The notes beneath the pieces were generated by a model, which saw only the letters and a list, made by a program, of their open reading frames with translations, was not told the origin of the DNA and did no database searches. Below, piece after piece: positions 1 through 64,000 of a DNA stretch of 64,000 nt (positions are counted from its first letter, which is position 1; every line of letters begins with the position of its first letter). Both the position numbers and the translations under genes were made by a program. This DNA is from a virus. The stretch lies in the IMG/VR virus record IMGVR_UViG_3300045996_003161, one strand, 5' to 3'.

Positions 1-254
1 GTTTCTGTAACGGTATTAGGTATTTCGTCATTTTCTGCATCCCAATCTGCATCATTACAGGAACATCCAGAATCAAATACATAGCCGATTTTTCCATCCT
101 TCGTTATTCCAACAAAATTTGCATCCCATTCATAATTTTCCCATCTATAAGAGTTTACTAAAGGGATCATATTTCTTCCGCCAAAATCAATTTTATTTAC
201 ATTAGCTAATACAATTTCTAGTTTATTTTTTATCTCATCCGTTAAATTTAGCAT
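1..254 (-). CDS. Hypothetical viral protein, 3' end truncated by the window edge
   Basis: Manual translation from ATG at 254: MLNLTDEIKNK...YEWDANFVGITKDGKIGYVFDSGCSC; TATA-like element upstream. Confidence 0.7.
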   Translation of the reverse strand, partial: MLNLTDEIKNKLEIVLANVNKIDFGGRNMIPLVNSYRWENYEWDANFVGITKDGKIGYVFDSGCSCNDADWDAENDEIPNTVTE

Positions 255-316
255 AAAAAAGTAAGGTCTTTTGATATTTATAAACGTTTATATTTACTTA
301 TAACTTTTATTTTATT

Positions 317-526
317 ATGGGTGAAGTAGAGGCAATAATAATCCTTTCATTTGTAAGTGCAGGAGTAGGAGCTCTTATCTGGAGGTCTATGGATTTAGGG
401 TTAATGGATGAAATTTATCCATCTGAAAAAACTGGAAGAACATTAAAAGGAGCATTTTATGGATTTATATTTATTTGGATTTTATATGGAATTCTTCGTC
501 TTTTAAGTTGGGCAATTAATATTTAA
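317..526 (+). CDS. Small membrane protein (2 TM)
   Basis: Two hydrophobic segments; TTTATATT about 25 nt upstream. Confidence 0.7.
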   Translation: MGEVEAIIILSFVSAGVGALIWRSMDLGLMDEIYPSEKTGRTLKGAFYGFIFIWILYGILRLLSWAINI

Positions 527-564
527 AGAAAACATTTATATTAAATTTTACAGTATAATCTTCT

Positions 565-726
565 GTGGACAAAGTAATAATCGCAAATTGTATAATGATT
601 CTTCTTATAGGTTCATTATTTGTATCAACTAAAAGATATAAAGATTACTGCGTACCTATTTGTATGATTGGTGTATCATTAATTCTCGTTTTGTTACTTT
701 TCAACCTTTTTGGAATCTACGGGTGA
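565..726 (+). CDS. Small membrane protein (GTG start, 53 aa, not in ORF track)
   Basis: VDKVIIANCIMILLIGSLFVSTKRYKDYCVPICMIGVSLILVLLLFNLFGIYG; AAACATTTATATT promoter upstream. Confidence 0.5.
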   Translation: MDKVIIANCIMILLIGSLFVSTKRYKDYCVPICMIGVSLILVLLLFNLFGIYG

Positions 727-912
727 ATCATAACACTTACTACAATAATGTTTTCTACTGTACATATCCATGTATATTTCAGGTGGAATTGCTTTTGTCG
801 TAGAAGTTGAAATACCTTTAATTGGAGTTACTTCATAATAAACTATACCATCATTCCTTATTTCGTCTACCCTTTTTTTACATATATCACAAAATATTCT
901 TCTTTCTTCCAT
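694..912 (-). CDS. Small Zn-finger protein
   Basis: CDIC...CSKC motifs. Confidence 0.65.
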   Translation of the reverse strand: MEERRIFCDICKKRVDEIRNDGIVYYEVTPIKGISTSTTKAIPPEIYMDMYSRKHYCSKCYDSPVDSKKVEK

Positions 913-944
913 AAAAAAACAAACACATACAAATATTTAAGGAG

Positions 945-1015
945 TACTGTAGCCACATCAGTCTTCCCATTCAATCCCCGCTTATTAGCTAGACAGGATC
1001 GGTAGAGTTCGGCTA
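945..1015 (-). ncRNA. Candidate structured small RNA (long imperfect hairpin followed by ACA)
   Basis: TATA-like CTTAAATA (1036-1043, minus) about 22 nt upstream; stems UAGCCG/UGGCUA and CGAUCCU/GGGAUUG; GC-rich in AT-rich context. Confidence 0.4.
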
Positions 1016-1047
1016 AAATATATTAAATTAATCACTATTTAAGTATT

Positions 1048-1121
1048 AAAAACGTGGCTACATCCCACGCCACGCATGAGAACACAACGAAACAGCGAAA
1101 AACAGAAACGCTATGGGATGC
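1048..1121 (-). ncRNA. Candidate small RNA with alternative stems and U-rich loops
   Basis: AAACATTTATATAAC promoter about 25 nt upstream, no credible ORF; stems GCAUCCCA/UGGGAUGU, AGCG/CGCU and CGUGGC/GCCACG followed by U5. Confidence 0.45.
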
Positions 1122-1198
1122 AATATTAATATAAGTAAAAATGTTATATAAATGTTTCCATAATTCATATAGAGTAAAAAAGGTTAATAACTTATTTA

Positions 1199-1267
1199 AT
1201 GAGTGATCCAGATTCCGAACCTATTAATATTGAAGATGTAGAAGTAGAAGATGTTGAAGGAGAATAA
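1199..1267 (+). CDS. 22-aa acidic micropeptide MSDPDSEPINIEDVEVEDVEGE
   Basis: Manual translation; strongly biased D/E composition. Confidence 0.4.
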   Translation: MSDPDSEPINIEDVEVEDVEGE

Positions 1268-1381
1268 ATTTTTATCAACTAATTACTTCAACAAGTTTTT
1301 ATTTAAACTTTACTGAATTTTTGTATAGTAATACTGGATTTTTAATAAATGTAAAAAATGGCTCTCTCCCGCCGTATAAAA

Positions 1382-1513
1382 CAAATAGTTGTATACTCAG
1401 GATAGTATTTAAACCTTTTTGTTGAATTTAAAATTTTTACTTTTTCTTAGTTTTTGATTTTGATGTAGGCATGTCGCAAATAGTAATATTCTCAGGGATC
1501 TATTTAAACCCTT
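1382..1513. repeat. 37-bp imperfect direct repeat (1382-1418 and 1477-1513), each copy containing a minus-strand TATA box
   Basis: caaatagttgtatactcaggatagtatttaaaccttt vs caaatagtaatattctcagggatctatttaaaccctt. Confidence 0.75.
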
Positions 1514-1558
1514 TGGTTCAGGTAAAGGTTTAAATATGAAACAATAACAATTATTAAT

Positions 1559-1756
1559 ATGGTAGACGTAATAATACTGTTACTAGGTGCTGCTATATAT
1601 AATATTGTTCTTGGTTTTGGAACATTAGGTTTCGCTTATGGAGCTTTTGTAAGTTTTAGAGAAGAAGATAGGTTTGAAGGGATATTATGTACTATAGTTT
1701 TTGTGGTACTTTTGTTAACATGGATACTAATAAATTATCTATTCTTTAGGAGTTAA
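1559..1756 (+). CDS. Small membrane protein (2 TM)
   Basis: Hydrophobic hairpin; AAAGGTTTAAATA promoter. Confidence 0.65.
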   Translation: MVDVIILLLGAAIYNIVLGFGTLGFAYGAFVSFREEDRFEGILCTIVFVVLLLTWILINYLFFRS

Positions 1757-1758
1757 AA

Positions 1759-1947
1759 ATGATAGATTTAATATTATTACTCCTGATCAATATTACAAGT
1801 GCTTTAGGGTTATATTGGGTTATTAGGGTGATATATGATTCCCCTACTAATGCTATACGTATAACATTCCTTATCCTTATTACTATTATGATAATATCTA
1901 TTGTACTAGTTAACTATATGGTACTAGATCTACATTACCATTATTAG
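1759..1947 (+). CDS. Small membrane protein (2 TM), possible paralog of 1559..1756
   Basis: MIDLILLLL vs MVDVIILLL starts; similar topology. Confidence 0.6.
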   Translation: MIDLILLLLINITSALGLYWVIRVIYDSPTNAIRITFLILITIMIISIVLVNYMVLDLHYHY

Positions 1948-1994
1948 TATATTATATTATTTACCGTTATAACATTAGTACGTTATTAGTAATT

Positions 1995-2124
1995 GGCCGT
2001 TGTACGTTATATGTACATGTACATCGGCCGGAAACGGCCGGGTAATGTGAGCGAAGCGAACATATAGAGTTTTGTTTTGAACGGATATATAACAACCCCT
2101 CCGGGGTTAGACCTGCAAGACAGG
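1995..2124. other. Non-coding palindrome/hairpin cluster (possible origin, packaging site or structured RNA)
   Basis: 14-bp palindrome ATGTACATGTACAT (2011-2024); CGGCCG-GAAA-CGGCCG (2025-2040); AACCCC-TCC-GGGGTT (2094-2108); CCTG-CAAGA-CAGG (2112-2124). Confidence 0.6.
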
Positions 2125-2229
2125 ATCTCTGATTTCTGATATATAAACATTTTAACCCTATTTCCCCCATTAAATTGTAGGTTAATATGTATGCAAAAGT
2201 TTATATTTAAGCATCAAATTTTTAGTTTT

Positions 2230-2370
2230 ATGAAAGTAAAATTCTTTCCTGCATCAATGTTTGAAACTTTAGAAATTTATATAAATAGCTTTATTTCAGA
2301 TAAAAAAGTTATAGATGTAAAAGTTGATTATACTCCAACAGGATTTTATGCAATTGTCCTTTATGAATAA
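2230..2370 (+). CDS. 46-aa hypothetical protein
   Basis: Manual translation MKVKFFPASMFE...YAIVLYE; own AAAAGTTTATATTT promoter. Confidence 0.55.
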   Translation: MKVKFFPASMFETLEIYINSFISDKKVIDVKVDYTPTGFYAIVLYE

Positions 2371-2403
2371 ACATTTATATAATCAAAAAATCTAATGATT
2401 GGT

Positions 2404-2538
2404 ATGAGTCAGAGCCAAAAACTTGTATGTAGATCTTGCAACCATTTATTAAAAATTCACTTTCGAAGGGTAATTTGTCGTTGTCCTTGTTTCCCATGTC
2501 AAGCGGAAGGATGCGATTGTAATAGGGTTTGGACTTGA
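2404..2538 (+). CDS. 44-aa Cys/His-rich metal-binding microprotein
   Basis: CRSCNH..H...CRCPCFPCQAEGCDC; own AACATTTATATA promoter. Confidence 0.6.
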   Translation: MSQSQKLVCRSCNHLLKIHFRRVICRCPCFPCQAEGCDCNRVWT

Positions 2539-2544
2539 TAGCTT

Positions 2545-2748
2545 TTGACCGATAATCCCTTACAATATGTTATCTCCCTCCCCTTAGCTGTATCTGGTGC
2601 AATTTTTATATTATATTTAGAGCATATGGTTTTAGAAGAGAATGCATTCTTTATTGTTGGATTTATTAGCTTTGTATGTGTTATATATTTTGCTTTTATC
2701 TTGGGAGATAAACTTATAAGTATGATTGAGGTAAAGAGAAAACGATGA
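2545..2748 (+). CDS. Small membrane protein
   Basis: Two TM segments. Confidence 0.55.
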   Translation: MTDNPLQYVISLPLAVSGAIFILYLEHMVLEENAFFIVGFISFVCVIYFAFILGDKLISMIEVKRKR

Positions 2749-3008
2749 GTTCTCACTGTAGAGATCGATGTAGAAAGATCAAAGAAGCTGTGTGTTATAA
2801 AAATAGAAAGAAATATAAGATGGGTACAACGGGCGTGAAATGTTCAACCTGTGAAATACATTTACCAATTAATTATAGTGGAATAAAGTTAGCTAAGAAT
2901 GGTGCAAGGATTTGTCCATGTTGTGGATGTAAATTATCATCAAGAATTAATTCTAAAAAACATTATGTAGAACAATTAGTAGCTTGTGGAAAGGTGGTAC
3001 GATATTAG
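2745..3008 (+). CDS. Cys-rich Zn-ribbon protein
   Basis: CRDRC, CSTC and CPCC motifs; ATGA overlap with upstream gene. Confidence 0.7.
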   Translation: MSSHCRDRCRKIKEAVCYKNRKKYKMGTTGVKCSTCEIHLPINYSGIKLAKNGARICPCCGCKLSSRINSKKHYVEQLVACGKVVRY

Positions 3009-3114
3009 TGGGTTTTATTTATGTTTTTAAATATTGTGATAAAACAGGTAGTTGGGGATTTGTTATTGAACATGAAGAAAAAGAGTATAGATTACAAAAG
3101 CTTTTATATGAGGA

Positions 3115-3315
3115 TTGGGAAGAAGATTAATGGAAATACCTATAGGTAAATGGATTGGTATAAGATGGTCAGTATTATCTAATATGGTTAAAGGTTTACC
3201 TATATTTAATTTTGGAATTATATTGACTAAAACGAGTATGTATGCAGATCTAGATAGCAAATGGTTAACGGTTTATGAATTTGAGGAGCAAGGAATACTA
3301 AATGGAAAAAATTAA
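3115..3315 (+). CDS. Hypothetical protein
   Basis: ORF in a tightly coupled gene string; AAAAGCTTTTATAT upstream. Confidence 0.5.
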   Translation: MGRRLMEIPIGKWIGIRWSVLSNMVKGLPIFNFGIILTKTSMYADLDSKWLTVYEFEEQGILNGKN

Positions 3316-3652
3316 ATTAACTAAAGAACAAAAAGAGATATTAGATAGACTTAATTCAATGCTATTTCATGATTATTGGCCAATAGTACTTCAATCTATG
3401 GAAAATTATGAAGAGCTTAAGGAATATTCAGATATGGATAAACACGAGAAAGCAATATATACTCAAGGATATGCTAAAGCAGTTTGGGATATAACTTACA
3501 ATACAGAAGCTGCCAAGGATGGATATTTACCTGATGACAATACAATTAAAAATTGGAATAAAGAAAAGCTTGAACAATTAAAAAAAGAAGGATACAAAAT
3601 TGAAGAAAAAGATGGTATAATACATATTAGTTCAAAAGTGAAGGATGAATGA
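3302..3652 (+). CDS. Hypothetical protein
   Basis: ORF track; coupled overlaps. Confidence 0.7.
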   Translation: MEKIKLTKEQKEILDRLNSMLFHDYWPIVLQSMENYEELKEYSDMDKHEKAIYTQGYAKAVWDITYNTEAAKDGYLPDDNTIKNWNKEKLEQLKKEGYKIEEKDGIIHISSKVKDE

Positions 3653-3909
3653 AAGTATACGTTATTGTTCAATCAGACTATGAGTGTGGAGCTGGATTAT
3701 CCGGTAAAGTTTTTGATTCAGAAGAAAAGGCTAGAAAATATGTAGATAAATTAAATAAAGAAACTTATGATGGATGGTTAGATTTTGCTAAAACTGAAAC
3801 TCATGAACTGATGAAAATGCGTCTTGAAGAATGTGGTTCACCTGAGGCTTATGCTAAAGATATGTTGGAACACGAAAAATATTTTTACCGTATGGAGGAA
3901 GTAGAATGA
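3649..3909 (+). CDS. Small phage-type protein (MKVYV...VF.SEEKA family)
   Basis: N-terminal motif shared with 5650..6117. Confidence 0.7.
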   Translation: MKVYVIVQSDYECGAGLSGKVFDSEEKARKYVDKLNKETYDGWLDFAKTETHELMKMRLEECGSPEAYAKDMLEHEKYFYRMEEVE

Positions 3910-4040
3910 ACGATCGTATTACCTATGAGTGTGGATGTTGGTATGATTTTGAATATGATTATGGAGTTCTTGTTTTGGATGAATATGGAACCCAGTTTGG
4001 TTTATGTGATAAACATTACAAAATGATTGATGATGAGTGA
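3906..4040 (+). CDS. 44-aa hypothetical protein (CGC...CDKH)
   Basis: Manual translation; ATGA overlap. Confidence 0.55.
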   Translation: MNDRITYECGCWYDFEYDYGVLVLDEYGTQFGLCDKHYKMIDDE

Positions 4041-4106
4041 AGAGCTTTTTATTCGTTTACTAATTGGTATTAGTTCTTTTCCTTTTTTAATATTAATATT
4101 TGCTAT

Positions 4107-4244
4107 ATGAATTACTGTTTTCTAGGAGATCATGAATGGGGCGAAGATGACGGGCAGAAAATTTACAGGGCTTGTATGAAATGCGTAAAATCAAAAGGTT
4201 CTGATATTAAAGAAGGGGCAAAATTACTCAGGGATCTTGATTAA
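4107..4244 (+). CDS. 45-aa C..H.W...CxxC microprotein
   Basis: MNYCFLGDHEWGEDDGQKIYRACMKC... Confidence 0.5.
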   Translation: MNYCFLGDHEWGEDDGQKIYRACMKCVKSKGSDIKEGAKLLRDLD

Positions 4245-4279
4245 AAAAGTTTAAATATTAATAAAACTTATTTATCTTT

Positions 4280-4576
4280 ATGAGTGAAGAATTTCAATTC
4301 GATAAAAATCTTGTTAAACTTATTCAAGGATTAGGTCAACACAAAAATAGATTAATAATTTTAGAAGGGATAATTAATATTGGTAAAGATGAAGTTACTA
4401 TGAAAGAGCTTCAAGAAAATACTAATTATAATATTACCGAAATACATAAACAATTACAGGAATTGGTTTCAAGTGGAATAGTTACACGGGCTGGAATGGA
4501 TGAAAAAGATCCTACACGTTATACGATTTCTCCACTTGGTAGAAAATTACTTCAGGCATTAAATACTGTGATTTAA
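4280..4576 (+). CDS. Winged helix-turn-helix transcription regulator (ArsR/MarR/TrmB-like)
   Basis: TMKELQENTNYNITEIHKQLQELVSSGIV...YTISPLG pattern; own promoter. Confidence 0.75.
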   Translation: MSEEFQFDKNLVKLIQGLGQHKNRLIILEGIINIGKDEVTMKELQENTNYNITEIHKQLQELVSSGIVTRAGMDEKDPTRYTISPLGRKLLQALNTVI

Positions 4577-4885
4577 ATGAAAGGTTACATTTTTCTTGTT
4601 GTTTTTATTTTTGGAGTTCAATCTGCATTTGCTCAGGTTACTGAGGATCAATGGGTTACTCAAGAACAGATAGATAAATGTACAAAATTTAATGGTTTTA
4701 GCTTGATAATAATTATAATGCAAACTGAAGGTAATTCATTAAATATTTGTAGTTCTGTATTGGATAAAGCAATAGAGAAAGGGTATACAATTAAAACAGA
4801 TATTTTAGGCCCTGCTTGGTTAGGAGAGGGATGTAGTAGTAGTTGTGCATATACTAAATATATAATTCTTGAAAGAAATGAATAA
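4577..4885 (+). CDS. Secreted Cys-containing protein
   Basis: Signal peptide MKGYIFLVVFIFGVQSAFA. Confidence 0.65.
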   Translation: MKGYIFLVVFIFGVQSAFAQVTEDQWVTQEQIDKCTKFNGFSLIIIIMQTEGNSLNICSSVLDKAIEKGYTIKTDILGPAWLGEGCSSSCAYTKYIILERNE

Positions 4886-5072
4886 AACAATAAAAAAATA
4901 TTTAGAAACTGTTTATCCTGTTGGCCCTTATGTAAATGAGGGAACTTTCCGTAAACATAAATTAAAAAATAAAAAAATGGAAAAACGTAGAGGTTATCAT
5001 TTAAATCCATACACTTATATACTTGAAGAAACTTATCAAACATGGGAAAGGAAATATGACAAATTCAAATGA
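4869..5072 (+). CDS. Basic hypothetical protein
   Basis: ORF track; coupled gene string. Confidence 0.55.
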   Translation: MKEMNKTIKKYLETVYPVGPYVNEGTFRKHKLKNKKMEKRRGYHLNPYTYILEETYQTWERKYDKFK

Positions 5073-5271
5073 AGTGAAGGTTTCTCCGATTTTACTTGGT
5101 CAAGAGTTAGGTCATTCTGATTCAAAATATTTACAAAAACGTGTAGATGAATGTTTACAAACTCTAGAAGCTTTACTTAAAATTCATACAACTACTAAAA
5201 ATTGTTGCCCTGATATAACAAGAAGATTGGGATTAACAATTGGATATGTAAAGGATGTAAGAGTTGGATAG
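5056..5271 (+). CDS. Hypothetical protein
   Basis: Track ORF 5023..5271; start moved to ATG 5056 by overlap pattern. Confidence 0.55.
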   Translation: MTNSNEVKVSPILLGQELGHSDSKYLQKRVDECLQTLEALLKIHTTTKNCCPDITRRLGLTIGYVKDVRVG

Positions 5272-5500
5272 TCTTTCAGAATTACAGAAATTAGTTTATG
5301 AGATATTTACAGATCCATGTTGGAGAGGAAGCGGTTTACCTAATGTTCCTATAGAGATACAAGTTAGAAACTTATTAGAAAAATTAGGAAGAGAACAAGG
5401 AAGATATAAAGAGATTATAATGAGACAAGAAGATTTAATTAAGAAATTAGCTACCAGATTAGATGACTATATAAAATTTGGATATTCGAATACTTTATAA
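5264..5500 (+). CDS. Hypothetical coiled-coil protein
   Basis: ORF track. Confidence 0.55.
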   Translation: MDSLSELQKLVYEIFTDPCWRGSGLPNVPIEIQVRNLLEKLGREQGRYKEIIMRQEDLIKKLATRLDDYIKFGYSNTL

Positions 5501-5524
5501 GTAAGCATTCTGATTAAAGCTTTC

Positions 5525-5659
5525 ATGGCTAATTGTCCAACTTGTTCAAGAGATAGACCAGTCGAATTACAAATTGATCCCCGTACAATAAATAGAGAAT
5601 TTAAACGTGCAACATGCCCAAAGTGTAGAAAAGCGTTTGAGGTGAAGGATTGGGATTGA
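5525..5659 (+). CDS. 44-aa Zn-ribbon microprotein
   Basis: MANCPTCS...TCPKCRKAF, manual translation. Confidence 0.65.
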   Translation: MANCPTCSRDRPVELQIDPRTINREFKRATCPKCRKAFEVKDWD

Positions 5660-6117
5660 AAGTTTGGGTAGTTGAGGAAGGTTATTATTCCGATAGAGGA
5701 ATAAGTGCGATTTTTTCTACAGAGGAAAAGGCAAATGACTATATTAAAATAATGAACCAATATAGCTATAGTTGGGGTGATATTCATGAGAAACCTGTCG
5801 AATTTGATTTAGATCCACAGTTACCAAATATAAGGGATTATTTTGAATATGATCATTTTTATTGGGTTGAAATGGATAAGGAGGGTTATTTTAATAGAAT
5901 GCCTCAAAGAGGTGGAATTGATATAGAAAATCCTGATACAAGAAAGATACACTTTTATTTTAAAAGATCAGATCAAGAAGTTTTACTTGAAGGATTTGTT
6001 AATGCTAATGATGAAAAACATGCTTTACAAATTGTAAATAGAAAAAGAAAAGAAGTCTTTGACAAGTGGCCGAAACTTGAAGATTTCGATTTATGGAACC
6101 ATAATATAGATGTATAA
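5650..6117 (+). CDS. Phage-type hypothetical protein
   Basis: KVWVVEEGYYSDRGISAIFSTEEKA motif, related to 3649..3909. Confidence 0.7.
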   Translation: MGLKVWVVEEGYYSDRGISAIFSTEEKANDYIKIMNQYSYSWGDIHEKPVEFDLDPQLPNIRDYFEYDHFYWVEMDKEGYFNRMPQRGGIDIENPDTRKIHFYFKRSDQEVLLEGFVNANDEKHALQIVNRKRKEVFDKWPKLEDFDLWNHNIDV

Positions 6118-6805
6118 TATTGAAGGTTTTCAAATGCAGCTTGACGATAAAGATTCGTTAGGATTATCTAAAGGGATTAATGATCCTTCGCAGGTAGCGG
6201 CAATAAGGAAATTCGCTAAAGGAACGGTAATTGATATTGGAGCAAATATTGGATTTACTACACTTTTAATGGGAGAAAAAGCTTCTCAAGTTTATGCGTT
6301 TGAACCAGAAAAGACCAATTTTCAACTTCTTAAATCAAATGTTGAAGCAAATATTGATAAACTAGGAAGAGTTTCATTGTTCAATTTTGCCGTGGGAAAC
6401 AAAAATGAAAAAATTGATCTGTATTTATGTGATTTCAATCGTGGTATGCATAGAACATATCCTTCGAAGTGGTGTAAAGAAAAAGTACAAGTACAAATGG
6501 TAAGACTTGATGATTTAATAAATGATAAGATTGATTTTATAAAGATGGATATAGAGGGAGCAGAATTCCCAGCGTTAAAAGGTATGATACAGATTTTAGA
6601 AACTTCTCATCCAGTGTTAATGATTGAATTTCATCCTCCATCAATAGCTGAATCGGGAGTAAATCCTGAAAAGATTCATAGATTTTTAACTCATGTAGGA
6701 TATAATAAATTTAGTATGGTTGATGATTTAGCAAATCCTTTATCTTATTATCAAATAGAACAATATACACTATACGAAGCTGCGAAGAATCTCGTTTGTA
6801 TGTAA
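6110..6805 (+). CDS. FkbM-family SAM-dependent methyltransferase
   Basis: VIDIGANIG, VYAFEPE, IKMDIEGAE motifs. Confidence 0.92.
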   Translation: MYNIEGFQMQLDDKDSLGLSKGINDPSQVAAIRKFAKGTVIDIGANIGFTTLLMGEKASQVYAFEPEKTNFQLLKSNVEANIDKLGRVSLFNFAVGNKNEKIDLYLCDFNRGMHRTYPSKWCKEKVQVQMVRLDDLINDKIDFIKMDIEGAEFPALKGMIQILETSHPVLMIEFHPPSIAESGVNPEKIHRFLTHVGYNKFSMVDDLANPLSYYQIEQYTLYEAAKNLVCM

Positions 6806-6838
6806 ACCTTTAAATATAATATAGACGCTCTCTTATTC

Positions 6839-7222
6839 TTGGTACTAATAACTAGAATAGGTATAATAGGTTCACGTAGTAGAGATTCTAATGATGATTT
6901 TAAGAAAACGTTAAAGGCTTTTTCAGACTTGATACAAAAATATCATGCTGAAGAAGGTGAAATAATGATTATTTCTGGAGGGGCGAAAAAGGGTGGAGAT
7001 AGATTTGCTGAAATTATTGCTGATCAATTTGCTTGCCATAAAACAATTTATTATCCACAATATAGACTTTATGGTAAGATTGCACCGATTGTAAGAAATA
7101 CCCAAATAGCCAAGTTTTCTGATGCTCTTATAGCTTGTTGGGATAATAAGAGTGCAGGAACGGACAACGCTATCAAGACATTTAAGACTTTTCATCCGTT
7201 AGCTGACTTAATTGTTGTTTGA
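6839..7222 (+). CDS. SLOG-superfamily (DprA/YspA-like Rossmann fold) protein
   Basis: IGIIGSR, IISGGAKKGGD, RNTQIAKFSDALIACWD..SAGT. Confidence 0.8.
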   Translation: MVLITRIGIIGSRSRDSNDDFKKTLKAFSDLIQKYHAEEGEIMIISGGAKKGGDRFAEIIADQFACHKTIYYPQYRLYGKIAPIVRNTQIAKFSDALIACWDNKSAGTDNAIKTFKTFHPLADLIVV

Positions 7223-7257
7223 AAAGATTTATATAGGGTTTAGTATATATATAAATT

Positions 7258-7340
7258 GCAAGTCGTAGTTTCATCCATGGAAGAAGGGCTTTTTGGGTTT
7301 CTATTGTTTTCCCGTTTTCTCCCTTCTTCCACAATGTTTT
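7258..7340 (+). ncRNA. Candidate hairpin small RNA
   Basis: TTTATATA at 7228-7235; perfect 11-bp stem TGGAAGAAGGG (7278-7288) / CCCTTCTTCCA (7321-7331); U-rich loop; T-tract after. Confidence 0.4.
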
Positions 7341-7365
7341 TATATGATCATTATACAATTCAGTT

Positions 7366-7581
7366 ATGAGATTTGAAGTTGATGAAGAAGAATTAGTAGA
7401 TTTTATTCAAATGAAATATGAAAGTGATTATGCTGAACGAATATTTAGAAACTTTGAAACTTTTAGACAAATTTTTGAGGAAGAAGTTAAAATATTAGAA
7501 GATGAATTTTTAGAAATATTAGAGTTTTGTGTTGATGAAGCTATAGAAAAAATGAATGAAAGGTTGAGGAATTCAGAGTGA
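7366..7581 (+). CDS. Highly acidic hypothetical protein
   Basis: E/D-rich ORF with own TATA. Confidence 0.6.
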   Translation: MRFEVDEEELVDFIQMKYESDYAERIFRNFETFRQIFEEEVKILEDEFLEILEFCVDEAIEKMNERLRNSE

Positions 7582-7898
7582 TTAACTTAGATTTACGTGA
7601 AATTGATGTTAAATTAGGCCCAGTATTAAAGTGGCATAATAGAAGGAAACAACTTGAAAAAATTCAAATTAAACATGATAAAAGACCTCAAGGTGGGCGT
7701 TATCCGATTGCTTCTAAATATCTGGAAAGAATAAGTAAGCAACAGAAAGAAATTAATAAGCAACTTGTAGGTTTTGTATCTGAATATGAATCTAGAATTC
7801 GTTATAATTCTAATCATAACATTCGACCACAATATGTACATAGTAAAGATTTTGGTAAAGTAGTTCCTGAGGACTTTACTACCGTTAGATATTTATGA
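7578..7898 (+). CDS. Basic hypothetical protein
   Basis: ORF track. Confidence 0.6.
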   Translation: MINLDLREIDVKLGPVLKWHNRRKQLEKIQIKHDKRPQGGRYPIASKYLERISKQQKEINKQLVGFVSEYESRIRYNSNHNIRPQYVHSKDFGKVVPEDFTTVRYL

Positions 7899-8318
7899 AT
7901 GCTTGGATGATCTATGGTATAACAGTATCGATATTGGCACAAGCATTATTTGTTGTGCTATCTTTGTTATAACGTCTCTCCAGTCCATCGTTACATCACG
8001 AATAACTATATCAGTGAAAGGTATGGGAATGGGATAAATCCTGCTTAGGTAATAAAATACTACAATTGCTATTGTTCCAACTATCAGAACAAGATATGGA
8101 ATTCTATATTGTGGAACAATTAATATGAAGGGTATAACCAACATATATCCAAAACCAATTAGAGCAAAGAATGCGTATTCTGCATGTGTTTTAATTTTCT
8201 TCGTCTCTGATGTTGCTTTATCATGTGCTTGTTTTTCTATTGCAGCATGTTCAAAATATATGTAAATAGTTGGAATAACACAAATTAAAAAAATAAAATA
8301 AAGAAATTTAGTGTTCAT
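7893..8318 (-). CDS. Multi-pass membrane protein, paralog of 53494..53925
   Basis: About 4 TM; shared H..IEK.H, EY, PY and D....K..Q.I pattern. Confidence 0.75.
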   Translation of the reverse strand: MNTKFLYFIFLICVIPTIYIYFEHAAIEKQAHDKATSETKKIKTHAEYAFFALIGFGYMLVIPFILIVPQYRIPYLVLIVGTIAIVVFYYLSRIYPIPIPFTDIVIRDVTMDWRDVITKIAQQIMLVPISILLYHRSSKHS

Positions 8319-8554
8319 TAGTGTTCTTGGTCTGCTTCATAAATATCTTTCAATTCATTTATTGCGGTTTCTAATTCTTCTTGTGCTGCTTTAGTATCGC
8401 CTTCATTTAGATATATTTGTACTTCTTCTAATATTGTCATTATTTTTCCTGCTACCATTCCTGCTCCACCTGTAGCTTCGGATTGGTTTGGTGTGAATGC
8501 TACTGCTATTAATAATATTCCTATTACAATTCCTAAAATATTTGATGTCTTCAT
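8318..8554 (-). CDS. Small secreted or membrane-anchored helical protein
   Basis: N-terminal hydrophobic signal, acidic helical C-terminus. Confidence 0.7.
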   Translation of the reverse strand: MKTSNILGIVIGILLIAVAFTPNQSEATGGAGMVAGKIMTILEEVQIYLNEGDTKAAQEELETAINELKDIYEADQEH

Positions 8555-8603
8555 TACCGTAGGTATAGAAATATTAATATATAAATGTTATCATTATTGT
8601 GGT

Positions 8604-8882
8604 ATGAGTAAATGTAGCTTTTGTACTAAACCTTCAATTATAGGTTATATTGATGGATCTATTCAAAAAAATGTTTGCCAATTTCATTATAAAGTTAAAC
8701 TCATCAAAGATATTGAACTTGAAGAACCAGTAAAACCAATTTGTAATTTATGCGGTAAAGGTATTTGCCGTTATGATTCGTTAGGTGTTGTGGGGAATAC
8801 AGCATTAGTAACCTTTATATGCACTAATTGTAAAGAGTATTCTACGGTGAAAAAGGATATTGACAGTTACTTTACAGTTTGA
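8604..8882 (+). CDS. Double Zn-finger protein
   Basis: CSFC...CQFH and CNLC...CTNC; likely start ATG 8604 (track ORF begins 8493). Confidence 0.65.
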   Translation: MSKCSFCTKPSIIGYIDGSIQKNVCQFHYKVKLIKDIELEEPVKPICNLCGKGICRYDSLGVVGNTALVTFICTNCKEYSTVKKDIDSYFTV

Positions 8883-9384
8883 TGATCAACGGGATAAGTT
8901 AAAAACATTTATCAACAAGTTTGTTCGTAAAGGAGAATTTAAACTTAAGTCAGGGATAATTAGTGATAAATATTTTGATATAAAATCTTTATTTTGCAAT
9001 GGAAGTTTTGCGTTATATACGGCGAAATGTATTCAGGTTTCTAATGATATAAAATATGTTGGGGGGATGGAAACGGGAGCAACGCCCTTCGTTACTGCTA
9101 TAAGTGTATCATTTAATTATTTACCCGCATTTAGAATTCGTAAGAAAGCTAAATCTTATGGATTGGATGGACGGGTTATAAGTTATTGGAATCCCATGAT
9201 TGGAAAGTGCATACTTGTAGATGATGTGATTACAACAGGATCTAGTATAGATGAATGTGTGAGAGTTTTAAAGAAGGAAGGTCATCAATTAGAGGTTGAT
9301 TCTGTAGTATGTATTGTTGATAGAACTAGAGGAAAATATACTAAATATCCGATTGTTTCGTTTTATGTTGAGGATGATTTTTAA
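8860..9384 (+). CDS. pyrE: Orotate phosphoribosyltransferase-like type I PRTase
   Basis: FKLKSG..SDKYFD, RK.AK.YG and ILVDDVITTGSS (PRPP-binding loop). Confidence 0.85.
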   Translation: MTVTLQFDDQRDKLKTFINKFVRKGEFKLKSGIISDKYFDIKSLFCNGSFALYTAKCIQVSNDIKYVGGMETGATPFVTAISVSFNYLPAFRIRKKAKSYGLDGRVISYWNPMIGKCILVDDVITTGSSIDECVRVLKKEGHQLEVDSVVCIVDRTRGKYTKYPIVSFYVEDDF

Positions 9385-10058
9385 TACTTTTTTGGTTCAA
9401 AGACGATTCTCCTTGGTTTGATTCCTGCATAATAGTTTGTCATTAATGAACCCCTTCCTTCACGTAAATGAATTATTTCTACTTGTTTATCACAAATCAT
9501 TGGTATTCCTCTTATATTGCATTGATAGCTGAAATTCGTATCAAGGCAACAACCTTGAGCATACTTAAGTCCATTCCATTTTGCATCATCATCAAATTCA
9601 ATTCTTTCTACTATATCACGGCGAATTGTGGTTAAACTGAATCCTTGCCATTTGACTTGAAAGTAACGGGGCATTTTCGTTAAATCCTGTTTCGTAAGTA
9701 GCTGATATTGGCGAGCGGCCCTTTCCATAGGTTCGGGATAGAGGCTTAGCGTTACATCGTTTATTTGGTCAGTGAGATTAATGTTTGAAAATCCTGTGAT
9801 TACCGGAGGATTGAATTTTTCAATGTCCTCTATAAGTGTTTGGATTTCTTTTTCTGTGAATAGCACGTCATCAGGGCACAAGCATAAATGACTATACTCA
9901 GGATGCATTAAGAACCAGAGGCGAAGACTGTAGTAAGCATCAGCTTCGGGTTGGAAATACTGGATTCGTAATTTATCAATATTATTTATTTTACTGATTG
10001 AGTCTTGGAATTGAGGAAGATCTCTTGGGTTTAAAATTCCAAGTAGAACGTTAGTCAA
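9381..10058 (-). CDS. GT-A fold (GT2-like) glycosyltransferase
   Basis: LCLCPDDV, GFSLTTIRRDIV, D..FSYQC..RGIP...D...H pattern. Confidence 0.7.
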   Translation of the reverse strand: MTNVLLGILNPRDLPQFQDSISKINNIDKLRIQYFQPEADAYYSLRLWFLMHPEYSHLCLCPDDVLFTEKEIQTLIEDIEKFNPPVITGFSNINLTDQINDVTLSLYPEPMERAARQYQLLTKQDLTKMPRYFQVKWQGFSLTTIRRDIVERIEFDDDAKWNGLKYAQGCCLDTNFSYQCNIRGIPMICDKQVEIIHLREGRGSLMTNYYAGIKPRRIVFEPKKY

Positions 10059-10731
10059 GTTTAAATAACTGTTTGTTTACTTCTTCATCTTTGTCAAGTT
10101 TATATAACTGCTTGGTTATTTTTTCAATTTTTAGTTCCGTATTCTTCAATATTTCATTCATTTCTTTTTGTAATTTTATATGATCTTTTGCAGGATTTCC
10201 CCAAACTGTTGTTCCTCTTGTGATTGATTTCGTTACAACGCTGCCTGCCCCTACTACGACTTTTTCCCCGATGGTAATTCCCGGCAATAACGTACATCCT
10301 ACGCCTATTTTAGCCCCTTTACAAATTCTTGTTTGTTGAGGTTCGAATGCCTTAGTTGCTGGCCAATCAATGTATTTATCGTTGCTTAATTGTGCTCCAT
10401 TTCCTAGAAATACATTATCTTCGATTATGGTGTTAAATGGAATACATACATGGGTTCCTACCCGTACATTATCTCCTATTATTATTCCTTTCCCTTCAAA
10501 TGTGCAATGTCCTCCAATGTGACAATTTTTACCGATCTTTATTCCTGCTCTCAGTTGAACGAAAGGCCCTATAATACAGTTTTCTCCGATCTCTACGTCT
10601 TCTTCAATTAAACTGTAAGGCTCTAATCTTACACTATCATGAATCTTAGCGTTATAATTAATTGTAAATCTATCATCTTCTATTAAATCTTCCCAATTTT
10701 GTTTAAGCTCACTATATCTTATTGCTGGCAT
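10051..10731 (-). CDS. Left-handed beta-helix (hexapeptide) acyltransferase, NDP-sugar N-acetyltransferase-like
   Basis: Hexapeptide repeats IGENCII, IGKNCHI, IGDNVRV; GAGSVVTK...WGNPA. Confidence 0.9.
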   Translation of the reverse strand: MPAIRYSELKQNWEDLIEDDRFTINYNAKIHDSVRLEPYSLIEEDVEIGENCIIGPFVQLRAGIKIGKNCHIGGHCTFEGKGIIIGDNVRVGTHVCIPFNTIIEDNVFLGNGAQLSNDKYIDWPATKAFEPQQTRICKGAKIGVGCTLLPGITIGEKVVVGAGSVVTKSITRGTTVWGNPAKDHIKLQKEMNEILKNTELKIEKITKQLYKLDKDEEVNKQLFKLD

Positions 10732-10734
10732 ATA

Positions 10735-11610
10735 TTAATCGTGAAGATTAGTAAAATTTAAGGGTTTCGGTTGGAGGGTGTGAGGGCATGATTTTTTATC
10801 TCTTTTCCCTAAATTACAATTATAACATAGAACTTGATAATCTTGGGGGAATTGATTTACTTTCAACCACTGGTAGAAATTTCTATTGCCTATTTGTTTT
10901 CTATGTTTAGTACCATTACCATTAATATGGTCAATACTAAGAAAATTAATTTCATTTTCTCCACAGCATTTACAGAAAGGAATTTCATTATTTGAATAAT
11001 GAATTAATGCTATTTTTTTGTAATTTATATATCGTTTATTATATATTTTACTATTAAATATAATTCTTTGATGAAAACATATGTTATTATTATGTTTATT
11101 TAAGTTACAATTATAACATAATACTTGAAATCCAATGGGAAGATTATTTTTTAATAACCAACTGTAAAGGTCATGAGATCCAGATTCAATTCTATGTTTG
11201 TTACCGTTTCCATTTATATGGTCTATACATAAAAAATTAATATTTTTTTCGTTACAACAATTACATTGAATTATTCCTTTAGGATTGGTGTAATATTCAA
11301 GTACTTTAATTTTATTGTTTTTATTCCATTCTATTCTGTTTTTTAGACGTTTTTCTTTATATTTTATATCCGAATGATAAAGGTTATAATTTTTCTGTGC
11401 TATTTCTTCTTTATGATTATAATAATATTTGAGTGATTGTCTATTACGTTTTTGACTATTTTTTATATGATATTTATTCCACATTGTTTTAATGCATTCT
11501 TTACATTGATTTCTGTTTTTATGGAAGTTTGACATTTCTTTGAATTTAAAACATTTATTGCATCTTTTATCACCACTTTCATTGAAAACTTTTTTTAAAC
11601 GTTTATTCAA
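10735..11610 (-). CDS. Free-standing HNH homing endonuclease with a duplicated HNH domain
   Basis: Two copies of CxCC.E....FL.IDHINGNG.KHR...QVLCYNCN; N-terminal CxxC...C. Confidence 0.85.
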   Translation of the reverse strand: MNKRLKKVFNESGDKRCNKCFKFKEMSNFHKNRNQCKECIKTMWNKYHIKNSQKRNRQSLKYYYNHKEEIAQKNYNLYHSDIKYKEKRLKNRIEWNKNNKIKVLEYYTNPKGIIQCNCCNEKNINFLCIDHINGNGNKHRIESGSHDLYSWLLKNNLPIGFQVLCYNCNLNKHNNNICFHQRIIFNSKIYNKRYINYKKIALIHYSNNEIPFCKCCGENEINFLSIDHINGNGTKHRKQIGNRNFYQWLKVNQFPQDYQVLCYNCNLGKRDKKSCPHTLQPKPLNFTNLHD

Positions 11611-11684
11611 GCCTTGTCTAATATAAATGTTAACATAAAAATATTACTATAGTTAACAAATACTTCATTTTCCTTCATTTAGGT

Positions 11685-12101
11685 ATGACGGGTTCATACG
11701 CAAACATGGTAGATGTGCGTCGCCTAGCTGGTGGTATAGGAAGTATAAGCAACGAAGAGATGGAGGATTATCTTCTATCAGGTAATGTTTTGAGTGAAAG
11801 TTGTACAGGGTTAAAAGATTTATCTACATCAGATAATCGTTATCCATTGATGAAACAGTTAAGCGAGTATTACGCAAGTGCCATTATTCGTGATCATTAC
11901 TCGGACAAGCTTAAAACTGCTAATACACATTTCGAGAGAGCTAAAGAATTATGTCAAGCAATTGTCGCTTTATCCTCTGGGGGAAGTACCTCAGCACGTA
12001 ATGTCTCTCAAGGCTACAAAACGTCACCACTGAATGAAGACGGCGAGTACTTCAGCGACCGCTACATCAGTTCTGGAGTAACAGAAAATATATTTGATTA
12101 G
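11685..12101 (+). CDS. Putative head-tail adaptor/connector protein
   Basis: Size, YA...DVRRL start, helical; next to neck/tail genes; TAGTT motif upstream. Confidence 0.5.
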   Translation: MTGSYANMVDVRRLAGGIGSISNEEMEDYLLSGNVLSESCTGLKDLSTSDNRYPLMKQLSEYYASAIIRDHYSDKLKTANTHFERAKELCQAIVALSSGGSTSARNVSQGYKTSPLNEDGEYFSDRYISSGVTENIFD

Positions 12102-12478
12102 GAAACTATAAGGAATTTCCTATAAAATAACTGAAGATCAAAAACAAAATGCCAATCAGTTTTAGCATTATCCCCATCAAACATTTGTCTAAAATCTAAT
12201 ATTTGAACTAAACTAATTCCTTCACCTACTAGGGCTGATGGATTTTCTATTAATATTCTTTCTATTTCTTTTTGAATTTCCCCTACTTCTTCAGGTTCAT
12301 CTTCACTTAAAGATTTTACATGAATGTGAATTTCAAGAATTTTTGATTCATCAAAATTCGCCGTGGTAGAAGCAAACTCTATGGTAGTTTCAAATGGAAC
12401 TATATTTATTTGGTATTCTGCTCCATGGTCAATATTATCATCGGAAAATCTAATTTCATCAAGCGGTGGAAGAGGCAT
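12098..12478 (-). CDS. Tail terminator/completion-like protein lacking its N-terminal segment; paralog of 20529..21020
   Basis: Shared PP.D, D..D.G..Y.I, EIH...LSE..P, KE..RI, GISL and FR....DN..T..H with 20529..21020. Confidence 0.7.
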   Translation of the reverse strand: MPLPPLDEIRFSDDNIDHGAEYQINIVPFETTIEFASTTANFDESKILEIHIHVKSLSEDEPEEVGEIQKEIERILIENPSALVGEGISLVQILDFRQMFDGDNAKTDWHFVFDLQLFYRKFLIVS

Positions 12479-12514
12479 AAAATGTAAAATGTAAGCTTCG
12501 TATTTGAGTAGTAT

Positions 12515-14644
12515 TTATTGATTAGACCAATTAACCTTAATATAATTTATAAGTAAAGCAATCATTTCTTTATCTGATTTGTCAGGGAACCCACCAGCTA
12601 ATCTTATTATTCCTTCAAGGTGAGTAAGTATTCCTACTATAGTTTCATTTAATCCAACAGTAGGTTCATTAATGCCTCTTGATGTTACATAGATTCTAGA
12701 TAAGACTTCAGCTACTGATACATTTACCAGTATAGGACGGACTGAATCAAATGCTCTTTGTATCGAATCATTTATATTAATGAGATTTTCTTCTATTGAT
12801 CGTGGATATAGTTTAGATCTTATTACCGCTTCTTCAATATCGGTGTCTTCTGATAATGTTCTGAAAGCAGTTAATAATCTATTTAATGTTTCATTAATGG
12901 TTATTGCTGATTCAGAAATTGTACGAACAGTAACAACAAGTCCTGTTAGTGTTTGATTAACATTTACAGTTTGTGATAGGGTACGTGAAGTACTGAAACT
13001 TTTTACTAACGATTCATTAATGGTTGTAGTTTGTGGCAATGAACGAGATGCAGCATACAGTCTGTTTAGGGTTTGATTAATTGTCACACTTTCTTCAATT
13101 GTTCGAACGATTGTTTCACGTGCACCTGTTAGATTTTCACTAATATCAGTGTCTTCTAATAATGTTCGGAAGGTTGCTAAAAGTCTTACTAGTGCTTCAG
13201 TACTTTCTATTGTATTTTCAGTAATCGTACGAACGGTAGAATAAACTTTGGTTAATGTTTCACTAATTGGTACATTCTGAGAAATTGAGCGTATGGAAGT
13301 TAGTAATCTAGTAATATTTTCGCTTATTGGAACGGTTTCGGATGGGGAACGAATTGAACCTAAAATTCTGCTAATTGTTTGATCAACGGTGATTGCAGTT
13401 TCAGTTATAGATCTTAATAATATTATTATTGCTGTAACTGAATCATTAACAGTTACATTTTGATTTATACTACGTATAGTTGAAAAGCTTTTTGCAACTT
13501 CTCCAGTTATACCTTCATTTTCCGTAACGGTACGGATTGCAGCTAAAGTAGTAGCTACGATTTGATTTACATTGATTTGAGTTTCAGATATGGATTTAAT
13601 AAATCCTAAAATTCTTTGTACTGCATCATCTTCAGGAGTATTTTCAGATACTGATCGTAAAGCTCCTAATATTCTAACAACTGTTTGATTAACTGTAATT
13701 GCGTCTTCCGTTATTGAAAGTGGACTAGTTCTTAATCTTGATAAAGTTTCATCAACGGTTAATGCATCTTCAGTTGGGGAACGTAAAGCTCCCAAGACCC
13801 TAATAAGTGTTTGGTTAATTGTAATCGCATCTTCAGTTATTGTTCTTGGTATATGTCTTAATCTTGAAACAGTATCATCAGTTGTAATCGCATCTTCTGT
13901 TATGGAACGTAAGAATCCTGCTCCTGCACCTTTAGCACCAAATAAACTATCTATTACTACTTCAGGGAACTCAACGCAGCTAACGGAATAATTAAATACT
14001 GTTGGGCCGCTGGGGGTATGTGTGCCTGAAACCGAATCATCCTCTTCTACCGCTGTTTCCGATATTGACCCTATAACTCCTAAAATTCTTGCTATCTCTT
14101 CACTTACGCTTATTGATGATTCAGTAATATCACCATTGAAATTTTGTGGTATAATTAATGGAGTCGAAATTTCATCATTTGTACTTCCGAGATTTGTTCC
14201 TACACCGATGTTTTGAGTACCACAAGCACTTGTAGTGAGTGTAAATTCTACTGCGAATCTATCAGTTGATTGTCTACCTACTGGATTTTGTGTGCCATCA
14301 CTCCATGCTATTGTATTTGATTTGACTCCTGTTGTACCACAAGAAACGGAAATAGCACCGGAAGATTTAGATGCTCTTTCAGTTGTTCCATCAGAAGCGT
14401 AACGAATAAGACGAACTAATGTAATATTAAAATTGGTATTTGCTGTTGTAACTCTATACCTCCATGTATAAGTTCCATTATCCCAATCAGTAATTCCTAG
14501 TCCAGCAGTTCCCCAAATTCTAGTTACGCTACCAGCATTAGATCTACCATAAGTTAATGTAGCACCTGTACCTGTTGTAAGTGTCATATCATTTTGGATT
14601 GAACCTACAATATTGGTAGTAGTATCACATTTTATTAAATCCAT
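12515..14644 (-). CDS. Repeat-rich virion fibre protein (about 25 repeats of 20-21 aa) ending in a tail-terminator-like N-terminal segment
   Basis: RS/TI.E..I....T(L/V).R.LG.L repeats; C-terminal IRLAGGFPDKSDKEMIALLINYIKVNW. Confidence 0.75.
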   Translation of the reverse strand: MDLIKCDTTTNIVGSIQNDMTLTTGTGATLTYGRSNAGSVTRIWGTAGLGITDWDNGTYTWRYRVTTANTNFNITLVRLIRYASDGTTERASKSSGAISVSCGTTGVKSNTIAWSDGTQNPVGRQSTDRFAVEFTLTTSACGTQNIGVGTNLGSTNDEISTPLIIPQNFNGDITESSISVSEEIARILGVIGSISETAVEEDDSVSGTHTPSGPTVFNYSVSCVEFPEVVIDSLFGAKGAGAGFLRSITEDAITTDDTVSRLRHIPRTITEDAITINQTLIRVLGALRSPTEDALTVDETLSRLRTSPLSITEDAITVNQTVVRILGALRSVSENTPEDDAVQRILGFIKSISETQINVNQIVATTLAAIRTVTENEGITGEVAKSFSTIRSINQNVTVNDSVTAIIILLRSITETAITVDQTISRILGSIRSPSETVPISENITRLLTSIRSISQNVPISETLTKVYSTVRTITENTIESTEALVRLLATFRTLLEDTDISENLTGARETIVRTIEESVTINQTLNRLYAASRSLPQTTTINESLVKSFSTSRTLSQTVNVNQTLTGLVVTVRTISESAITINETLNRLLTAFRTLSEDTDIEEAVIRSKLYPRSIEENLININDSIQRAFDSVRPILVNVSVAEVLSRIYVTSRGINEPTVGLNETIVGILTHLEGIIRLAGGFPDKSDKEMIALLINYIKVNWSNQ

Positions 14645-15025
14645 TTAGGGCCTCCATGCAACACATTTTTCATGCAATTTTTTGTAGGTTTTGTCGTCAA
14701 GCAATTTTCCAATAAATGTTTTCTTTAAACGTTTAGTATTTTTAGTTTTAATTTTTTCTTTATTAACTCCTCTAAGTTCAACGAAAGTTGTTTCATTTTG
14801 ATTTTCATCCCAATGAGCTTTTACTAGGAAATTTCCAAGTTTTTTATAATCTAAATGAACAAAATCATTACCATCTATTATATGTGAATATAGTTTATCA
14901 TCATAAAAGATCTTGATTGATGTATAAGCTTTATCTTTCGGTATTTTATCAAAGTCTTTTTTGTTTGATATTTTTCCTTCATAAGTTGTTTCATCTTCGT
15001 AAGCGATAAAAATATAATATTCCAT
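14645..15025 (-). CDS. Hypothetical protein between the fibre genes
   Basis: ORF track; tight coupling. Confidence 0.65.
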   Translation of the reverse strand: MEYYIFIAYEDETTYEGKISNKKDFDKIPKDKAYTSIKIFYDDKLYSHIIDGNDFVHLDYKKLGNFLVKAHWDENQNETTFVELRGVNKEKIKTKNTKRLKKTFIGKLLDDKTYKKLHEKCVAWRP

Positions 15026-15027
15026 TA

Positions 15028-17178
15028 CTAGCTACCTCCCTTAAAAGTAAGTAGTGAATAATACCATTTAACATATGCTTCGACTATAATTGCATATGAA
15101 GTTCGAAGTACTTGTAATGTTTGATCGATATCTGTATCTTCAGTTATAGTTTTTGTGATGTTTTGAATTCTTGTTAATGTAGCATCAATTGTAATCGCAT
15201 CTTCTGATATTGTACGCAAAGTTTCTCGAAGTCTTGTTACCGAATCATTTATACTTATTGATGGTTCACTTACAGTTCTTAATGCTCCGAGAATTCTAAC
15301 TAGAGCATCATCAATTGTAATAGTTCCTTCAGTTATCGTTTTAATTAAGCCTTGAATTCTTGTAACACTATCATTTATTGTTATTGCATCTTCAGTTATA
15401 GATACTCCTCCTGTTTGTTTTGTTCCAGATACACTATCATCAGTTGTAATGGCAGTTTCAGCAATAGATCTTAATGCACCAAGAAGTCTAGTTAATGTTT
15501 GGTTAATACTAATTGAGGATTCATTTATTGAACGTAAAGTACCTAAAATTCTTGTAAGTGTTTCACCAGAACTAATCGATGGTTCAGATATCGAACGTAA
15601 TGCTCCTAATATACGGGTTAAGGTTTGATTAACTGTAATCGAGCTTTCAGTAATTGCCCTTGTTGCTCCAAATAGGCGTGTAAGTGTTTGATCAACTGTA
15701 ATTGCTGGTTCAGATATTGAGCGTGGAACAGATCTAAGTCCTGTTAAAGTTTGATCAATTGTGATTGATGTTTCAGAGATTAGTCTTAATGCACCTAATA
15801 ATCGAGTTAAAGTTTCACCATTAGATACAGATGGTTCGTTTACGGGTCTAATTGCAGCTAATAATCGTGATATGGTTTGATCAACTGTAATTGATGTTTC
15901 GGATATTGGCCTATCATAAGATGTTCCTCCTGTTGTTGAATTACCTAATACAATATAAAAATAACGTCTTGCATTTCCAATATTTGTCCAGTTAATAACA
16001 AAACCTGAATTAGTGAAACTATCAATAGTGGCTTCATCATCAATTGTTGAAGATGTTGCAGTAGCATTTGGAGTTACATTAAGATACACAGAATCGGTTT
16101 CATATCTTGTTGTAGTTACGGCATTGGCAGCAGCATCTAAATCAGCGGCTACAGTTACAGCTTGAGTCTTTACAGAGGATTCATCTAGAGAAGCGGCACC
16201 AAATGAAAAAACGTTATCGGCTTGTATTGCTCCACCTGTTGCAGTATCACATCCAAATACTATTACCGCTTTTGCTCCATGAGTCATCTCTGTAGGAACT
16301 TCAATTGTTGTGTTTCCAGTTGTTGCAGGTTCAAGTGCTGAAGTAGTAAAATATTCACCACCTCTTAGAGCAAGATATGATTTTACAGTCGCAACAGAGA
16401 ACGAACTATTTGTAAGTGTGAAACCAGTTGCATCAAGTGAAATAATTGAACAGGTATTAAAAATGGCTCCTGTAGTAGCATTCATATCTGAAGTAATTCC
16501 GGCTCCTGTGTTGATTAGCTGCCAAGTATCCATAGCGGTTCTCCCACCACCTTCAGATACAAAACCAGCTCCACCCCTAAAGTTAATAGTTGAATTGGTA
16601 CAACCAGCAACACCTAATACAAATGATGACCCATCACCTACTGCGGTATTAAATGCAGTATTATGTCCTGATACCAGAAATAACATTTGAGGTTGGAATC
16701 CGGGGCCGGTATATCCTACATTAGTACCATTAGCTGAAATGGTAATATCTCCTACTTTGGCATTTGTTAAGTCACTACCTCCCAGAAAAAGAACATGTAA
16801 TTTAAATGCAGCAGTTGGTGCATTACTCCAGTTAATACGCATCCCATCAGCGTTCCATTGTACAAAACTTGCTCTAGCATCTTCTGTTGTTAATGTTCCT
16901 GTCTGATTAAGTAGGACAATTATGGAATCATTTCGTGCTATACGTGCAGCGTCTGATGTTGCAACTGCATCCTCTGATACATTACAGTAACAACGTGAAT
17001 TGGTTCCATCTGTAAACCCAAAACCAAAAGAGAATCCATTAACAAAAGTATCTACTGCATTATTACCAGCGGTAAACCATACAATAGCGGCTTTGGGTGT
17101 GAAAGATGTTCCTGTTAAGTCTTGATCTCCAGTACTGGTGTTGGCTGTAAATGTTAAAACTTTAGCACTAAATACCAT
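15028..17178 (-). CDS. Virion fibre/adhesin: N-terminal module of three GFxP(K/Q)-type repeats plus about 14 21-aa repeats
   Basis: SFTPKAAIV, GFQPQMLFL; RSISEPSISSGETLTRILGTL-type repeats. Confidence 0.75.
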   Translation of the reverse strand: MVFSAKVLTFTANTSTGDQDLTGTSFTPKAAIVWFTAGNNAVDTFVNGFSFGFGFTDGTNSRCYCNVSEDAVATSDAARIARNDSIIVLLNQTGTLTTEDARASFVQWNADGMRINWSNAPTAAFKLHVLFLGGSDLTNAKVGDITISANGTNVGYTGPGFQPQMLFLVSGHNTAFNTAVGDGSSFVLGVAGCTNSTINFRGGAGFVSEGGGRTAMDTWQLINTGAGITSDMNATTGAIFNTCSIISLDATGFTLTNSSFSVATVKSYLALRGGEYFTTSALEPATTGNTTIEVPTEMTHGAKAVIVFGCDTATGGAIQADNVFSFGAASLDESSVKTQAVTVAADLDAAANAVTTTRYETDSVYLNVTPNATATSSTIDDEATIDSFTNSGFVINWTNIGNARRYFYIVLGNSTTGGTSYDRPISETSITVDQTISRLLAAIRPVNEPSVSNGETLTRLLGALRLISETSITIDQTLTGLRSVPRSISEPAITVDQTLTRLFGATRAITESSITVNQTLTRILGALRSISEPSISSGETLTRILGTLRSINESSISINQTLTRLLGALRSIAETAITTDDSVSGTKQTGGVSITEDAITINDSVTRIQGLIKTITEGTITIDDALVRILGALRTVSEPSISINDSVTRLRETLRTISEDAITIDATLTRIQNITKTITEDTDIDQTLQVLRTSYAIIVEAYVKWYYSLLTFKGGS

Positions 17179-17183
17179 GTTTA

Positions 17184-17474
17184 TTATTCATCCAAAGCGT
17201 TTATGGTAGCATCTTTCTGATGTACTTGATTTATATCATTTTGAAATGCATTTAGATGATCTTTAGCATGTTTTAATGATAAATTATCTACACTTGTAAA
17301 ACTATTTCCGTTATTTACTATTGAGTTACTATTCATATAATTATCGTGTTCTGTTATTACTTCATTTAATCTCGTTAAAGCGTTTGAAATATCGTCACTT
17401 TGGACAAGATTTTTTATATATTTTCGTTGATCTTTGTACCTATAATAATATTCATGTATTATTAGATTAGTCAA
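17184..17474 (-). CDS. Hypothetical protein in the structural module
   Basis: ORF track. Confidence 0.6.
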   Translation of the reverse strand: MTNLIIHEYYYRYKDQRKYIKNLVQSDDISNALTRLNEVITEHDNYMNSNSIVNNGNSFTSVDNLSLKHAKDHLNAFQNDINQVHQKDATINALDE

Positions 17475-18078
17475 GTGTGAACACCAAATGTGCTGTTAGA
17501 GATCCTGTAGTTCCAGTTCCAGAAGTTTGTTGTAACGTAAGGCCATCAAGTCCGCCCGGTCGTAATTGTATTGCAGAACCATTTCTTGAACCTGAGAATA
17601 TTACATATACTCCTGCTGTGTTAACTGAAAAGGTAGCTCCTCCAAGTATATAAGGGGTTACTGGAGCAGGTGTTTGAAATATACTTACTGTGGCTCCAGT
17701 TTTTACGAGTACATCATTTGGGATTGCTGTGTTATTTGGATAATCAGCGGCATATTTCAATATTGAAAGATCTGTTCCTCCAGTTGGAACGGTATTAATA
17801 TATCCTAATTGTAATGTTACTACATGGTTAGCTAAAGTCCTTGGATAAACATATACTTCTTGAATTCTAATTCTCTTTGTTGCTAATCTATTGAAAATAG
17901 AAATAATATTTTTATTTAGTGCAGGAGCAACGTTATCGGCTACTGCTTGATATGTAGGGATATCCGCTGTTAACGTTTCTTGAACATTAATCGATGTACC
18001 TGAGAAATCAGGATGTTGATTAGTTTCAAAAACGACAAGTTTCTTACCGTCTGGTAAATCTATGACACTTTCGGGCAT
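17467..18078 (-). CDS. Putative virion structural protein (beta-rich)
   Basis: T/G/V-rich; TAGTT motif 31 nt upstream. Confidence 0.6.
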   Translation of the reverse strand: MPESVIDLPDGKKLVVFETNQHPDFSGTSINVQETLTADIPTYQAVADNVAPALNKNIISIFNRLATKRIRIQEVYVYPRTLANHVVTLQLGYINTVPTGGTDLSILKYAADYPNNTAIPNDVLVKTGATVSIFQTPAPVTPYILGGATFSVNTAGVYVIFSGSRNGSAIQLRPGGLDGLTLQQTSGTGTTGSLTAHLVFTLD

Positions 18079-18131
18079 ACAAAAAAATATAGAGTGACGA
18101 ATTAAAGATAACTATGAAAAATTAGGGATTA

Positions 18132-19190
18132 TTAGAAAACTATCTCTTTCCAATTAGGATCTGTTTTAGTTTTAATCCATTCTTTACGTTTTATACCTCT
18201 GCTATACCAAACGATTATTACTTTGTTATAGCCGTTCATGTTTTCGTATGAACGCATTTTTATTTTTGCGTCACTTTCTAGTATTTTCTTTTCAATTTCA
18301 ATTGCTACAAGTTGATTATTTTCAGCATAAATAATATCTGGAACCGGTTTACGAGTTATAACGTAACTTTCTAGTCCTCTTTCATGTGCGTCACTGATTA
18401 CTATATCCCAATCACATTTTACCGGAATTCCTCTTTTTGATTGACTTATTTTGAGTCTTGTTTCTTCGGATCTTGGTATCCCTATATGTGGTTTGGATTT
18501 TCCTGTAAGAGATTCACTTATTTTCATTTTTACATCTTCTGGGGTTTCTTTACCTATTCTAGATTCATGGTAACATTCTTGTGAACAATACATACCATCT
18601 CCATATTCTTTGACACGTCTATTGTATATCCACCTTAATTGTTGAAATTTCTTTTTACATTTTTCATTTTTACAAATTAATACAACTATGGGTGGGTCAT
18701 GTCCTTGTTCTTGGTATAATCTTTTTCTTGTTTCACTTATTTTCTTTTTATGTTCTTCTGATAATGTTTTATTTTTTCTCCCACGTTGAGGACAAGATTT
18801 ATCTATTTGTGAGTTACCTATTTTTTCTTTTCTCTCCTCAGTAAATTTTACTCCAGTTAAACTACATTTAATTGAACAAAAAATTTCTTTTCGTTTATTT
18901 CTATTTATTCTATGGTTATATTCCCATTGTTTCATTGTAAGTGGTTTATTGCATTGTGAACATTCAACTGTAATGGTTGGTGATAAATTACGTGTACCTT
19001 CATTATATGATTTTTTTAATGCAGTAGTTAATTTATTTCGTGTTTCTTGTGTTGGTTTTTTACCTAATTGGCCACATTCTTTTGAACAAAAAATTCCTCT
19101 TCCATTGTTTCGTTTTAAACGGTAGTTATACCACCATTCATTGATTATTATATCTTTAGAACATGTTGTACATTTTACATTAATTTCCAT
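18132..19190 (-). CDS. Free-standing homing endonuclease-like protein: NUMOD3/Cys repeats plus C-terminal PD-(D/E)xK-like domain
   Basis: SEE(H/T)K.KIS repeats; CSKEC, CSIKC and CSQEC; PDIIY...AIEIEK. Confidence 0.7.
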   Translation of the reverse strand: MEINVKCTTCSKDIIINEWWYNYRLKRNNGRGIFCSKECGQLGKKPTQETRNKLTTALKKSYNEGTRNLSPTITVECSQCNKPLTMKQWEYNHRINRNKRKEIFCSIKCSLTGVKFTEERKEKIGNSQIDKSCPQRGRKNKTLSEEHKKKISETRKRLYQEQGHDPPIVVLICKNEKCKKKFQQLRWIYNRRVKEYGDGMYCSQECYHESRIGKETPEDVKMKISESLTGKSKPHIGIPRSEETRLKISQSKRGIPVKCDWDIVISDAHERGLESYVITRKPVPDIIYAENNQLVAIEIEKKILESDAKIKMRSYENMNGYNKVIIVWYSRGIKRKEWIKTKTDPNWKEIVF

Positions 19191-19277
19191 AAAAAATATA
19201 TAGGGGGAGCAGTATATAAAGATTACTGCTATTAGAATGTGTTTTGGGTTATTAACCTAATGTTAAAGTTCAGGTAT

Positions 19278-19751
19278 TTATCCCAAAGTCAAAGTCCACG
19301 ACACCTGAAGTGTATCATTTGTTGCAAGCGTGACGGGTGTGAACGTATTTTCATGCGTCATTGTTCCAGCACTTGATGCGTTGAACAATGCAGCTTTTTG
19401 AACAGCAGTATGAGTACCTGATGCGGTAAATGTGATTGCTAATGTTGTAGTATTTGTACCTGCACTGTGAGTTCTTGTTGTAGCTTGTGCACGACCTAAA
19501 CCGTTAGTTGTAATTTCAGAGGTCAGTGTTGTATCTCCTGCCGCTGGTGAACCAGTATCGGTTGTAACAGCTATATAATTTCCGCCTATTGTTCCTGCCG
19601 ATGTGTTAGTATAAACTTGAGCATGGAAAAAGTCTCTTCCACCGTTAGTCAATAAGTTTGGTTTATTTTTGACAATTGTTTCCCACTTGTCAGAATTTGC
19701 TCTTTTAACTAAAACGGTTAAATATCCATGAATATTTGCATCTGGGTACAT
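19278..19751 (-). CDS. Virion tail/collar-type structural protein
   Basis: YIAV.TDTGSPAAGDTTL.SE...ALFNASSAGTM...L...DTLQVSWTL; likely start ATG 19751 just after the upstream stop. Confidence 0.7.
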   Translation of the reverse strand: MYPDANIHGYLTVLVKRANSDKWETIVKNKPNLLTNGGRDFFHAQVYTNTSAGTIGGNYIAVTTDTGSPAAGDTTLTSEITTNGLGRAQATTRTHSAGTNTTTLAITFTASGTHTAVQKAALFNASSAGTMTHENTFTPVTLATNDTLQVSWTLTLG

Positions 19752-19752
19752 C

Positions 19753-19971
19753 TTAGCTGATCTCCCCCTTGCATTCTTCACAAATCGGTGATTTTCCAAA
19801 TGGCAAATTATCAAAGGTTACTTCCTTTTTGCACATGGCACATGGTTTTGCACCAACTTCAACTATTCCTGTTTCTTTGGCATGTTTTTCCCATTCTTCG
19901 GGATCTGTAGTTTCAAAGGAGTATTCTTCTCTATAATCAATGAATTTTCCTCCACCTTCTATAAACGACAT
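19753..19971 (-). CDS. Small Zn-finger protein
   Basis: CAMC...CEEC; TAGTT motif 31 nt upstream. Confidence 0.7.
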   Translation of the reverse strand: MSFIEGGGKFIDYREEYSFETTDPEEWEKHAKETGIVEVGAKPCAMCKKEVTFDNLPFGKSPICEECKGEIS

Positions 19972-20053
19972 ATGAGTGTAGATAGAAGTTCTAATTAATG
20001 ATAACTATGAGAAAAAATGTAAAGTTTATAAATGATAAAACTAACTTTAATTA

Positions 20054-20560
20054 ATGCCTAAAGGAAAGCCGGATCTATATAAAAGACAATTTAAAGGTAA
20101 ATTTAGAAAATGTAAATGTGGATGTGGTGAAATAATTCCATATTTAAATAGTGCTAATAGGTTTATCAAATATAAATTAAGTCATAATTTAAAAAAATTT
20201 CATTTTAAAGGGGGTCAAGATAGTCCAAGATGGAAAGGTGGTAAAATTACTATGCCTGATGGTTATGTTAGAATATTAGTTCCAAATAATTATTATACAG
20301 ATCATTCTAGTAGATTCATTTATAAAAGTGGTTATATGATGGAACATCGTTTAGTGTGGGAACAATATCATAATGTTTGTTTACTTTCGTGGGCTCATGT
20401 TCATCATAAGAATGGTATTAAATATGATAATAAAATTGAAAATTTAGAAGCGATGATGGAAGGAAAACATGCTATCATCCATTTAATAGAAAATAATTTT
20501 CATATTGGAAAGAGAGATTATTCTAAATCTAAGAAGGCATTACGAATTTCGTTAAAATGA
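20054..20560 (+). CDS. Free-standing HNH homing endonuclease
   Basis: CKCGCG N-terminus; EHRLVWEQ; HVHHKNGIKYDNKIENLE. Confidence 0.9.
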   Translation: MPKGKPDLYKRQFKGKFRKCKCGCGEIIPYLNSANRFIKYKLSHNLKKFHFKGGQDSPRWKGGKITMPDGYVRILVPNNYYTDHSSRFIYKSGYMMEHRLVWEQYHNVCLLSWAHVHHKNGIKYDNKIENLEAMMEGKHAIIHLIENNFHIGKRDYSKSKKALRISLK

Positions 20561-21020
20561 CTTGTATTGTCATCATTGAATGAAATATAGTACTTGTATT
20601 ATCCTCTTCATCGATTCGCCTAAAATTAATTGGAACAATAAGTGATATACCAAAAGCCGGAAAACCTCCAACTGATGTAGCGATTATTCTTGATACTTCT
20701 TTGTTAAGATTTGTCATGGTTTGAGGATATTGTTCGCTTAATTCCCTACAGAAAGTATGAATTTCTATAAATAATGAATGATCCCATACTTTATTACCCA
20801 GAGCTGCTGATCCCATAATATCTGCATTAAGTAGCACGGATATTACATAATCATGTCCATTATCATACCAATCAGTGTTAAAGTGTACATTCTTGAATTC
20901 ATTTGGATCATCTATAGGAGGATTATTTATCGCCCAAGAAGATTTAAGTTTATCAATAATTATTTTAAGTACTTGATTATTAGAAATGTTAGGTTTATTA
21001 CCCCCTAAAACTATAGGCAT
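20529..21020 (-). CDS. Tail terminator/completion-like protein (intact copy)
   Basis: Size and position next to the tail tube; paralogy with the split copy at 12098-12613. Confidence 0.65.
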   Translation of the reverse strand: MPIVLGGNKPNISNNQVLKIIIDKLKSSWAINNPPIDDPNEFKNVHFNTDWYDNGHDYVISVLLNADIMGSAALGNKVWDHSLFIEIHTFCRELSEQYPQTMTNLNKEVSRIIATSVGGFPAFGISLIVPINFRRIDEEDNTSTIFHSMMTIQVILTKFVMPS

Positions 21021-21042
21021 AGAAAAACAAACTTATCGTTGT

Positions 21043-21696
21043 CTAATAGGAAGTATTTTCAAACTTTAGTAAAAAATTATTGTGAGCGTTTCTTATTATC
21101 CAATTTTCTTCTGTACAAAGATTTCTATTATGCATAATTTTTATTCCTGAAACTGTAATATGGAAAGAATCTGGAGCAAATATACCTATTTGATTTGTTT
21201 GTGTTTTTTTTATTGGAATAGCATGTTTATTTTGGTAATATGTAAATTCCCATGGATTATGATAAACTAAAGGAAAATCTACATATGCTTCGGGGGAATC
21301 ATCTCGTTGGAGTTTAAGTTTATAGAGATTTTTGTGTTTGAAATCATAACTCTTTATTCTTTCATATGAAAGCAGAAATTTTTCCCAATCTCCTTCAATA
21401 TATTCATCTGAATCAATAATGATTAAGTTATCTGTTTTGCAAAGGTTTTTAACTAACTTACGTTTGTCTACTTCATAATCATTGGGTCTATCAATAATTT
21501 TGACTTTATCAAAGTTTTGTAGATATTCTCTGCTACCGTCAGTTGAAAGTTGATTAAATTCTGTTCCCATTTTATGTTTTCCGTCAACTGCGATTACTTC
21601 ATCTACATAGTCTATATATGTAGGTAGACTACGTTGTAAATTCCTCAAACAATTAAAGAACAATAATTCTACTGTGAATCCGCTCTTTTTTGCCAT
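21043..21696 (-). CDS. GT2-like glycosyltransferase
   Basis: L.RSL..Y..YVDEVIAVDG...S.DGS..Y; IIIDSDEY (DxD). Confidence 0.8.
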   Translation of the reverse strand: MAKKSGFTVELLFFNCLRNLQRSLPTYIDYVDEVIAVDGKHKMGTEFNQLSTDGSREYLQNFDKVKIIDRPNDYEVDKRKLVKNLCKTDNLIIIDSDEYIEGDWEKFLLSYERIKSYDFKHKNLYKLKLQRDDSPEAYVDFPLVYHNPWEFTYYQNKHAIPIKKTQTNQIGIFAPDSFHITVSGIKIMHNRNLCTEENWIIRNAHNNFLLKFENTSY

Positions 21697-21947
21697 TCTA
21701 AAAGATAGTTTTTCACATCTTCAAATGTATTAAATTCTTTATGATCTTCAAACCTTAGATAGTAATTATTTAGAATTTTACTGACAGTTACACGATATTT
21801 AGTTAAAGATTGATCAAATAGTCTACGATCTTCAACTGCAAATATACTAGCAAGTTCAACTGATAACCTTGATTCAACATTAATTACATACTTCTCATTA
21901 TTGATAGAAAATGTAATTTGATATGTAGGGTTAAGTATTTCTTTCAA
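21669..21947 (-). CDS. Hypothetical protein
   Basis: ORF track. Confidence 0.5.
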   Translation of the reverse strand: MKEILNPTYQITFSINNEKYVINVESRLSVELASIFAVEDRRLFDQSLTKYRVTVSKILNNYYLRFEDHKEFNTFEDVKNYLLEWQKRADSQ

Positions 21948-21992
21948 TATTTATAATACTTCTCTTTTTTACGAACTTATAAAGTTTTCTGT

Positions 21993-22895
21993 ATGGTAGA
22001 ATATATTCCAACAGGCTCGTGGGAATACGTAAAACAACCTCAATTCGTTGAGGAAGTCGTATACGGAACGTTGCCTCTCGCTAATACAACTTTTACATCT
22101 TGTGGACTTATCACAGAGGTTACTCGTGAGTTCACTATAGAAAACGAACAATATAGAATTCTTGGTTCAAGGGATATTCATACACAGATTAAATTGGGAG
22201 AACAGCACACTTTTTCATTTAAATACCGACCACAAAACATGGTACTTGCAAAGTATGGAACTGATTTGCCTGTAGGAACAGGAACAAATGCTAAGAGTAT
22301 CAGTATTCTTGTCTCAAAAAATGTTGATGGAGTAGAGAAATTCAAAGTCTTTACTGGTGTAAAAACCGCATCAATTACAATTGAAATTACAAGAGCTTCT
22401 GGTGTTAATGTTACTCAAAACTTCAAGTGTAAGAATATTACTGAATGGGGAACTGCTCCTGTATTTACAGGAACTACAACTTATGCAACATTAAGTGCCG
22501 CTGATCCATGGACTGGAATTTCATCCGGTGTAGATCCATTGACTATTGATGCTGTTGCTTATGATACACCAAGATTCAGTGTTACTGTTGATCAAGGTTT
22601 ACAAGAACTGAAACCAAATGGCCAATTAACACTTAAATACTTGTTCGCAACCAACAGAACAATTACAGTTGACTTTGATACATGGGTTAAAGATACAGTA
22701 TTGAATGCTGCACAGGCTGCTTATACAGCTCAGGCCGCAGAGTACATGTTGAATAACAGTACGCAAGATACTAAGCTGGTCTTTACATCACTCAAGTTCG
22801 ACTCAGCTTCTGAAGGTGATACTGCTGGTGGAGCCGAATTTACAATGGCTAAATTCAGTGGTACAGCAAAAACAATGACGATAACAGTCGTCTAA
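21993..22895 (+). CDS. Tail tube (major tail) protein
   Basis: EE..YGT N-terminus, beta-rich 300 aa, upstream of chaperone and tape measure. Confidence 0.85.
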   Translation: MVEYIPTGSWEYVKQPQFVEEVVYGTLPLANTTFTSCGLITEVTREFTIENEQYRILGSRDIHTQIKLGEQHTFSFKYRPQNMVLAKYGTDLPVGTGTNAKSISILVSKNVDGVEKFKVFTGVKTASITIEITRASGVNVTQNFKCKNITEWGTAPVFTGTTTYATLSAADPWTGISSGVDPLTIDAVAYDTPRFSVTVDQGLQELKPNGQLTLKYLFATNRTITVDFDTWVKDTVLNAAQAAYTAQAAEYMLNNSTQDTKLVFTSLKFDSASEGDTAGGAEFTMAKFSGTAKTMTITVV

Positions 22896-22900
22896 ACTCA

Positions 22901-22908
22901 TTTTTTTT
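22901..22908 (+). terminator. Archaeal-type oligo-T terminator after the tail tube gene (similar tracts at 23580, 54183 and 57693)
   Basis: T8-T9 runs directly after stop codons. Confidence 0.6.
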
Positions 22909-22946
22909 CGAAACTTTTATATTACTGATTAACTATTAATTACTTA

Positions 22947-23579
22947 ATGAATAAAAATATTTCATTAGCTTTATTGCTCCTAGCTCTTATGCTAACAGCA
23001 ACGGCTTCACTTAATATAAACGTTTCTGCTGAAGAAGGCGGAGATGGTGGCGATTCTGGAGGAGACTCTGGAGGCGATAGCGGAGGGGATTCCGGCGGCG
23101 ATAGCGGCGATAGTGGCGATAGCGGTGGAGACTCAGGAGGCGATGACGGTGGAGATTCCGGCGACAGCGGCGATGACGGTGGAGATGATAGCGGATCAGA
23201 CGATGGAGGAGATACGGATACAGGCGGAAATGACGATGGAACGGATGGCGGAACTGGAGGAAACGACGATGGAACTGGTACGGACGATGGTACAGGCGGA
23301 AATGACGATGACAACGATGGAGACGGTGATGGCCGAGATAACGATGATGATGATGATAGAGATGATAAAGACAAAAATAAAAAAGTTATAATCAAAAAGA
23401 AGACAGTATATAGAGATGACGATGATGACGATGATGATGACAACAAAAACTATTATTACTATCAACCACCAAATTATGCACAGGGCGAAAATAGCGAAAT
23501 CTATAAATTCTGTGTATTACTCAAATCAAGTGGAGATCTAAATAAAGACTTTAATTGTCTGCAATTTCTCCCACCTTAA
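22947..23579 (+). CDS. Secreted low-complexity Gly/Asp/Ser-repeat protein
   Basis: Signal peptide; (GGDS)n and GGNDD repeats; poly-Asp; C-terminal Cys pair; canonical TATA promoter and T-tract terminator. Confidence 0.8.
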   Translation: MNKNISLALLLLALMLTATASLNINVSAEEGGDGGDSGGDSGGDSGGDSGGDSGDSGDSGGDSGGDDGGDSGDSGDDGGDDSGSDDGGDTDTGGNDDGTDGGTGGNDDGTGTDDGTGGNDDDNDGDGDGRDNDDDDDRDDKDKNKKVIIKKKTVYRDDDDDDDDDNKNYYYYQPPNYAQGENSEIYKFCVLLKSSGDLNKDFNCLQFLPP

Positions 23580-23586
23580 TTTTTTT

Positions 23587-23976
23587 TTAACAAGTTTTAA
23601 AATTTATAGGTTGACCTTCTACTAGTCCGCATATTTTACATACTATATGATATTTTGCATAACCATAATATCCACTATCATAATATTCATTATGCGGTTT
23701 ACCATGTTCACACCAATTTCCATATATACAATGTGGCCCTTGTCCTGTTTGAGTTTTTTCCCATTCATGAGGACAGTTAGCATAAACTAGTAATGTAGCT
23801 TTATTCTTAATTCTACATATTTTTTCATGATATTCACGATTAGTTGATTCTAGATCAGATATTTGTTGTGTTAATACACCTATTTCAGAAATATTAATTT
23901 TGATCTTACTCTCTAATTCTTTAATGTATTGTATGTCTTCATATGCAAGAAATTTATTTAATTGCTCATCTTTCAT
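23587..23976 (-). CDS. Coiled-coil plus Cys/His metal-binding protein
   Basis: CPHEW...C...CEH...CKIC. Confidence 0.7.
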   Translation of the reverse strand: MKDEQLNKFLAYEDIQYIKELESKIKINISEIGVLTQQISDLESTNREYHEKICRIKNKATLLVYANCPHEWEKTQTGQGPHCIYGNWCEHGKPHNEYYDSGYYGYAKYHIVCKICGLVEGQPINFKTC

Positions 23977-24023
23977 TGATTTTTATACTTCTTTTCTGTT
24001 TATAACCTTTTCCCCCTTTATAT

Positions 24024-24491
24024 ATGTCTGAAGAGGAAAAAACTCCTATAGAAGAAGCAGCCGTAGATTATACAAAACACTACCGAAAATATTATGAAGA
24101 ATTAGCTGGAGTAAGAATGAAAGAAGTTACTAAATTAGCTAAAGAAGATCAATTTAATATTGATATCTTTGATGAAAAATCCGGTGAGTGGACAAGTAAA
24201 CCTTTTAAATATAGAGAAATTCCAACAAAGAAATGGATGGAATTAGAAGAATTACGTTCTCGTTATACTGATCTAGAAAAAGTTGCCGCAACAAAATTAT
24301 TGGTTGCGAAAGATCAAAATACATATGATTATGCTCAACAGTTAAATAAATTATTAAGTGAATTATATCAAAAAAGTGCTAAATACTTTTTAGGCATGGA
24401 AGAATACGAATTTGATAATTCCAAATGGACTCAAGTAAAAAGTATTATAGACGCTTGTAACCATAGAACAATCTTTACCCTCCCAAACTAA
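24024..24491 (+). CDS. Tail assembly chaperone (gpG-like)
   Basis: Between tube and tape measure; ends in slippery C-CCA-AAC-TAA. Confidence 0.75.
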   Translation: MSEEEKTPIEEAAVDYTKHYRKYYEELAGVRMKEVTKLAKEDQFNIDIFDEKSGEWTSKPFKYREIPTKKWMELEELRSRYTDLEKVAATKLLVAKDQNTYDYAQQLNKLLSELYQKSAKYFLGMEEYEFDNSKWTQVKSIIDACNHRTIFTLPN

Positions 24492-24766
24492 GTCAGCAAA
24501 TCCGCCAGTACTTCTTATCCGAAGGTGGGGTAAGAGCTGAGGATTTGAATGCTAAAGAAAAACTTTTCCTAAAGATTTGGGAAAGATTTCAAGTATGTAA
24601 AATGTTACCTCATGAATGGCTTACTGATGGTGAAGTTATCGAGGAACATATGAATGGACTTGTTGAAATGCATAAATTACATAACAAGAAATTACAGATG
24701 GAAGCTGATCTTGCACAAAAGAAATCTGCGTCAAGAGGTGGAACATCCGTTCAAAGAGGATTTTAG
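24024..24766 (+). CDS. Tail assembly chaperone -1 frameshift product (gpGT-like)
   Basis: Heptamer CCCAAAC at 24482-24488; the -1 frame reads KLSQQIRQYFLSEGGVRAEDLNAKEK... in frame with ORF 24545..24766. Confidence 0.75.
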
Positions 24767-24798
24767 TTCACAAAAAGGACATTTACGTTACATTTTTT

Positions 24799-25362
24799 AT
24801 GCCGATGAAACTTCAAGGCTTCGAACAATGGGAGACTAAACTAAAGAATGCTGAAAAAGCTTTAGGTTTCGTGCCGGCCGCTACACTTAGCGAAGTAATG
24901 AAGATTGGTTTCAAAATCGCATACGACGAGGCACCTCAAGGAGAAACGGGATTCTTGAAATCATCTATCAATTACGAAATTTTTATGACCAGTTCAGGAG
25001 AAGTTGGAGAGTTAAGAGCTGATGCTCCATATGCGGGATATGTTAATGATGGAACATCACGTAGGAAACGTGTGCCGTTTTTCTCTAATGCGGTAATAGC
25101 AATGAATATTGCCGTTTTTCGTATTTTAGAGAAAAATACTAAAGCTGCGTTAGAGGGTAACGTAACTAAAGTATTTGAACGAACTGAAGGTAAAAGAGGT
25201 GGAAATCCTCAACTAAGGTCACGTAAGCACTTGTATCAGAGTTATTCACGATCTGGTAAGAAACGTTATATTTATGCTAAAGGTAACAGACCCGGAACAG
25301 TAAAGTTCAGAGGTAAAATATATCGTGGACGAAATTATGCATCAAGGTTCGAATCTGCATAA
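24799..25362 (+). CDS. HK97-gp10-like tail completion protein with a basic C-terminal extension
   Basis: AP..TG.LK.SI, A.YA.YV..GT...PF motifs. Confidence 0.8.
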   Translation: MPMKLQGFEQWETKLKNAEKALGFVPAATLSEVMKIGFKIAYDEAPQGETGFLKSSINYEIFMTSSGEVGELRADAPYAGYVNDGTSRRKRVPFFSNAVIAMNIAVFRILEKNTKAALEGNVTKVFERTEGKRGGNPQLRSRKHLYQSYSRSGKKRYIYAKGNRPGTVKFRGKIYRGRNYASRFESA

Positions 25363-25424
25363 TCTTATATAAACTTTTCCTTACATAGTTATCTTATTCT
25401 AATCCATTAAATTTCTTTACATCT

Positions 25425-28400
25425 ATGTCTAATCGTGGTGGCGGAGACGCTTCTTTAACGGCTCGTATTCAGATTCTAAACGAAGGTCTTGAAAATCTTC
25501 AAAAGACTATGCAACAATTACAGCAACTTAGAGTTGAATTTCAAAATTCTGAAAATCAGATGAAGTCATTCGAGGCTGCCCGCAAAACCGTTGGAAGTGG
25601 TAATGATGCAATATCTGCATTTGCTGCAAGTGCAACAGGAGCAAAGAATTCCCTTAATGCATTAAATAGTACAATGACTCAAGCATCTGCTACGGTTAGG
25701 ACATTTGGAAGAGATACTACTCAAGGAACTCAGGGAGCAAGTCAGTTTAAGAGTATGCTTGATCAAACTAGTACTTCTGCTAAGAACTTAAGTACAAATA
25801 TGCAAACTTTAGGAACAGGTCTTACTTCTTCTATAGCATCATATTCTGCTGCCGCTGTTTCCGTGTTCGGTCTATATAATGCTTACGATAATCTTGAAAA
25901 AGTTCAACAAAGAGCTGATCGTTCAGCATTAGCAGCTCAAACTGCACAGACAAGATTAGCATCTTTACAGGAAAATTATAATGAACAATTAGCTAAAGGA
26001 AATCTTACAGCAGAAGAAGTAGCAGTACAGCAACAAAAAATTGCAGATGCTCAAGAAAGGGTTAAAGTATCTTCTGAGCAAGCAGATATTGCAGCAGGCG
26101 ATTTAAACGAATCTATGGCTGGACTTGCTTTACAGACTTTGCCTTTTGTTGCTACTGCTGCAATAAATGTTATTCATATGATTACAACTATGCGTGGAGC
26201 ATTTGCGGCTCATACCGCAGCCACGGGTGTACTTACTACGGCTACTGTTGGATTACGTGGGGCACTTACAGGATTACTATTTCATCCTGCATTTTTGCCA
26301 CTTGTTGCTATTGGAGCAGTTGTTACAGCATTTACTACAAACTTATTTGGACTCCGTGATGCTATAAATGGAATAGGTGTAGCAATTGGAAATGCAATTC
26401 CGGGGCTGCGTCCACTTTTGGATTTAATGGGTGGTATTAATTCACTTTTTGGTGAAACTAAAGATGAAGCTGCTAAAGCTACTTCTGATGTTTCAGGATC
26501 ATTTGATGAAATGGAAACATCGGTAGGTTCAAGTATTGGAAAGGTTAATACAACTATAGATTCACTTAGGAGTAAATTAGGTGAAGGATTTCCATCAGCA
26601 TTAACTAATGTCCAAAATATTATGGATACAATAACCAAGAATTTAGGATCTGTAACTCTTGGTATAAAACCTAAGATGGAAGAATCTGAAGTTACAAAAG
26701 TTAAGAGTGAAGCAGAAAAAATACTCGGAAAAGGTGTTGCATTAGAAATACATGCGGGAGCAACTATAGGTGGAACCATAGATCAAGTAAGGAATCTTGG
26801 TAAAGCTTTAGATGAAACATTTAATAAAACAGGTGCAAGTGGTCAAAATTTAATTAGTTTTGCGAAAGCAATGGGATTTTCCCAAGATGAAGCATCAAAA
26901 CTTTTTGCAGCGGTTAACAATGTAGGAAATGCTATTGTTACATTTGATGGAAAAATAGGGGTAACTAAAGGACAAATAGCAGAATTATCCAAGGAAACAG
27001 GAGTTTCTGAAGACCGTATTACTAAACTTATGGAATCACTTGGGGGATTCATAAAAGTTGAAGATACTGGACTTATACCTGTTCAAAATGCTTTTGTGGT
27101 AGCCAATGAAGCTACTAAAGATTTAGGAATTGGAATAGATGAATTAAAAGGTCAATTTGGTCAAGCAATTGGTTCATTCTTTGGTGTAGTAGATCCTCTT
27201 ACTGAATTAGAAAATATTATGAAAATGGTTGAAGAGGCTATGAAAAATTCAGGAGCCACAGCAGAAGAGGTTGAACAAATAATGGCACATTTGAATGATG
27301 TAATAGCTACTAAAACTGCTGAATCTGGTGCAAAAGTTAATGAATTCTTCACAGTTCTTGGAGAGGTAAGGAGTAAAGGTGGAGATGTAGTATCTACTGC
27401 TGGAGAAATCGGTTTAGCATTTACTGATATTACTTCAAGACTTGATACTGCTAGACCAGCAGTACAAAATGCAATTTCAGTATTTGAAGATTTGGCTTCA
27501 AGCGGGCAATTTACCGCAGAAGAAATCGTTACAGCAATGGAGAATATGAGAAATGGTGTTGCTACTAATCTTCAAGGATTAAATGCTGAACAACAATTAG
27601 CTATGACAATTTTGACTAACTTTTTCTATTTATTAGAAGGAGGAAGTGATGCAGAATTCTTTGATTTTCTTGCAACTAAAGGTATACCTGCTGTAAAAGG
27701 TTTGGCTGAAGAGGTTAAAGAAACCAGTATCAGTATAGATGAATTTAATAAACAGATGCAACAAGCAGCAAATGATCAAGATGCTGTAGGTGCTCAATTT
27801 AATAAAACTTGGAATGAAATAAAAGATGTTGTACAAAATACTACAGACCCAACAAAAATTGAAGCATGGATCGAAAAACTTCAACAAATGGCAAATATTG
27901 AAGGAATTGATCCAAAAGTCAAAGCTTTGATTGAAGAATTTATTCCCGTACTAACATTTTACAAGGATAACTTGGATGAAATAGGTAAATCGCAAGATGA
28001 GTTATCTAATATAACTCTTGCTCACGCACAAGCAGTAGGAGTAGATATGCAAACACTAGGGCCATTATTAGAACTTAAACGACAAGATATTGATCTTACA
28101 AATGAACAAATAATTGCAACCCAAAATAAAATAGCTAATCAAGCAACATCTAATGCAATGTCTTTGAGTGAAGAAGAAGCTGAGATACGCAAGAATCAAG
28201 CATATTATCAGACAATAATGTCACTTACTGAAATGCAGGGAAAAGCACAGGAACAAATAGGAGTACAAGAAGCATTAGCTGCATCAGTACATGTACTAGA
28301 GGCTACATATGGTACGACATGGCCTGAAGGACTAGCTGTAACTGCTGAAAATATACAGATGGTTATATCTGCTGAAGAAGGTTTAATAAGTGCTCAAGAA

Positions 28401-31400
28401 GGTGTTGCTGCGGCACAAGTGGAAGCAGCAGGTGGGCTTACAGCTATGCAACAAGCAGAATTAGATCTTACTAATTCAATTGAAGAAAGTGCGAGAGCTT
28501 TAGGTGTAAGCCAAGCTGCGTTGATTAGATATAATAGTGCAAAGAATCAATTTGGTATTGCTACAAATCAAGCAAGAAATCAATTATTAGCAGAAGGTCA
28601 AGCTGCAAATATCGCTGGAAGAAATCTTCAAGGTATGGGATTTAGTATGCAACAAGCTAGAGCTGCAACATTAGGAGGTCAAGCACAGTTTAGAGCATTT
28701 GCAACAACTGTTCAAACTGATGCAGCTAGATCTAGATCATACGCACATGCATTAGCTCAAGCTCTTATTCAATTGGGTATGTCTGCTGCCAAAGCTTTTG
28801 CGATGGTACGTCAATCAATCGCTGCCGGAGAACAAGCCTACAAATTCCTCAAAACAGGTATGGGTTCTATGCCTGATATGAATATGAAGAAGTTTGGCGG
28901 AGGCGGCGGCGGTGGTGGCGGTGGTGGAGGTGGCGGAGGCTCCAAACAGAAAATTACCAAAGAAGAAAAAGAAGATATGCGTGAACAAGCCATACAGGAT
29001 GCAATTAAAGAAGAAGCCGCAGTAAATAGTTTGGTAAAATCCCTTATCGATGAAACTAGTGCAATACACAAATTAGGTTTGGAAACTGGCCTTAGTAGAA
29101 AGGAAATGGAACAATTTCAAAAGGCTACAGATGAATTTGGAATAGCTACCGAGAAGGCAAGAATTGAAATGCTTCTACTTATAGAAGCTCAATCAAAACA
29201 GCTTAAATTCCTTACTGATAGTACTGCAATTTATAAAGATTATATAAGGGCTAATATTGAAGGTATTACTAAGGCTAATGATTTTACTAGAGAAGTTAGA
29301 TCTAATGTAAGATCGCTTGAAGCACAACGAGAACAACTTTTCCAGATTACAAGAGCTTTAGGTATTACTCTTCCTTCCGCTTTACGTCCAACTGTAAAGA
29401 ATCTTCAAGATTTAATTGCTGCATCTTATGGTAGTGAAGAAGCTATGGAAGCTTTACGTAAGAGTGCGTTGAGTGCAACAGACTTTTATCGTAAAACAAT
29501 TGCTGATGCAAAGAAAGCAATTACTGACGCAAAGTTTGAAGAATTCGTAAAGAAGGAATTATTGTTTGAAAATCTTGGAGATGAATTTTTCAGGAATGTA
29601 AGTAGAGAACTTCAAGCTGAAATGAAATTAGATTCAATTTCTGATCAGCTTCAGAAACAGCTTGGATTAATTCAATTAAATCCAAAAATGTTTGAAATGA
29701 ATGTCAGTGAAGCGGAATTGCGTGGTGGTGTACAAAACACTATTACTATGATTGAGGAAACAATTAGAGGTAGTGAAAGATTGACCGCTGCGTGGCAGCC
29801 GATATTAGATGGATTATATTCTGTACTTAATGCTCCTGATGCTCATGATGCTATACAGGGTTTTGCACAACAATTCCCTGATATAATGGAACCCGCTTTG
29901 CTGGGCGTAGAAGAAGCTATGAAAGGTGTAGATACACAAATAGATGCTACATTTGATGATACTGCTAAAGAGAATGCTGCTGCTTATACAGAAACTGTAG
30001 AAAATCTTAAAGATAAAACTGAAGAGTTATATGAAGAATTACTTAAGGAAGCTAAAGCTGCAAATGAGGCCAGTAATTCCATGGGTGGCGGTGGAGGAGG
30101 AGGCGGCCTCGGTGGAGCGATGGGTGAAGCTATGGATGCAACTAATGATCTTACAATGGCAATGGGGCAAGTTGAACCAACTCTTTCTCAAATTACTGCT
30201 GCAACAGAAGTAGCAGCAGGAATTATACCCGGTGAGTTTCAAGCCTTACCTCCTGCTATAAGACCTACATGGGAAACAATGCAACGTGACGCAGTAGCAA
30301 CAATGATTCAGATGGGCACCTCCTTTGATCAACTTCCTCCAAGTCTTCAACAGGCTGTAGCTAAAATGCCTCCAGAAATGAGAGCAGCACTTGGTATTAT
30401 GGAAAATGAAGCAGGAGCAACTACGGCAACAATAGCTGATGACTTTACAATACTTCCTCCAGCGGCAGGAGATGCAGGAACGGGGATGGTAGACGAGTTT
30501 GGTAATGCTATACCCGGTATATCAGATGCTACTAAAACTGCTACAGATGATTCTATTACACAATTAGCTACACTTGCTCCAGAAGGAACTACAACTGGTA
30601 AAGATACTGCTACTAACTTAGATACTGCACTTCAACAAGCTAAAGAATATGTTAGTGCTATAGTTGTAGAAATGGGAACAAGATTTTATAAGCTTGCTGA
30701 ATTTGTTCAAAACACGTTTAATCCCAATTTTGCTACAATTGTAGATCAGGGGTTTGCTCAATTACCGCCACTTGTAGAAGTTCATGTAACTCAAATGCAG
30801 ACTAATTATGATGTTCTTCAAACTTCTATGCCTGCTTCTACACAAACAACTGTAGATTCAGTAAACCTTGTACTTGATCAACTTCCCATTCATATGACAG
30901 GAGTAGTGAATATTATGCAAGTTAATTATACTACTGGAATGCAAAAAATACAAATGCAAACTCAAACTACAATTAATGATATAACTACTCGTCTTGGTAC
31001 TCTTGGCCCAGTAACTACAGGTATAGTAAATGAAATGGTTAAACAATTTACAACTGGAATGGCCAAATTCCCTCCTGCTGCACAACAAGCGGTTAATGCA
31101 GTAACTAATTCATTGGGAACATTAGTTCAAGTTACGGCTAATATTACTGCTAGAATGGCTCAATCATTTGCTCAACTTGCTTCTCAAGCAGCTCAACATA
31201 TGGCTAGTCTACAAAAAGCGGCAGAAAAGAATTGGGATGCAATGGCAAAAGCGTCTGAAAAGGCAGCTCAAAGGGCAACCAAAGCAGTAAAAAGTATTCC
31301 AACATATCACCTCACTATACATGAAATCCGTACGGTTCGTACTGGTGGTGGTAGTTTTGCAGAGGGAGGTGTTCAAATTGTTGATCATCCTTCTCACTTT

Positions 31401-31724
31401 ACAGTTGGTGAAGGTGGTAGACCTGAGATCGTAAGTGTGATTCCACTTAAATCAGATATATTTGATAATAATGGTAAGGCGGATATGAGTCTTGATCTTA
31501 GTGGAACTGCTGATAGGATTTCCGAGACTCTGAAAATGCCCGGCCCTGAAGTTATGAATAATCCTTCTGCTGCTGTATCATTTAAATCTGCTGATATTGG
31601 CGGTGGAGGAGGAGGTTCAAGAACAATTAATCTTAATATTAACCAACCAATTATTATGAATGACAGAGAGATTGGACGTAACATCGTTAACCAAACTTTC
31701 ACTGATATGGATGGACAAACCTAA
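25425..31724 (+). CDS. Tape measure protein (2099 aa)
   Basis: Long A/G/Q-rich helical protein after the chaperones; hydrophobic N-terminal stretch; C-terminal FAEGG...VGEGG.PE...PL. Confidence 0.93.
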   Translation: MSNRGGGDASLTARIQILNEGLENLQKTMQQLQQLRVEFQNSENQMKSFEAARKTVGSGNDAISAFAASATGAKNSLNALNSTMTQASATVRTFGRDTTQGTQGASQFKSMLDQTSTSAKNLSTNMQTLGTGLTSSIASYSAAAVSVFGLYNAYDNLEKVQQRADRSALAAQTAQTRLASLQENYNEQLAKGNLTAEEVAVQQQKIADAQERVKVSSEQADIAAGDLNESMAGLALQTLPFVATAAINVIHMITTMRGAFAAHTAATGVLTTATVGLRGALTGLLFHPAFLPLVAIGAVVTAFTTNLFGLRDAINGIGVAIGNAIPGLRPLLDLMGGINSLFGETKDEAAKATSDVSGSFDEMETSVGSSIGKVNTTIDSLRSKLGEGFPSALTNVQNIMDTITKNLGSVTLGIKPKMEESEVTKVKSEAEKILGKGVALEIHAGATIGGTIDQVRNLGKALDETFNKTGASGQNLISFAKAMGFSQDEASKLFAAVNNVGNAIVTFDGKIGVTKGQIAELSKETGVSEDRITKLMESLGGFIKVEDTGLIPVQNAFVVANEATKDLGIGIDELKGQFGQAIGSFFGVVDPLTELENIMKMVEEAMKNSGATAEEVEQIMAHLNDVIATKTAESGAKVNEFFTVLGEVRSKGGDVVSTAGEIGLAFTDITSRLDTARPAVQNAISVFEDLASSGQFTAEEIVTAMENMRNGVATNLQGLNAEQQLAMTILTNFFYLLEGGSDAEFFDFLATKGIPAVKGLAEEVKETSISIDEFNKQMQQAANDQDAVGAQFNKTWNEIKDVVQNTTDPTKIEAWIEKLQQMANIEGIDPKVKALIEEFIPVLTFYKDNLDEIGKSQDELSNITLAHAQAVGVDMQTLGPLLELKRQDIDLTNEQIIATQNKIANQATSNAMSLSEEEAEIRKNQAYYQTIMSLTEMQGKAQEQIGVQEALAASVHVLEATYGTTWPEGLAVTAENIQMVISAEEGLISAQEGVAAAQVEAAGGLTAMQQAELDLTNSIEESARALGVSQAALIRYNSAKNQFGIATNQARNQLLAEGQAANIAGRNLQGMGFSMQQARAATLGGQAQFRAFATTVQTDAARSRSYAHALAQALIQLGMSAAKAFAMVRQSIAAGEQAYKFLKTGMGSMPDMNMKKFGGGGGGGGGGGGGGGSKQKITKEEKEDMREQAIQDAIKEEAAVNSLVKSLIDETSAIHKLGLETGLSRKEMEQFQKATDEFGIATEKARIEMLLLIEAQSKQLKFLTDSTAIYKDYIRANIEGITKANDFTREVRSNVRSLEAQREQLFQITRALGITLPSALRPTVKNLQDLIAASYGSEEAMEALRKSALSATDFYRKTIADAKKAITDAKFEEFVKKELLFENLGDEFFRNVSRELQAEMKLDSISDQLQKQLGLIQLNPKMFEMNVSEAELRGGVQNTITMIEETIRGSERLTAAWQPILDGLYSVLNAPDAHDAIQGFAQQFPDIMEPALLGVEEAMKGVDTQIDATFDDTAKENAAAYTETVENLKDKTEELYEELLKEAKAANEASNSMGGGGGGGGLGGAMGEAMDATNDLTMAMGQVEPTLSQITAATEVAAGIIPGEFQALPPAIRPTWETMQRDAVATMIQMGTSFDQLPPSLQQAVAKMPPEMRAALGIMENEAGATTATIADDFTILPPAAGDAGTGMVDEFGNAIPGISDATKTATDDSITQLATLAPEGTTTGKDTATNLDTALQQAKEYVSAIVVEMGTRFYKLAEFVQNTFNPNFATIVDQGFAQLPPLVEVHVTQMQTNYDVLQTSMPASTQTTVDSVNLVLDQLPIHMTGVVNIMQVNYTTGMQKIQMQTQTTINDITTRLGTLGPVTTGIVNEMVKQFTTGMAKFPPAAQQAVNAVTNSLGTLVQVTANITARMAQSFAQLASQAAQHMASLQKAAEKNWDAMAKASEKAAQRATKAVKSIPTYHLTIHEIRTVRTGGGSFAEGGVQIVDHPSHFTVGEGGRPEIVSVIPLKSDIFDNNGKADMSLDLSGTADRISETLKMPGPEVMNNPSAAVSFKSADIGGGGGGSRTINLNINQPIIMNDREIGRNIVNQTFTDMDGQT

Positions 31725-31764
31725 CCTTTTACTTCTCTTTTGTTGAGTATATGTTTTTTCCTTT

Positions 31765-33522
31765 GTGGTTATTCTTACTACTAGTGACGATCAATATATT
31801 GAACCTTTAAGAGTTAAAGTAGTATTCAACGATCGAAAAGATACAATCACATATTATACTTTTGATTCGTTTGTTTATCCCAATACCATTAACATTATGT
31901 ATGTTGATGTGAGTTTGGGAATTGGTCAAACTGGAACTTTCAAAATTGAGATTGAAGATTCAGCAAAGGCTATTGATTATCACGCCTTACTTGCAATGAA
32001 AATTTATATTTATGCTGGTAAAACTCAACAATCTTATACACCTTTAATTGTTGGAGTAATTCGTTCTGTTGAACAAAGTAGAGACGATACAGGTCTTCAA
32101 ACTTATATTTTAAGTGGATATGGATTAGCAATCGTATTTAATGAAACAGTTGTAAACTGGAGAAAAAGTGCCTTTAGACAAAGCCTTGATTCACTCAATC
32201 CTTCATTACAGGATATTTCTCACGAAGCTAATAATCTTGTCCGTCATCTTGTTACCAGTAGAGATGTATTCCCATTGCAGAACAGCGAATCAATTATTGA
32301 AAGATATAATCTGAGTGCTGATGCGATTGATATTAGGGTAAAAGATTTTCTTTCTACAATTAATGAACAGAATGTTGAATCTTCTCATACAATGAATTTG
32401 TTGAGTAATGCCGTAGGTGGAATGTGGGGAGTGGATAGATTTGGTAGAGTGTTTTATAAATATGCTCAGTTTGAATATTCACCAATTGTAGTTAAAGATA
32501 CTGTTGAGTCAACTGATCTTGCGGATCGTACGTCATATTTTGCTGGGGCATGGAAAAGACTTATAAGTATCAAGAAAGAGGATGGATTTAGTAATAGGCT
32601 TTTCGCTAAAACTTCTTCACAGACAATTGAAACTTTTATTGAATTAAATTCTCAAGGTTCTACGCCATTACTTGATAAGGCTGCTGCCCAAATGTGGGTT
32701 CCTAGTGCTAGCAAATTTACTAACATGGGATTTTTGCTCCGTAAAGTAGGTGATCCTAAATCAACTCCAAGAAACATCGTTCAGGGAAGGATTGTTCATG
32801 ATAACGGAGGCTATCCAACTGGATCGGAGGTTATAAGTTTTACTATTCCAATTGAAGATATAAAGAGAACACCAACTCCAATTTATCAATTTGATATTAA
32901 TTTTGCGGGGGTCGATGTTACCGTAGGGCAAAAATATTGGGTAATACTCTTCCGTAGAGGAAGCAATAACAAAAATTACGTTGAATGGTTACACAATAAT
33001 GACTTTAGTACTAATACAGAAGCAATAAATAGAGTTAGTGCAGTATCAGATCCCAACGGAGATTATTCTTCATGGCCGGGTCTGAGGTGGAATTTACATA
33101 ATTCCGGCCCCGTATATGCTTTTGCTACTTTTGATTCTCTTTCTCACTTGGTCTATGCGGAAGATCCTGTAAGCGTTGATAGGTATGGGCCGATTGAAAG
33201 CTTTATTGATGTTAGAGGTTTAGATGATAACAGAACGATTGACAAATATTTACACACTTATTTACAATTTTCAGCACGTCCTATCATCTTTTACACTATT
33301 AATCGTGTTACAATTCCTGATAGTCTATTTATGCCGGGGCAACTTATCACCATCGTAGATAATTTAGGCGGTATGGAAAGATCAAAAAATATCAGTGCAG
33401 AAATTCAAGAAGTTAGATATGAATTTAATGTTGCTGAAGATGGACTTGGAACAAGGTACTGTGAAATCAGACCATTAGGATATTATGATCACCTGTTTGA
33501 TTTGGAGGGTGTTTGTAGTTGA
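31765..33522 (+). CDS. Tail tip / baseplate hub protein
   Basis: Directly after the tape measure; hub-like N- and C-terminal parts around an inserted beta domain. Confidence 0.65.
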   Translation: MVILTTSDDQYIEPLRVKVVFNDRKDTITYYTFDSFVYPNTINIMYVDVSLGIGQTGTFKIEIEDSAKAIDYHALLAMKIYIYAGKTQQSYTPLIVGVIRSVEQSRDDTGLQTYILSGYGLAIVFNETVVNWRKSAFRQSLDSLNPSLQDISHEANNLVRHLVTSRDVFPLQNSESIIERYNLSADAIDIRVKDFLSTINEQNVESSHTMNLLSNAVGGMWGVDRFGRVFYKYAQFEYSPIVVKDTVESTDLADRTSYFAGAWKRLISIKKEDGFSNRLFAKTSSQTIETFIELNSQGSTPLLDKAAAQMWVPSASKFTNMGFLLRKVGDPKSTPRNIVQGRIVHDNGGYPTGSEVISFTIPIEDIKRTPTPIYQFDINFAGVDVTVGQKYWVILFRRGSNNKNYVEWLHNNDFSTNTEAINRVSAVSDPNGDYSSWPGLRWNLHNSGPVYAFATFDSLSHLVYAEDPVSVDRYGPIESFIDVRGLDDNRTIDKYLHTYLQFSARPIIFYTINRVTIPDSLFMPGQLITIVDNLGGMERSKNISAEIQEVRYEFNVAEDGLGTRYCEIRPLGYYDHLFDLEGVCS

Positions 33523-34235
33523 AAGTACATAGTTCAGGTGGAATTAACCATTTCGATGTTGGGTATGAAGCGTTATGGGATAAAAGTGATTATAATAAAA
33601 TTTCTAAACATTTTAATGAAATTAATCAATTAACAAAAGAAATTAAAAATTTAACTATTAATAAATTTATATATCCCAAAGAACATATGATTAATTTTCA
33701 GATAGAAGATGAGATTAATTTTATTAAGCAAAAAAAATCAAGTTTAGTAAATATTTTTGAGGATCAACTTGAAAGAAGTTATAATGATCAAACTACTGTA
33801 ATTGAACCACATGAAATAAATAAATATATAATTCCATTGAAAGTTAATAAACAAATTGATAGAGTTGTAGCTAGTGGTATGGCAAGACTAGCAGAGTTTT
33901 CAGTTGGTGAAAGTACCCAATTCTTTAATCATTATTCAGCGGGAACAGGAACGACTCCAGTTTATGCATCTGATACTGCACTTGTAGAAGAACTTGTAAG
34001 AGTTTCTATCGAACAGCAGGGTTACGCAACAGCGTCAGGAGCGGTAATAAAATTTGGGGCGTACTTTCCCCCCGGTGTGCAAACAGCGACGATTACAGAA
34101 GCTGGAGTATTTGATCAGATGGTCGCAGGAGTTATGTTATTTAGGGTCGTTTACCCACTAGAAAAATCTCTGAACCATGTGCAATCTATAACTTTTTTTA
34201 CATTATCACATGCAATATATATGTCTTCAATCTAG
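33519..34235 (+). CDS. Tail tip protein; C-terminal domain related to 19278..19751
   Basis: GTGTTPVYASDTAL.EE...ITEAGVFD. Confidence 0.65.
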   Translation: MKVHSSGGINHFDVGYEALWDKSDYNKISKHFNEINQLTKEIKNLTINKFIYPKEHMINFQIEDEINFIKQKKSSLVNIFEDQLERSYNDQTTVIEPHEINKYIIPLKVNKQIDRVVASGMARLAEFSVGESTQFFNHYSAGTGTTPVYASDTALVEELVRVSIEQQGYATASGAVIKFGAYFPPGVQTATITEAGVFDQMVAGVMLFRVVYPLEKSLNHVQSITFFTLSHAIYMSSI

Positions 34236-34242
34236 ACATATA

Positions 34243-35076
34243 TTATATTCCTCTTTTATTTAAATTTTTAATATATGTACAAATATTATTATCTTGTTTA
34301 TTTATATATTGTAACATCATTTCACCTTGGATTTTCTTGGTTACTAAATATGGAATAAAATGTGGAAGTAATGTAACAATATTATCAATTTTTCTTGTTT
34401 TTAGATCGTAAATTGGATTCCAATTATTATTAGATTTGTTGATTTTTACAATAGATAGAGTTGCTAAAGGTTTTAATAATTCCCTAATTGATTTTACTAA
34501 ATATGAATTTGTATTGACTAAGAATGATAAAATTGGGGTATAAGTATTTCTTCTTCGATCAAACCCAAAACATATACTTCCTTCAGAATCTATAATACCC
34601 GAAATAAAACTTTTTTGTGTTTCAGTTAAGTTTTTTATTTTTATTATATCATTAATATCTAAATAATTATCTTTATTTTTTAATATATTTATACTCTTTC
34701 CATTCATTTTTTTACATTCTTGATGATTTTTTTCACACTCTATTCCCTTGCACACATTTATAAGATTTTCAATTCTTGATTTTTTTGATATTAAATATGG
34801 ATTAATAATTTCTGATAATCTAATTAAATCATTTATATTATATATCTCTATACTATGTCTGGGTTTATGAAGTGAAGATCTAGATCGTTTAGATACATTA
34901 TAAGTATATTTATAGTTATCCTTATTAAGAATATTAATAATATAATTTATAGTTTTTTCAGATGTATTAATAATTGATATACACTTTCTATACCATATTC
35001 CTTTATCTCGTCCAATATAAATTGATCCATCTCCCTCAATAAACCCAGCTAAATACGCAGCTTCAGTATCTTTCAA
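34243..35076 (-). CDS. Free-standing double LAGLIDADG homing endonuclease
   Basis: YLAGFIEGDGSI and FISGIIDSEGSI. Confidence 0.9.
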   Translation of the reverse strand: MKDTEAAYLAGFIEGDGSIYIGRDKGIWYRKCISIINTSEKTINYIINILNKDNYKYTYNVSKRSRSSLHKPRHSIEIYNINDLIRLSEIINPYLISKKSRIENLINVCKGIECEKNHQECKKMNGKSINILKNKDNYLDINDIIKIKNLTETQKSFISGIIDSEGSICFGFDRRRNTYTPILSFLVNTNSYLVKSIRELLKPLATLSIVKINKSNNNWNPIYDLKTRKIDNIVTLLPHFIPYLVTKKIQGEMMLQYINKQDNNICTYIKNLNKRGI

Positions 35077-35125
35077 TTACTCTTTTTTAACAACATTTAT
35101 ATTTAAGCATTCCTATAATTTCTTT

Positions 35126-35233
35126 ATGAGATCCTTTCCCGAATTTTGCCCTTTATGTAAGAACAAGTTTTGGCAATATAATCATGGTAAAGGATATTAT
35201 ACTTGTTCAAGATGTCCTTATACAGTTGAGTAA
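35126..35233 (+). CDS. 35-aa Zn-ribbon microprotein
   Basis: CPLC...CSRC; own AACATTTATATTT promoter. Confidence 0.6.
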   Translation: MRSFPEFCPLCKNKFWQYNHGKGYYTCSRCPYTVE

Positions 35234-35267
35234 AAACCTTTATATTTAGCTATACCTATTATTCCTT

Positions 35268-35435
35268 ATGGATAAAATTGACCAATATGTGAATGACTTA
35301 CTTGAAGCATTATATGTTGATCCTCACAATAAGGATTATAAGATAACAGTAAATGCTGTATATTTAGCCGGTGAATTAATGGATAAAGGTTATTGTAGAA
35401 TATCTGATGAAAATAAAAAAAGATTAGGTTGGTAA
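35268..35435 (+). CDS. 55-aa hypothetical protein
   Basis: Manual translation; own AAACCTTTATATTT promoter. Confidence 0.55.
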   Translation: MDKIDQYVNDLLEALYVDPHNKDYKITVNAVYLAGELMDKGYCRISDENKKRLGW

Positions 35436-35475
35436 ATAAGAAAGACTTATATTATACAACTCTTATTTATATTTT

Positions 35476-35880
35476 ATGGTTACTGCTGAAGAACTAGTAA
35501 GATTCCACGAACAAGTTTGTAACAAGGCAAGAAGTCTTGTGACACCAAAAGGCAAGGATTATAGTTTAAATCACGAAAAAGATACATTAGCTAATCTTCG
35601 TATTCCCGCTAAACGTGGACGTACAAAAAATGATATTGAAACTATGAAAGTAATATTGGATCTTAAGGATGGAAGATTAGATTCTCTAACGGCAGATTTA
35701 AATAAGCCTATTAACTATGAAACAGTTGATGAAACGGTTTATGATAAAATTAATTATTTAATTTATTTACTTTATTTTTATCATGAACTAAAGTCAAAAC
35801 GAACTTCTGCTCCAAGCATTCAAGCTATCGAAGCAGGAAGAATACAGTTTGGGGAATCAGGAATAGAAGAGGATCTTTAA
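35476..35880 (+). CDS. All-alpha (MazG-like) nucleotide pyrophosphohydrolase-related protein, DUF1599-like
   Basis: KGKDYS....D.LAN and ETVDETVYDKINY motifs. Confidence 0.6.
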   Translation: MVTAEELVRFHEQVCNKARSLVTPKGKDYSLNHEKDTLANLRIPAKRGRTKNDIETMKVILDLKDGRLDSLTADLNKPINYETVDETVYDKINYLIYLLYFYHELKSKRTSAPSIQAIEAGRIQFGESGIEEDL

Positions 35881-36047
35881 TCCACGAACTCAAATTTTAT
35901 TCCACTATCATAGAGTAATTCTACAATAGATTCATCTCCTTCAATTATCATTCCATCGAGCTTTATAGGCTTAGAATTTTTATTAGCATAAACTAGAAGG
36001 TGTTTAGCTTTAGCGAGGTTTTCATAATCTAAGAATCTAATTTTCAT
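35877..36047 (-). CDS. 56-aa hypothetical protein
   Basis: Manual translation MKIRFLDYENL...FEFVD; shares TTAA stop with 35476..35880. Confidence 0.55.
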   Translation of the reverse strand: MKIRFLDYENLAKAKHLLVYANKNSKPIKLDGMIIEGDESIVELLYDSGIKFEFVD

Positions 36048-36085
36048 TAGTTGATTTATTTAAACACTAATTTATAAACGTTGTT

Positions 36086-36217
36086 ATGAGTTTTAAATAT
36101 TTTCGCCCTGCTATACGAGGTCATGGCCCAAATTGTAAATGCAGTTTAGATTTTGGTGGGTGCGTTATAAAGAAACTTATTGAAAAACTAGAAAGGTTTG
36201 AGGAGCAAAATAAATGA
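36086..36217 (+). CDS. 43-aa protein resembling the N-terminus of the downstream LamG protein
   Basis: MSFKYFR...IKKLIEKLERFEEQN vs MSFQDFR...IKALLQRLEKFESEAN; TAGTT upstream; ATGA overlap. Confidence 0.6.
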   Translation: MSFKYFRPAIRGHGPNCKCSLDFGGCVIKKLIEKLERFEEQNK

Positions 36218-38664
36218 GCTTTCAAGATTTTCGTAAATATAGTAGCTCTCGTCAAAATTCTAAAATTAAAGCTCTTCTCCAACGTTTAGAGAAATTCGAA
36301 TCTGAAGCTAATCCTGTTGAAAACAATAACCTTTTTGCATTAGGTTTTACTAGTCGTAACTTTCTTACTTTTCATGATAATCTTGCTTTTTCCCGTTTAC
36401 ATACTCTTGCAGATGATGATGATTATAAATTAACTGCTGAACCTGACGGGAATTTATTTAAATTATGGTTTACGTTTGACGGAATAACGGAATTAGAGGA
36501 TCATGCGTTATGGGGTCATATAGGTACTATTTACGGCGATAGCGGCTGTGACGCATTGGCCGAAGGTGTCTATGAGGGAATAGGAGCCGGAGGAACAATT
36601 TGTATGAAATTCAATGGAACCAATAAATATATTCAGGTTCTTCCATCGGAGCATTTAACAATAAATAATAAATCACAATTTTCAATTTTTATGCGTTTCA
36701 AAGTTGATGATGTAACTCAAACCCAAACCCTATTTGAAAAGTATGATGATTTAAATGGCTCATATGCTTACAAGGCAATCATAACAAACAGAAGAGTTGT
36801 ATTTATGGTAAGTGTAAATGGAACAGGATATACCAAGGTTAATAACGCAAATTTGGTAAATAATACATGGTATGATGTTTGGATGAGACGTGATAATATT
36901 ACACTAACAGTTTATGTAAATGGTTCAGATGCTACTGCTGGCTTAAATTCAGCAGGTTTCAGTGAAGAAGGTTTTAGTTCTGGTGGATTCACAACAAGAT
37001 TTCCTCCAGTTGAATTTGAACCTATTCCTACCGGTACAGGAGTGGGTACTTCATTACTTATAGGCGTGGATGGAACGTTACAGTCATTCTTTAAGGGTTA
37101 TATTCAGGATTTTCGCATTTGGGGAAAACTTGTATCTTCTACTGAGATTTCTAATCAATGGACAAACAAAGTAAGTGTTTCAAATATTGCTTTTGAGCGA
37201 TGTGCCGTTGTAGGATATGCTCCAATACGTTCTGCGAGGAGAAGAAGTTTTACGGAAACAATCACATTTGTTGATTCTCTTACCGTAACTTATAAACCTA
37301 CTAATCCAAAGTTACGTTCTATTTCTAATAGTGTTACTTTTAGTGATTCAATTACCCCTCTTACGAACGTTATCAAACCTGCTAATGTAGATGATACATT
37401 TACTTTTGGTGATTCTATATCAATATTTAGAGGAGCAACTCAGGTCAAAGTAGGAGCAATAGTAAAATCTACTCAAACAACAGGTTTACCTCTTACTGTC
37501 AATTATGCAACAGACGTTGGATTTAGACCAAAATTTATGTTATTTTGGGGGTCAAATGCAACATCATATAATTCATTCAGCCAAGATCCTAGATTTTTCA
37601 TGGGTTTTTCTGATGGTACAAATAATATTGCTTATTGTGCAAGTTCAAATGATGGTACAGATACAACTGATACTGCAAAGGGTTTATATAATTCTGCAAT
37701 TCTTGGAATAGACTATGACAATAATCTTGAATTTAAAGCAAATTGTACATTTTCAGATACAGGATTTAGTCTTATTTATTCTAATAACAATAATGTTGCT
37801 TCTATTATTAATTTTGTTGCTATAGGAGGATCTACAATTACTAATATAAAGGTGGGAAGTTTTGCTCAACCAACATCTGCTACTGGCCTATTTTCAGTTA
37901 CGGATGTAGGATTTAGTTCTGATGCTGTATTTTTATTGCCTACTCAATTTGCTACTATAAATTCGAAGACAGTTAATTTTGGCTTTTCCTTTGGGGCATT
38001 TAATACAAGTCAGGAATTTTCTATTTCAGGAACAGATCAAGATAACGTTGGAACAACAGTAACTAGGAGAATTTCACGTAGCGATAGACTTATTACAATG
38101 TTAGGATCAGAACCTACTGGAATTCATACTGTTATGAAGATGGCTGATCTATCAGAGATTACACCAACTGGGTTTGATCTTAATTATGATGTTAATCAGG
38201 CTACAGGTGCAACAGCGGGATTATGTGGATATGCAGCACTCAAAGGGATTAAATGTGCAATTGGAAAATTTACCGTAGCATCTGGTACTGGTATTCAGAC
38301 AGTTACTAATTCTAGTATTTCATTCAAACCATTAGTAATGATATTTATGTCTCATGGAAGAGTAGTTCAAACTAATACTACTCCATTAACAGAATGTAAA
38401 CTTTCAATAGGTGCAGCGGTTGATTCTTTAAATCGACGTTCATCTCATTTACACAGTGCAGATGCTTTAGGAGAAGGAACTGCGGTACATCAAGGAAAAT
38501 CAAATTCTACTTTAACTGTGTTCGAAGCAAACGATAGTCACAGTAATTCAACTACACAATTAAGTTTTGATATTGTCTCTATGAATCAGGGGGAATTTAC
38601 TATAAATAAAACTGTATATAATACAAGCAATACTATAGATATTCATTACATTGCGTTAGCTTAA
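36214..38664 (+). CDS. Tail fibre/adhesin with a LamG (ConA-like) domain and a C-terminal GFxPK module
   Basis: FNGTNKYIQV, LVNNTWYDV, LTVYVNG, FKGYIQDFRIW; GFRPKFMLF. Confidence 0.85.
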   Translation: MSFQDFRKYSSSRQNSKIKALLQRLEKFESEANPVENNNLFALGFTSRNFLTFHDNLAFSRLHTLADDDDYKLTAEPDGNLFKLWFTFDGITELEDHALWGHIGTIYGDSGCDALAEGVYEGIGAGGTICMKFNGTNKYIQVLPSEHLTINNKSQFSIFMRFKVDDVTQTQTLFEKYDDLNGSYAYKAIITNRRVVFMVSVNGTGYTKVNNANLVNNTWYDVWMRRDNITLTVYVNGSDATAGLNSAGFSEEGFSSGGFTTRFPPVEFEPIPTGTGVGTSLLIGVDGTLQSFFKGYIQDFRIWGKLVSSTEISNQWTNKVSVSNIAFERCAVVGYAPIRSARRRSFTETITFVDSLTVTYKPTNPKLRSISNSVTFSDSITPLTNVIKPANVDDTFTFGDSISIFRGATQVKVGAIVKSTQTTGLPLTVNYATDVGFRPKFMLFWGSNATSYNSFSQDPRFFMGFSDGTNNIAYCASSNDGTDTTDTAKGLYNSAILGIDYDNNLEFKANCTFSDTGFSLIYSNNNNVASIINFVAIGGSTITNIKVGSFAQPTSATGLFSVTDVGFSSDAVFLLPTQFATINSKTVNFGFSFGAFNTSQEFSISGTDQDNVGTTVTRRISRSDRLITMLGSEPTGIHTVMKMADLSEITPTGFDLNYDVNQATGATAGLCGYAALKGIKCAIGKFTVASGTGIQTVTNSSISFKPLVMIFMSHGRVVQTNTTPLTECKLSIGAAVDSLNRRSSHLHSADALGEGTAVHQGKSNSTLTVFEANDSHSNSTTQLSFDIVSMNQGEFTINKTVYNTSNTIDIHYIALA

Positions 38665-38700
38665 TAGTTATTAAATGTTTCTATATAATATCATTTTCTG

Positions 38701-39672
38701 ATGTCTAGTGAGATTCTTGTTTCCCTTTTAGGTGGAGCTTGGGTCGGAGAGAATAATCTTTCTGCTCCACGTATGAATGCTAAAACCGTTTGGGTTGGAA
38801 CGGGTGCAGCTTTATCTAATCTTTCTCCCACTTATCCCGGTCAGATAGCAGTATGTAGTTCAACCGAAAGTGGATTTATTAAAGATTCTGTTTATTATCG
38901 TGATACAGATAATGCAGGATGGTTATTCCTATCAATGTCTAAGCATACTCATAATGTTGACGATCATTTATCAGGTGGTCTTTATACTGATATAATGTAT
39001 GATAATCTTATGAATGCTTATCAATGGGGTTCATTAAGTGTTACAAAGGAAATGTTTCATAATATTGTAGCTGGTTCGGCAACAATTACCAATGATTTAA
39101 GTTCTGCGTCCGGAAAAGTTGTTTTAGATTCTGGGGCTATTGCTAATGATTATGCACAGAGCGTAGTACCGCCGGGGGCTAAATTATCTTTTGCACGTAA
39201 ATCTAGGTTATTAGCGAAAGTTGGAGTTACGTTTGGAGGTAGTGGAGTAACAAATTACATTACAAGAATTGGTGTTGCTGGGGAAGATATTAACGGAGCA
39301 AATACTACAAGTAATAAATATGGTATTGAAGCTTGTTCTCAAGATTCTCAGGTTAATTGGATGATATTTAGTGCTAATGCAGGAACTAGAACTGGAGGAA
39401 CAGTAACAAGTTCTCCTGTAGATGCTGGTTATGATTCAAGTGGTAAAGGTTATAGATTAGATCATACACCGAACCTTGATATAAAATTTTATAATAATGG
39501 TGTAAATTGTGGTGCTAATTGTACAAAAACAAGTAATAATCCAAATTCTGGAAATACAGGAACAGATTATGTATTACGATTAGGAATAAAATCTACTAAT
39601 ACCAATGCGAAGAAGATGGCGTTATTCGGTATTAGACTTATAGGAACCATTTCAGATGCCGCTTGGGCATAG
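38701..39672 (+). CDS. Putative tail/virion structural protein
   Basis: Beta-rich, G/S/T-rich; TAGTT 31 nt upstream. Confidence 0.65.
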   Translation: MSSEILVSLLGGAWVGENNLSAPRMNAKTVWVGTGAALSNLSPTYPGQIAVCSSTESGFIKDSVYYRDTDNAGWLFLSMSKHTHNVDDHLSGGLYTDIMYDNLMNAYQWGSLSVTKEMFHNIVAGSATITNDLSSASGKVVLDSGAIANDYAQSVVPPGAKLSFARKSRLLAKVGVTFGGSGVTNYITRIGVAGEDINGANTTSNKYGIEACSQDSQVNWMIFSANAGTRTGGTVTSSPVDAGYDSSGKGYRLDHTPNLDIKFYNNGVNCGANCTKTSNNPNSGNTGTDYVLRLGIKSTNTNAKKMALFGIRLIGTISDAAWA

Positions 39673-40060
39673 AGAATTAGTTCGACTCAAGATGACTCCT
39701 CAGGAGGTTAATAATTTTAACCCTCCACAAGGAATTGATATTACTTGGCATGATTATGATTATTATCAAGGAGAAGTTACAGCTTCAATTACGGGGCTAG
39801 AATGGTCAGCTCCTGATGATACATATTTAGTATATAAAGAAGAAGTTAATCATATGTTAGCTGATTTGAAGATTGCTCAAGATGGAATTAGAAGTAGTAA
39901 ATATCCAATACCATTTATTCGTAGTATTGATACACGTAAAAGTTTTCTTGAAGATACTGAATATGATTATTTAATTAGTAAAGGAAAAACTAACACTGAA
40001 ACTTTTTATGGTAAAAATAGAAAAACATATAAGTTAGAAACTGTAGGATTTGTAGTATGA
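39656..40060 (+). CDS. Hypothetical protein (tail module)
   Basis: ORF track. Confidence 0.6.
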   Translation: MPLGHRELVRLKMTPQEVNNFNPPQGIDITWHDYDYYQGEVTASITGLEWSAPDDTYLVYKEEVNHMLADLKIAQDGIRSSKYPIPFIRSIDTRKSFLEDTEYDYLISKGKTNTETFYGKNRKTYKLETVGFVV

Positions 40061-40275
40061 TAGATTCAAAATCAACTACAATAGTGTTTCATACAGTAAG
40101 TAAAAATGATGGTATGTTAATTCAGGTTAGTAAAAGATTTATAGATGATTTATTAGAGTGCTTTGATGACAGACTAGAAAAGCTTACAAAATTTAGTAAT
40201 ACAAGGGAAGAACAACATGATAGAATTATTAGCTATAGAAATCAAATTATGAAACAAATAACACGATTAACATAA
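40057..40275 (+). CDS. Hypothetical protein
   Basis: ORF track. Confidence 0.55.
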   Translation: MIDSKSTTIVFHTVSKNDGMLIQVSKRFIDDLLECFDDRLEKLTKFSNTREEQHDRIISYRNQIMKQITRLT

Positions 40276-40281
40276 TGACTG

Positions 40282-40593
40282 ATGAATGTTTCCTTACAAA
40301 TAAGACTTGATAATTCATTACTGAAAAATATAGTAAAAAATGGGATATTCCCAGATTCCTTAGAGAATGTACTAGCATTACGAGTACATGATTTATTAAG
40401 AAAATATACTATTCCCTATAAAGATATTTATAGAAAAGTAACACGCTCACAGGGAGTATTATTCAGTTTATATGAAATAAGTATAACAATTATTGATATT
40501 GAATTTGATATAGGTCAGTTAAAACTTTTATTCACAGAATGTCTTAATCCATTCGCTCATCAGATTAGAAAGATAAATATGGTAGTTCATTAA
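40282..40593 (+). CDS. Hypothetical protein
   Basis: ORF track. Confidence 0.55.
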   Translation: MNVSLQIRLDNSLLKNIVKNGIFPDSLENVLALRVHDLLRKYTIPYKDIYRKVTRSQGVLFSLYEISITIIDIEFDIGQLKLLFTECLNPFAHQIRKINMVVH

Positions 40594-40635
40594 TCAATAG
40601 TTCATTAAATGTAACAAACGCATGGACTCTCATCC

Positions 40636-43600
40636 ATGGTTGTTCTGCCTAATGATATTAGATTCTTTTATTCAGGTGGTACTGATAATCAAAATCCACT
40701 TGCAAGTTTAGGTGGCCAAATTTCTGTTACTCAAATTATTAATGAATCTCAAGAAAACGTCTTCAATAATGTTACATTAATTGAAGCTGATAACGGATTA
40801 ACAGATTACCGTTGTTTTTACGTAAAAAATGTAGGTCAAGAATTATGGAGAAATGCGGTTATTTGGCGAGAACAAGGTACACAATCTGGATTTGATAGTA
40901 TTGGTATTGGGTTAGGAACTTCTATAATTGATGGTACTGAACAAATAGTATTAGATAGGTTTACAGCTCCTATAAACGTTAATTTTGCTGGCCCTGATAG
41001 TAAGGAAAGTGCTTTACTGCTAGGTGATCTTGCCCCCGGTTCACATAAAGCAATTTGGGTAAGAAGGATAGTAGAACCTTTAGCAAGAACATTCAAGAAC
41101 AATACATTTAAATTAAGAGTTGAATTAGGAAATCCCGCTGGTAGCGGTGGTGGCGGAGGAACGCCACCGGGAAATCCGCCCGGTCTGCCCGGAACTGGTG
41201 GCGGTGGAGGAACTGGAACGGGATGTCAGACAGGATATCATAAAGTAAATGGTGTGTGTATTCCTGATACAGTACCTCCTATTACTGGAGGTGGAGGAGA
41301 AAATATTTTATGGCAATCTACTGCATGGTCTAATGGTCATGATAGAACAATTACCTCTCATAATGCTAGAGATCCCGATGATCCTACATTATCATTTGGT
41401 GCTGGTGAAAACAGAGAATTAATTATTAAAGGTGCATCAGATCCCGGATTTGTTAATCATACAGGTGCCAGAACTCGTATATATGTAGATCAATTTGGTA
41501 CTACTACTAATCATTATAATGCTTCACTAGAAATTCAAAAGTTTTATATTAATTCTTCACTCGATGGGTTATCTCTTAGATTACGTTCACGTCATAATGA
41601 AGATGATCCCACAACTAATCGTTTTGGAGGCTATAATATGTCAGTACATCATACAGAAATTGAAGCTCAACGTGAAAATTATCATAACGATCATACTAGT
41701 CTTACACCTTCTACTATATCCCTTCCTCATGCATTGGTAAATGGAACCGAGTATGGTATAAGATATTCATGCAGAGATACAACAGATGGAAAAGTAGAAT
41801 TAAAAATGGAATTAAAAGGTGGTGCATATGGAACAAGTTATGTTGAAGTAGCTAAAGCATATGATAATAATCCATCATCCTATATGCTTGATAAACAACT
41901 TTACCTTAATAATCGTTCGTATTTCTGGATAAGGACTAATGGAGATGCTCCAGAAGATGTTAGATATGGTTTTGTTGTTTTCAGAGATTTAGACAAAAGT
42001 TCTGTTACATCATGCCCTGCTGGGTATACACTTAAAAATGGGGTCTGTGTTGCTGATACACTTCCTACTACTCAACCTCCTCCTTCAGGTGGTGGAGGGG
42101 CTACAATTGCAGATTATACAGCTACGGCAGTTGGTGATACTACTTGTGGTAGTACAGCTCAAACTATTGTTAGTAGAATCGTAGGTAGAAATCCTAATTT
42201 CCATATACCTTTAGGTGATTATACATATACCAGTTCAACTGCTTGTTGGTTATCCATGATGACTCCTCTAAAATCTAAAATATTTTCTATGAATATTGGA
42301 AATCATGATGATGAAGAAGATGAAAGTAACACGTTACGATCACAATATTTATCTTGGGTTAATTTATCTCAACCATACCATGCTTTTACATTTCGGAATA
42401 CATTTGTACTTACCCTTTATACTTATGCTCCGTTTGGGTTTGGTTCTGGTTCAGCTCAATTTCAATTTGCACAACAGCAATTAGCGGCTGCGAGGGCTAA
42501 CCCTGCGATTGACTGGATTATTGTTAATTTCCACAAACCAATTTATACTGCTGCATCTAATCATTCTGGTTATACAGCTTTTCGTGATGTTTATCACCCA
42601 TTATTCGATCAATATAAAGTAGATTTATGTTTATCTGGGCACGTACACAATTATCAGCGTACTAAACCACTTAAATATACTGGTACTGGAACTGGTAATA
42701 GTATAGCTAACAATCAGACTACAGGTTATATAAATCTTGTTAATCCGATATTTGTAATTGCCGGGTGTGGAGGAAGAGAAATAAGTTCAATTAGTGACCA
42801 ACCATCCTATAATGCTGGTCAACGTGAAGGATATGGTTATGTACTTATGTCATGGTCAAACAATGGTAAAAAGCTTACATGTAGACATTATGATCAAACA
42901 GATACTTTACGTGATGAATGGACAATGGACAAAACTGCGGTCAGCCAACCCCCACCACCCCCCAGCGGAGGAGGGGGAACAACGCCACCACCAACTACAG
43001 GAGGCCAAATAGATAGTAATGGAATTAAATGGTTACTAGCAACAGGTCAACAATCTGTAATTCCTAATTCAAGATATGATAAAAGTGGAGATGAAAATGA
43101 TTTTCGTTGGTCAGAAGTTTATCCTAATTTGAGAGATAATGGATTTGAAGTTACAGCATATGGTATATTTGAGACTACTAATGGTGATGCTCATTTTGCT
43201 CTCAAACATTGGGGAGGAAATCATAGTGGAGATTGTCAATATAGCGAAGGAGGGAGTTGTTGCTGTTGGTATGACACGGGTATACGTGAAAATGGAGCGG
43301 TACAATTACAAATTGAGCGACCTCACCCCTCAAATGATGACTTTAGTGCTACTACATTTATGAGTAATATTGGAGTAGGTATGTCTAATAATACTATTGG
43401 CCTTAAATGGATAATATATCCAATTCAAGAAGGTGGAGATGTTGATCGTGGTGGAGTAAAGTTGAAAATGTATGTAGATACTAGTGGATTTTCAGCAAGT
43501 AAACCACAAAATCAATGGAGATTAGTGTATGATATTACGGACACTGGACAAATATTAGGTGATTATCCAGCTCCAGAAGAACAGGAAATTGAAGTTCGTA

Positions 43601-45516
43601 ATTCAGATACTAATGATACTGTTATGTATGGTGGAGGAATTCACTGGAGAAGATTAAGTAGGGCTGATATTAATGCAGGGGGTACGAGTGGCGGTGGTGG
43701 AACTACACCTCCCCCATCTTCACCAGCTCAACCTCCTACAAATGTTACATACTATTATGATTCAACTACCACACAAAACACACCACAAACTATAGATGCA
43801 GAAGAGTATGATAGTACAGAAGGTATTATTGCATGTAGGCCAAATAATGGTATCACCTCAACAGTAATTTCAGGTGGATATATTAATGTTAAAAGTAATA
43901 ATTCTTCTGGTGGTATATATATTGACTACTGGAAGAAACCTCGGTTTACTCAGGATAATTTACCGGGATTTAATCAGGTAGTCTCATTTTCCTTTCTGTA
44001 TGAAGGACAAGGAAGTATTACTGTTAAATCTGCAAATGAAATGACAGAAACAAATTGGGATAATCTTGATACTGTATTCGGTGGGTTCATGGTATTTTTA
44101 AATACTTCCCTAGTTACTACGGAGGGATATTCTAATGAAGTAAGTTTCCGAGCAAGATATTATGATAATATAAACAGTCCAGATCTCGCTGTACCACAAC
44201 CGAGCTGGCTAGGACGTAATTCTCCAAGAACTCCTGTAGGTACATATCCTTTTCCAGCAGGAAAAACATTTGTAAATGGGAACATTTATAAAGTATTTAT
44301 TACTTATCGAACTAATCAAACAGCACAAACTGTTGTAATAACTGTATGGTTAGACTTTAGTGATGGAGTTGGATGGAGAAAAATTGTTGATTCTCATACA
44401 TTTGATAGACTTAATTGGCTTCCGGGTACTGTTCCACAAGGCTATGATGATACGGAACAGATTGAACAAGGGCCTGACTTAATAAAACGACATAGAATAG
44501 TTATACGTAACAATAATGTAGATCAAGGATCTAATACTGATCTAAAGGTTAAAGATATAAAAATTGGTACAATGCCATATTTACCAGATCCTATAATTAC
44601 TAATCCCCCCGGCGGCGGTGGAACAACAAATCCACCTCCAGACGATCCAGATCCTCCATCCGGAACTTCTGGTAATGACGCAAATGGTGTAAAAATGATT
44701 TATCCAACTAAGGCAAGTGGAGATACATTTTTATGGGATTTGTCAGGTTCTAATTCCCGAATTGCTGGGCAAAATGTAACTGCTGTTAGAAGTACATCAG
44801 GTGGCCCATGGGCATTTAGTAAGAATTCAACAAATCCATTCCGTATATATATTTATACAAAAGAAAATAGTATTAGTAATATAAATACAACTCAATTATC
44901 TACCATTCCCCCTATAAGTACATTTAATCATAATTCACTTGCAACTTTAGGTTATTTCTATCAAGCTAGGGATTGGAAAAACATTGAATTTACAATTTAC
45001 TTTTCTACAGACATGATTGTAGTAAATGATCAAGAATTACCAAGTACTCAAACATCTTTCTTAAGTTTAATTGCTAGATCTGCTAATCATACTACTGCTA
45101 ATGGTGGATGTGGAGGATCATCATATCATGCTGATTTTAATATTCAAACAGGTGGTATTAGATTTAAAAAAGAGCAATATCATAGTTCATATGCTACTGA
45201 TTCATTTACTGCTACGAATATTGGTTCCTCACAGGGTAGGTGGATGGGTCTGAAATTCGTCGTTTGGAATAGATCATCTGATGGAAAAGTTGAAATGGAA
45301 ATATGGGTAGATAAAGATGCAACAAATAGTTGGGTAAAATATTTAGGAAAAATTGATGCTGATGATTGGGGAACTGGAGCAGCTCAATGTGCGGGAACGC
45401 CGCCGGGTAAAAAGATTACTTGGGGATCACCTGTTACAATGTTAAAAATGGATGTAACTCAAACAACGTTATTTATATCATACTTGTCTGTTAGAGAGAT
45501 TACTCCTCCAAGTTAA
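40636..45516 (+). CDS. 1626-aa modular virion-type protein: phage-type N-terminal domain, beta domains, purple-acid-phosphatase-like domain, Pro/Gly linkers
   Basis: YSGG..N.NP..SLGG...YRCFYVKN; GDTTC, GDYTY, GNHD, FHKP and GHVH motifs. Confidence 0.85.
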   Translation: MVVLPNDIRFFYSGGTDNQNPLASLGGQISVTQIINESQENVFNNVTLIEADNGLTDYRCFYVKNVGQELWRNAVIWREQGTQSGFDSIGIGLGTSIIDGTEQIVLDRFTAPINVNFAGPDSKESALLLGDLAPGSHKAIWVRRIVEPLARTFKNNTFKLRVELGNPAGSGGGGGTPPGNPPGLPGTGGGGGTGTGCQTGYHKVNGVCIPDTVPPITGGGGENILWQSTAWSNGHDRTITSHNARDPDDPTLSFGAGENRELIIKGASDPGFVNHTGARTRIYVDQFGTTTNHYNASLEIQKFYINSSLDGLSLRLRSRHNEDDPTTNRFGGYNMSVHHTEIEAQRENYHNDHTSLTPSTISLPHALVNGTEYGIRYSCRDTTDGKVELKMELKGGAYGTSYVEVAKAYDNNPSSYMLDKQLYLNNRSYFWIRTNGDAPEDVRYGFVVFRDLDKSSVTSCPAGYTLKNGVCVADTLPTTQPPPSGGGGATIADYTATAVGDTTCGSTAQTIVSRIVGRNPNFHIPLGDYTYTSSTACWLSMMTPLKSKIFSMNIGNHDDEEDESNTLRSQYLSWVNLSQPYHAFTFRNTFVLTLYTYAPFGFGSGSAQFQFAQQQLAAARANPAIDWIIVNFHKPIYTAASNHSGYTAFRDVYHPLFDQYKVDLCLSGHVHNYQRTKPLKYTGTGTGNSIANNQTTGYINLVNPIFVIAGCGGREISSISDQPSYNAGQREGYGYVLMSWSNNGKKLTCRHYDQTDTLRDEWTMDKTAVSQPPPPPSGGGGTTPPPTTGGQIDSNGIKWLLATGQQSVIPNSRYDKSGDENDFRWSEVYPNLRDNGFEVTAYGIFETTNGDAHFALKHWGGNHSGDCQYSEGGSCCCWYDTGIRENGAVQLQIERPHPSNDDFSATTFMSNIGVGMSNNTIGLKWIIYPIQEGGDVDRGGVKLKMYVDTSGFSASKPQNQWRLVYDITDTGQILGDYPAPEEQEIEVRNSDTNDTVMYGGGIHWRRLSRADINAGGTSGGGGTTPPPSSPAQPPTNVTYYYDSTTTQNTPQTIDAEEYDSTEGIIACRPNNGITSTVISGGYINVKSNNSSGGIYIDYWKKPRFTQDNLPGFNQVVSFSFLYEGQGSITVKSANEMTETNWDNLDTVFGGFMVFLNTSLVTTEGYSNEVSFRARYYDNINSPDLAVPQPSWLGRNSPRTPVGTYPFPAGKTFVNGNIYKVFITYRTNQTAQTVVITVWLDFSDGVGWRKIVDSHTFDRLNWLPGTVPQGYDDTEQIEQGPDLIKRHRIVIRNNNVDQGSNTDLKVKDIKIGTMPYLPDPIITNPPGGGGTTNPPPDDPDPPSGTSGNDANGVKMIYPTKASGDTFLWDLSGSNSRIAGQNVTAVRSTSGGPWAFSKNSTNPFRIYIYTKENSISNINTTQLSTIPPISTFNHNSLATLGYFYQARDWKNIEFTIYFSTDMIVVNDQELPSTQTSFLSLIARSANHTTANGGCGGSSYHADFNIQTGGIRFKKEQYHSSYATDSFTATNIGSSQGRWMGLKFVVWNRSSDGKVEMEIWVDKDATNSWVKYLGKIDADDWGTGAAQCAGTPPGKKITWGSPVTMLKMDVTQTTLFISYLSVREITPPS

Positions 45517-47006
45517 ATATATACTGTACAAGCAAGATCATAAGTAAGATCTTCCACATAATGACTACTAGGATTGGGTTCACGTCGTACTAAACAAGTT
45601 CTTGAACCATCATAAGGATCACTTTGATTAATCCCTACTTTTAGATATGTTTGAGCTGTTCCTTCAGTATAAACTAATACTAATCTATCATCTTTAGCCA
45701 TACGATGAGAATTGTTTAAATCCTCAAAATACACTACTGTATCACCTTGAGGTAATGTAGTAACATCAATTGAACCAAATGTTGTAACTATATCATTTCC
45801 TGAATTCTTCTTGATATATAAAGTTGCCGTTCCTATAGCTCCTCCATATTTTGACATAATCATATCAACACGTCGAATTTTCTTTCCAATAAGTTGAGAT
45901 TTATCATTTACATTATTATTTTGAACAGAATTATCATGAGCGATTAAACCCACATGATCTCTATTATGATCAAGCGTTATATCATGAGTTTTCGGAACAG
46001 TAAATAGTACTTGTAATGGAGGAACATCAACTAGTAATCCTGAACAACCATCTGATTCATTAAAGTTAATATTATATACACCAATAAGGTTTGCAAAAAC
46101 GGCTCCTGTAATAGGCTCTTCTACTGGTGGTGGGTCAGTTGATCCCGGTGGTGGATCTGGGTCAGGGTCAGGGTCAGGATCTGGGTTACTTCCTCCAAGT
46201 AAAGTTATATCAATCTCTCTGATACTTAATTTCTTGAATGTTACATTCCCATTACCTCCTTCCCATTTGTAAAATACATATGGCCCTCCATGAATTCCTA
46301 TATAATCTGGGCCTCCGTCGGCACTTCCTGTTCCAGTAGTTTTTTGACATGCTCCAGCTTGTGATCCCCATCCTCCAGAATCAACGAATTCATCTACTTT
46401 TACCCATGTATTAGTTTCATCTGCATCGATATAAGTTTCTCCTCTAACATTAGTATTATTATTAATATTAAAAATTACAAATTTAAAACCTACCCATTTA
46501 TCCTTAGGGGCAGTTACTGCTGTGGTCTTCTCAGGTGTTGATGATTGATTAACATGCCACTGTTCTTTGACAAAGCGAACCTTACCTGTTTTTAGGTTAA
46601 ATGTGGATTTATAGGCAAATCCTTCGCATTTTTTATCTGAAAAATGTCTACCAGTTCTAACATAAAAAGCCATAACTTTATCAGATGTTCCAGAATAATT
46701 AAAATATGCAGTAACTTCAATATTTTTCCAGTCTTTAGCATCCATATAATAGCCTCGTTCTTTCAATGTATTATGATTAGTAGTTATATTTGATTGAACA
46801 AATCCTGCACTGGTTGTTATTCCTATTCTAACATCATCTTGTTTAGTAATAGTATAATCTTCTGATGCTGATCTATAGGTAATTGTACCGTTATCTCCAT
46901 ATATATCTACTCTTCCATCCGCCATAGGGTTAGTATCAATAACCCATGATTCCCCGTTAATTTTGGATGGATAAATCATTTGTACACCTAATTGATCATT
47001 AGCCAT
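45513..47006 (-). CDS. Modular beta-rich protein sharing a domain with the C-terminus of 40636..45516; (DP)n linker
   Basis: DQLGVQMIYPSK vs DANGVKMIYPTK; DWKNIEVTAYF vs DWKNIEFTIYF. Confidence 0.85.
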   Translation of the reverse strand: MANDQLGVQMIYPSKINGESWVIDTNPMADGRVDIYGDNGTITYRSASEDYTITKQDDVRIGITTSAGFVQSNITTNHNTLKERGYYMDAKDWKNIEVTAYFNYSGTSDKVMAFYVRTGRHFSDKKCEGFAYKSTFNLKTGKVRFVKEQWHVNQSSTPEKTTAVTAPKDKWVGFKFVIFNINNNTNVRGETYIDADETNTWVKVDEFVDSGGWGSQAGACQKTTGTGSADGGPDYIGIHGGPYVFYKWEGGNGNVTFKKLSIREIDITLLGGSNPDPDPDPDPDPPPGSTDPPPVEEPITGAVFANLIGVYNINFNESDGCSGLLVDVPPLQVLFTVPKTHDITLDHNRDHVGLIAHDNSVQNNNVNDKSQLIGKKIRRVDMIMSKYGGAIGTATLYIKKNSGNDIVTTFGSIDVTTLPQGDTVVYFEDLNNSHRMAKDDRLVLVYTEGTAQTYLKVGINQSDPYDGSRTCLVRREPNPSSHYVEDLTYDLACTVYI

Positions 47007-47101
47007 AAGATCTGAGCTTAGATTTTGGTATTTATGACAACTAAGTTTACCTTATTTCAGTTTCAATAGTTGTTTTGTTTGATTTATTTAAAAGTTTTCA
47101 T

Positions 47102-47290
47102 ATGAAGTTACAGAAAGGAGCGATTCTATCAAAGAATAATGCAAGTTACATTACATGTGTGAAATGCGGCAGAGAGTTAAATATCTTTAATGAATACGAT
47201 TATTATGATCTAAATGGATCATTCATTAAAGAATGCTGCGGGAAAATTCACACACTTACTCAACATACTTATATCTTCCAATATAACTAA
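47102..47290 (+). CDS. Small Zn-finger protein
   Basis: CVKC...CCG; ATG 47102 fits motif spacing better than the track start at 47075. Confidence 0.55.
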   Translation: MKLQKGAILSKNNASYITCVKCGRELNIFNEYDYYDLNGSFIKECCGKIHTLTQHTYIFQYN

Positions 47291-47336
47291 GAGGAATCTT
47301 AGTTCTCTTTTTTATCTTTCCTTATAATTTCTCCAT

Positions 47337-57118: not shown

Positions 57119-57691
57119 ATGTCACAAACAGAATATACCCAATCAACATGGGACGAAATAACAGCAAATGATAACGATGTTTCGGACGAAGAATACCAAC
57201 AATCGGTAAAAGGAAACTTACAATTAGCTGAAGAAGAGCCTAAAGCAAATAGGGGTAATTTACCGGGATTTGTAAAGTTCGCTAAAGGCGAGGAAAAAAC
57301 TTTGTATTTCCCAAAACGAACTTCAGATGGAAGTATCAATGCAGGCAAACCTGTATATAAAGTTTACCTTGAGAACTTACCAGACAAGAACAAGAACCTT
57401 GTTCACGAGAAATTAGAGGACTTTGACACCGATGAAAAATATCAAACATATGGAGAAGGAAAAAAGCCCGGTCTTAGATACTATGTAGAAGTTGTAGAAT
57501 TAACACCACAAGGAAGTCGAAGAGCTACATTTGACATGGCTAAAACCAAATACGATCTAGTCTTTAGAGAGTTCCTTACACCAGACCAAAGAATTCTTAC
57601 AATCAAGATGGGTAAAAATAGTACTGATGCACCAATCGTTAAATATCCATCAGCAGCTACTTTAAAGGCTTTATTGCCAAAATCCAAATAA
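57119..57691 (+). CDS. Putative ssDNA-binding/replication accessory protein
   Basis: Acidic N-terminus, beta-rich core, heads the replication gene string; function inferred from context only. Confidence 0.35.
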   Translation: MSQTEYTQSTWDEITANDNDVSDEEYQQSVKGNLQLAEEEPKANRGNLPGFVKFAKGEEKTLYFPKRTSDGSINAGKPVYKVYLENLPDKNKNLVHEKLEDFDTDEKYQTYGEGKKPGLRYYVEVVELTPQGSRRATFDMAKTKYDLVFREFLTPDQRILTIKMGKNSTDAPIVKYPSAATLKALLPKSK

Positions 57692-57699
57692 CTTTTTTT

Positions 57700-58029
57700 T
57701 TGTTAAATTTATTTGAACATTTAATTAATATTAAAGAAATTTTTATTGATGATTACGGTGTAGTTAGTTCAAGAAGTAAATACTTAGAACGAGCAAGATA
57801 CGTACTTTATAGACAAAGAATTTTTGATCCTCCTGCAAAGTTAAAAATTGATAATTCAGACCTTCCTGAGTTTAAAGATGATGATTTACCTATGTCAACC
57901 ATAGGAAATCCCGATAAAATTTCTCAATATAAACATTTATTAATCAGGGAAGCTGTAAAAGATATGTTTATGATGATCAATAAGGAAATTTATAATGAAT
58001 TTAAAAATATTGAATATGAGGTGGTATGA
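57700..58029 (+). CDS. Hypothetical protein
   Basis: ORF track. Confidence 0.55.
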   Translation: MLNLFEHLINIKEIFIDDYGVVSSRSKYLERARYVLYRQRIFDPPAKLKIDNSDLPEFKDDDLPMSTIGNPDKISQYKHLLIREAVKDMFMMINKEIYNEFKNIEYEVV

Positions 58030-58032
58030 AGT

Positions 58033-59922
58033 TTGGATTTATGGGATATTCGACAGCAAAAAGCTGAAGAACGAAAAAAGAGACTTAGGGAACTTGCCGA
58101 TAAAGTTAAATCGGATCGAATCACTTATATAACCAACGTAATACTTAAAGAGGTTCGCAAAGAACACAGACTTGTAATGCAGATATTATATGCATTATTT
58201 TCTATTTATACACCAAATCCAATTAATTTAGCGATTAACGCCCCAACGGGTGAAGGTAAAACTTATGGATTGAAAAATGTAGCTAAACATTTTCCGGGAG
58301 ATGACGTAGATCATCTCGGTGGAATGTCGGAAAAAGCCCTATTTCACCGCAGGGGCGAAGTGGTGGTAAAAGAGGACGAAGATGAATATGCACCAATTGA
58401 AAAATATACTGATGAGATACATATAGAACTTGAAGAAATTGCCGAAGAAATGAAAGAATCTGATGATAAAGCTGGATTACGTGCAAAGCGTAGAGAATTA
58501 CAAGAAAAGCTTGAACGTTATGAAGCTGAAGCAATAAAGCGAATTGATTTACGACAAAAAGCACTTGTTTTTCAAGATACTCCTGATGCAAAATTACTTG
58601 AAACCATTATGCCTTTACTTTCTCATGATCAACCTAGAGTATTTTACGAATTTGTAAGCAAAAATAATAATGGAATTCAAACTACTCAAAATATGATTGA
58701 AGGATGGCCAAGTGTTATCTATTGTCAGGCAATTGATATAAGTGCAAGAGAAAGGTGGCCGGAGTTATTACGGCGATTTATAATTTGTAATCCAGAGATG
58801 ACAAAAGAAAAATATGCTGAAGCAATTGATCAGATTTACAAAAGCTCTTATACAGATAATAAATATGAACTTGAAGTTGTAACGAATGAGGAAAAACAAA
58901 CCGTAAAAGGAATCATATTAGATATTATTGAAACTCTTAAAGATCATTTTTCAGATAATCGCAGAAACTCCGTAATAATGCCCTTCAGAGATTCAGTTCA
59001 ATCAAGTTTCAAAACTGATGGAGCTTTTGATGTTGGAGTGGCAATGAAAACACATGATTTATTAGTATTACTTTCCGTAGTAAACCTTAAGGAAAGACCG
59101 TATTTATTAACCAAAGAGGAAAAACGAATTCCTTTTTGTACTTTTAAAGATTTAGAGGATGCATTATATATCAATGAATTTGTTTTTGGTGGACTTAGAC
59201 AATATGTTCTACAATGGTATATTAGTGTATTTTATTATGAGTGGAATAGAAAAAATATGGACAATGATCTCGATGCGGAACAACGGTCAAGTAATTCAGC
59301 TCCAGTTATGGAATCGAAACCTGTAGCAAGAATAGGGGAATTAGTAAGACGAACCCAAGAAGTGTATGGTGGGGAAAAAGTTGCAGAAAGCGAGATAAAG
59401 AAAAAATATCTTAATCCACTCATTAATCATGGTTATATCGACGAATTACAATCAGAGGTAAAAAGAGAAAAAGTTTATTATCCAACATCTCATGAAATAG
59501 TTACTCGATATGAGGTTAAGGATAATTCCTTAAAATTAATCAAAAAACTTCAAGTACGTGACCCTTCCAAATATCCAAGTAAACGTTATTTAGCGGCTCA
59601 AATAATCGAAGATATGAAAGTAGAACCGGGATGCAGAATTTGTGATGTTGATGGTCAAGATATTAGTGTTTCCGATTTGATTGAAAAATATTACACTTCT
59701 CCAGAAACACACTTTATGGAATTTACTGATCTAAAACCAGAAGATATAGAAAAAATCACCAGTACTAATACACCTGTTACACAGAGATTAACTAATTGGA
59801 CAAAAGAGAAAAAAGGTTTACAAGAAATTGTTTGTGAAAATTGTGGAAAAAGCTTTTTAGAGCAAGAGATGAAAGATCATAAAGAATTTGATAATTGTAA
59901 ACCACGGCAGAAATTATTTTAA
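58033..59922 (+). CDS. P-loop ATPase, probable replicative helicase/initiator
   Basis: Walker A APTGEGKT after NPINLAI; C-terminal wHTH-like region and CENC..H...C. Confidence 0.7.
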   Translation: MDLWDIRQQKAEERKKRLRELADKVKSDRITYITNVILKEVRKEHRLVMQILYALFSIYTPNPINLAINAPTGEGKTYGLKNVAKHFPGDDVDHLGGMSEKALFHRRGEVVVKEDEDEYAPIEKYTDEIHIELEEIAEEMKESDDKAGLRAKRRELQEKLERYEAEAIKRIDLRQKALVFQDTPDAKLLETIMPLLSHDQPRVFYEFVSKNNNGIQTTQNMIEGWPSVIYCQAIDISARERWPELLRRFIICNPEMTKEKYAEAIDQIYKSSYTDNKYELEVVTNEEKQTVKGIILDIIETLKDHFSDNRRNSVIMPFRDSVQSSFKTDGAFDVGVAMKTHDLLVLLSVVNLKERPYLLTKEEKRIPFCTFKDLEDALYINEFVFGGLRQYVLQWYISVFYYEWNRKNMDNDLDAEQRSSNSAPVMESKPVARIGELVRRTQEVYGGEKVAESEIKKKYLNPLINHGYIDELQSEVKREKVYYPTSHEIVTRYEVKDNSLKLIKKLQVRDPSKYPSKRYLAAQIIEDMKVEPGCRICDVDGQDISVSDLIEKYYTSPETHFMEFTDLKPEDIEKITSTNTPVTQRLTNWTKEKKGLQEIVCENCGKSFLEQEMKDHKEFDNCKPRQKLF

Positions 59923-59955
59923 CATTTATATTACCGACTGATCAATATAATACTG

Positions 59956-61842
59956 ATGATAACCGACTTGTTTCCATTTAAGACAATGAGAAATTCTCAA
60001 CGTAAAGTTCTCGATGAAATTGAGGATGCTTTTCGTTCAGGATATAGTCAAATTGTTCTAGAAGCTTCAACAGGATTTGGAAAAAGCCCCGTAGCAATTG
60101 CGGTAGCAAAGTTCCTAAAATCCTCATACATTTGCACTTCGACAATAAATTTACAGGATCAATATCTTAGGGATTTTCCCTTTTTAAAGAAGGTAATTGG
60201 AAAAAATAATTTTGATTGTAAAGTCCAACTTGAACGAAAAGATGCGGGAATGTTTAACTGTGAAAGGTGCGAAACAAATGATCATGAACAATGTAAACAT
60301 ACTACAGTAGATAAAGCTCTTTGCGTGAATAAGCGTTATGTTTGTCCATATATGACGAATCGTGCTGATTATGATGAAGGATTTTACAATGATGAAGTAC
60401 GCTTAAAACCTGAATTAATACAATTAATGGAAAATCCTAGAGATGTAAATACCCTTGATTGTTCTACAAGTTCCCAGACAAAAATTATGAACTTCTTTGC
60501 ATGGGATCACTATAAAGAATTTGGAAATAATTGGAGTCCGTGCAATTATTATCATCAAAAGAATGTTGGTTTATTAAGTCCACACACAATATTCAATTAT
60601 GCAATATTCAATAAAATGTCACAAGTGAAAAGAAAGACAGGTAAACCATATTTAGCCCCCAAAGGTATATTGATTCTTGATGAAGGACATTTATTCGAAA
60701 ATGAGGTAATTGCTCATAACGGAGAAGAGCTTGAATTAGGAACAATAATGAATATTACTCATGATCAAATTAGAACAATGCCGGATCAACTTACATTCTC
60801 TCAATGGGTGGAATTTCTCAAGAATGTATTAAGTTACACTCAAGTAAATATTGATGAATTACAGAACGAATTTGCTAGACTTGATGCAAGAAGAAAACAA
60901 TTAAATCAAAGAGAGTTAAAAAGGTTTTACAATCTTCCTGACATTCTTAGGTATGTAGAGGAAAAATATGAAAAGTTACAAGATTTAACTATTCAAATGG
61001 AATTACATCCCGAAAATTGGATAATAGATAGAAATGGTAATAAGTTAATTATTAAACCTCTAGATATTTCGGCTTATTGTAGGGAATTATATGAAGCAGG
61101 GAGTAGATTACTTGTAATGAGTGCTACGATACTGGATAAAGATTTGTATTGTAACCAAATTGGATTAAATCCATCAGAAGTAAAATTCATTTCTATTGAT
61201 AGTGAATTCCCTGTAGAAAACAGGCCAATATTCACACCGTATTTAGGAAAATTAAGTCGAGACAATATTGATCTTCCTGCTACGCATCAAGTAATAGCTA
61301 ATAATTTGAACAAAATTATGGATCAATATACTAATCAGCGTGGACTAATTCATATGCCTACTAATAAACTTATTGACCAGATACTACCATACCTTAAAGA
61401 TCGACGACGTATTTACGTAATAAAGTCAATGACGTCAAGAGAGCGAGCAAGGGCATTAAAGGAATTTGAGGATGATCCAAGAGGTGTATTGATGAGTCCT
61501 AGTCTTTATGTTGGACTTGATTTGAAGGATGATTTGAGTAGGTTTCAAGTAATAGTAAAAATTCCCTATCCCAGCTTAGGAGATAAGTGGATAAAAGCTA
61601 AATTCGACCAGAACAAAAAATGGTATACATGGCAAACTGTATTAAAGGTAATACAGGGATATGGTAGAAGTATAAGAAGTGTTGATGACTATGCAGATAC
61701 ATACATATTAGATTCAAACTTGGATAATATAATCAGATTTTCTTCTTCCATGCTTCCCAAGTCATTTACTGATGCAATCAGATATGGAAAGAATAATCCA
61801 AACGCTAAAATAGGCGATAAGGTGAGAATAAAACATGGATAA
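59956..61842 (+). CDS. SF2 DinG/XPD/Rad3-family helicase
   Basis: EASTGFGKS, LILDEGH, MSAT, GLDLK.D, K.PYP, QGYGR.IR..DD motifs. Confidence 0.93.
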   Translation: MITDLFPFKTMRNSQRKVLDEIEDAFRSGYSQIVLEASTGFGKSPVAIAVAKFLKSSYICTSTINLQDQYLRDFPFLKKVIGKNNFDCKVQLERKDAGMFNCERCETNDHEQCKHTTVDKALCVNKRYVCPYMTNRADYDEGFYNDEVRLKPELIQLMENPRDVNTLDCSTSSQTKIMNFFAWDHYKEFGNNWSPCNYYHQKNVGLLSPHTIFNYAIFNKMSQVKRKTGKPYLAPKGILILDEGHLFENEVIAHNGEELELGTIMNITHDQIRTMPDQLTFSQWVEFLKNVLSYTQVNIDELQNEFARLDARRKQLNQRELKRFYNLPDILRYVEEKYEKLQDLTIQMELHPENWIIDRNGNKLIIKPLDISAYCRELYEAGSRLLVMSATILDKDLYCNQIGLNPSEVKFISIDSEFPVENRPIFTPYLGKLSRDNIDLPATHQVIANNLNKIMDQYTNQRGLIHMPTNKLIDQILPYLKDRRRIYVIKSMTSRERARALKEFEDDPRGVLMSPSLYVGLDLKDDLSRFQVIVKIPYPSLGDKWIKAKFDQNKKWYTWQTVLKVIQGYGRSIRSVDDYADTYILDSNLDNIIRFSSSMLPKSFTDAIRYGKNNPNAKIGDKVRIKHG

Positions 61843-61961
61843 AAGTGTTATTAAAGTTGGAGGAAATCTTTCAAAAGAGGAGCTTGAGAAATTAGTGGAA
61901 CAATTAAATATGGGTCATTGGATAGCAACAGATAAGAATGTTATTTGGGAAGTAATAGAAG

Positions 61962-62174
61962 ATGAATAAGAGTCTTAAAAAAGAGATATATAATCGGTTA
62001 ACTTTTTTTAGTGAGCAAAGAGATAAGTGGGAATACGATAAATGTACAAAAGATATTTTAAATATAATTAAAAAAAGAATAGAATATGAAATAGATCATA
62101 CTAGTTTAGGTGATTGTCCAGAATGTTTTGGTGATGGTTTAAAAAGATTTGGAGAGATGTTAGATGAATCTTAG
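61962..62174 (+). CDS. Small helical protein, paralog family member 1
   Basis: MN..LK.EI...DIL.II.KRIE. Confidence 0.6.
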   Translation: MNKSLKKEIYNRLTFFSEQRDKWEYDKCTKDILNIIKKRIEYEIDHTSLGDCPECFGDGLKRFGEMLDES

Positions 62175-62382
62175 AGAAGAAATTATTTCATCCTTACAAG
62201 ATAGTAAATGGTTCATTGCGGGCGGATCATGGGATCAACCAGCAGATGATATATTGGAAATATTCGAAAAAAGAATAGATGAACATATTAAAAAGATTGA
62301 TAGTAAAAGATGTTGCCGATTAGATAATAAACATGCTGATATCATTGAAGAGTTTAGAGATTTTAAGGAGATGTTAAGTTAA
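62164..62382 (+). CDS. Small helical protein, paralog family member 2
   Basis: MNLREEI...DILEIFEKRID. Confidence 0.65.
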   Translation: MNLREEIISSLQDSKWFIAGGSWDQPADDILEIFEKRIDEHIKKIDSKRCCRLDNKHADIIEEFRDFKEMLS

Positions 62383-62636
62383 TGTCTTATTATTTCGAAC
62401 CAGAAGAAATACAAAAGGTACTCAATAAATTCAGAGAAGTATTTGAATACACTGTAAACTTAAATCGTCCCTCCATTACCGTAAAGACTCATAGTAGACT
62501 CGCTATTGATATAATGGAAGCAATTAAAACAGATACACCATTTTATATTAGTTTTGTTTATGCAAGAGCATCAGAAACACTAGAAATTCTATGTGATCTT
62601 GATCATGAAAAGTGGAAAAATGACCAAAAAACTTAA
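62382..62636 (+). CDS. Hypothetical protein
   Basis: ORF track. Confidence 0.6.
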   Translation: MSYYFEPEEIQKVLNKFREVFEYTVNLNRPSITVKTHSRLAIDIMEAIKTDTPFYISFVYARASETLEILCDLDHEKWKNDQKT

Positions 62637-62661
62637 ATATAAATAGTTTAAATAACTATTA

Positions 62662-63117
62662 ATGAAATTTTTTTTATTTATTATGTTAGCAATAGGAATT
62701 TATCCTGCTTCCGCTGAACTACAATTAGATGCTGATAAGGATACATTGTTGCTTGCTGAAAATGAGGGTAATATGACAGTTGATGATTTTGATTTAGCTG
62801 GAAAGATAACAAGGGTTATTGATGGAGATACATTAATAATTGAATCAGGAGAAAAGATTAGACTTTCAATTGTCAATACACCGGAAAGAGGTCAACAAGG
62901 ATTCCAAGAAGCCAAACAATTTACTATAGATTTATGTTTAGGTAAAGAAGCTTTGGTGGATCTTGATGATAAACAGAAGAAATCTTATGATCGTGTTGTA
63001 GGAGCTGTATTTTGTGATGGTGGACAATTTCTTAACAAATTATTAATTGAAAAAGATTTAGCTATTATTTGGGATAAATATTGTCCTAAATCTGAGTTTG
63101 AGGAAATTCTTTGTTGA
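62662..63117 (+). CDS. Secreted thermonuclease (staphylococcal-nuclease family)
   Basis: Signal peptide; RVIDGDT, IRL..VNTPE, SYDR.VG.V motifs. Confidence 0.92.
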   Translation: MKFFLFIMLAIGIYPASAELQLDADKDTLLLAENEGNMTVDDFDLAGKITRVIDGDTLIIESGEKIRLSIVNTPERGQQGFQEAKQFTIDLCLGKEALVDLDDKQKKSYDRVVGAVFCDGGQFLNKLLIEKDLAIIWDKYCPKSEFEEILC

Positions 63118-63129
63118 GGAGGATGTTAA

Positions 63130-63360
63130 ATGAATAATAGAAAAATAAAAATTTGTTGTAAAGGAATGAATCATTTAATTAAAGAAGCGATGCTTGGATT
63201 TGATTATTATTCTGATAGTGATAGATTTTGTCTAATAGAACATAATGCAGCAGATGACGGTGATGGATATATCGATACATGGGAAAATTATGATATTGAA
63301 GTAAATTTTTGTCCTATTTGTGGGAAACAAGTTGAAAAGGAGAAATATAATGAATCTTAG
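63130..63360 (+). CDS. Small Cys-rich phage protein
   Basis: CCK...NFCPICG. Confidence 0.7.
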   Translation: MNNRKIKICCKGMNHLIKEAMLGFDYYSDSDRFCLIEHNAADDGDGYIDTWENYDIEVNFCPICGKQVEKEKYNES

Positions 63361-63607
63361 AGAAGAAATCAATCAAGTTCTAACTACTGTAAAAGAGCAT
63401 GCTTATTTAACTGGAATAACAAAACCTAGAGATTCAGAGATTGCAAGTATATTTATGGTTATTGAAAAACGAATAGATTCAATCATGCAGAGAGAAATAT
63501 CCGATTCACACCATTTCGAGATACAACAAGCCAAAAATGATGTATCGACTATTGATGCAATAGTTAGAATATGTAGGGAGATTAAGGATGAATTGCGGAT
63601 ATTGTAA
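63350..63607 (+). CDS. Small helical protein, paralog family member 3
   Basis: MNLREEI...IEKRID; start at ATG 63350 by identity with 62164. Confidence 0.65.
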   Translation: MNLREEINQVLTTVKEHAYLTGITKPRDSEIASIFMVIEKRIDSIMQREISDSHHFEIQQAKNDVSTIDAIVRICREIKDELRIL

Positions 63608-63764
63608 AGATAAAATAAATTTAGCCCTTAATGGATTTTCTGGTATAAAGGAAAAATTCTGTCAGACTTGCTGGAGTAAAATTTATTCTGTATATAAGGG
63701 TAATAGAATAGCGAAAGAAGAGCCTGAGATATTAAATTGGGTGGTAAAGATAAAAAATGAATAA
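63588..63764 (+). CDS. 58-aa Zn-finger protein
   Basis: MNCGYC...FCQTC, manual translation. Confidence 0.6.
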   Translation: MNCGYCKDKINLALNGFSGIKEKFCQTCWSKIYSVYKGNRIAKEEPEILNWVVKIKNE

Positions 63765-63927
63765 ATCTCAACAAATAACAATCCATTGTGAGGAATGTTC
63801 TAGGGATGCAACTGTAACAATAACATATTTGATGAATTTAGGTAGATCTGGATGGAATGAATTACTATGTCCATCATGTTTTGCTTTTAAAATGATGACT
63901 GAATTACTAACGGAGAAAGAAAAATGA
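63757..63927 (+). CDS. 56-aa Zn-finger protein
   Basis: CEEC...LCPSC, manual translation. Confidence 0.6.
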   Translation: MNKSQQITIHCEECSRDATVTITYLMNLGRSGWNELLCPSCFAFKMMTELLTEKEK

Positions 63928-64000
63928 AATGTTGTGATTGGTGTTATGAGGATTCCAATGTATTAATTGAAGTACTTAATCAAAAATATTGGGGGCCGAA

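What the first reader, a model, noticed from the sequence alone, without database searches (positions are those of the whole stretch)
12098..12613. Split tail-terminator paralog: its N-terminal segment is the C-terminus of a 709-aa repeat fibre
Seen: the end of 12515..14644 (IRLAGGFPDKSDKEMIALLINYIKVNW) aligns without gaps to the start of 20529..21020 (IVLGGNKPNISNNQVLKIIIDKLKSSW), with 8/27 identities and many conservative matches. ORF 12098..12478 aligns to the rest of 20529..21020. The two halves are in the same frame, separated by TAA plus a stop-free 36-nt gap that contains AAATAC-N21-ATG. Inference: a duplicated neck gene was fused to a fibre and then split. The fibre may dock at the head-tail junction by supplying the missing segment in trans, or readthrough may give an approximately 850-aa fusion.
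Basis: partly seen in the sequence, partly recalled or inferred. Interest (0 to 1): 0.75.

Follow-up and report, generated by a model that had tools for sequence, protein, structure and literature searches.

The report
Tail-terminator domain split between fibre and stub
In an uncultured soil virus, a second copy of the tail-capping protein is cut in two: its first strand and helix form the last 31 residues of a long fibre and the rest is a separate 126-residue protein, so the fibre probably plugs into the virion by completing that protein's fold.

Summary

- **Paralogy.** ORF 12098-12478(-) is a paralog of residues 34-163 of ORF 20529-21020(-) (29% identity, E 3e-18). That 163-aa protein models confidently as a tail terminator (pLDDT 93; T5 p142 Z 14).
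- **Missing piece.** The N-terminal strand and helix alpha1 are the last 31 residues of the 709-aa fibre (12518-12610). This is the reciprocal best hit among 127,816 six-frame positions, and hhalign gives E 5.8e-6.
- **Not an error.** The TAA and the 36-nt spacer are identical in contigs from several other soil studies. The split at the same loop recurs in five lineages down to about 36% identity.
- **Readthrough is not the conserved mechanism.** In some lineages stop and ATG abut. One is out of frame, and two have a gene inserted between the halves.
- **Selection.** Tag and stub are both under strong purifying selection (dN/dS about 0.05-0.15) and evolve at equal rates. Fibre bodies diverge or are swapped.
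- **Fused form.** A distant relative encodes the same repeat fibre fused to a whole terminator domain.
- **Expression.** The spacer carries the promoter-like motif found upstream of the tube and terminator genes.

Most likely the fibre docks non-covalently by fold complementation. The docking site in the virion is untested. The scan had not noted this before on other DNA.

The parts
12515..14644 (-). 709-aa fibre gene. It has an N-terminal head of about 170 aa, about 25 repeats of 20-21 aa, and a C-terminal 31-aa terminator-type tag.
   Evidence: Translation. The repeats are shared with the 716-aa fibre at 15028-17178 and with the fused protein of L014.
12518..12610 (-). The tag: the last 31 residues of the fibre. 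It is a short beta-strand plus helix alpha1 of the tail-terminator fold, and it carries the family's nearly invariant Trp.
   Evidence: Shuffle test and six-frame scans. hhalign E 5.8e-6. In the AF2 model these residues have pLDDT 94-96, and the VIA alignment to T5 p142 starts inside the tag, at model residue 49. Trp is conserved in at least 90% of 58 family members. dN/dS is 0.04-0.08 in most pairs, from very few substitutions.
12515..12517 (-). TAA stop of the fibre gene, in frame with the downstream ORF.
   Evidence: Present in L010, L011 and L012. Unchanged in contigs of four further soil runs from four studies. TAA is the main stop codon of the window, ending 28 of 37 ORFs.
12479..12514 (-). 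36-nt spacer. It is stop-free in frame, and its promoter-like motif ATACTACTC (12506-12514) begins 36 nt upstream of the ATG.
   Evidence: The same motif sits 36-39 nt upstream of the 163-aa terminator gene, the tube gene and ORF 24024, and in relatives L002, L004 and L005. Pattern count is 21 against 9.4 expected. No RNA structure is predicted (z +1.6). Close relatives change His to Pro or Ser in the would-be readthrough peptide.
12098..12478 (-). 126-aa stub: a tail-terminator core lacking helix alpha1. It keeps the four long strands and helix alpha2.
   Evidence: BLASTP to the 163-aa paralog, E 3e-18. Homologs in five lineages are all 125-128 aa. Model secondary structure. dN/dS 0.08-0.15.
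20529..21020 (-). Full-length 163-aa tail-terminator paralog (P0001), probably the working terminator.
   Evidence: AF2 pLDDT 93.3, pTM 0.87. Foldseek matches phage Chi, HFTV1, lambda gpU and T5 p142. VIA gives T5 p142 Z 14.0, rmsd 2.7 over 138 residues. Distant family members lie directly upstream of the tube gene.
21993..22895 (+). Tail tube gene, transcribed divergently from the module that holds the terminator, the fibres and the stub.
   Evidence: Pfam PF18906 Phage_tube_2, E 4.2e-8.

Best explanation
**What it is.** The virus carries two tail-terminator-type genes. One (20529-21020) is complete. The other is a two-chain domain:
- The 126-aa stub (12098-12478) has the beta-sheet and helix alpha2 but lacks the first strand and helix alpha1.
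- Those missing elements, including the family's nearly invariant Trp, are the last 31 residues of the 709-aa repeat fibre encoded immediately upstream.

**How it most likely works.** The two products are made separately and associate non-covalently. The fibre's tail packs onto the open face of the stub and completes the fold. In known terminator rings the helices lie on the outer face, so the fibre would project outwards from a terminator-like ring or hub. The tag and stub then act as plug and socket, which lets fibre bodies be exchanged while attachment is kept.

**Expression.** In the window the stub has its own promoter-like element of the class used by the tube and terminator genes. In relatives where stop and ATG abut, translation is probably coupled.

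**Shown:**
- the paralogy;
- homology of the tag to the missing N-terminus;
- the terminator fold (predicted);
- conservation of the split and of both halves under purifying selection;
- existence of a fused form;
- independence from reading frame.

**Inferred:**
- physical complementation;
- ring formation;
- position in the virion;
- the promoter.
For: **Homology**
- Stub against the 163-aa paralog: E 3e-18.
- Tag against the paralog's N-terminus: z 6.5 and 0 of 100,000 shuffles; reciprocal best six-frame hits; hhalign E 5.8e-6.
- The L009 readthrough construct aligns end to end with P0001, 80 bits.

**Fold**
- P0001 model pLDDT 93. Terminators are the top hits, with T5 p142 at Z 14.0.
- The tethered tag-plus-stub model gives T5 p142 Z 15.1, rmsd 2.5 over 141 residues. 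Chain residue 1 aligns inside the tag, and the tag has pLDDT 94-96.
- T5 p142 is a four-strand sheet lining the lumen, flanked by two helices, and its N-terminus takes part in contacts between subunits (PMC11784142).

**Conservation**
- All homologs of the stub are 125-128 aa.
- The fibre ends in L005, L007, L009 and L015 keep the motif AGG.P.K[ST]..E....LI..[IL]K..W.
- Between lineages the tag is 48-61% identical and the stub 50-64%, while the fibre body is only 20-40%.
- dN/dS is 0.04-0.08 for the tag in most pairs, 0.08-0.15 for the stub and about 0.3 for the fibre body.
- L007 and L009 stubs are 83% identical but their fibres differ.

**The two halves are separate genes**
- L005 is out of frame. 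L004 and L007 have an ORF inserted between the halves.
- The promoter-like motif lies at -36.

**Fused counterpart:** L013/L014.
Against: - No direct evidence of binding. AF2 was run on a tethered single chain, with full-length homologs in the alignment. The placement of the tag is therefore partly built in.
- No multimer prediction was possible, and no model coordinates were available to inspect contacts.
- The stub alone was not folded, so it is not shown to be unstable without the tag.
- Three of the four lineages in which the halves are adjacent are in frame. That fits descent from a fused gene, but it also leaves room for occasional readthrough.
- The core of the fused relative is not sister to the split clade (AU p = 0.02).
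- The position in the virion is unknown. The pair lies 8-9 kb from the tube gene, not at the canonical terminator locus.
Confidence: 0.68

Rival explanations
1. Stop-codon readthrough, or another recoding event, joins the two ORFs. The working product would then be a fusion of about 850 aa, with the separate products as by-products.
For: The two ORFs are in frame in the window, L009 and L015. The window's 12-codon spacer is stop-free. A naturally fused homolog exists.
Against: - L005/L006 are out of frame with a 50-nt gap. L004 and L007 carry a whole ORF between the halves.
- The stop is TAA in all five lineages, and TAA is the window's main stop.
- No RNA structure lies at the junction (z +1.6).
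- The spacer takes His to Pro or Ser changes in close relatives.
- A 36-nt AT-rich frame free of stops is not unusual.
- The stub keeps a conserved ATG and its own promoter-like motif.
Confidence: 0.07
2. Tag and stub do not pair with each other. The tag would bind something else, such as the full-length terminator ring, the tube, or a neighbouring subunit in a domain-swapped ring. The stub would work alone as a minimal ring or adaptor protein.
For: In T5 the terminator's N-terminus contributes to contacts between subunits (PMC11784142), so a swap is conceivable. No binding data exist.
Against: - Tag and stub are always encoded next to each other, in five lineages.
- They evolve at the same rate.
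- Together they make exactly one terminator fold, with no overlap and no gap. In L009, W-GNS-stop-M-PLPP corresponds to W-AINN-PP of the paralog.
- Without alpha1 one face of the sheet would be uncovered.
Confidence: 0.17
3. The arrangement is decay. A nonsense mutation in a once-fused gene would have left a dying 3' fragment, or the stop would be an assembly or sequencing error.
For: The in-frame arrangement looks like a nonsense mutation.
Against: - The stop is identical in contigs from several independent soil studies.
- The split is kept across lineages with only 36-64% identical stubs.
- dN/dS of the stub is 0.08-0.15 at dS about 0.3.
- The start codon and the MPLPP start are conserved.
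Confidence: 0.03

Closest known systems
Tail terminator proteins of long-tailed phages (lambda gpU, T5 p142, SPP1 gp17, HFTV1 and phage Chi terminators)
   Same: Same fold in the models: a four-strand sheet with two flanking helices. T5 p142 scores Z 14-15, and lambda gpU Z 12.7 (P0001 model) to 12.8 (tag-plus-stub model). Distant members of this sequence family lie directly upstream of the tube gene.
   Different: No Pfam terminator family matches at threshold. The second copy is in two polypeptides, with alpha1 on a 709-aa fibre. It is encoded after the fibre genes and not next to the tube gene. I found no described terminator that is split or that carries a long fibre (the library is limited).
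Reuse and duplication of the tube/terminator fold in virions (Cardarelli et al. 2010, cited in PMC11784142; the PVC16 terminator with a duplicated terminator-like domain)
   Same: A duplicated terminator-type domain is recruited for a second structural job in the same particle.
   Different: Those cases are single chains. Here the duplicated domain is divided between two genes, and one part serves as a fibre's anchor.
Genes in pieces in phages. The example from my own knowledge, not checked here, is the Aeromonas phage Aeh1 ribonucleotide reductase gene split by a homing endonuclease gene, whose halves reassemble non-covalently.
   Same: One domain is encoded by two adjacent ORFs that must associate after translation. 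The genome is rich in homing endonuclease genes (HNH, NUMOD3, LAGLIDADG), and the junction accepts inserted ORFs in L004 and L007.
   Different: No endonuclease gene lies at the junction in the window. The ORFs inserted in relatives match no endonuclease family. The split also seems to have gained a function, modular fibre attachment, beyond merely being tolerated.
Donor-strand complementation in chaperone-usher pili
   Same: An incomplete fold in one subunit is completed by a terminal segment of another chain, and this is what holds the fibre together.
   Different: Here the donated element is a strand plus an alpha-helix from a C-terminus. The fold is different, no chaperone or usher is involved, and the context is a virion. 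This is an analogy of mechanism only.
Neck and collar fibres of phages (T4 fibritin whiskers on gp13/gp14; collar proteins around terminators in Goslar, Milano and Pa193)
   Same: These are fibres anchored near the terminator or neck (bioRxiv 10.64898/2026.04.21.720040).
   Different: Those attach through dedicated collar proteins or N-terminal domains that bind the outside of complete rings. None attaches by supplying part of the terminator fold. Here the fibre would be anchored by its C-terminus.

Membership tests
Tail terminator protein (gpU / p142 / gp17 fold) | Fold: a four-stranded antiparallel sheet flanked by two alpha-helices | tested here: met
   The P0001 model (pLDDT 93) matches T5 p142 at Z 14.0 and gpU at Z 12.7. 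The tag-plus-stub tethered model matches T5 p142 at Z 15.1, with chain residue 1 aligned inside the tag. The stub ORF alone has only one of the two helices. These are predicted structures only.
Tail terminator protein (gpU / p142 / gp17 fold) | Sequence match to a curated terminator family (PF06141, PF11367, PF13554, PF23818 and others) | tested here: not met
   The best match is PF11367 at E 0.099, 13 bits against a cut-off of 24.5, for the stub. There is none for P0001 or for the other 57 members of the alignment. The family is a separate sequence family with the same fold.
Tail terminator protein (gpU / p142 / gp17 fold) | Gene directly upstream of the tail tube gene | tested here: inconclusive
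   Distant members in L017 and L019 lie directly upstream of a PF18906 tube gene. P0001 is about 1 kb from the tube gene, in the divergent operon. The split pair lies 9.5 kb away, after the fibre genes.
Tail terminator protein (gpU / p142 / gp17 fold) | Hexameric ring that caps the tube and binds the head-completion proteins | not testable with these tools
   No multimer prediction and no virions were available.
Programmed stop-codon readthrough | Both ORFs kept in frame and contiguous across relatives | tested here: not met
   L005/L006 are out of frame. L004 and L007 have an ORF between the halves.
Programmed stop-codon readthrough | A leaky stop context or a stimulatory RNA structure downstream | tested here: not met
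   The stop is TAA in all lineages. The fold z-score is +1.6, so the region is less structured than shuffles.
Gene split by a homing endonuclease gene | An endonuclease gene between the two halves | tested here: not met
   The window has only a 36-nt spacer. The inserted ORFs in L004 (130 aa) and L007 (146 aa, with a signal peptide) match no endonuclease family in Pfam or PHROGs. An earlier endonuclease that was later lost cannot be excluded.
Donor-strand complementation (chaperone-usher pili) | An Ig-like pilin lacking its last strand, completed by the N-terminal extension of the next subunit | tested here: not met
   The fold differs, and the donated element is a strand plus a helix from a C-terminus. 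The likeness is in mechanism only.

The most novel reading that the evidence does not exclude
A plug-and-socket system for virion fibres based on a split structural domain. The terminator-like stub would fold, or form its ring, only when fibre tails supply helix alpha1. Fibre loading and ring assembly would then be coupled, and any fibre carrying the 31-aa tag could be swapped in by recombination. This would be a previously undescribed way of attaching fibres to a tailed virus, anchored by the C-terminus.
Probability: 0.4. Interest if true: 0.75.

Novelty: new variant of a known kind. Interest (0 to 1): 0.62.

Why it matters
Tail terminators are among the best-conserved building blocks of long-tailed viruses and contractile injection systems. 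They are known as single-chain ring proteins.

A conserved, selected version in which one secondary-structure layer is carried by a fibre would be new. It would show fold complementation used as an attachment device in a virion.

It would also give a simple rule for how fibres can be exchanged without touching the particle's core: keep the 31-residue tag.

The idea is directly testable with two small recombinant proteins. If it works, it offers a compact, natural tag-and-socket pair.

It also adds a fold and a role to a protein family that has no Pfam model, and it helps annotate uncultured soil viruses, possibly archaeal ones.

Tried and rejected
**Searches that found nothing**
- Phage GenBank collection: no DNA or protein match.
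- IMG/VR, JGI metagenome contigs and GTDB genomes: pattern scans found no relatives, whether queried with the stub, P0001, a stub alignment, the fused protein or the tube protein.
- No whole genome is held for the window.
- Word-based search with the 848-aa readthrough construct, residues 660-848, looking for fused proteins of 470-1480 aa: nothing.
- PDB by sequence profile: only noise.
- PHROGs and Pfam for the stub, the fibre and neighbouring genes: nothing useful.
- Literature searches for split or fibre-bearing terminators: none found.

**Leads examined and dropped**
- P0045 (1549 aa) in the representative search is a spurious repeat match.
- P0021 (131 aa) and P0061 (127 aa) looked like further splits. 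They are full-length genes with miscalled starts.
- P0002 (14645-15025), also 126 aa and also following a fibre, is unrelated to terminators (hhalign probability 1.6%).
- The 178-aa protein of 19278-19814 is not a paralog.
- The 716-aa fibre has no tag.
- The ORF downstream of the fused gene in L013 is not homologous to the window's 11685-12101 ORF.

**Other**
- No RNA holder was listed among public runs, so expression could not be examined.
- Atlas searches for the fibre and the stub gave only 'viral hypothetical' or terminator-like neighbours and no structure.
Full report
**Setting**

The window has about 33% G+C and encodes a long-tailed virus.
- A tail tube gene (PF18906) lies at 21993-22895(+). 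It is followed by a 2099-aa tape-measure-sized ORF and large modular proteins.
- Several homing endonuclease genes are present: NUMOD3 at 18132-19190, HNH at 20054-20560 and LAGLIDADG at 34243-35076.
- A module runs on the minus strand, divergently from the tube gene, and holds ORFs in this order:
  - 92 aa
  - 217 aa
  - 163 aa (P0001, 20529-21020)
  - 72 aa
  - 178 aa
  - 203 aa
  - 96 aa
  - a 716-aa fibre
  - 126 aa (P0002)
  - the 709-aa fibre (12515-14644)
  - the 126-aa ORF of the finding (12098-12478)
- No whole genome is held.
- Public runs that hold the stretch are soil metagenomes from several studies.

**The observation**

The sequence is as described.
- The fibre ends ...IKVNWSNQ followed by TAA.
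- Twelve stop-free codons follow in the same frame.
- Then comes ATG and MPLPP.

The 126-aa product matches residues 34-163 of P0001 (29% identity, E 3e-18).

The short match between the fibre's end and P0001's first 31 residues is too short for BLAST. I tested it in four ways:
1. The ungapped profile score between four fibre ends and the P0001-family N-termini is 44.4. Column shuffles average -28 (sd 11), and none of 100,000 reach it.
2. The P0001-family N-terminal profile was slid over all six frames of the window (127,816 positions). Its best non-self hit is exactly 12518-12610, at 45.5 against a next best of 22.
3. The reverse scan, with fibre ends from relatives only, returns the P0001 N-terminus as best non-self hit, at 40 against 22.
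4. hhalign of five fibre ends against a 58-sequence family alignment without fibre ends gives probability 85% and E 5.8e-6 over 31 columns. It aligns the fibre's last 32 residues to P0001 residues 1-32.

**What the family is**

P0001 has no Pfam or PHROG family.

With 58 homologs from an exhaustive profile search, AlphaFold2 gives pLDDT 93.3 and pTM 0.87. The order of elements is a short strand, helix 14-27, four long strands, and a second helix at 100-114.

Foldseek and VIA-align put tail terminators on top:
- T5 p142: Z 14.0, rmsd 2.7 over 138 residues
- P74-26 (neck chain): Z 13.9
- HFTV1 (tail chain): Z 12.9
- phage Chi (neck chain): Z 12.9
- lambda gpU: Z 12.7

The solved chains begin at model residue 10-12. 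Helix alpha1 is therefore part of the canonical fold.

The T5 paper describes the fold as a four-strand sheet lining the lumen, flanked by two helices, with the N-terminus taking part in contacts between subunits (PMC11784142).

Distant members of the sequence family lie directly upstream of a tube gene in L017 and L019. This is therefore a genuine terminator family.

The 126-aa ORF lacks the first strand and alpha1.

**The two pieces make one fold**

I translated the window through the TAA (read as Q). This gave a tethered construct: the fibre's last 70 residues, the 12-residue spacer and the stub.

AF2 results on this construct:
- The tag has pLDDT 94-96, with the same strand and helix as P0001.
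- The spacer has pLDDT 58.
- The stub has pLDDT 84-98.

VIA-align matches T5 p142 at Z 15.1 (rmsd 2.5 over 141 residues). Chain residues 1-156 cover model residues 49-206, so the match starts inside the tag.

The caveat is that the chain was tethered and full-length homologs were in the alignment. This shows compatibility, not binding.

The family's nearly invariant Trp (at least 90% of members) lies on the fibre chain.

**Relatives**

Every homolog of the stub is 125-128 aa. Their contigs show the same split, in the loop after alpha1, in five lineages:

| Lineage | Stub identity to window | Arrangement at the junction |
|---|---|---|
| Window type (L010-L012) | 90-95% | Same TAA and the same 36-nt spacer |
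| L005/L006 | 64% | 50-nt gap, different frame |
| L004 | same stub as L005 | 434-nt gap holding a 130-aa ORF on the opposite strand |
| L007/L008 | about 50% | A different fibre, more than 854 aa, then a 146-aa signal-peptide ORF, then the stub |
| L009 | about 51% | TAA directly followed by ATG, same frame |
| L015 | 36% (as P0088) | TAA, one codon, ATG, same frame |

- In L009 the junction W-GNS-stop-M-PLPP lines up with W-AINN-PP of P0001 without an insertion. The readthrough construct aligns with P0001 end to end (80 bits).
- Contigs from four further runs in four studies show no difference across the junction.
- TAA ends 28 of 37 ORFs in the window.
- The stop is therefore neither an error nor a recent mutation, and no altered genetic code is in play.

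**Selection**

| Region | Identity between lineages | dN/dS among close relatives, dS about 0.3 |
|---|---|---|
| 31-aa tag | 48-61% | 0.04-0.08 in most pairs (few substitutions) |
| Stub | 50-64% | 0.08-0.15 |
| Adjoining fibre body | 20-40% | about 0.3 |

- L007 and L009 stubs are 83% identical, but their fibres are of different types and share only the tag. Fibres are thus exchanged while the tag is kept.

**Expression**

The spacer is not structured (z +1.6).

It carries ATACTACTC starting 36 nt upstream of the ATG. The same motif sits 36-39 nt upstream of P0001, the tube gene and ORF 24024. It also sits upstream of the stub in L004/L005 and of the terminator and tube genes in L002. The pattern count is 21 against 9.4 expected.

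I read this as a promoter, so that the stub is made with the tail genes. This is an inference. Where stop and ATG abut (L009, L015), translational coupling is likely.

**Fused state and history**

One hit from the representative search (P0038, loci L013/L014) is an ORF open at the contig end.
- Repeats of the same type as the window's fibre (E 1e-12) run straight into a complete terminator domain.
- One BLAST segment aligns through to the shared NWS, where the window's ORF stops two residues later.
- The single-chain architecture therefore exists.

A maximum-likelihood tree of the core (126 columns) gives this picture:
- The split stubs form a clade (96/82).
- That clade is sister (97/95) to the P0001 clade. 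The second copy therefore arose by duplication within this virus group.
- The fused protein sits elsewhere. Forcing it together with the split clade is disfavoured (AU p = 0.02, and the group was named after the tree was seen).

'Fused, then split' remains the simplest reading of the in-frame relics, but the known fused protein is not the direct ancestor.

A further clade of terminators (P0037 and relatives) lies directly upstream of the tube gene. It carries a 25-aa N-terminal extension that resembles one fibre repeat. The N-terminus of this fold evidently tolerates outward extensions.

**Mechanism**

The best explanation is non-covalent fold complementation. The fibre's C-terminal strand and helix cover the open face of the stub. 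This anchors the fibre by its C-terminus to a terminator-like ring or hub, with tag and stub acting as an exchangeable plug and socket.

- Readthrough may occur at a low level in the in-frame lineages, but it cannot be the conserved mechanism.
- Decay is excluded.
- The tag could instead bind something other than the stub, or swap between neighbouring subunits. This remains possible.
- The location (neck or elsewhere) and the stoichiometry are unknown.

**Novelty**

I found no described terminator that is split or that carries a fibre, within a limited library. The closest concepts are:
- reuse and duplication of the terminator or tube fold;
- phage genes in pieces;
- donor-strand complementation in pili.

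I rate it a new variant of a known kind. It is of good interest and directly testable with two small proteins.

Noticed in passing
window 12506-12514(-), 21048-21056(-), 21956-21964(+), 23985-23993(+); also L002, L004, L005: A shared motif, (W)AATACTNCYY, starts 36-39 nt upstream of the ATG of the stub, terminator and tube genes and of ORF 24024. It is probably a promoter class for tail genes. A second motif, ATAGTTATC, lies about 35 nt upstream of other structural genes (17467-18078, 19753-19971, 25425, 38701).
   Followed up: partly
window, upstream regions listed: Genes at the head of operons have short AT-rich leaders without a Shine-Dalgarno sequence. Some have BRE/TATA-like boxes (GAAAC followed by TTTATATT). 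Genes inside operons have GGAGG. Together with the HFTV1 match and the soil origin, this hints at an archaeal host, perhaps low-GC soil archaea. This was not tested.
   Followed up: no
L004:3379-3771(-) and L007:2591-3031(+): The junction between the fibre and the stub is a spot where genes are inserted. L004 has a 130-aa ORF on the opposite strand. L007 has a 146-aa ORF with a signal peptide and a (PDKPAK)n linker. Neither has a Pfam or PHROG match.
   Followed up: partly
window 20054-20560(+): An HNH endonuclease ORF (PF13392) converges on the terminator gene and overlaps its 3' end by 32 nt. The same arrangement is seen in L001 and in an ENA contig.
   Followed up: no
L019:1214-1777 (P0037) and relatives P0042, P0053, P0054, P0069, P0082: A clade of terminators sits directly upstream of the tube gene. 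These carry an N-terminal extension of about 25 aa that looks like a single unit of the fibre repeat.
   Followed up: partly
L007 versus L009: The stubs are 83% identical, but the upstream fibres are of different repeat types and share only the 31-aa tag. This is evidence for fibre exchange by recombination.
   Followed up: partly
window 14645-15028(-): The 716-aa fibre ends ...FKGGS. A GGGAGG ribosome-binding site lies inside its last codons, and the ATG of P0002 (126 aa, Lys-rich tail, no known family) follows two bases after the stop. P0002 is conserved between the fibres in L004-L006 and may be a chaperone or partner of the fibre.
   Followed up: no
L016:470-865 and L017:1307-1690: The database gene calls for P0021 and P0061 start too late. 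The full ORFs include the N-terminal strand and helix, so these are not further split cases.
   Followed up: yes
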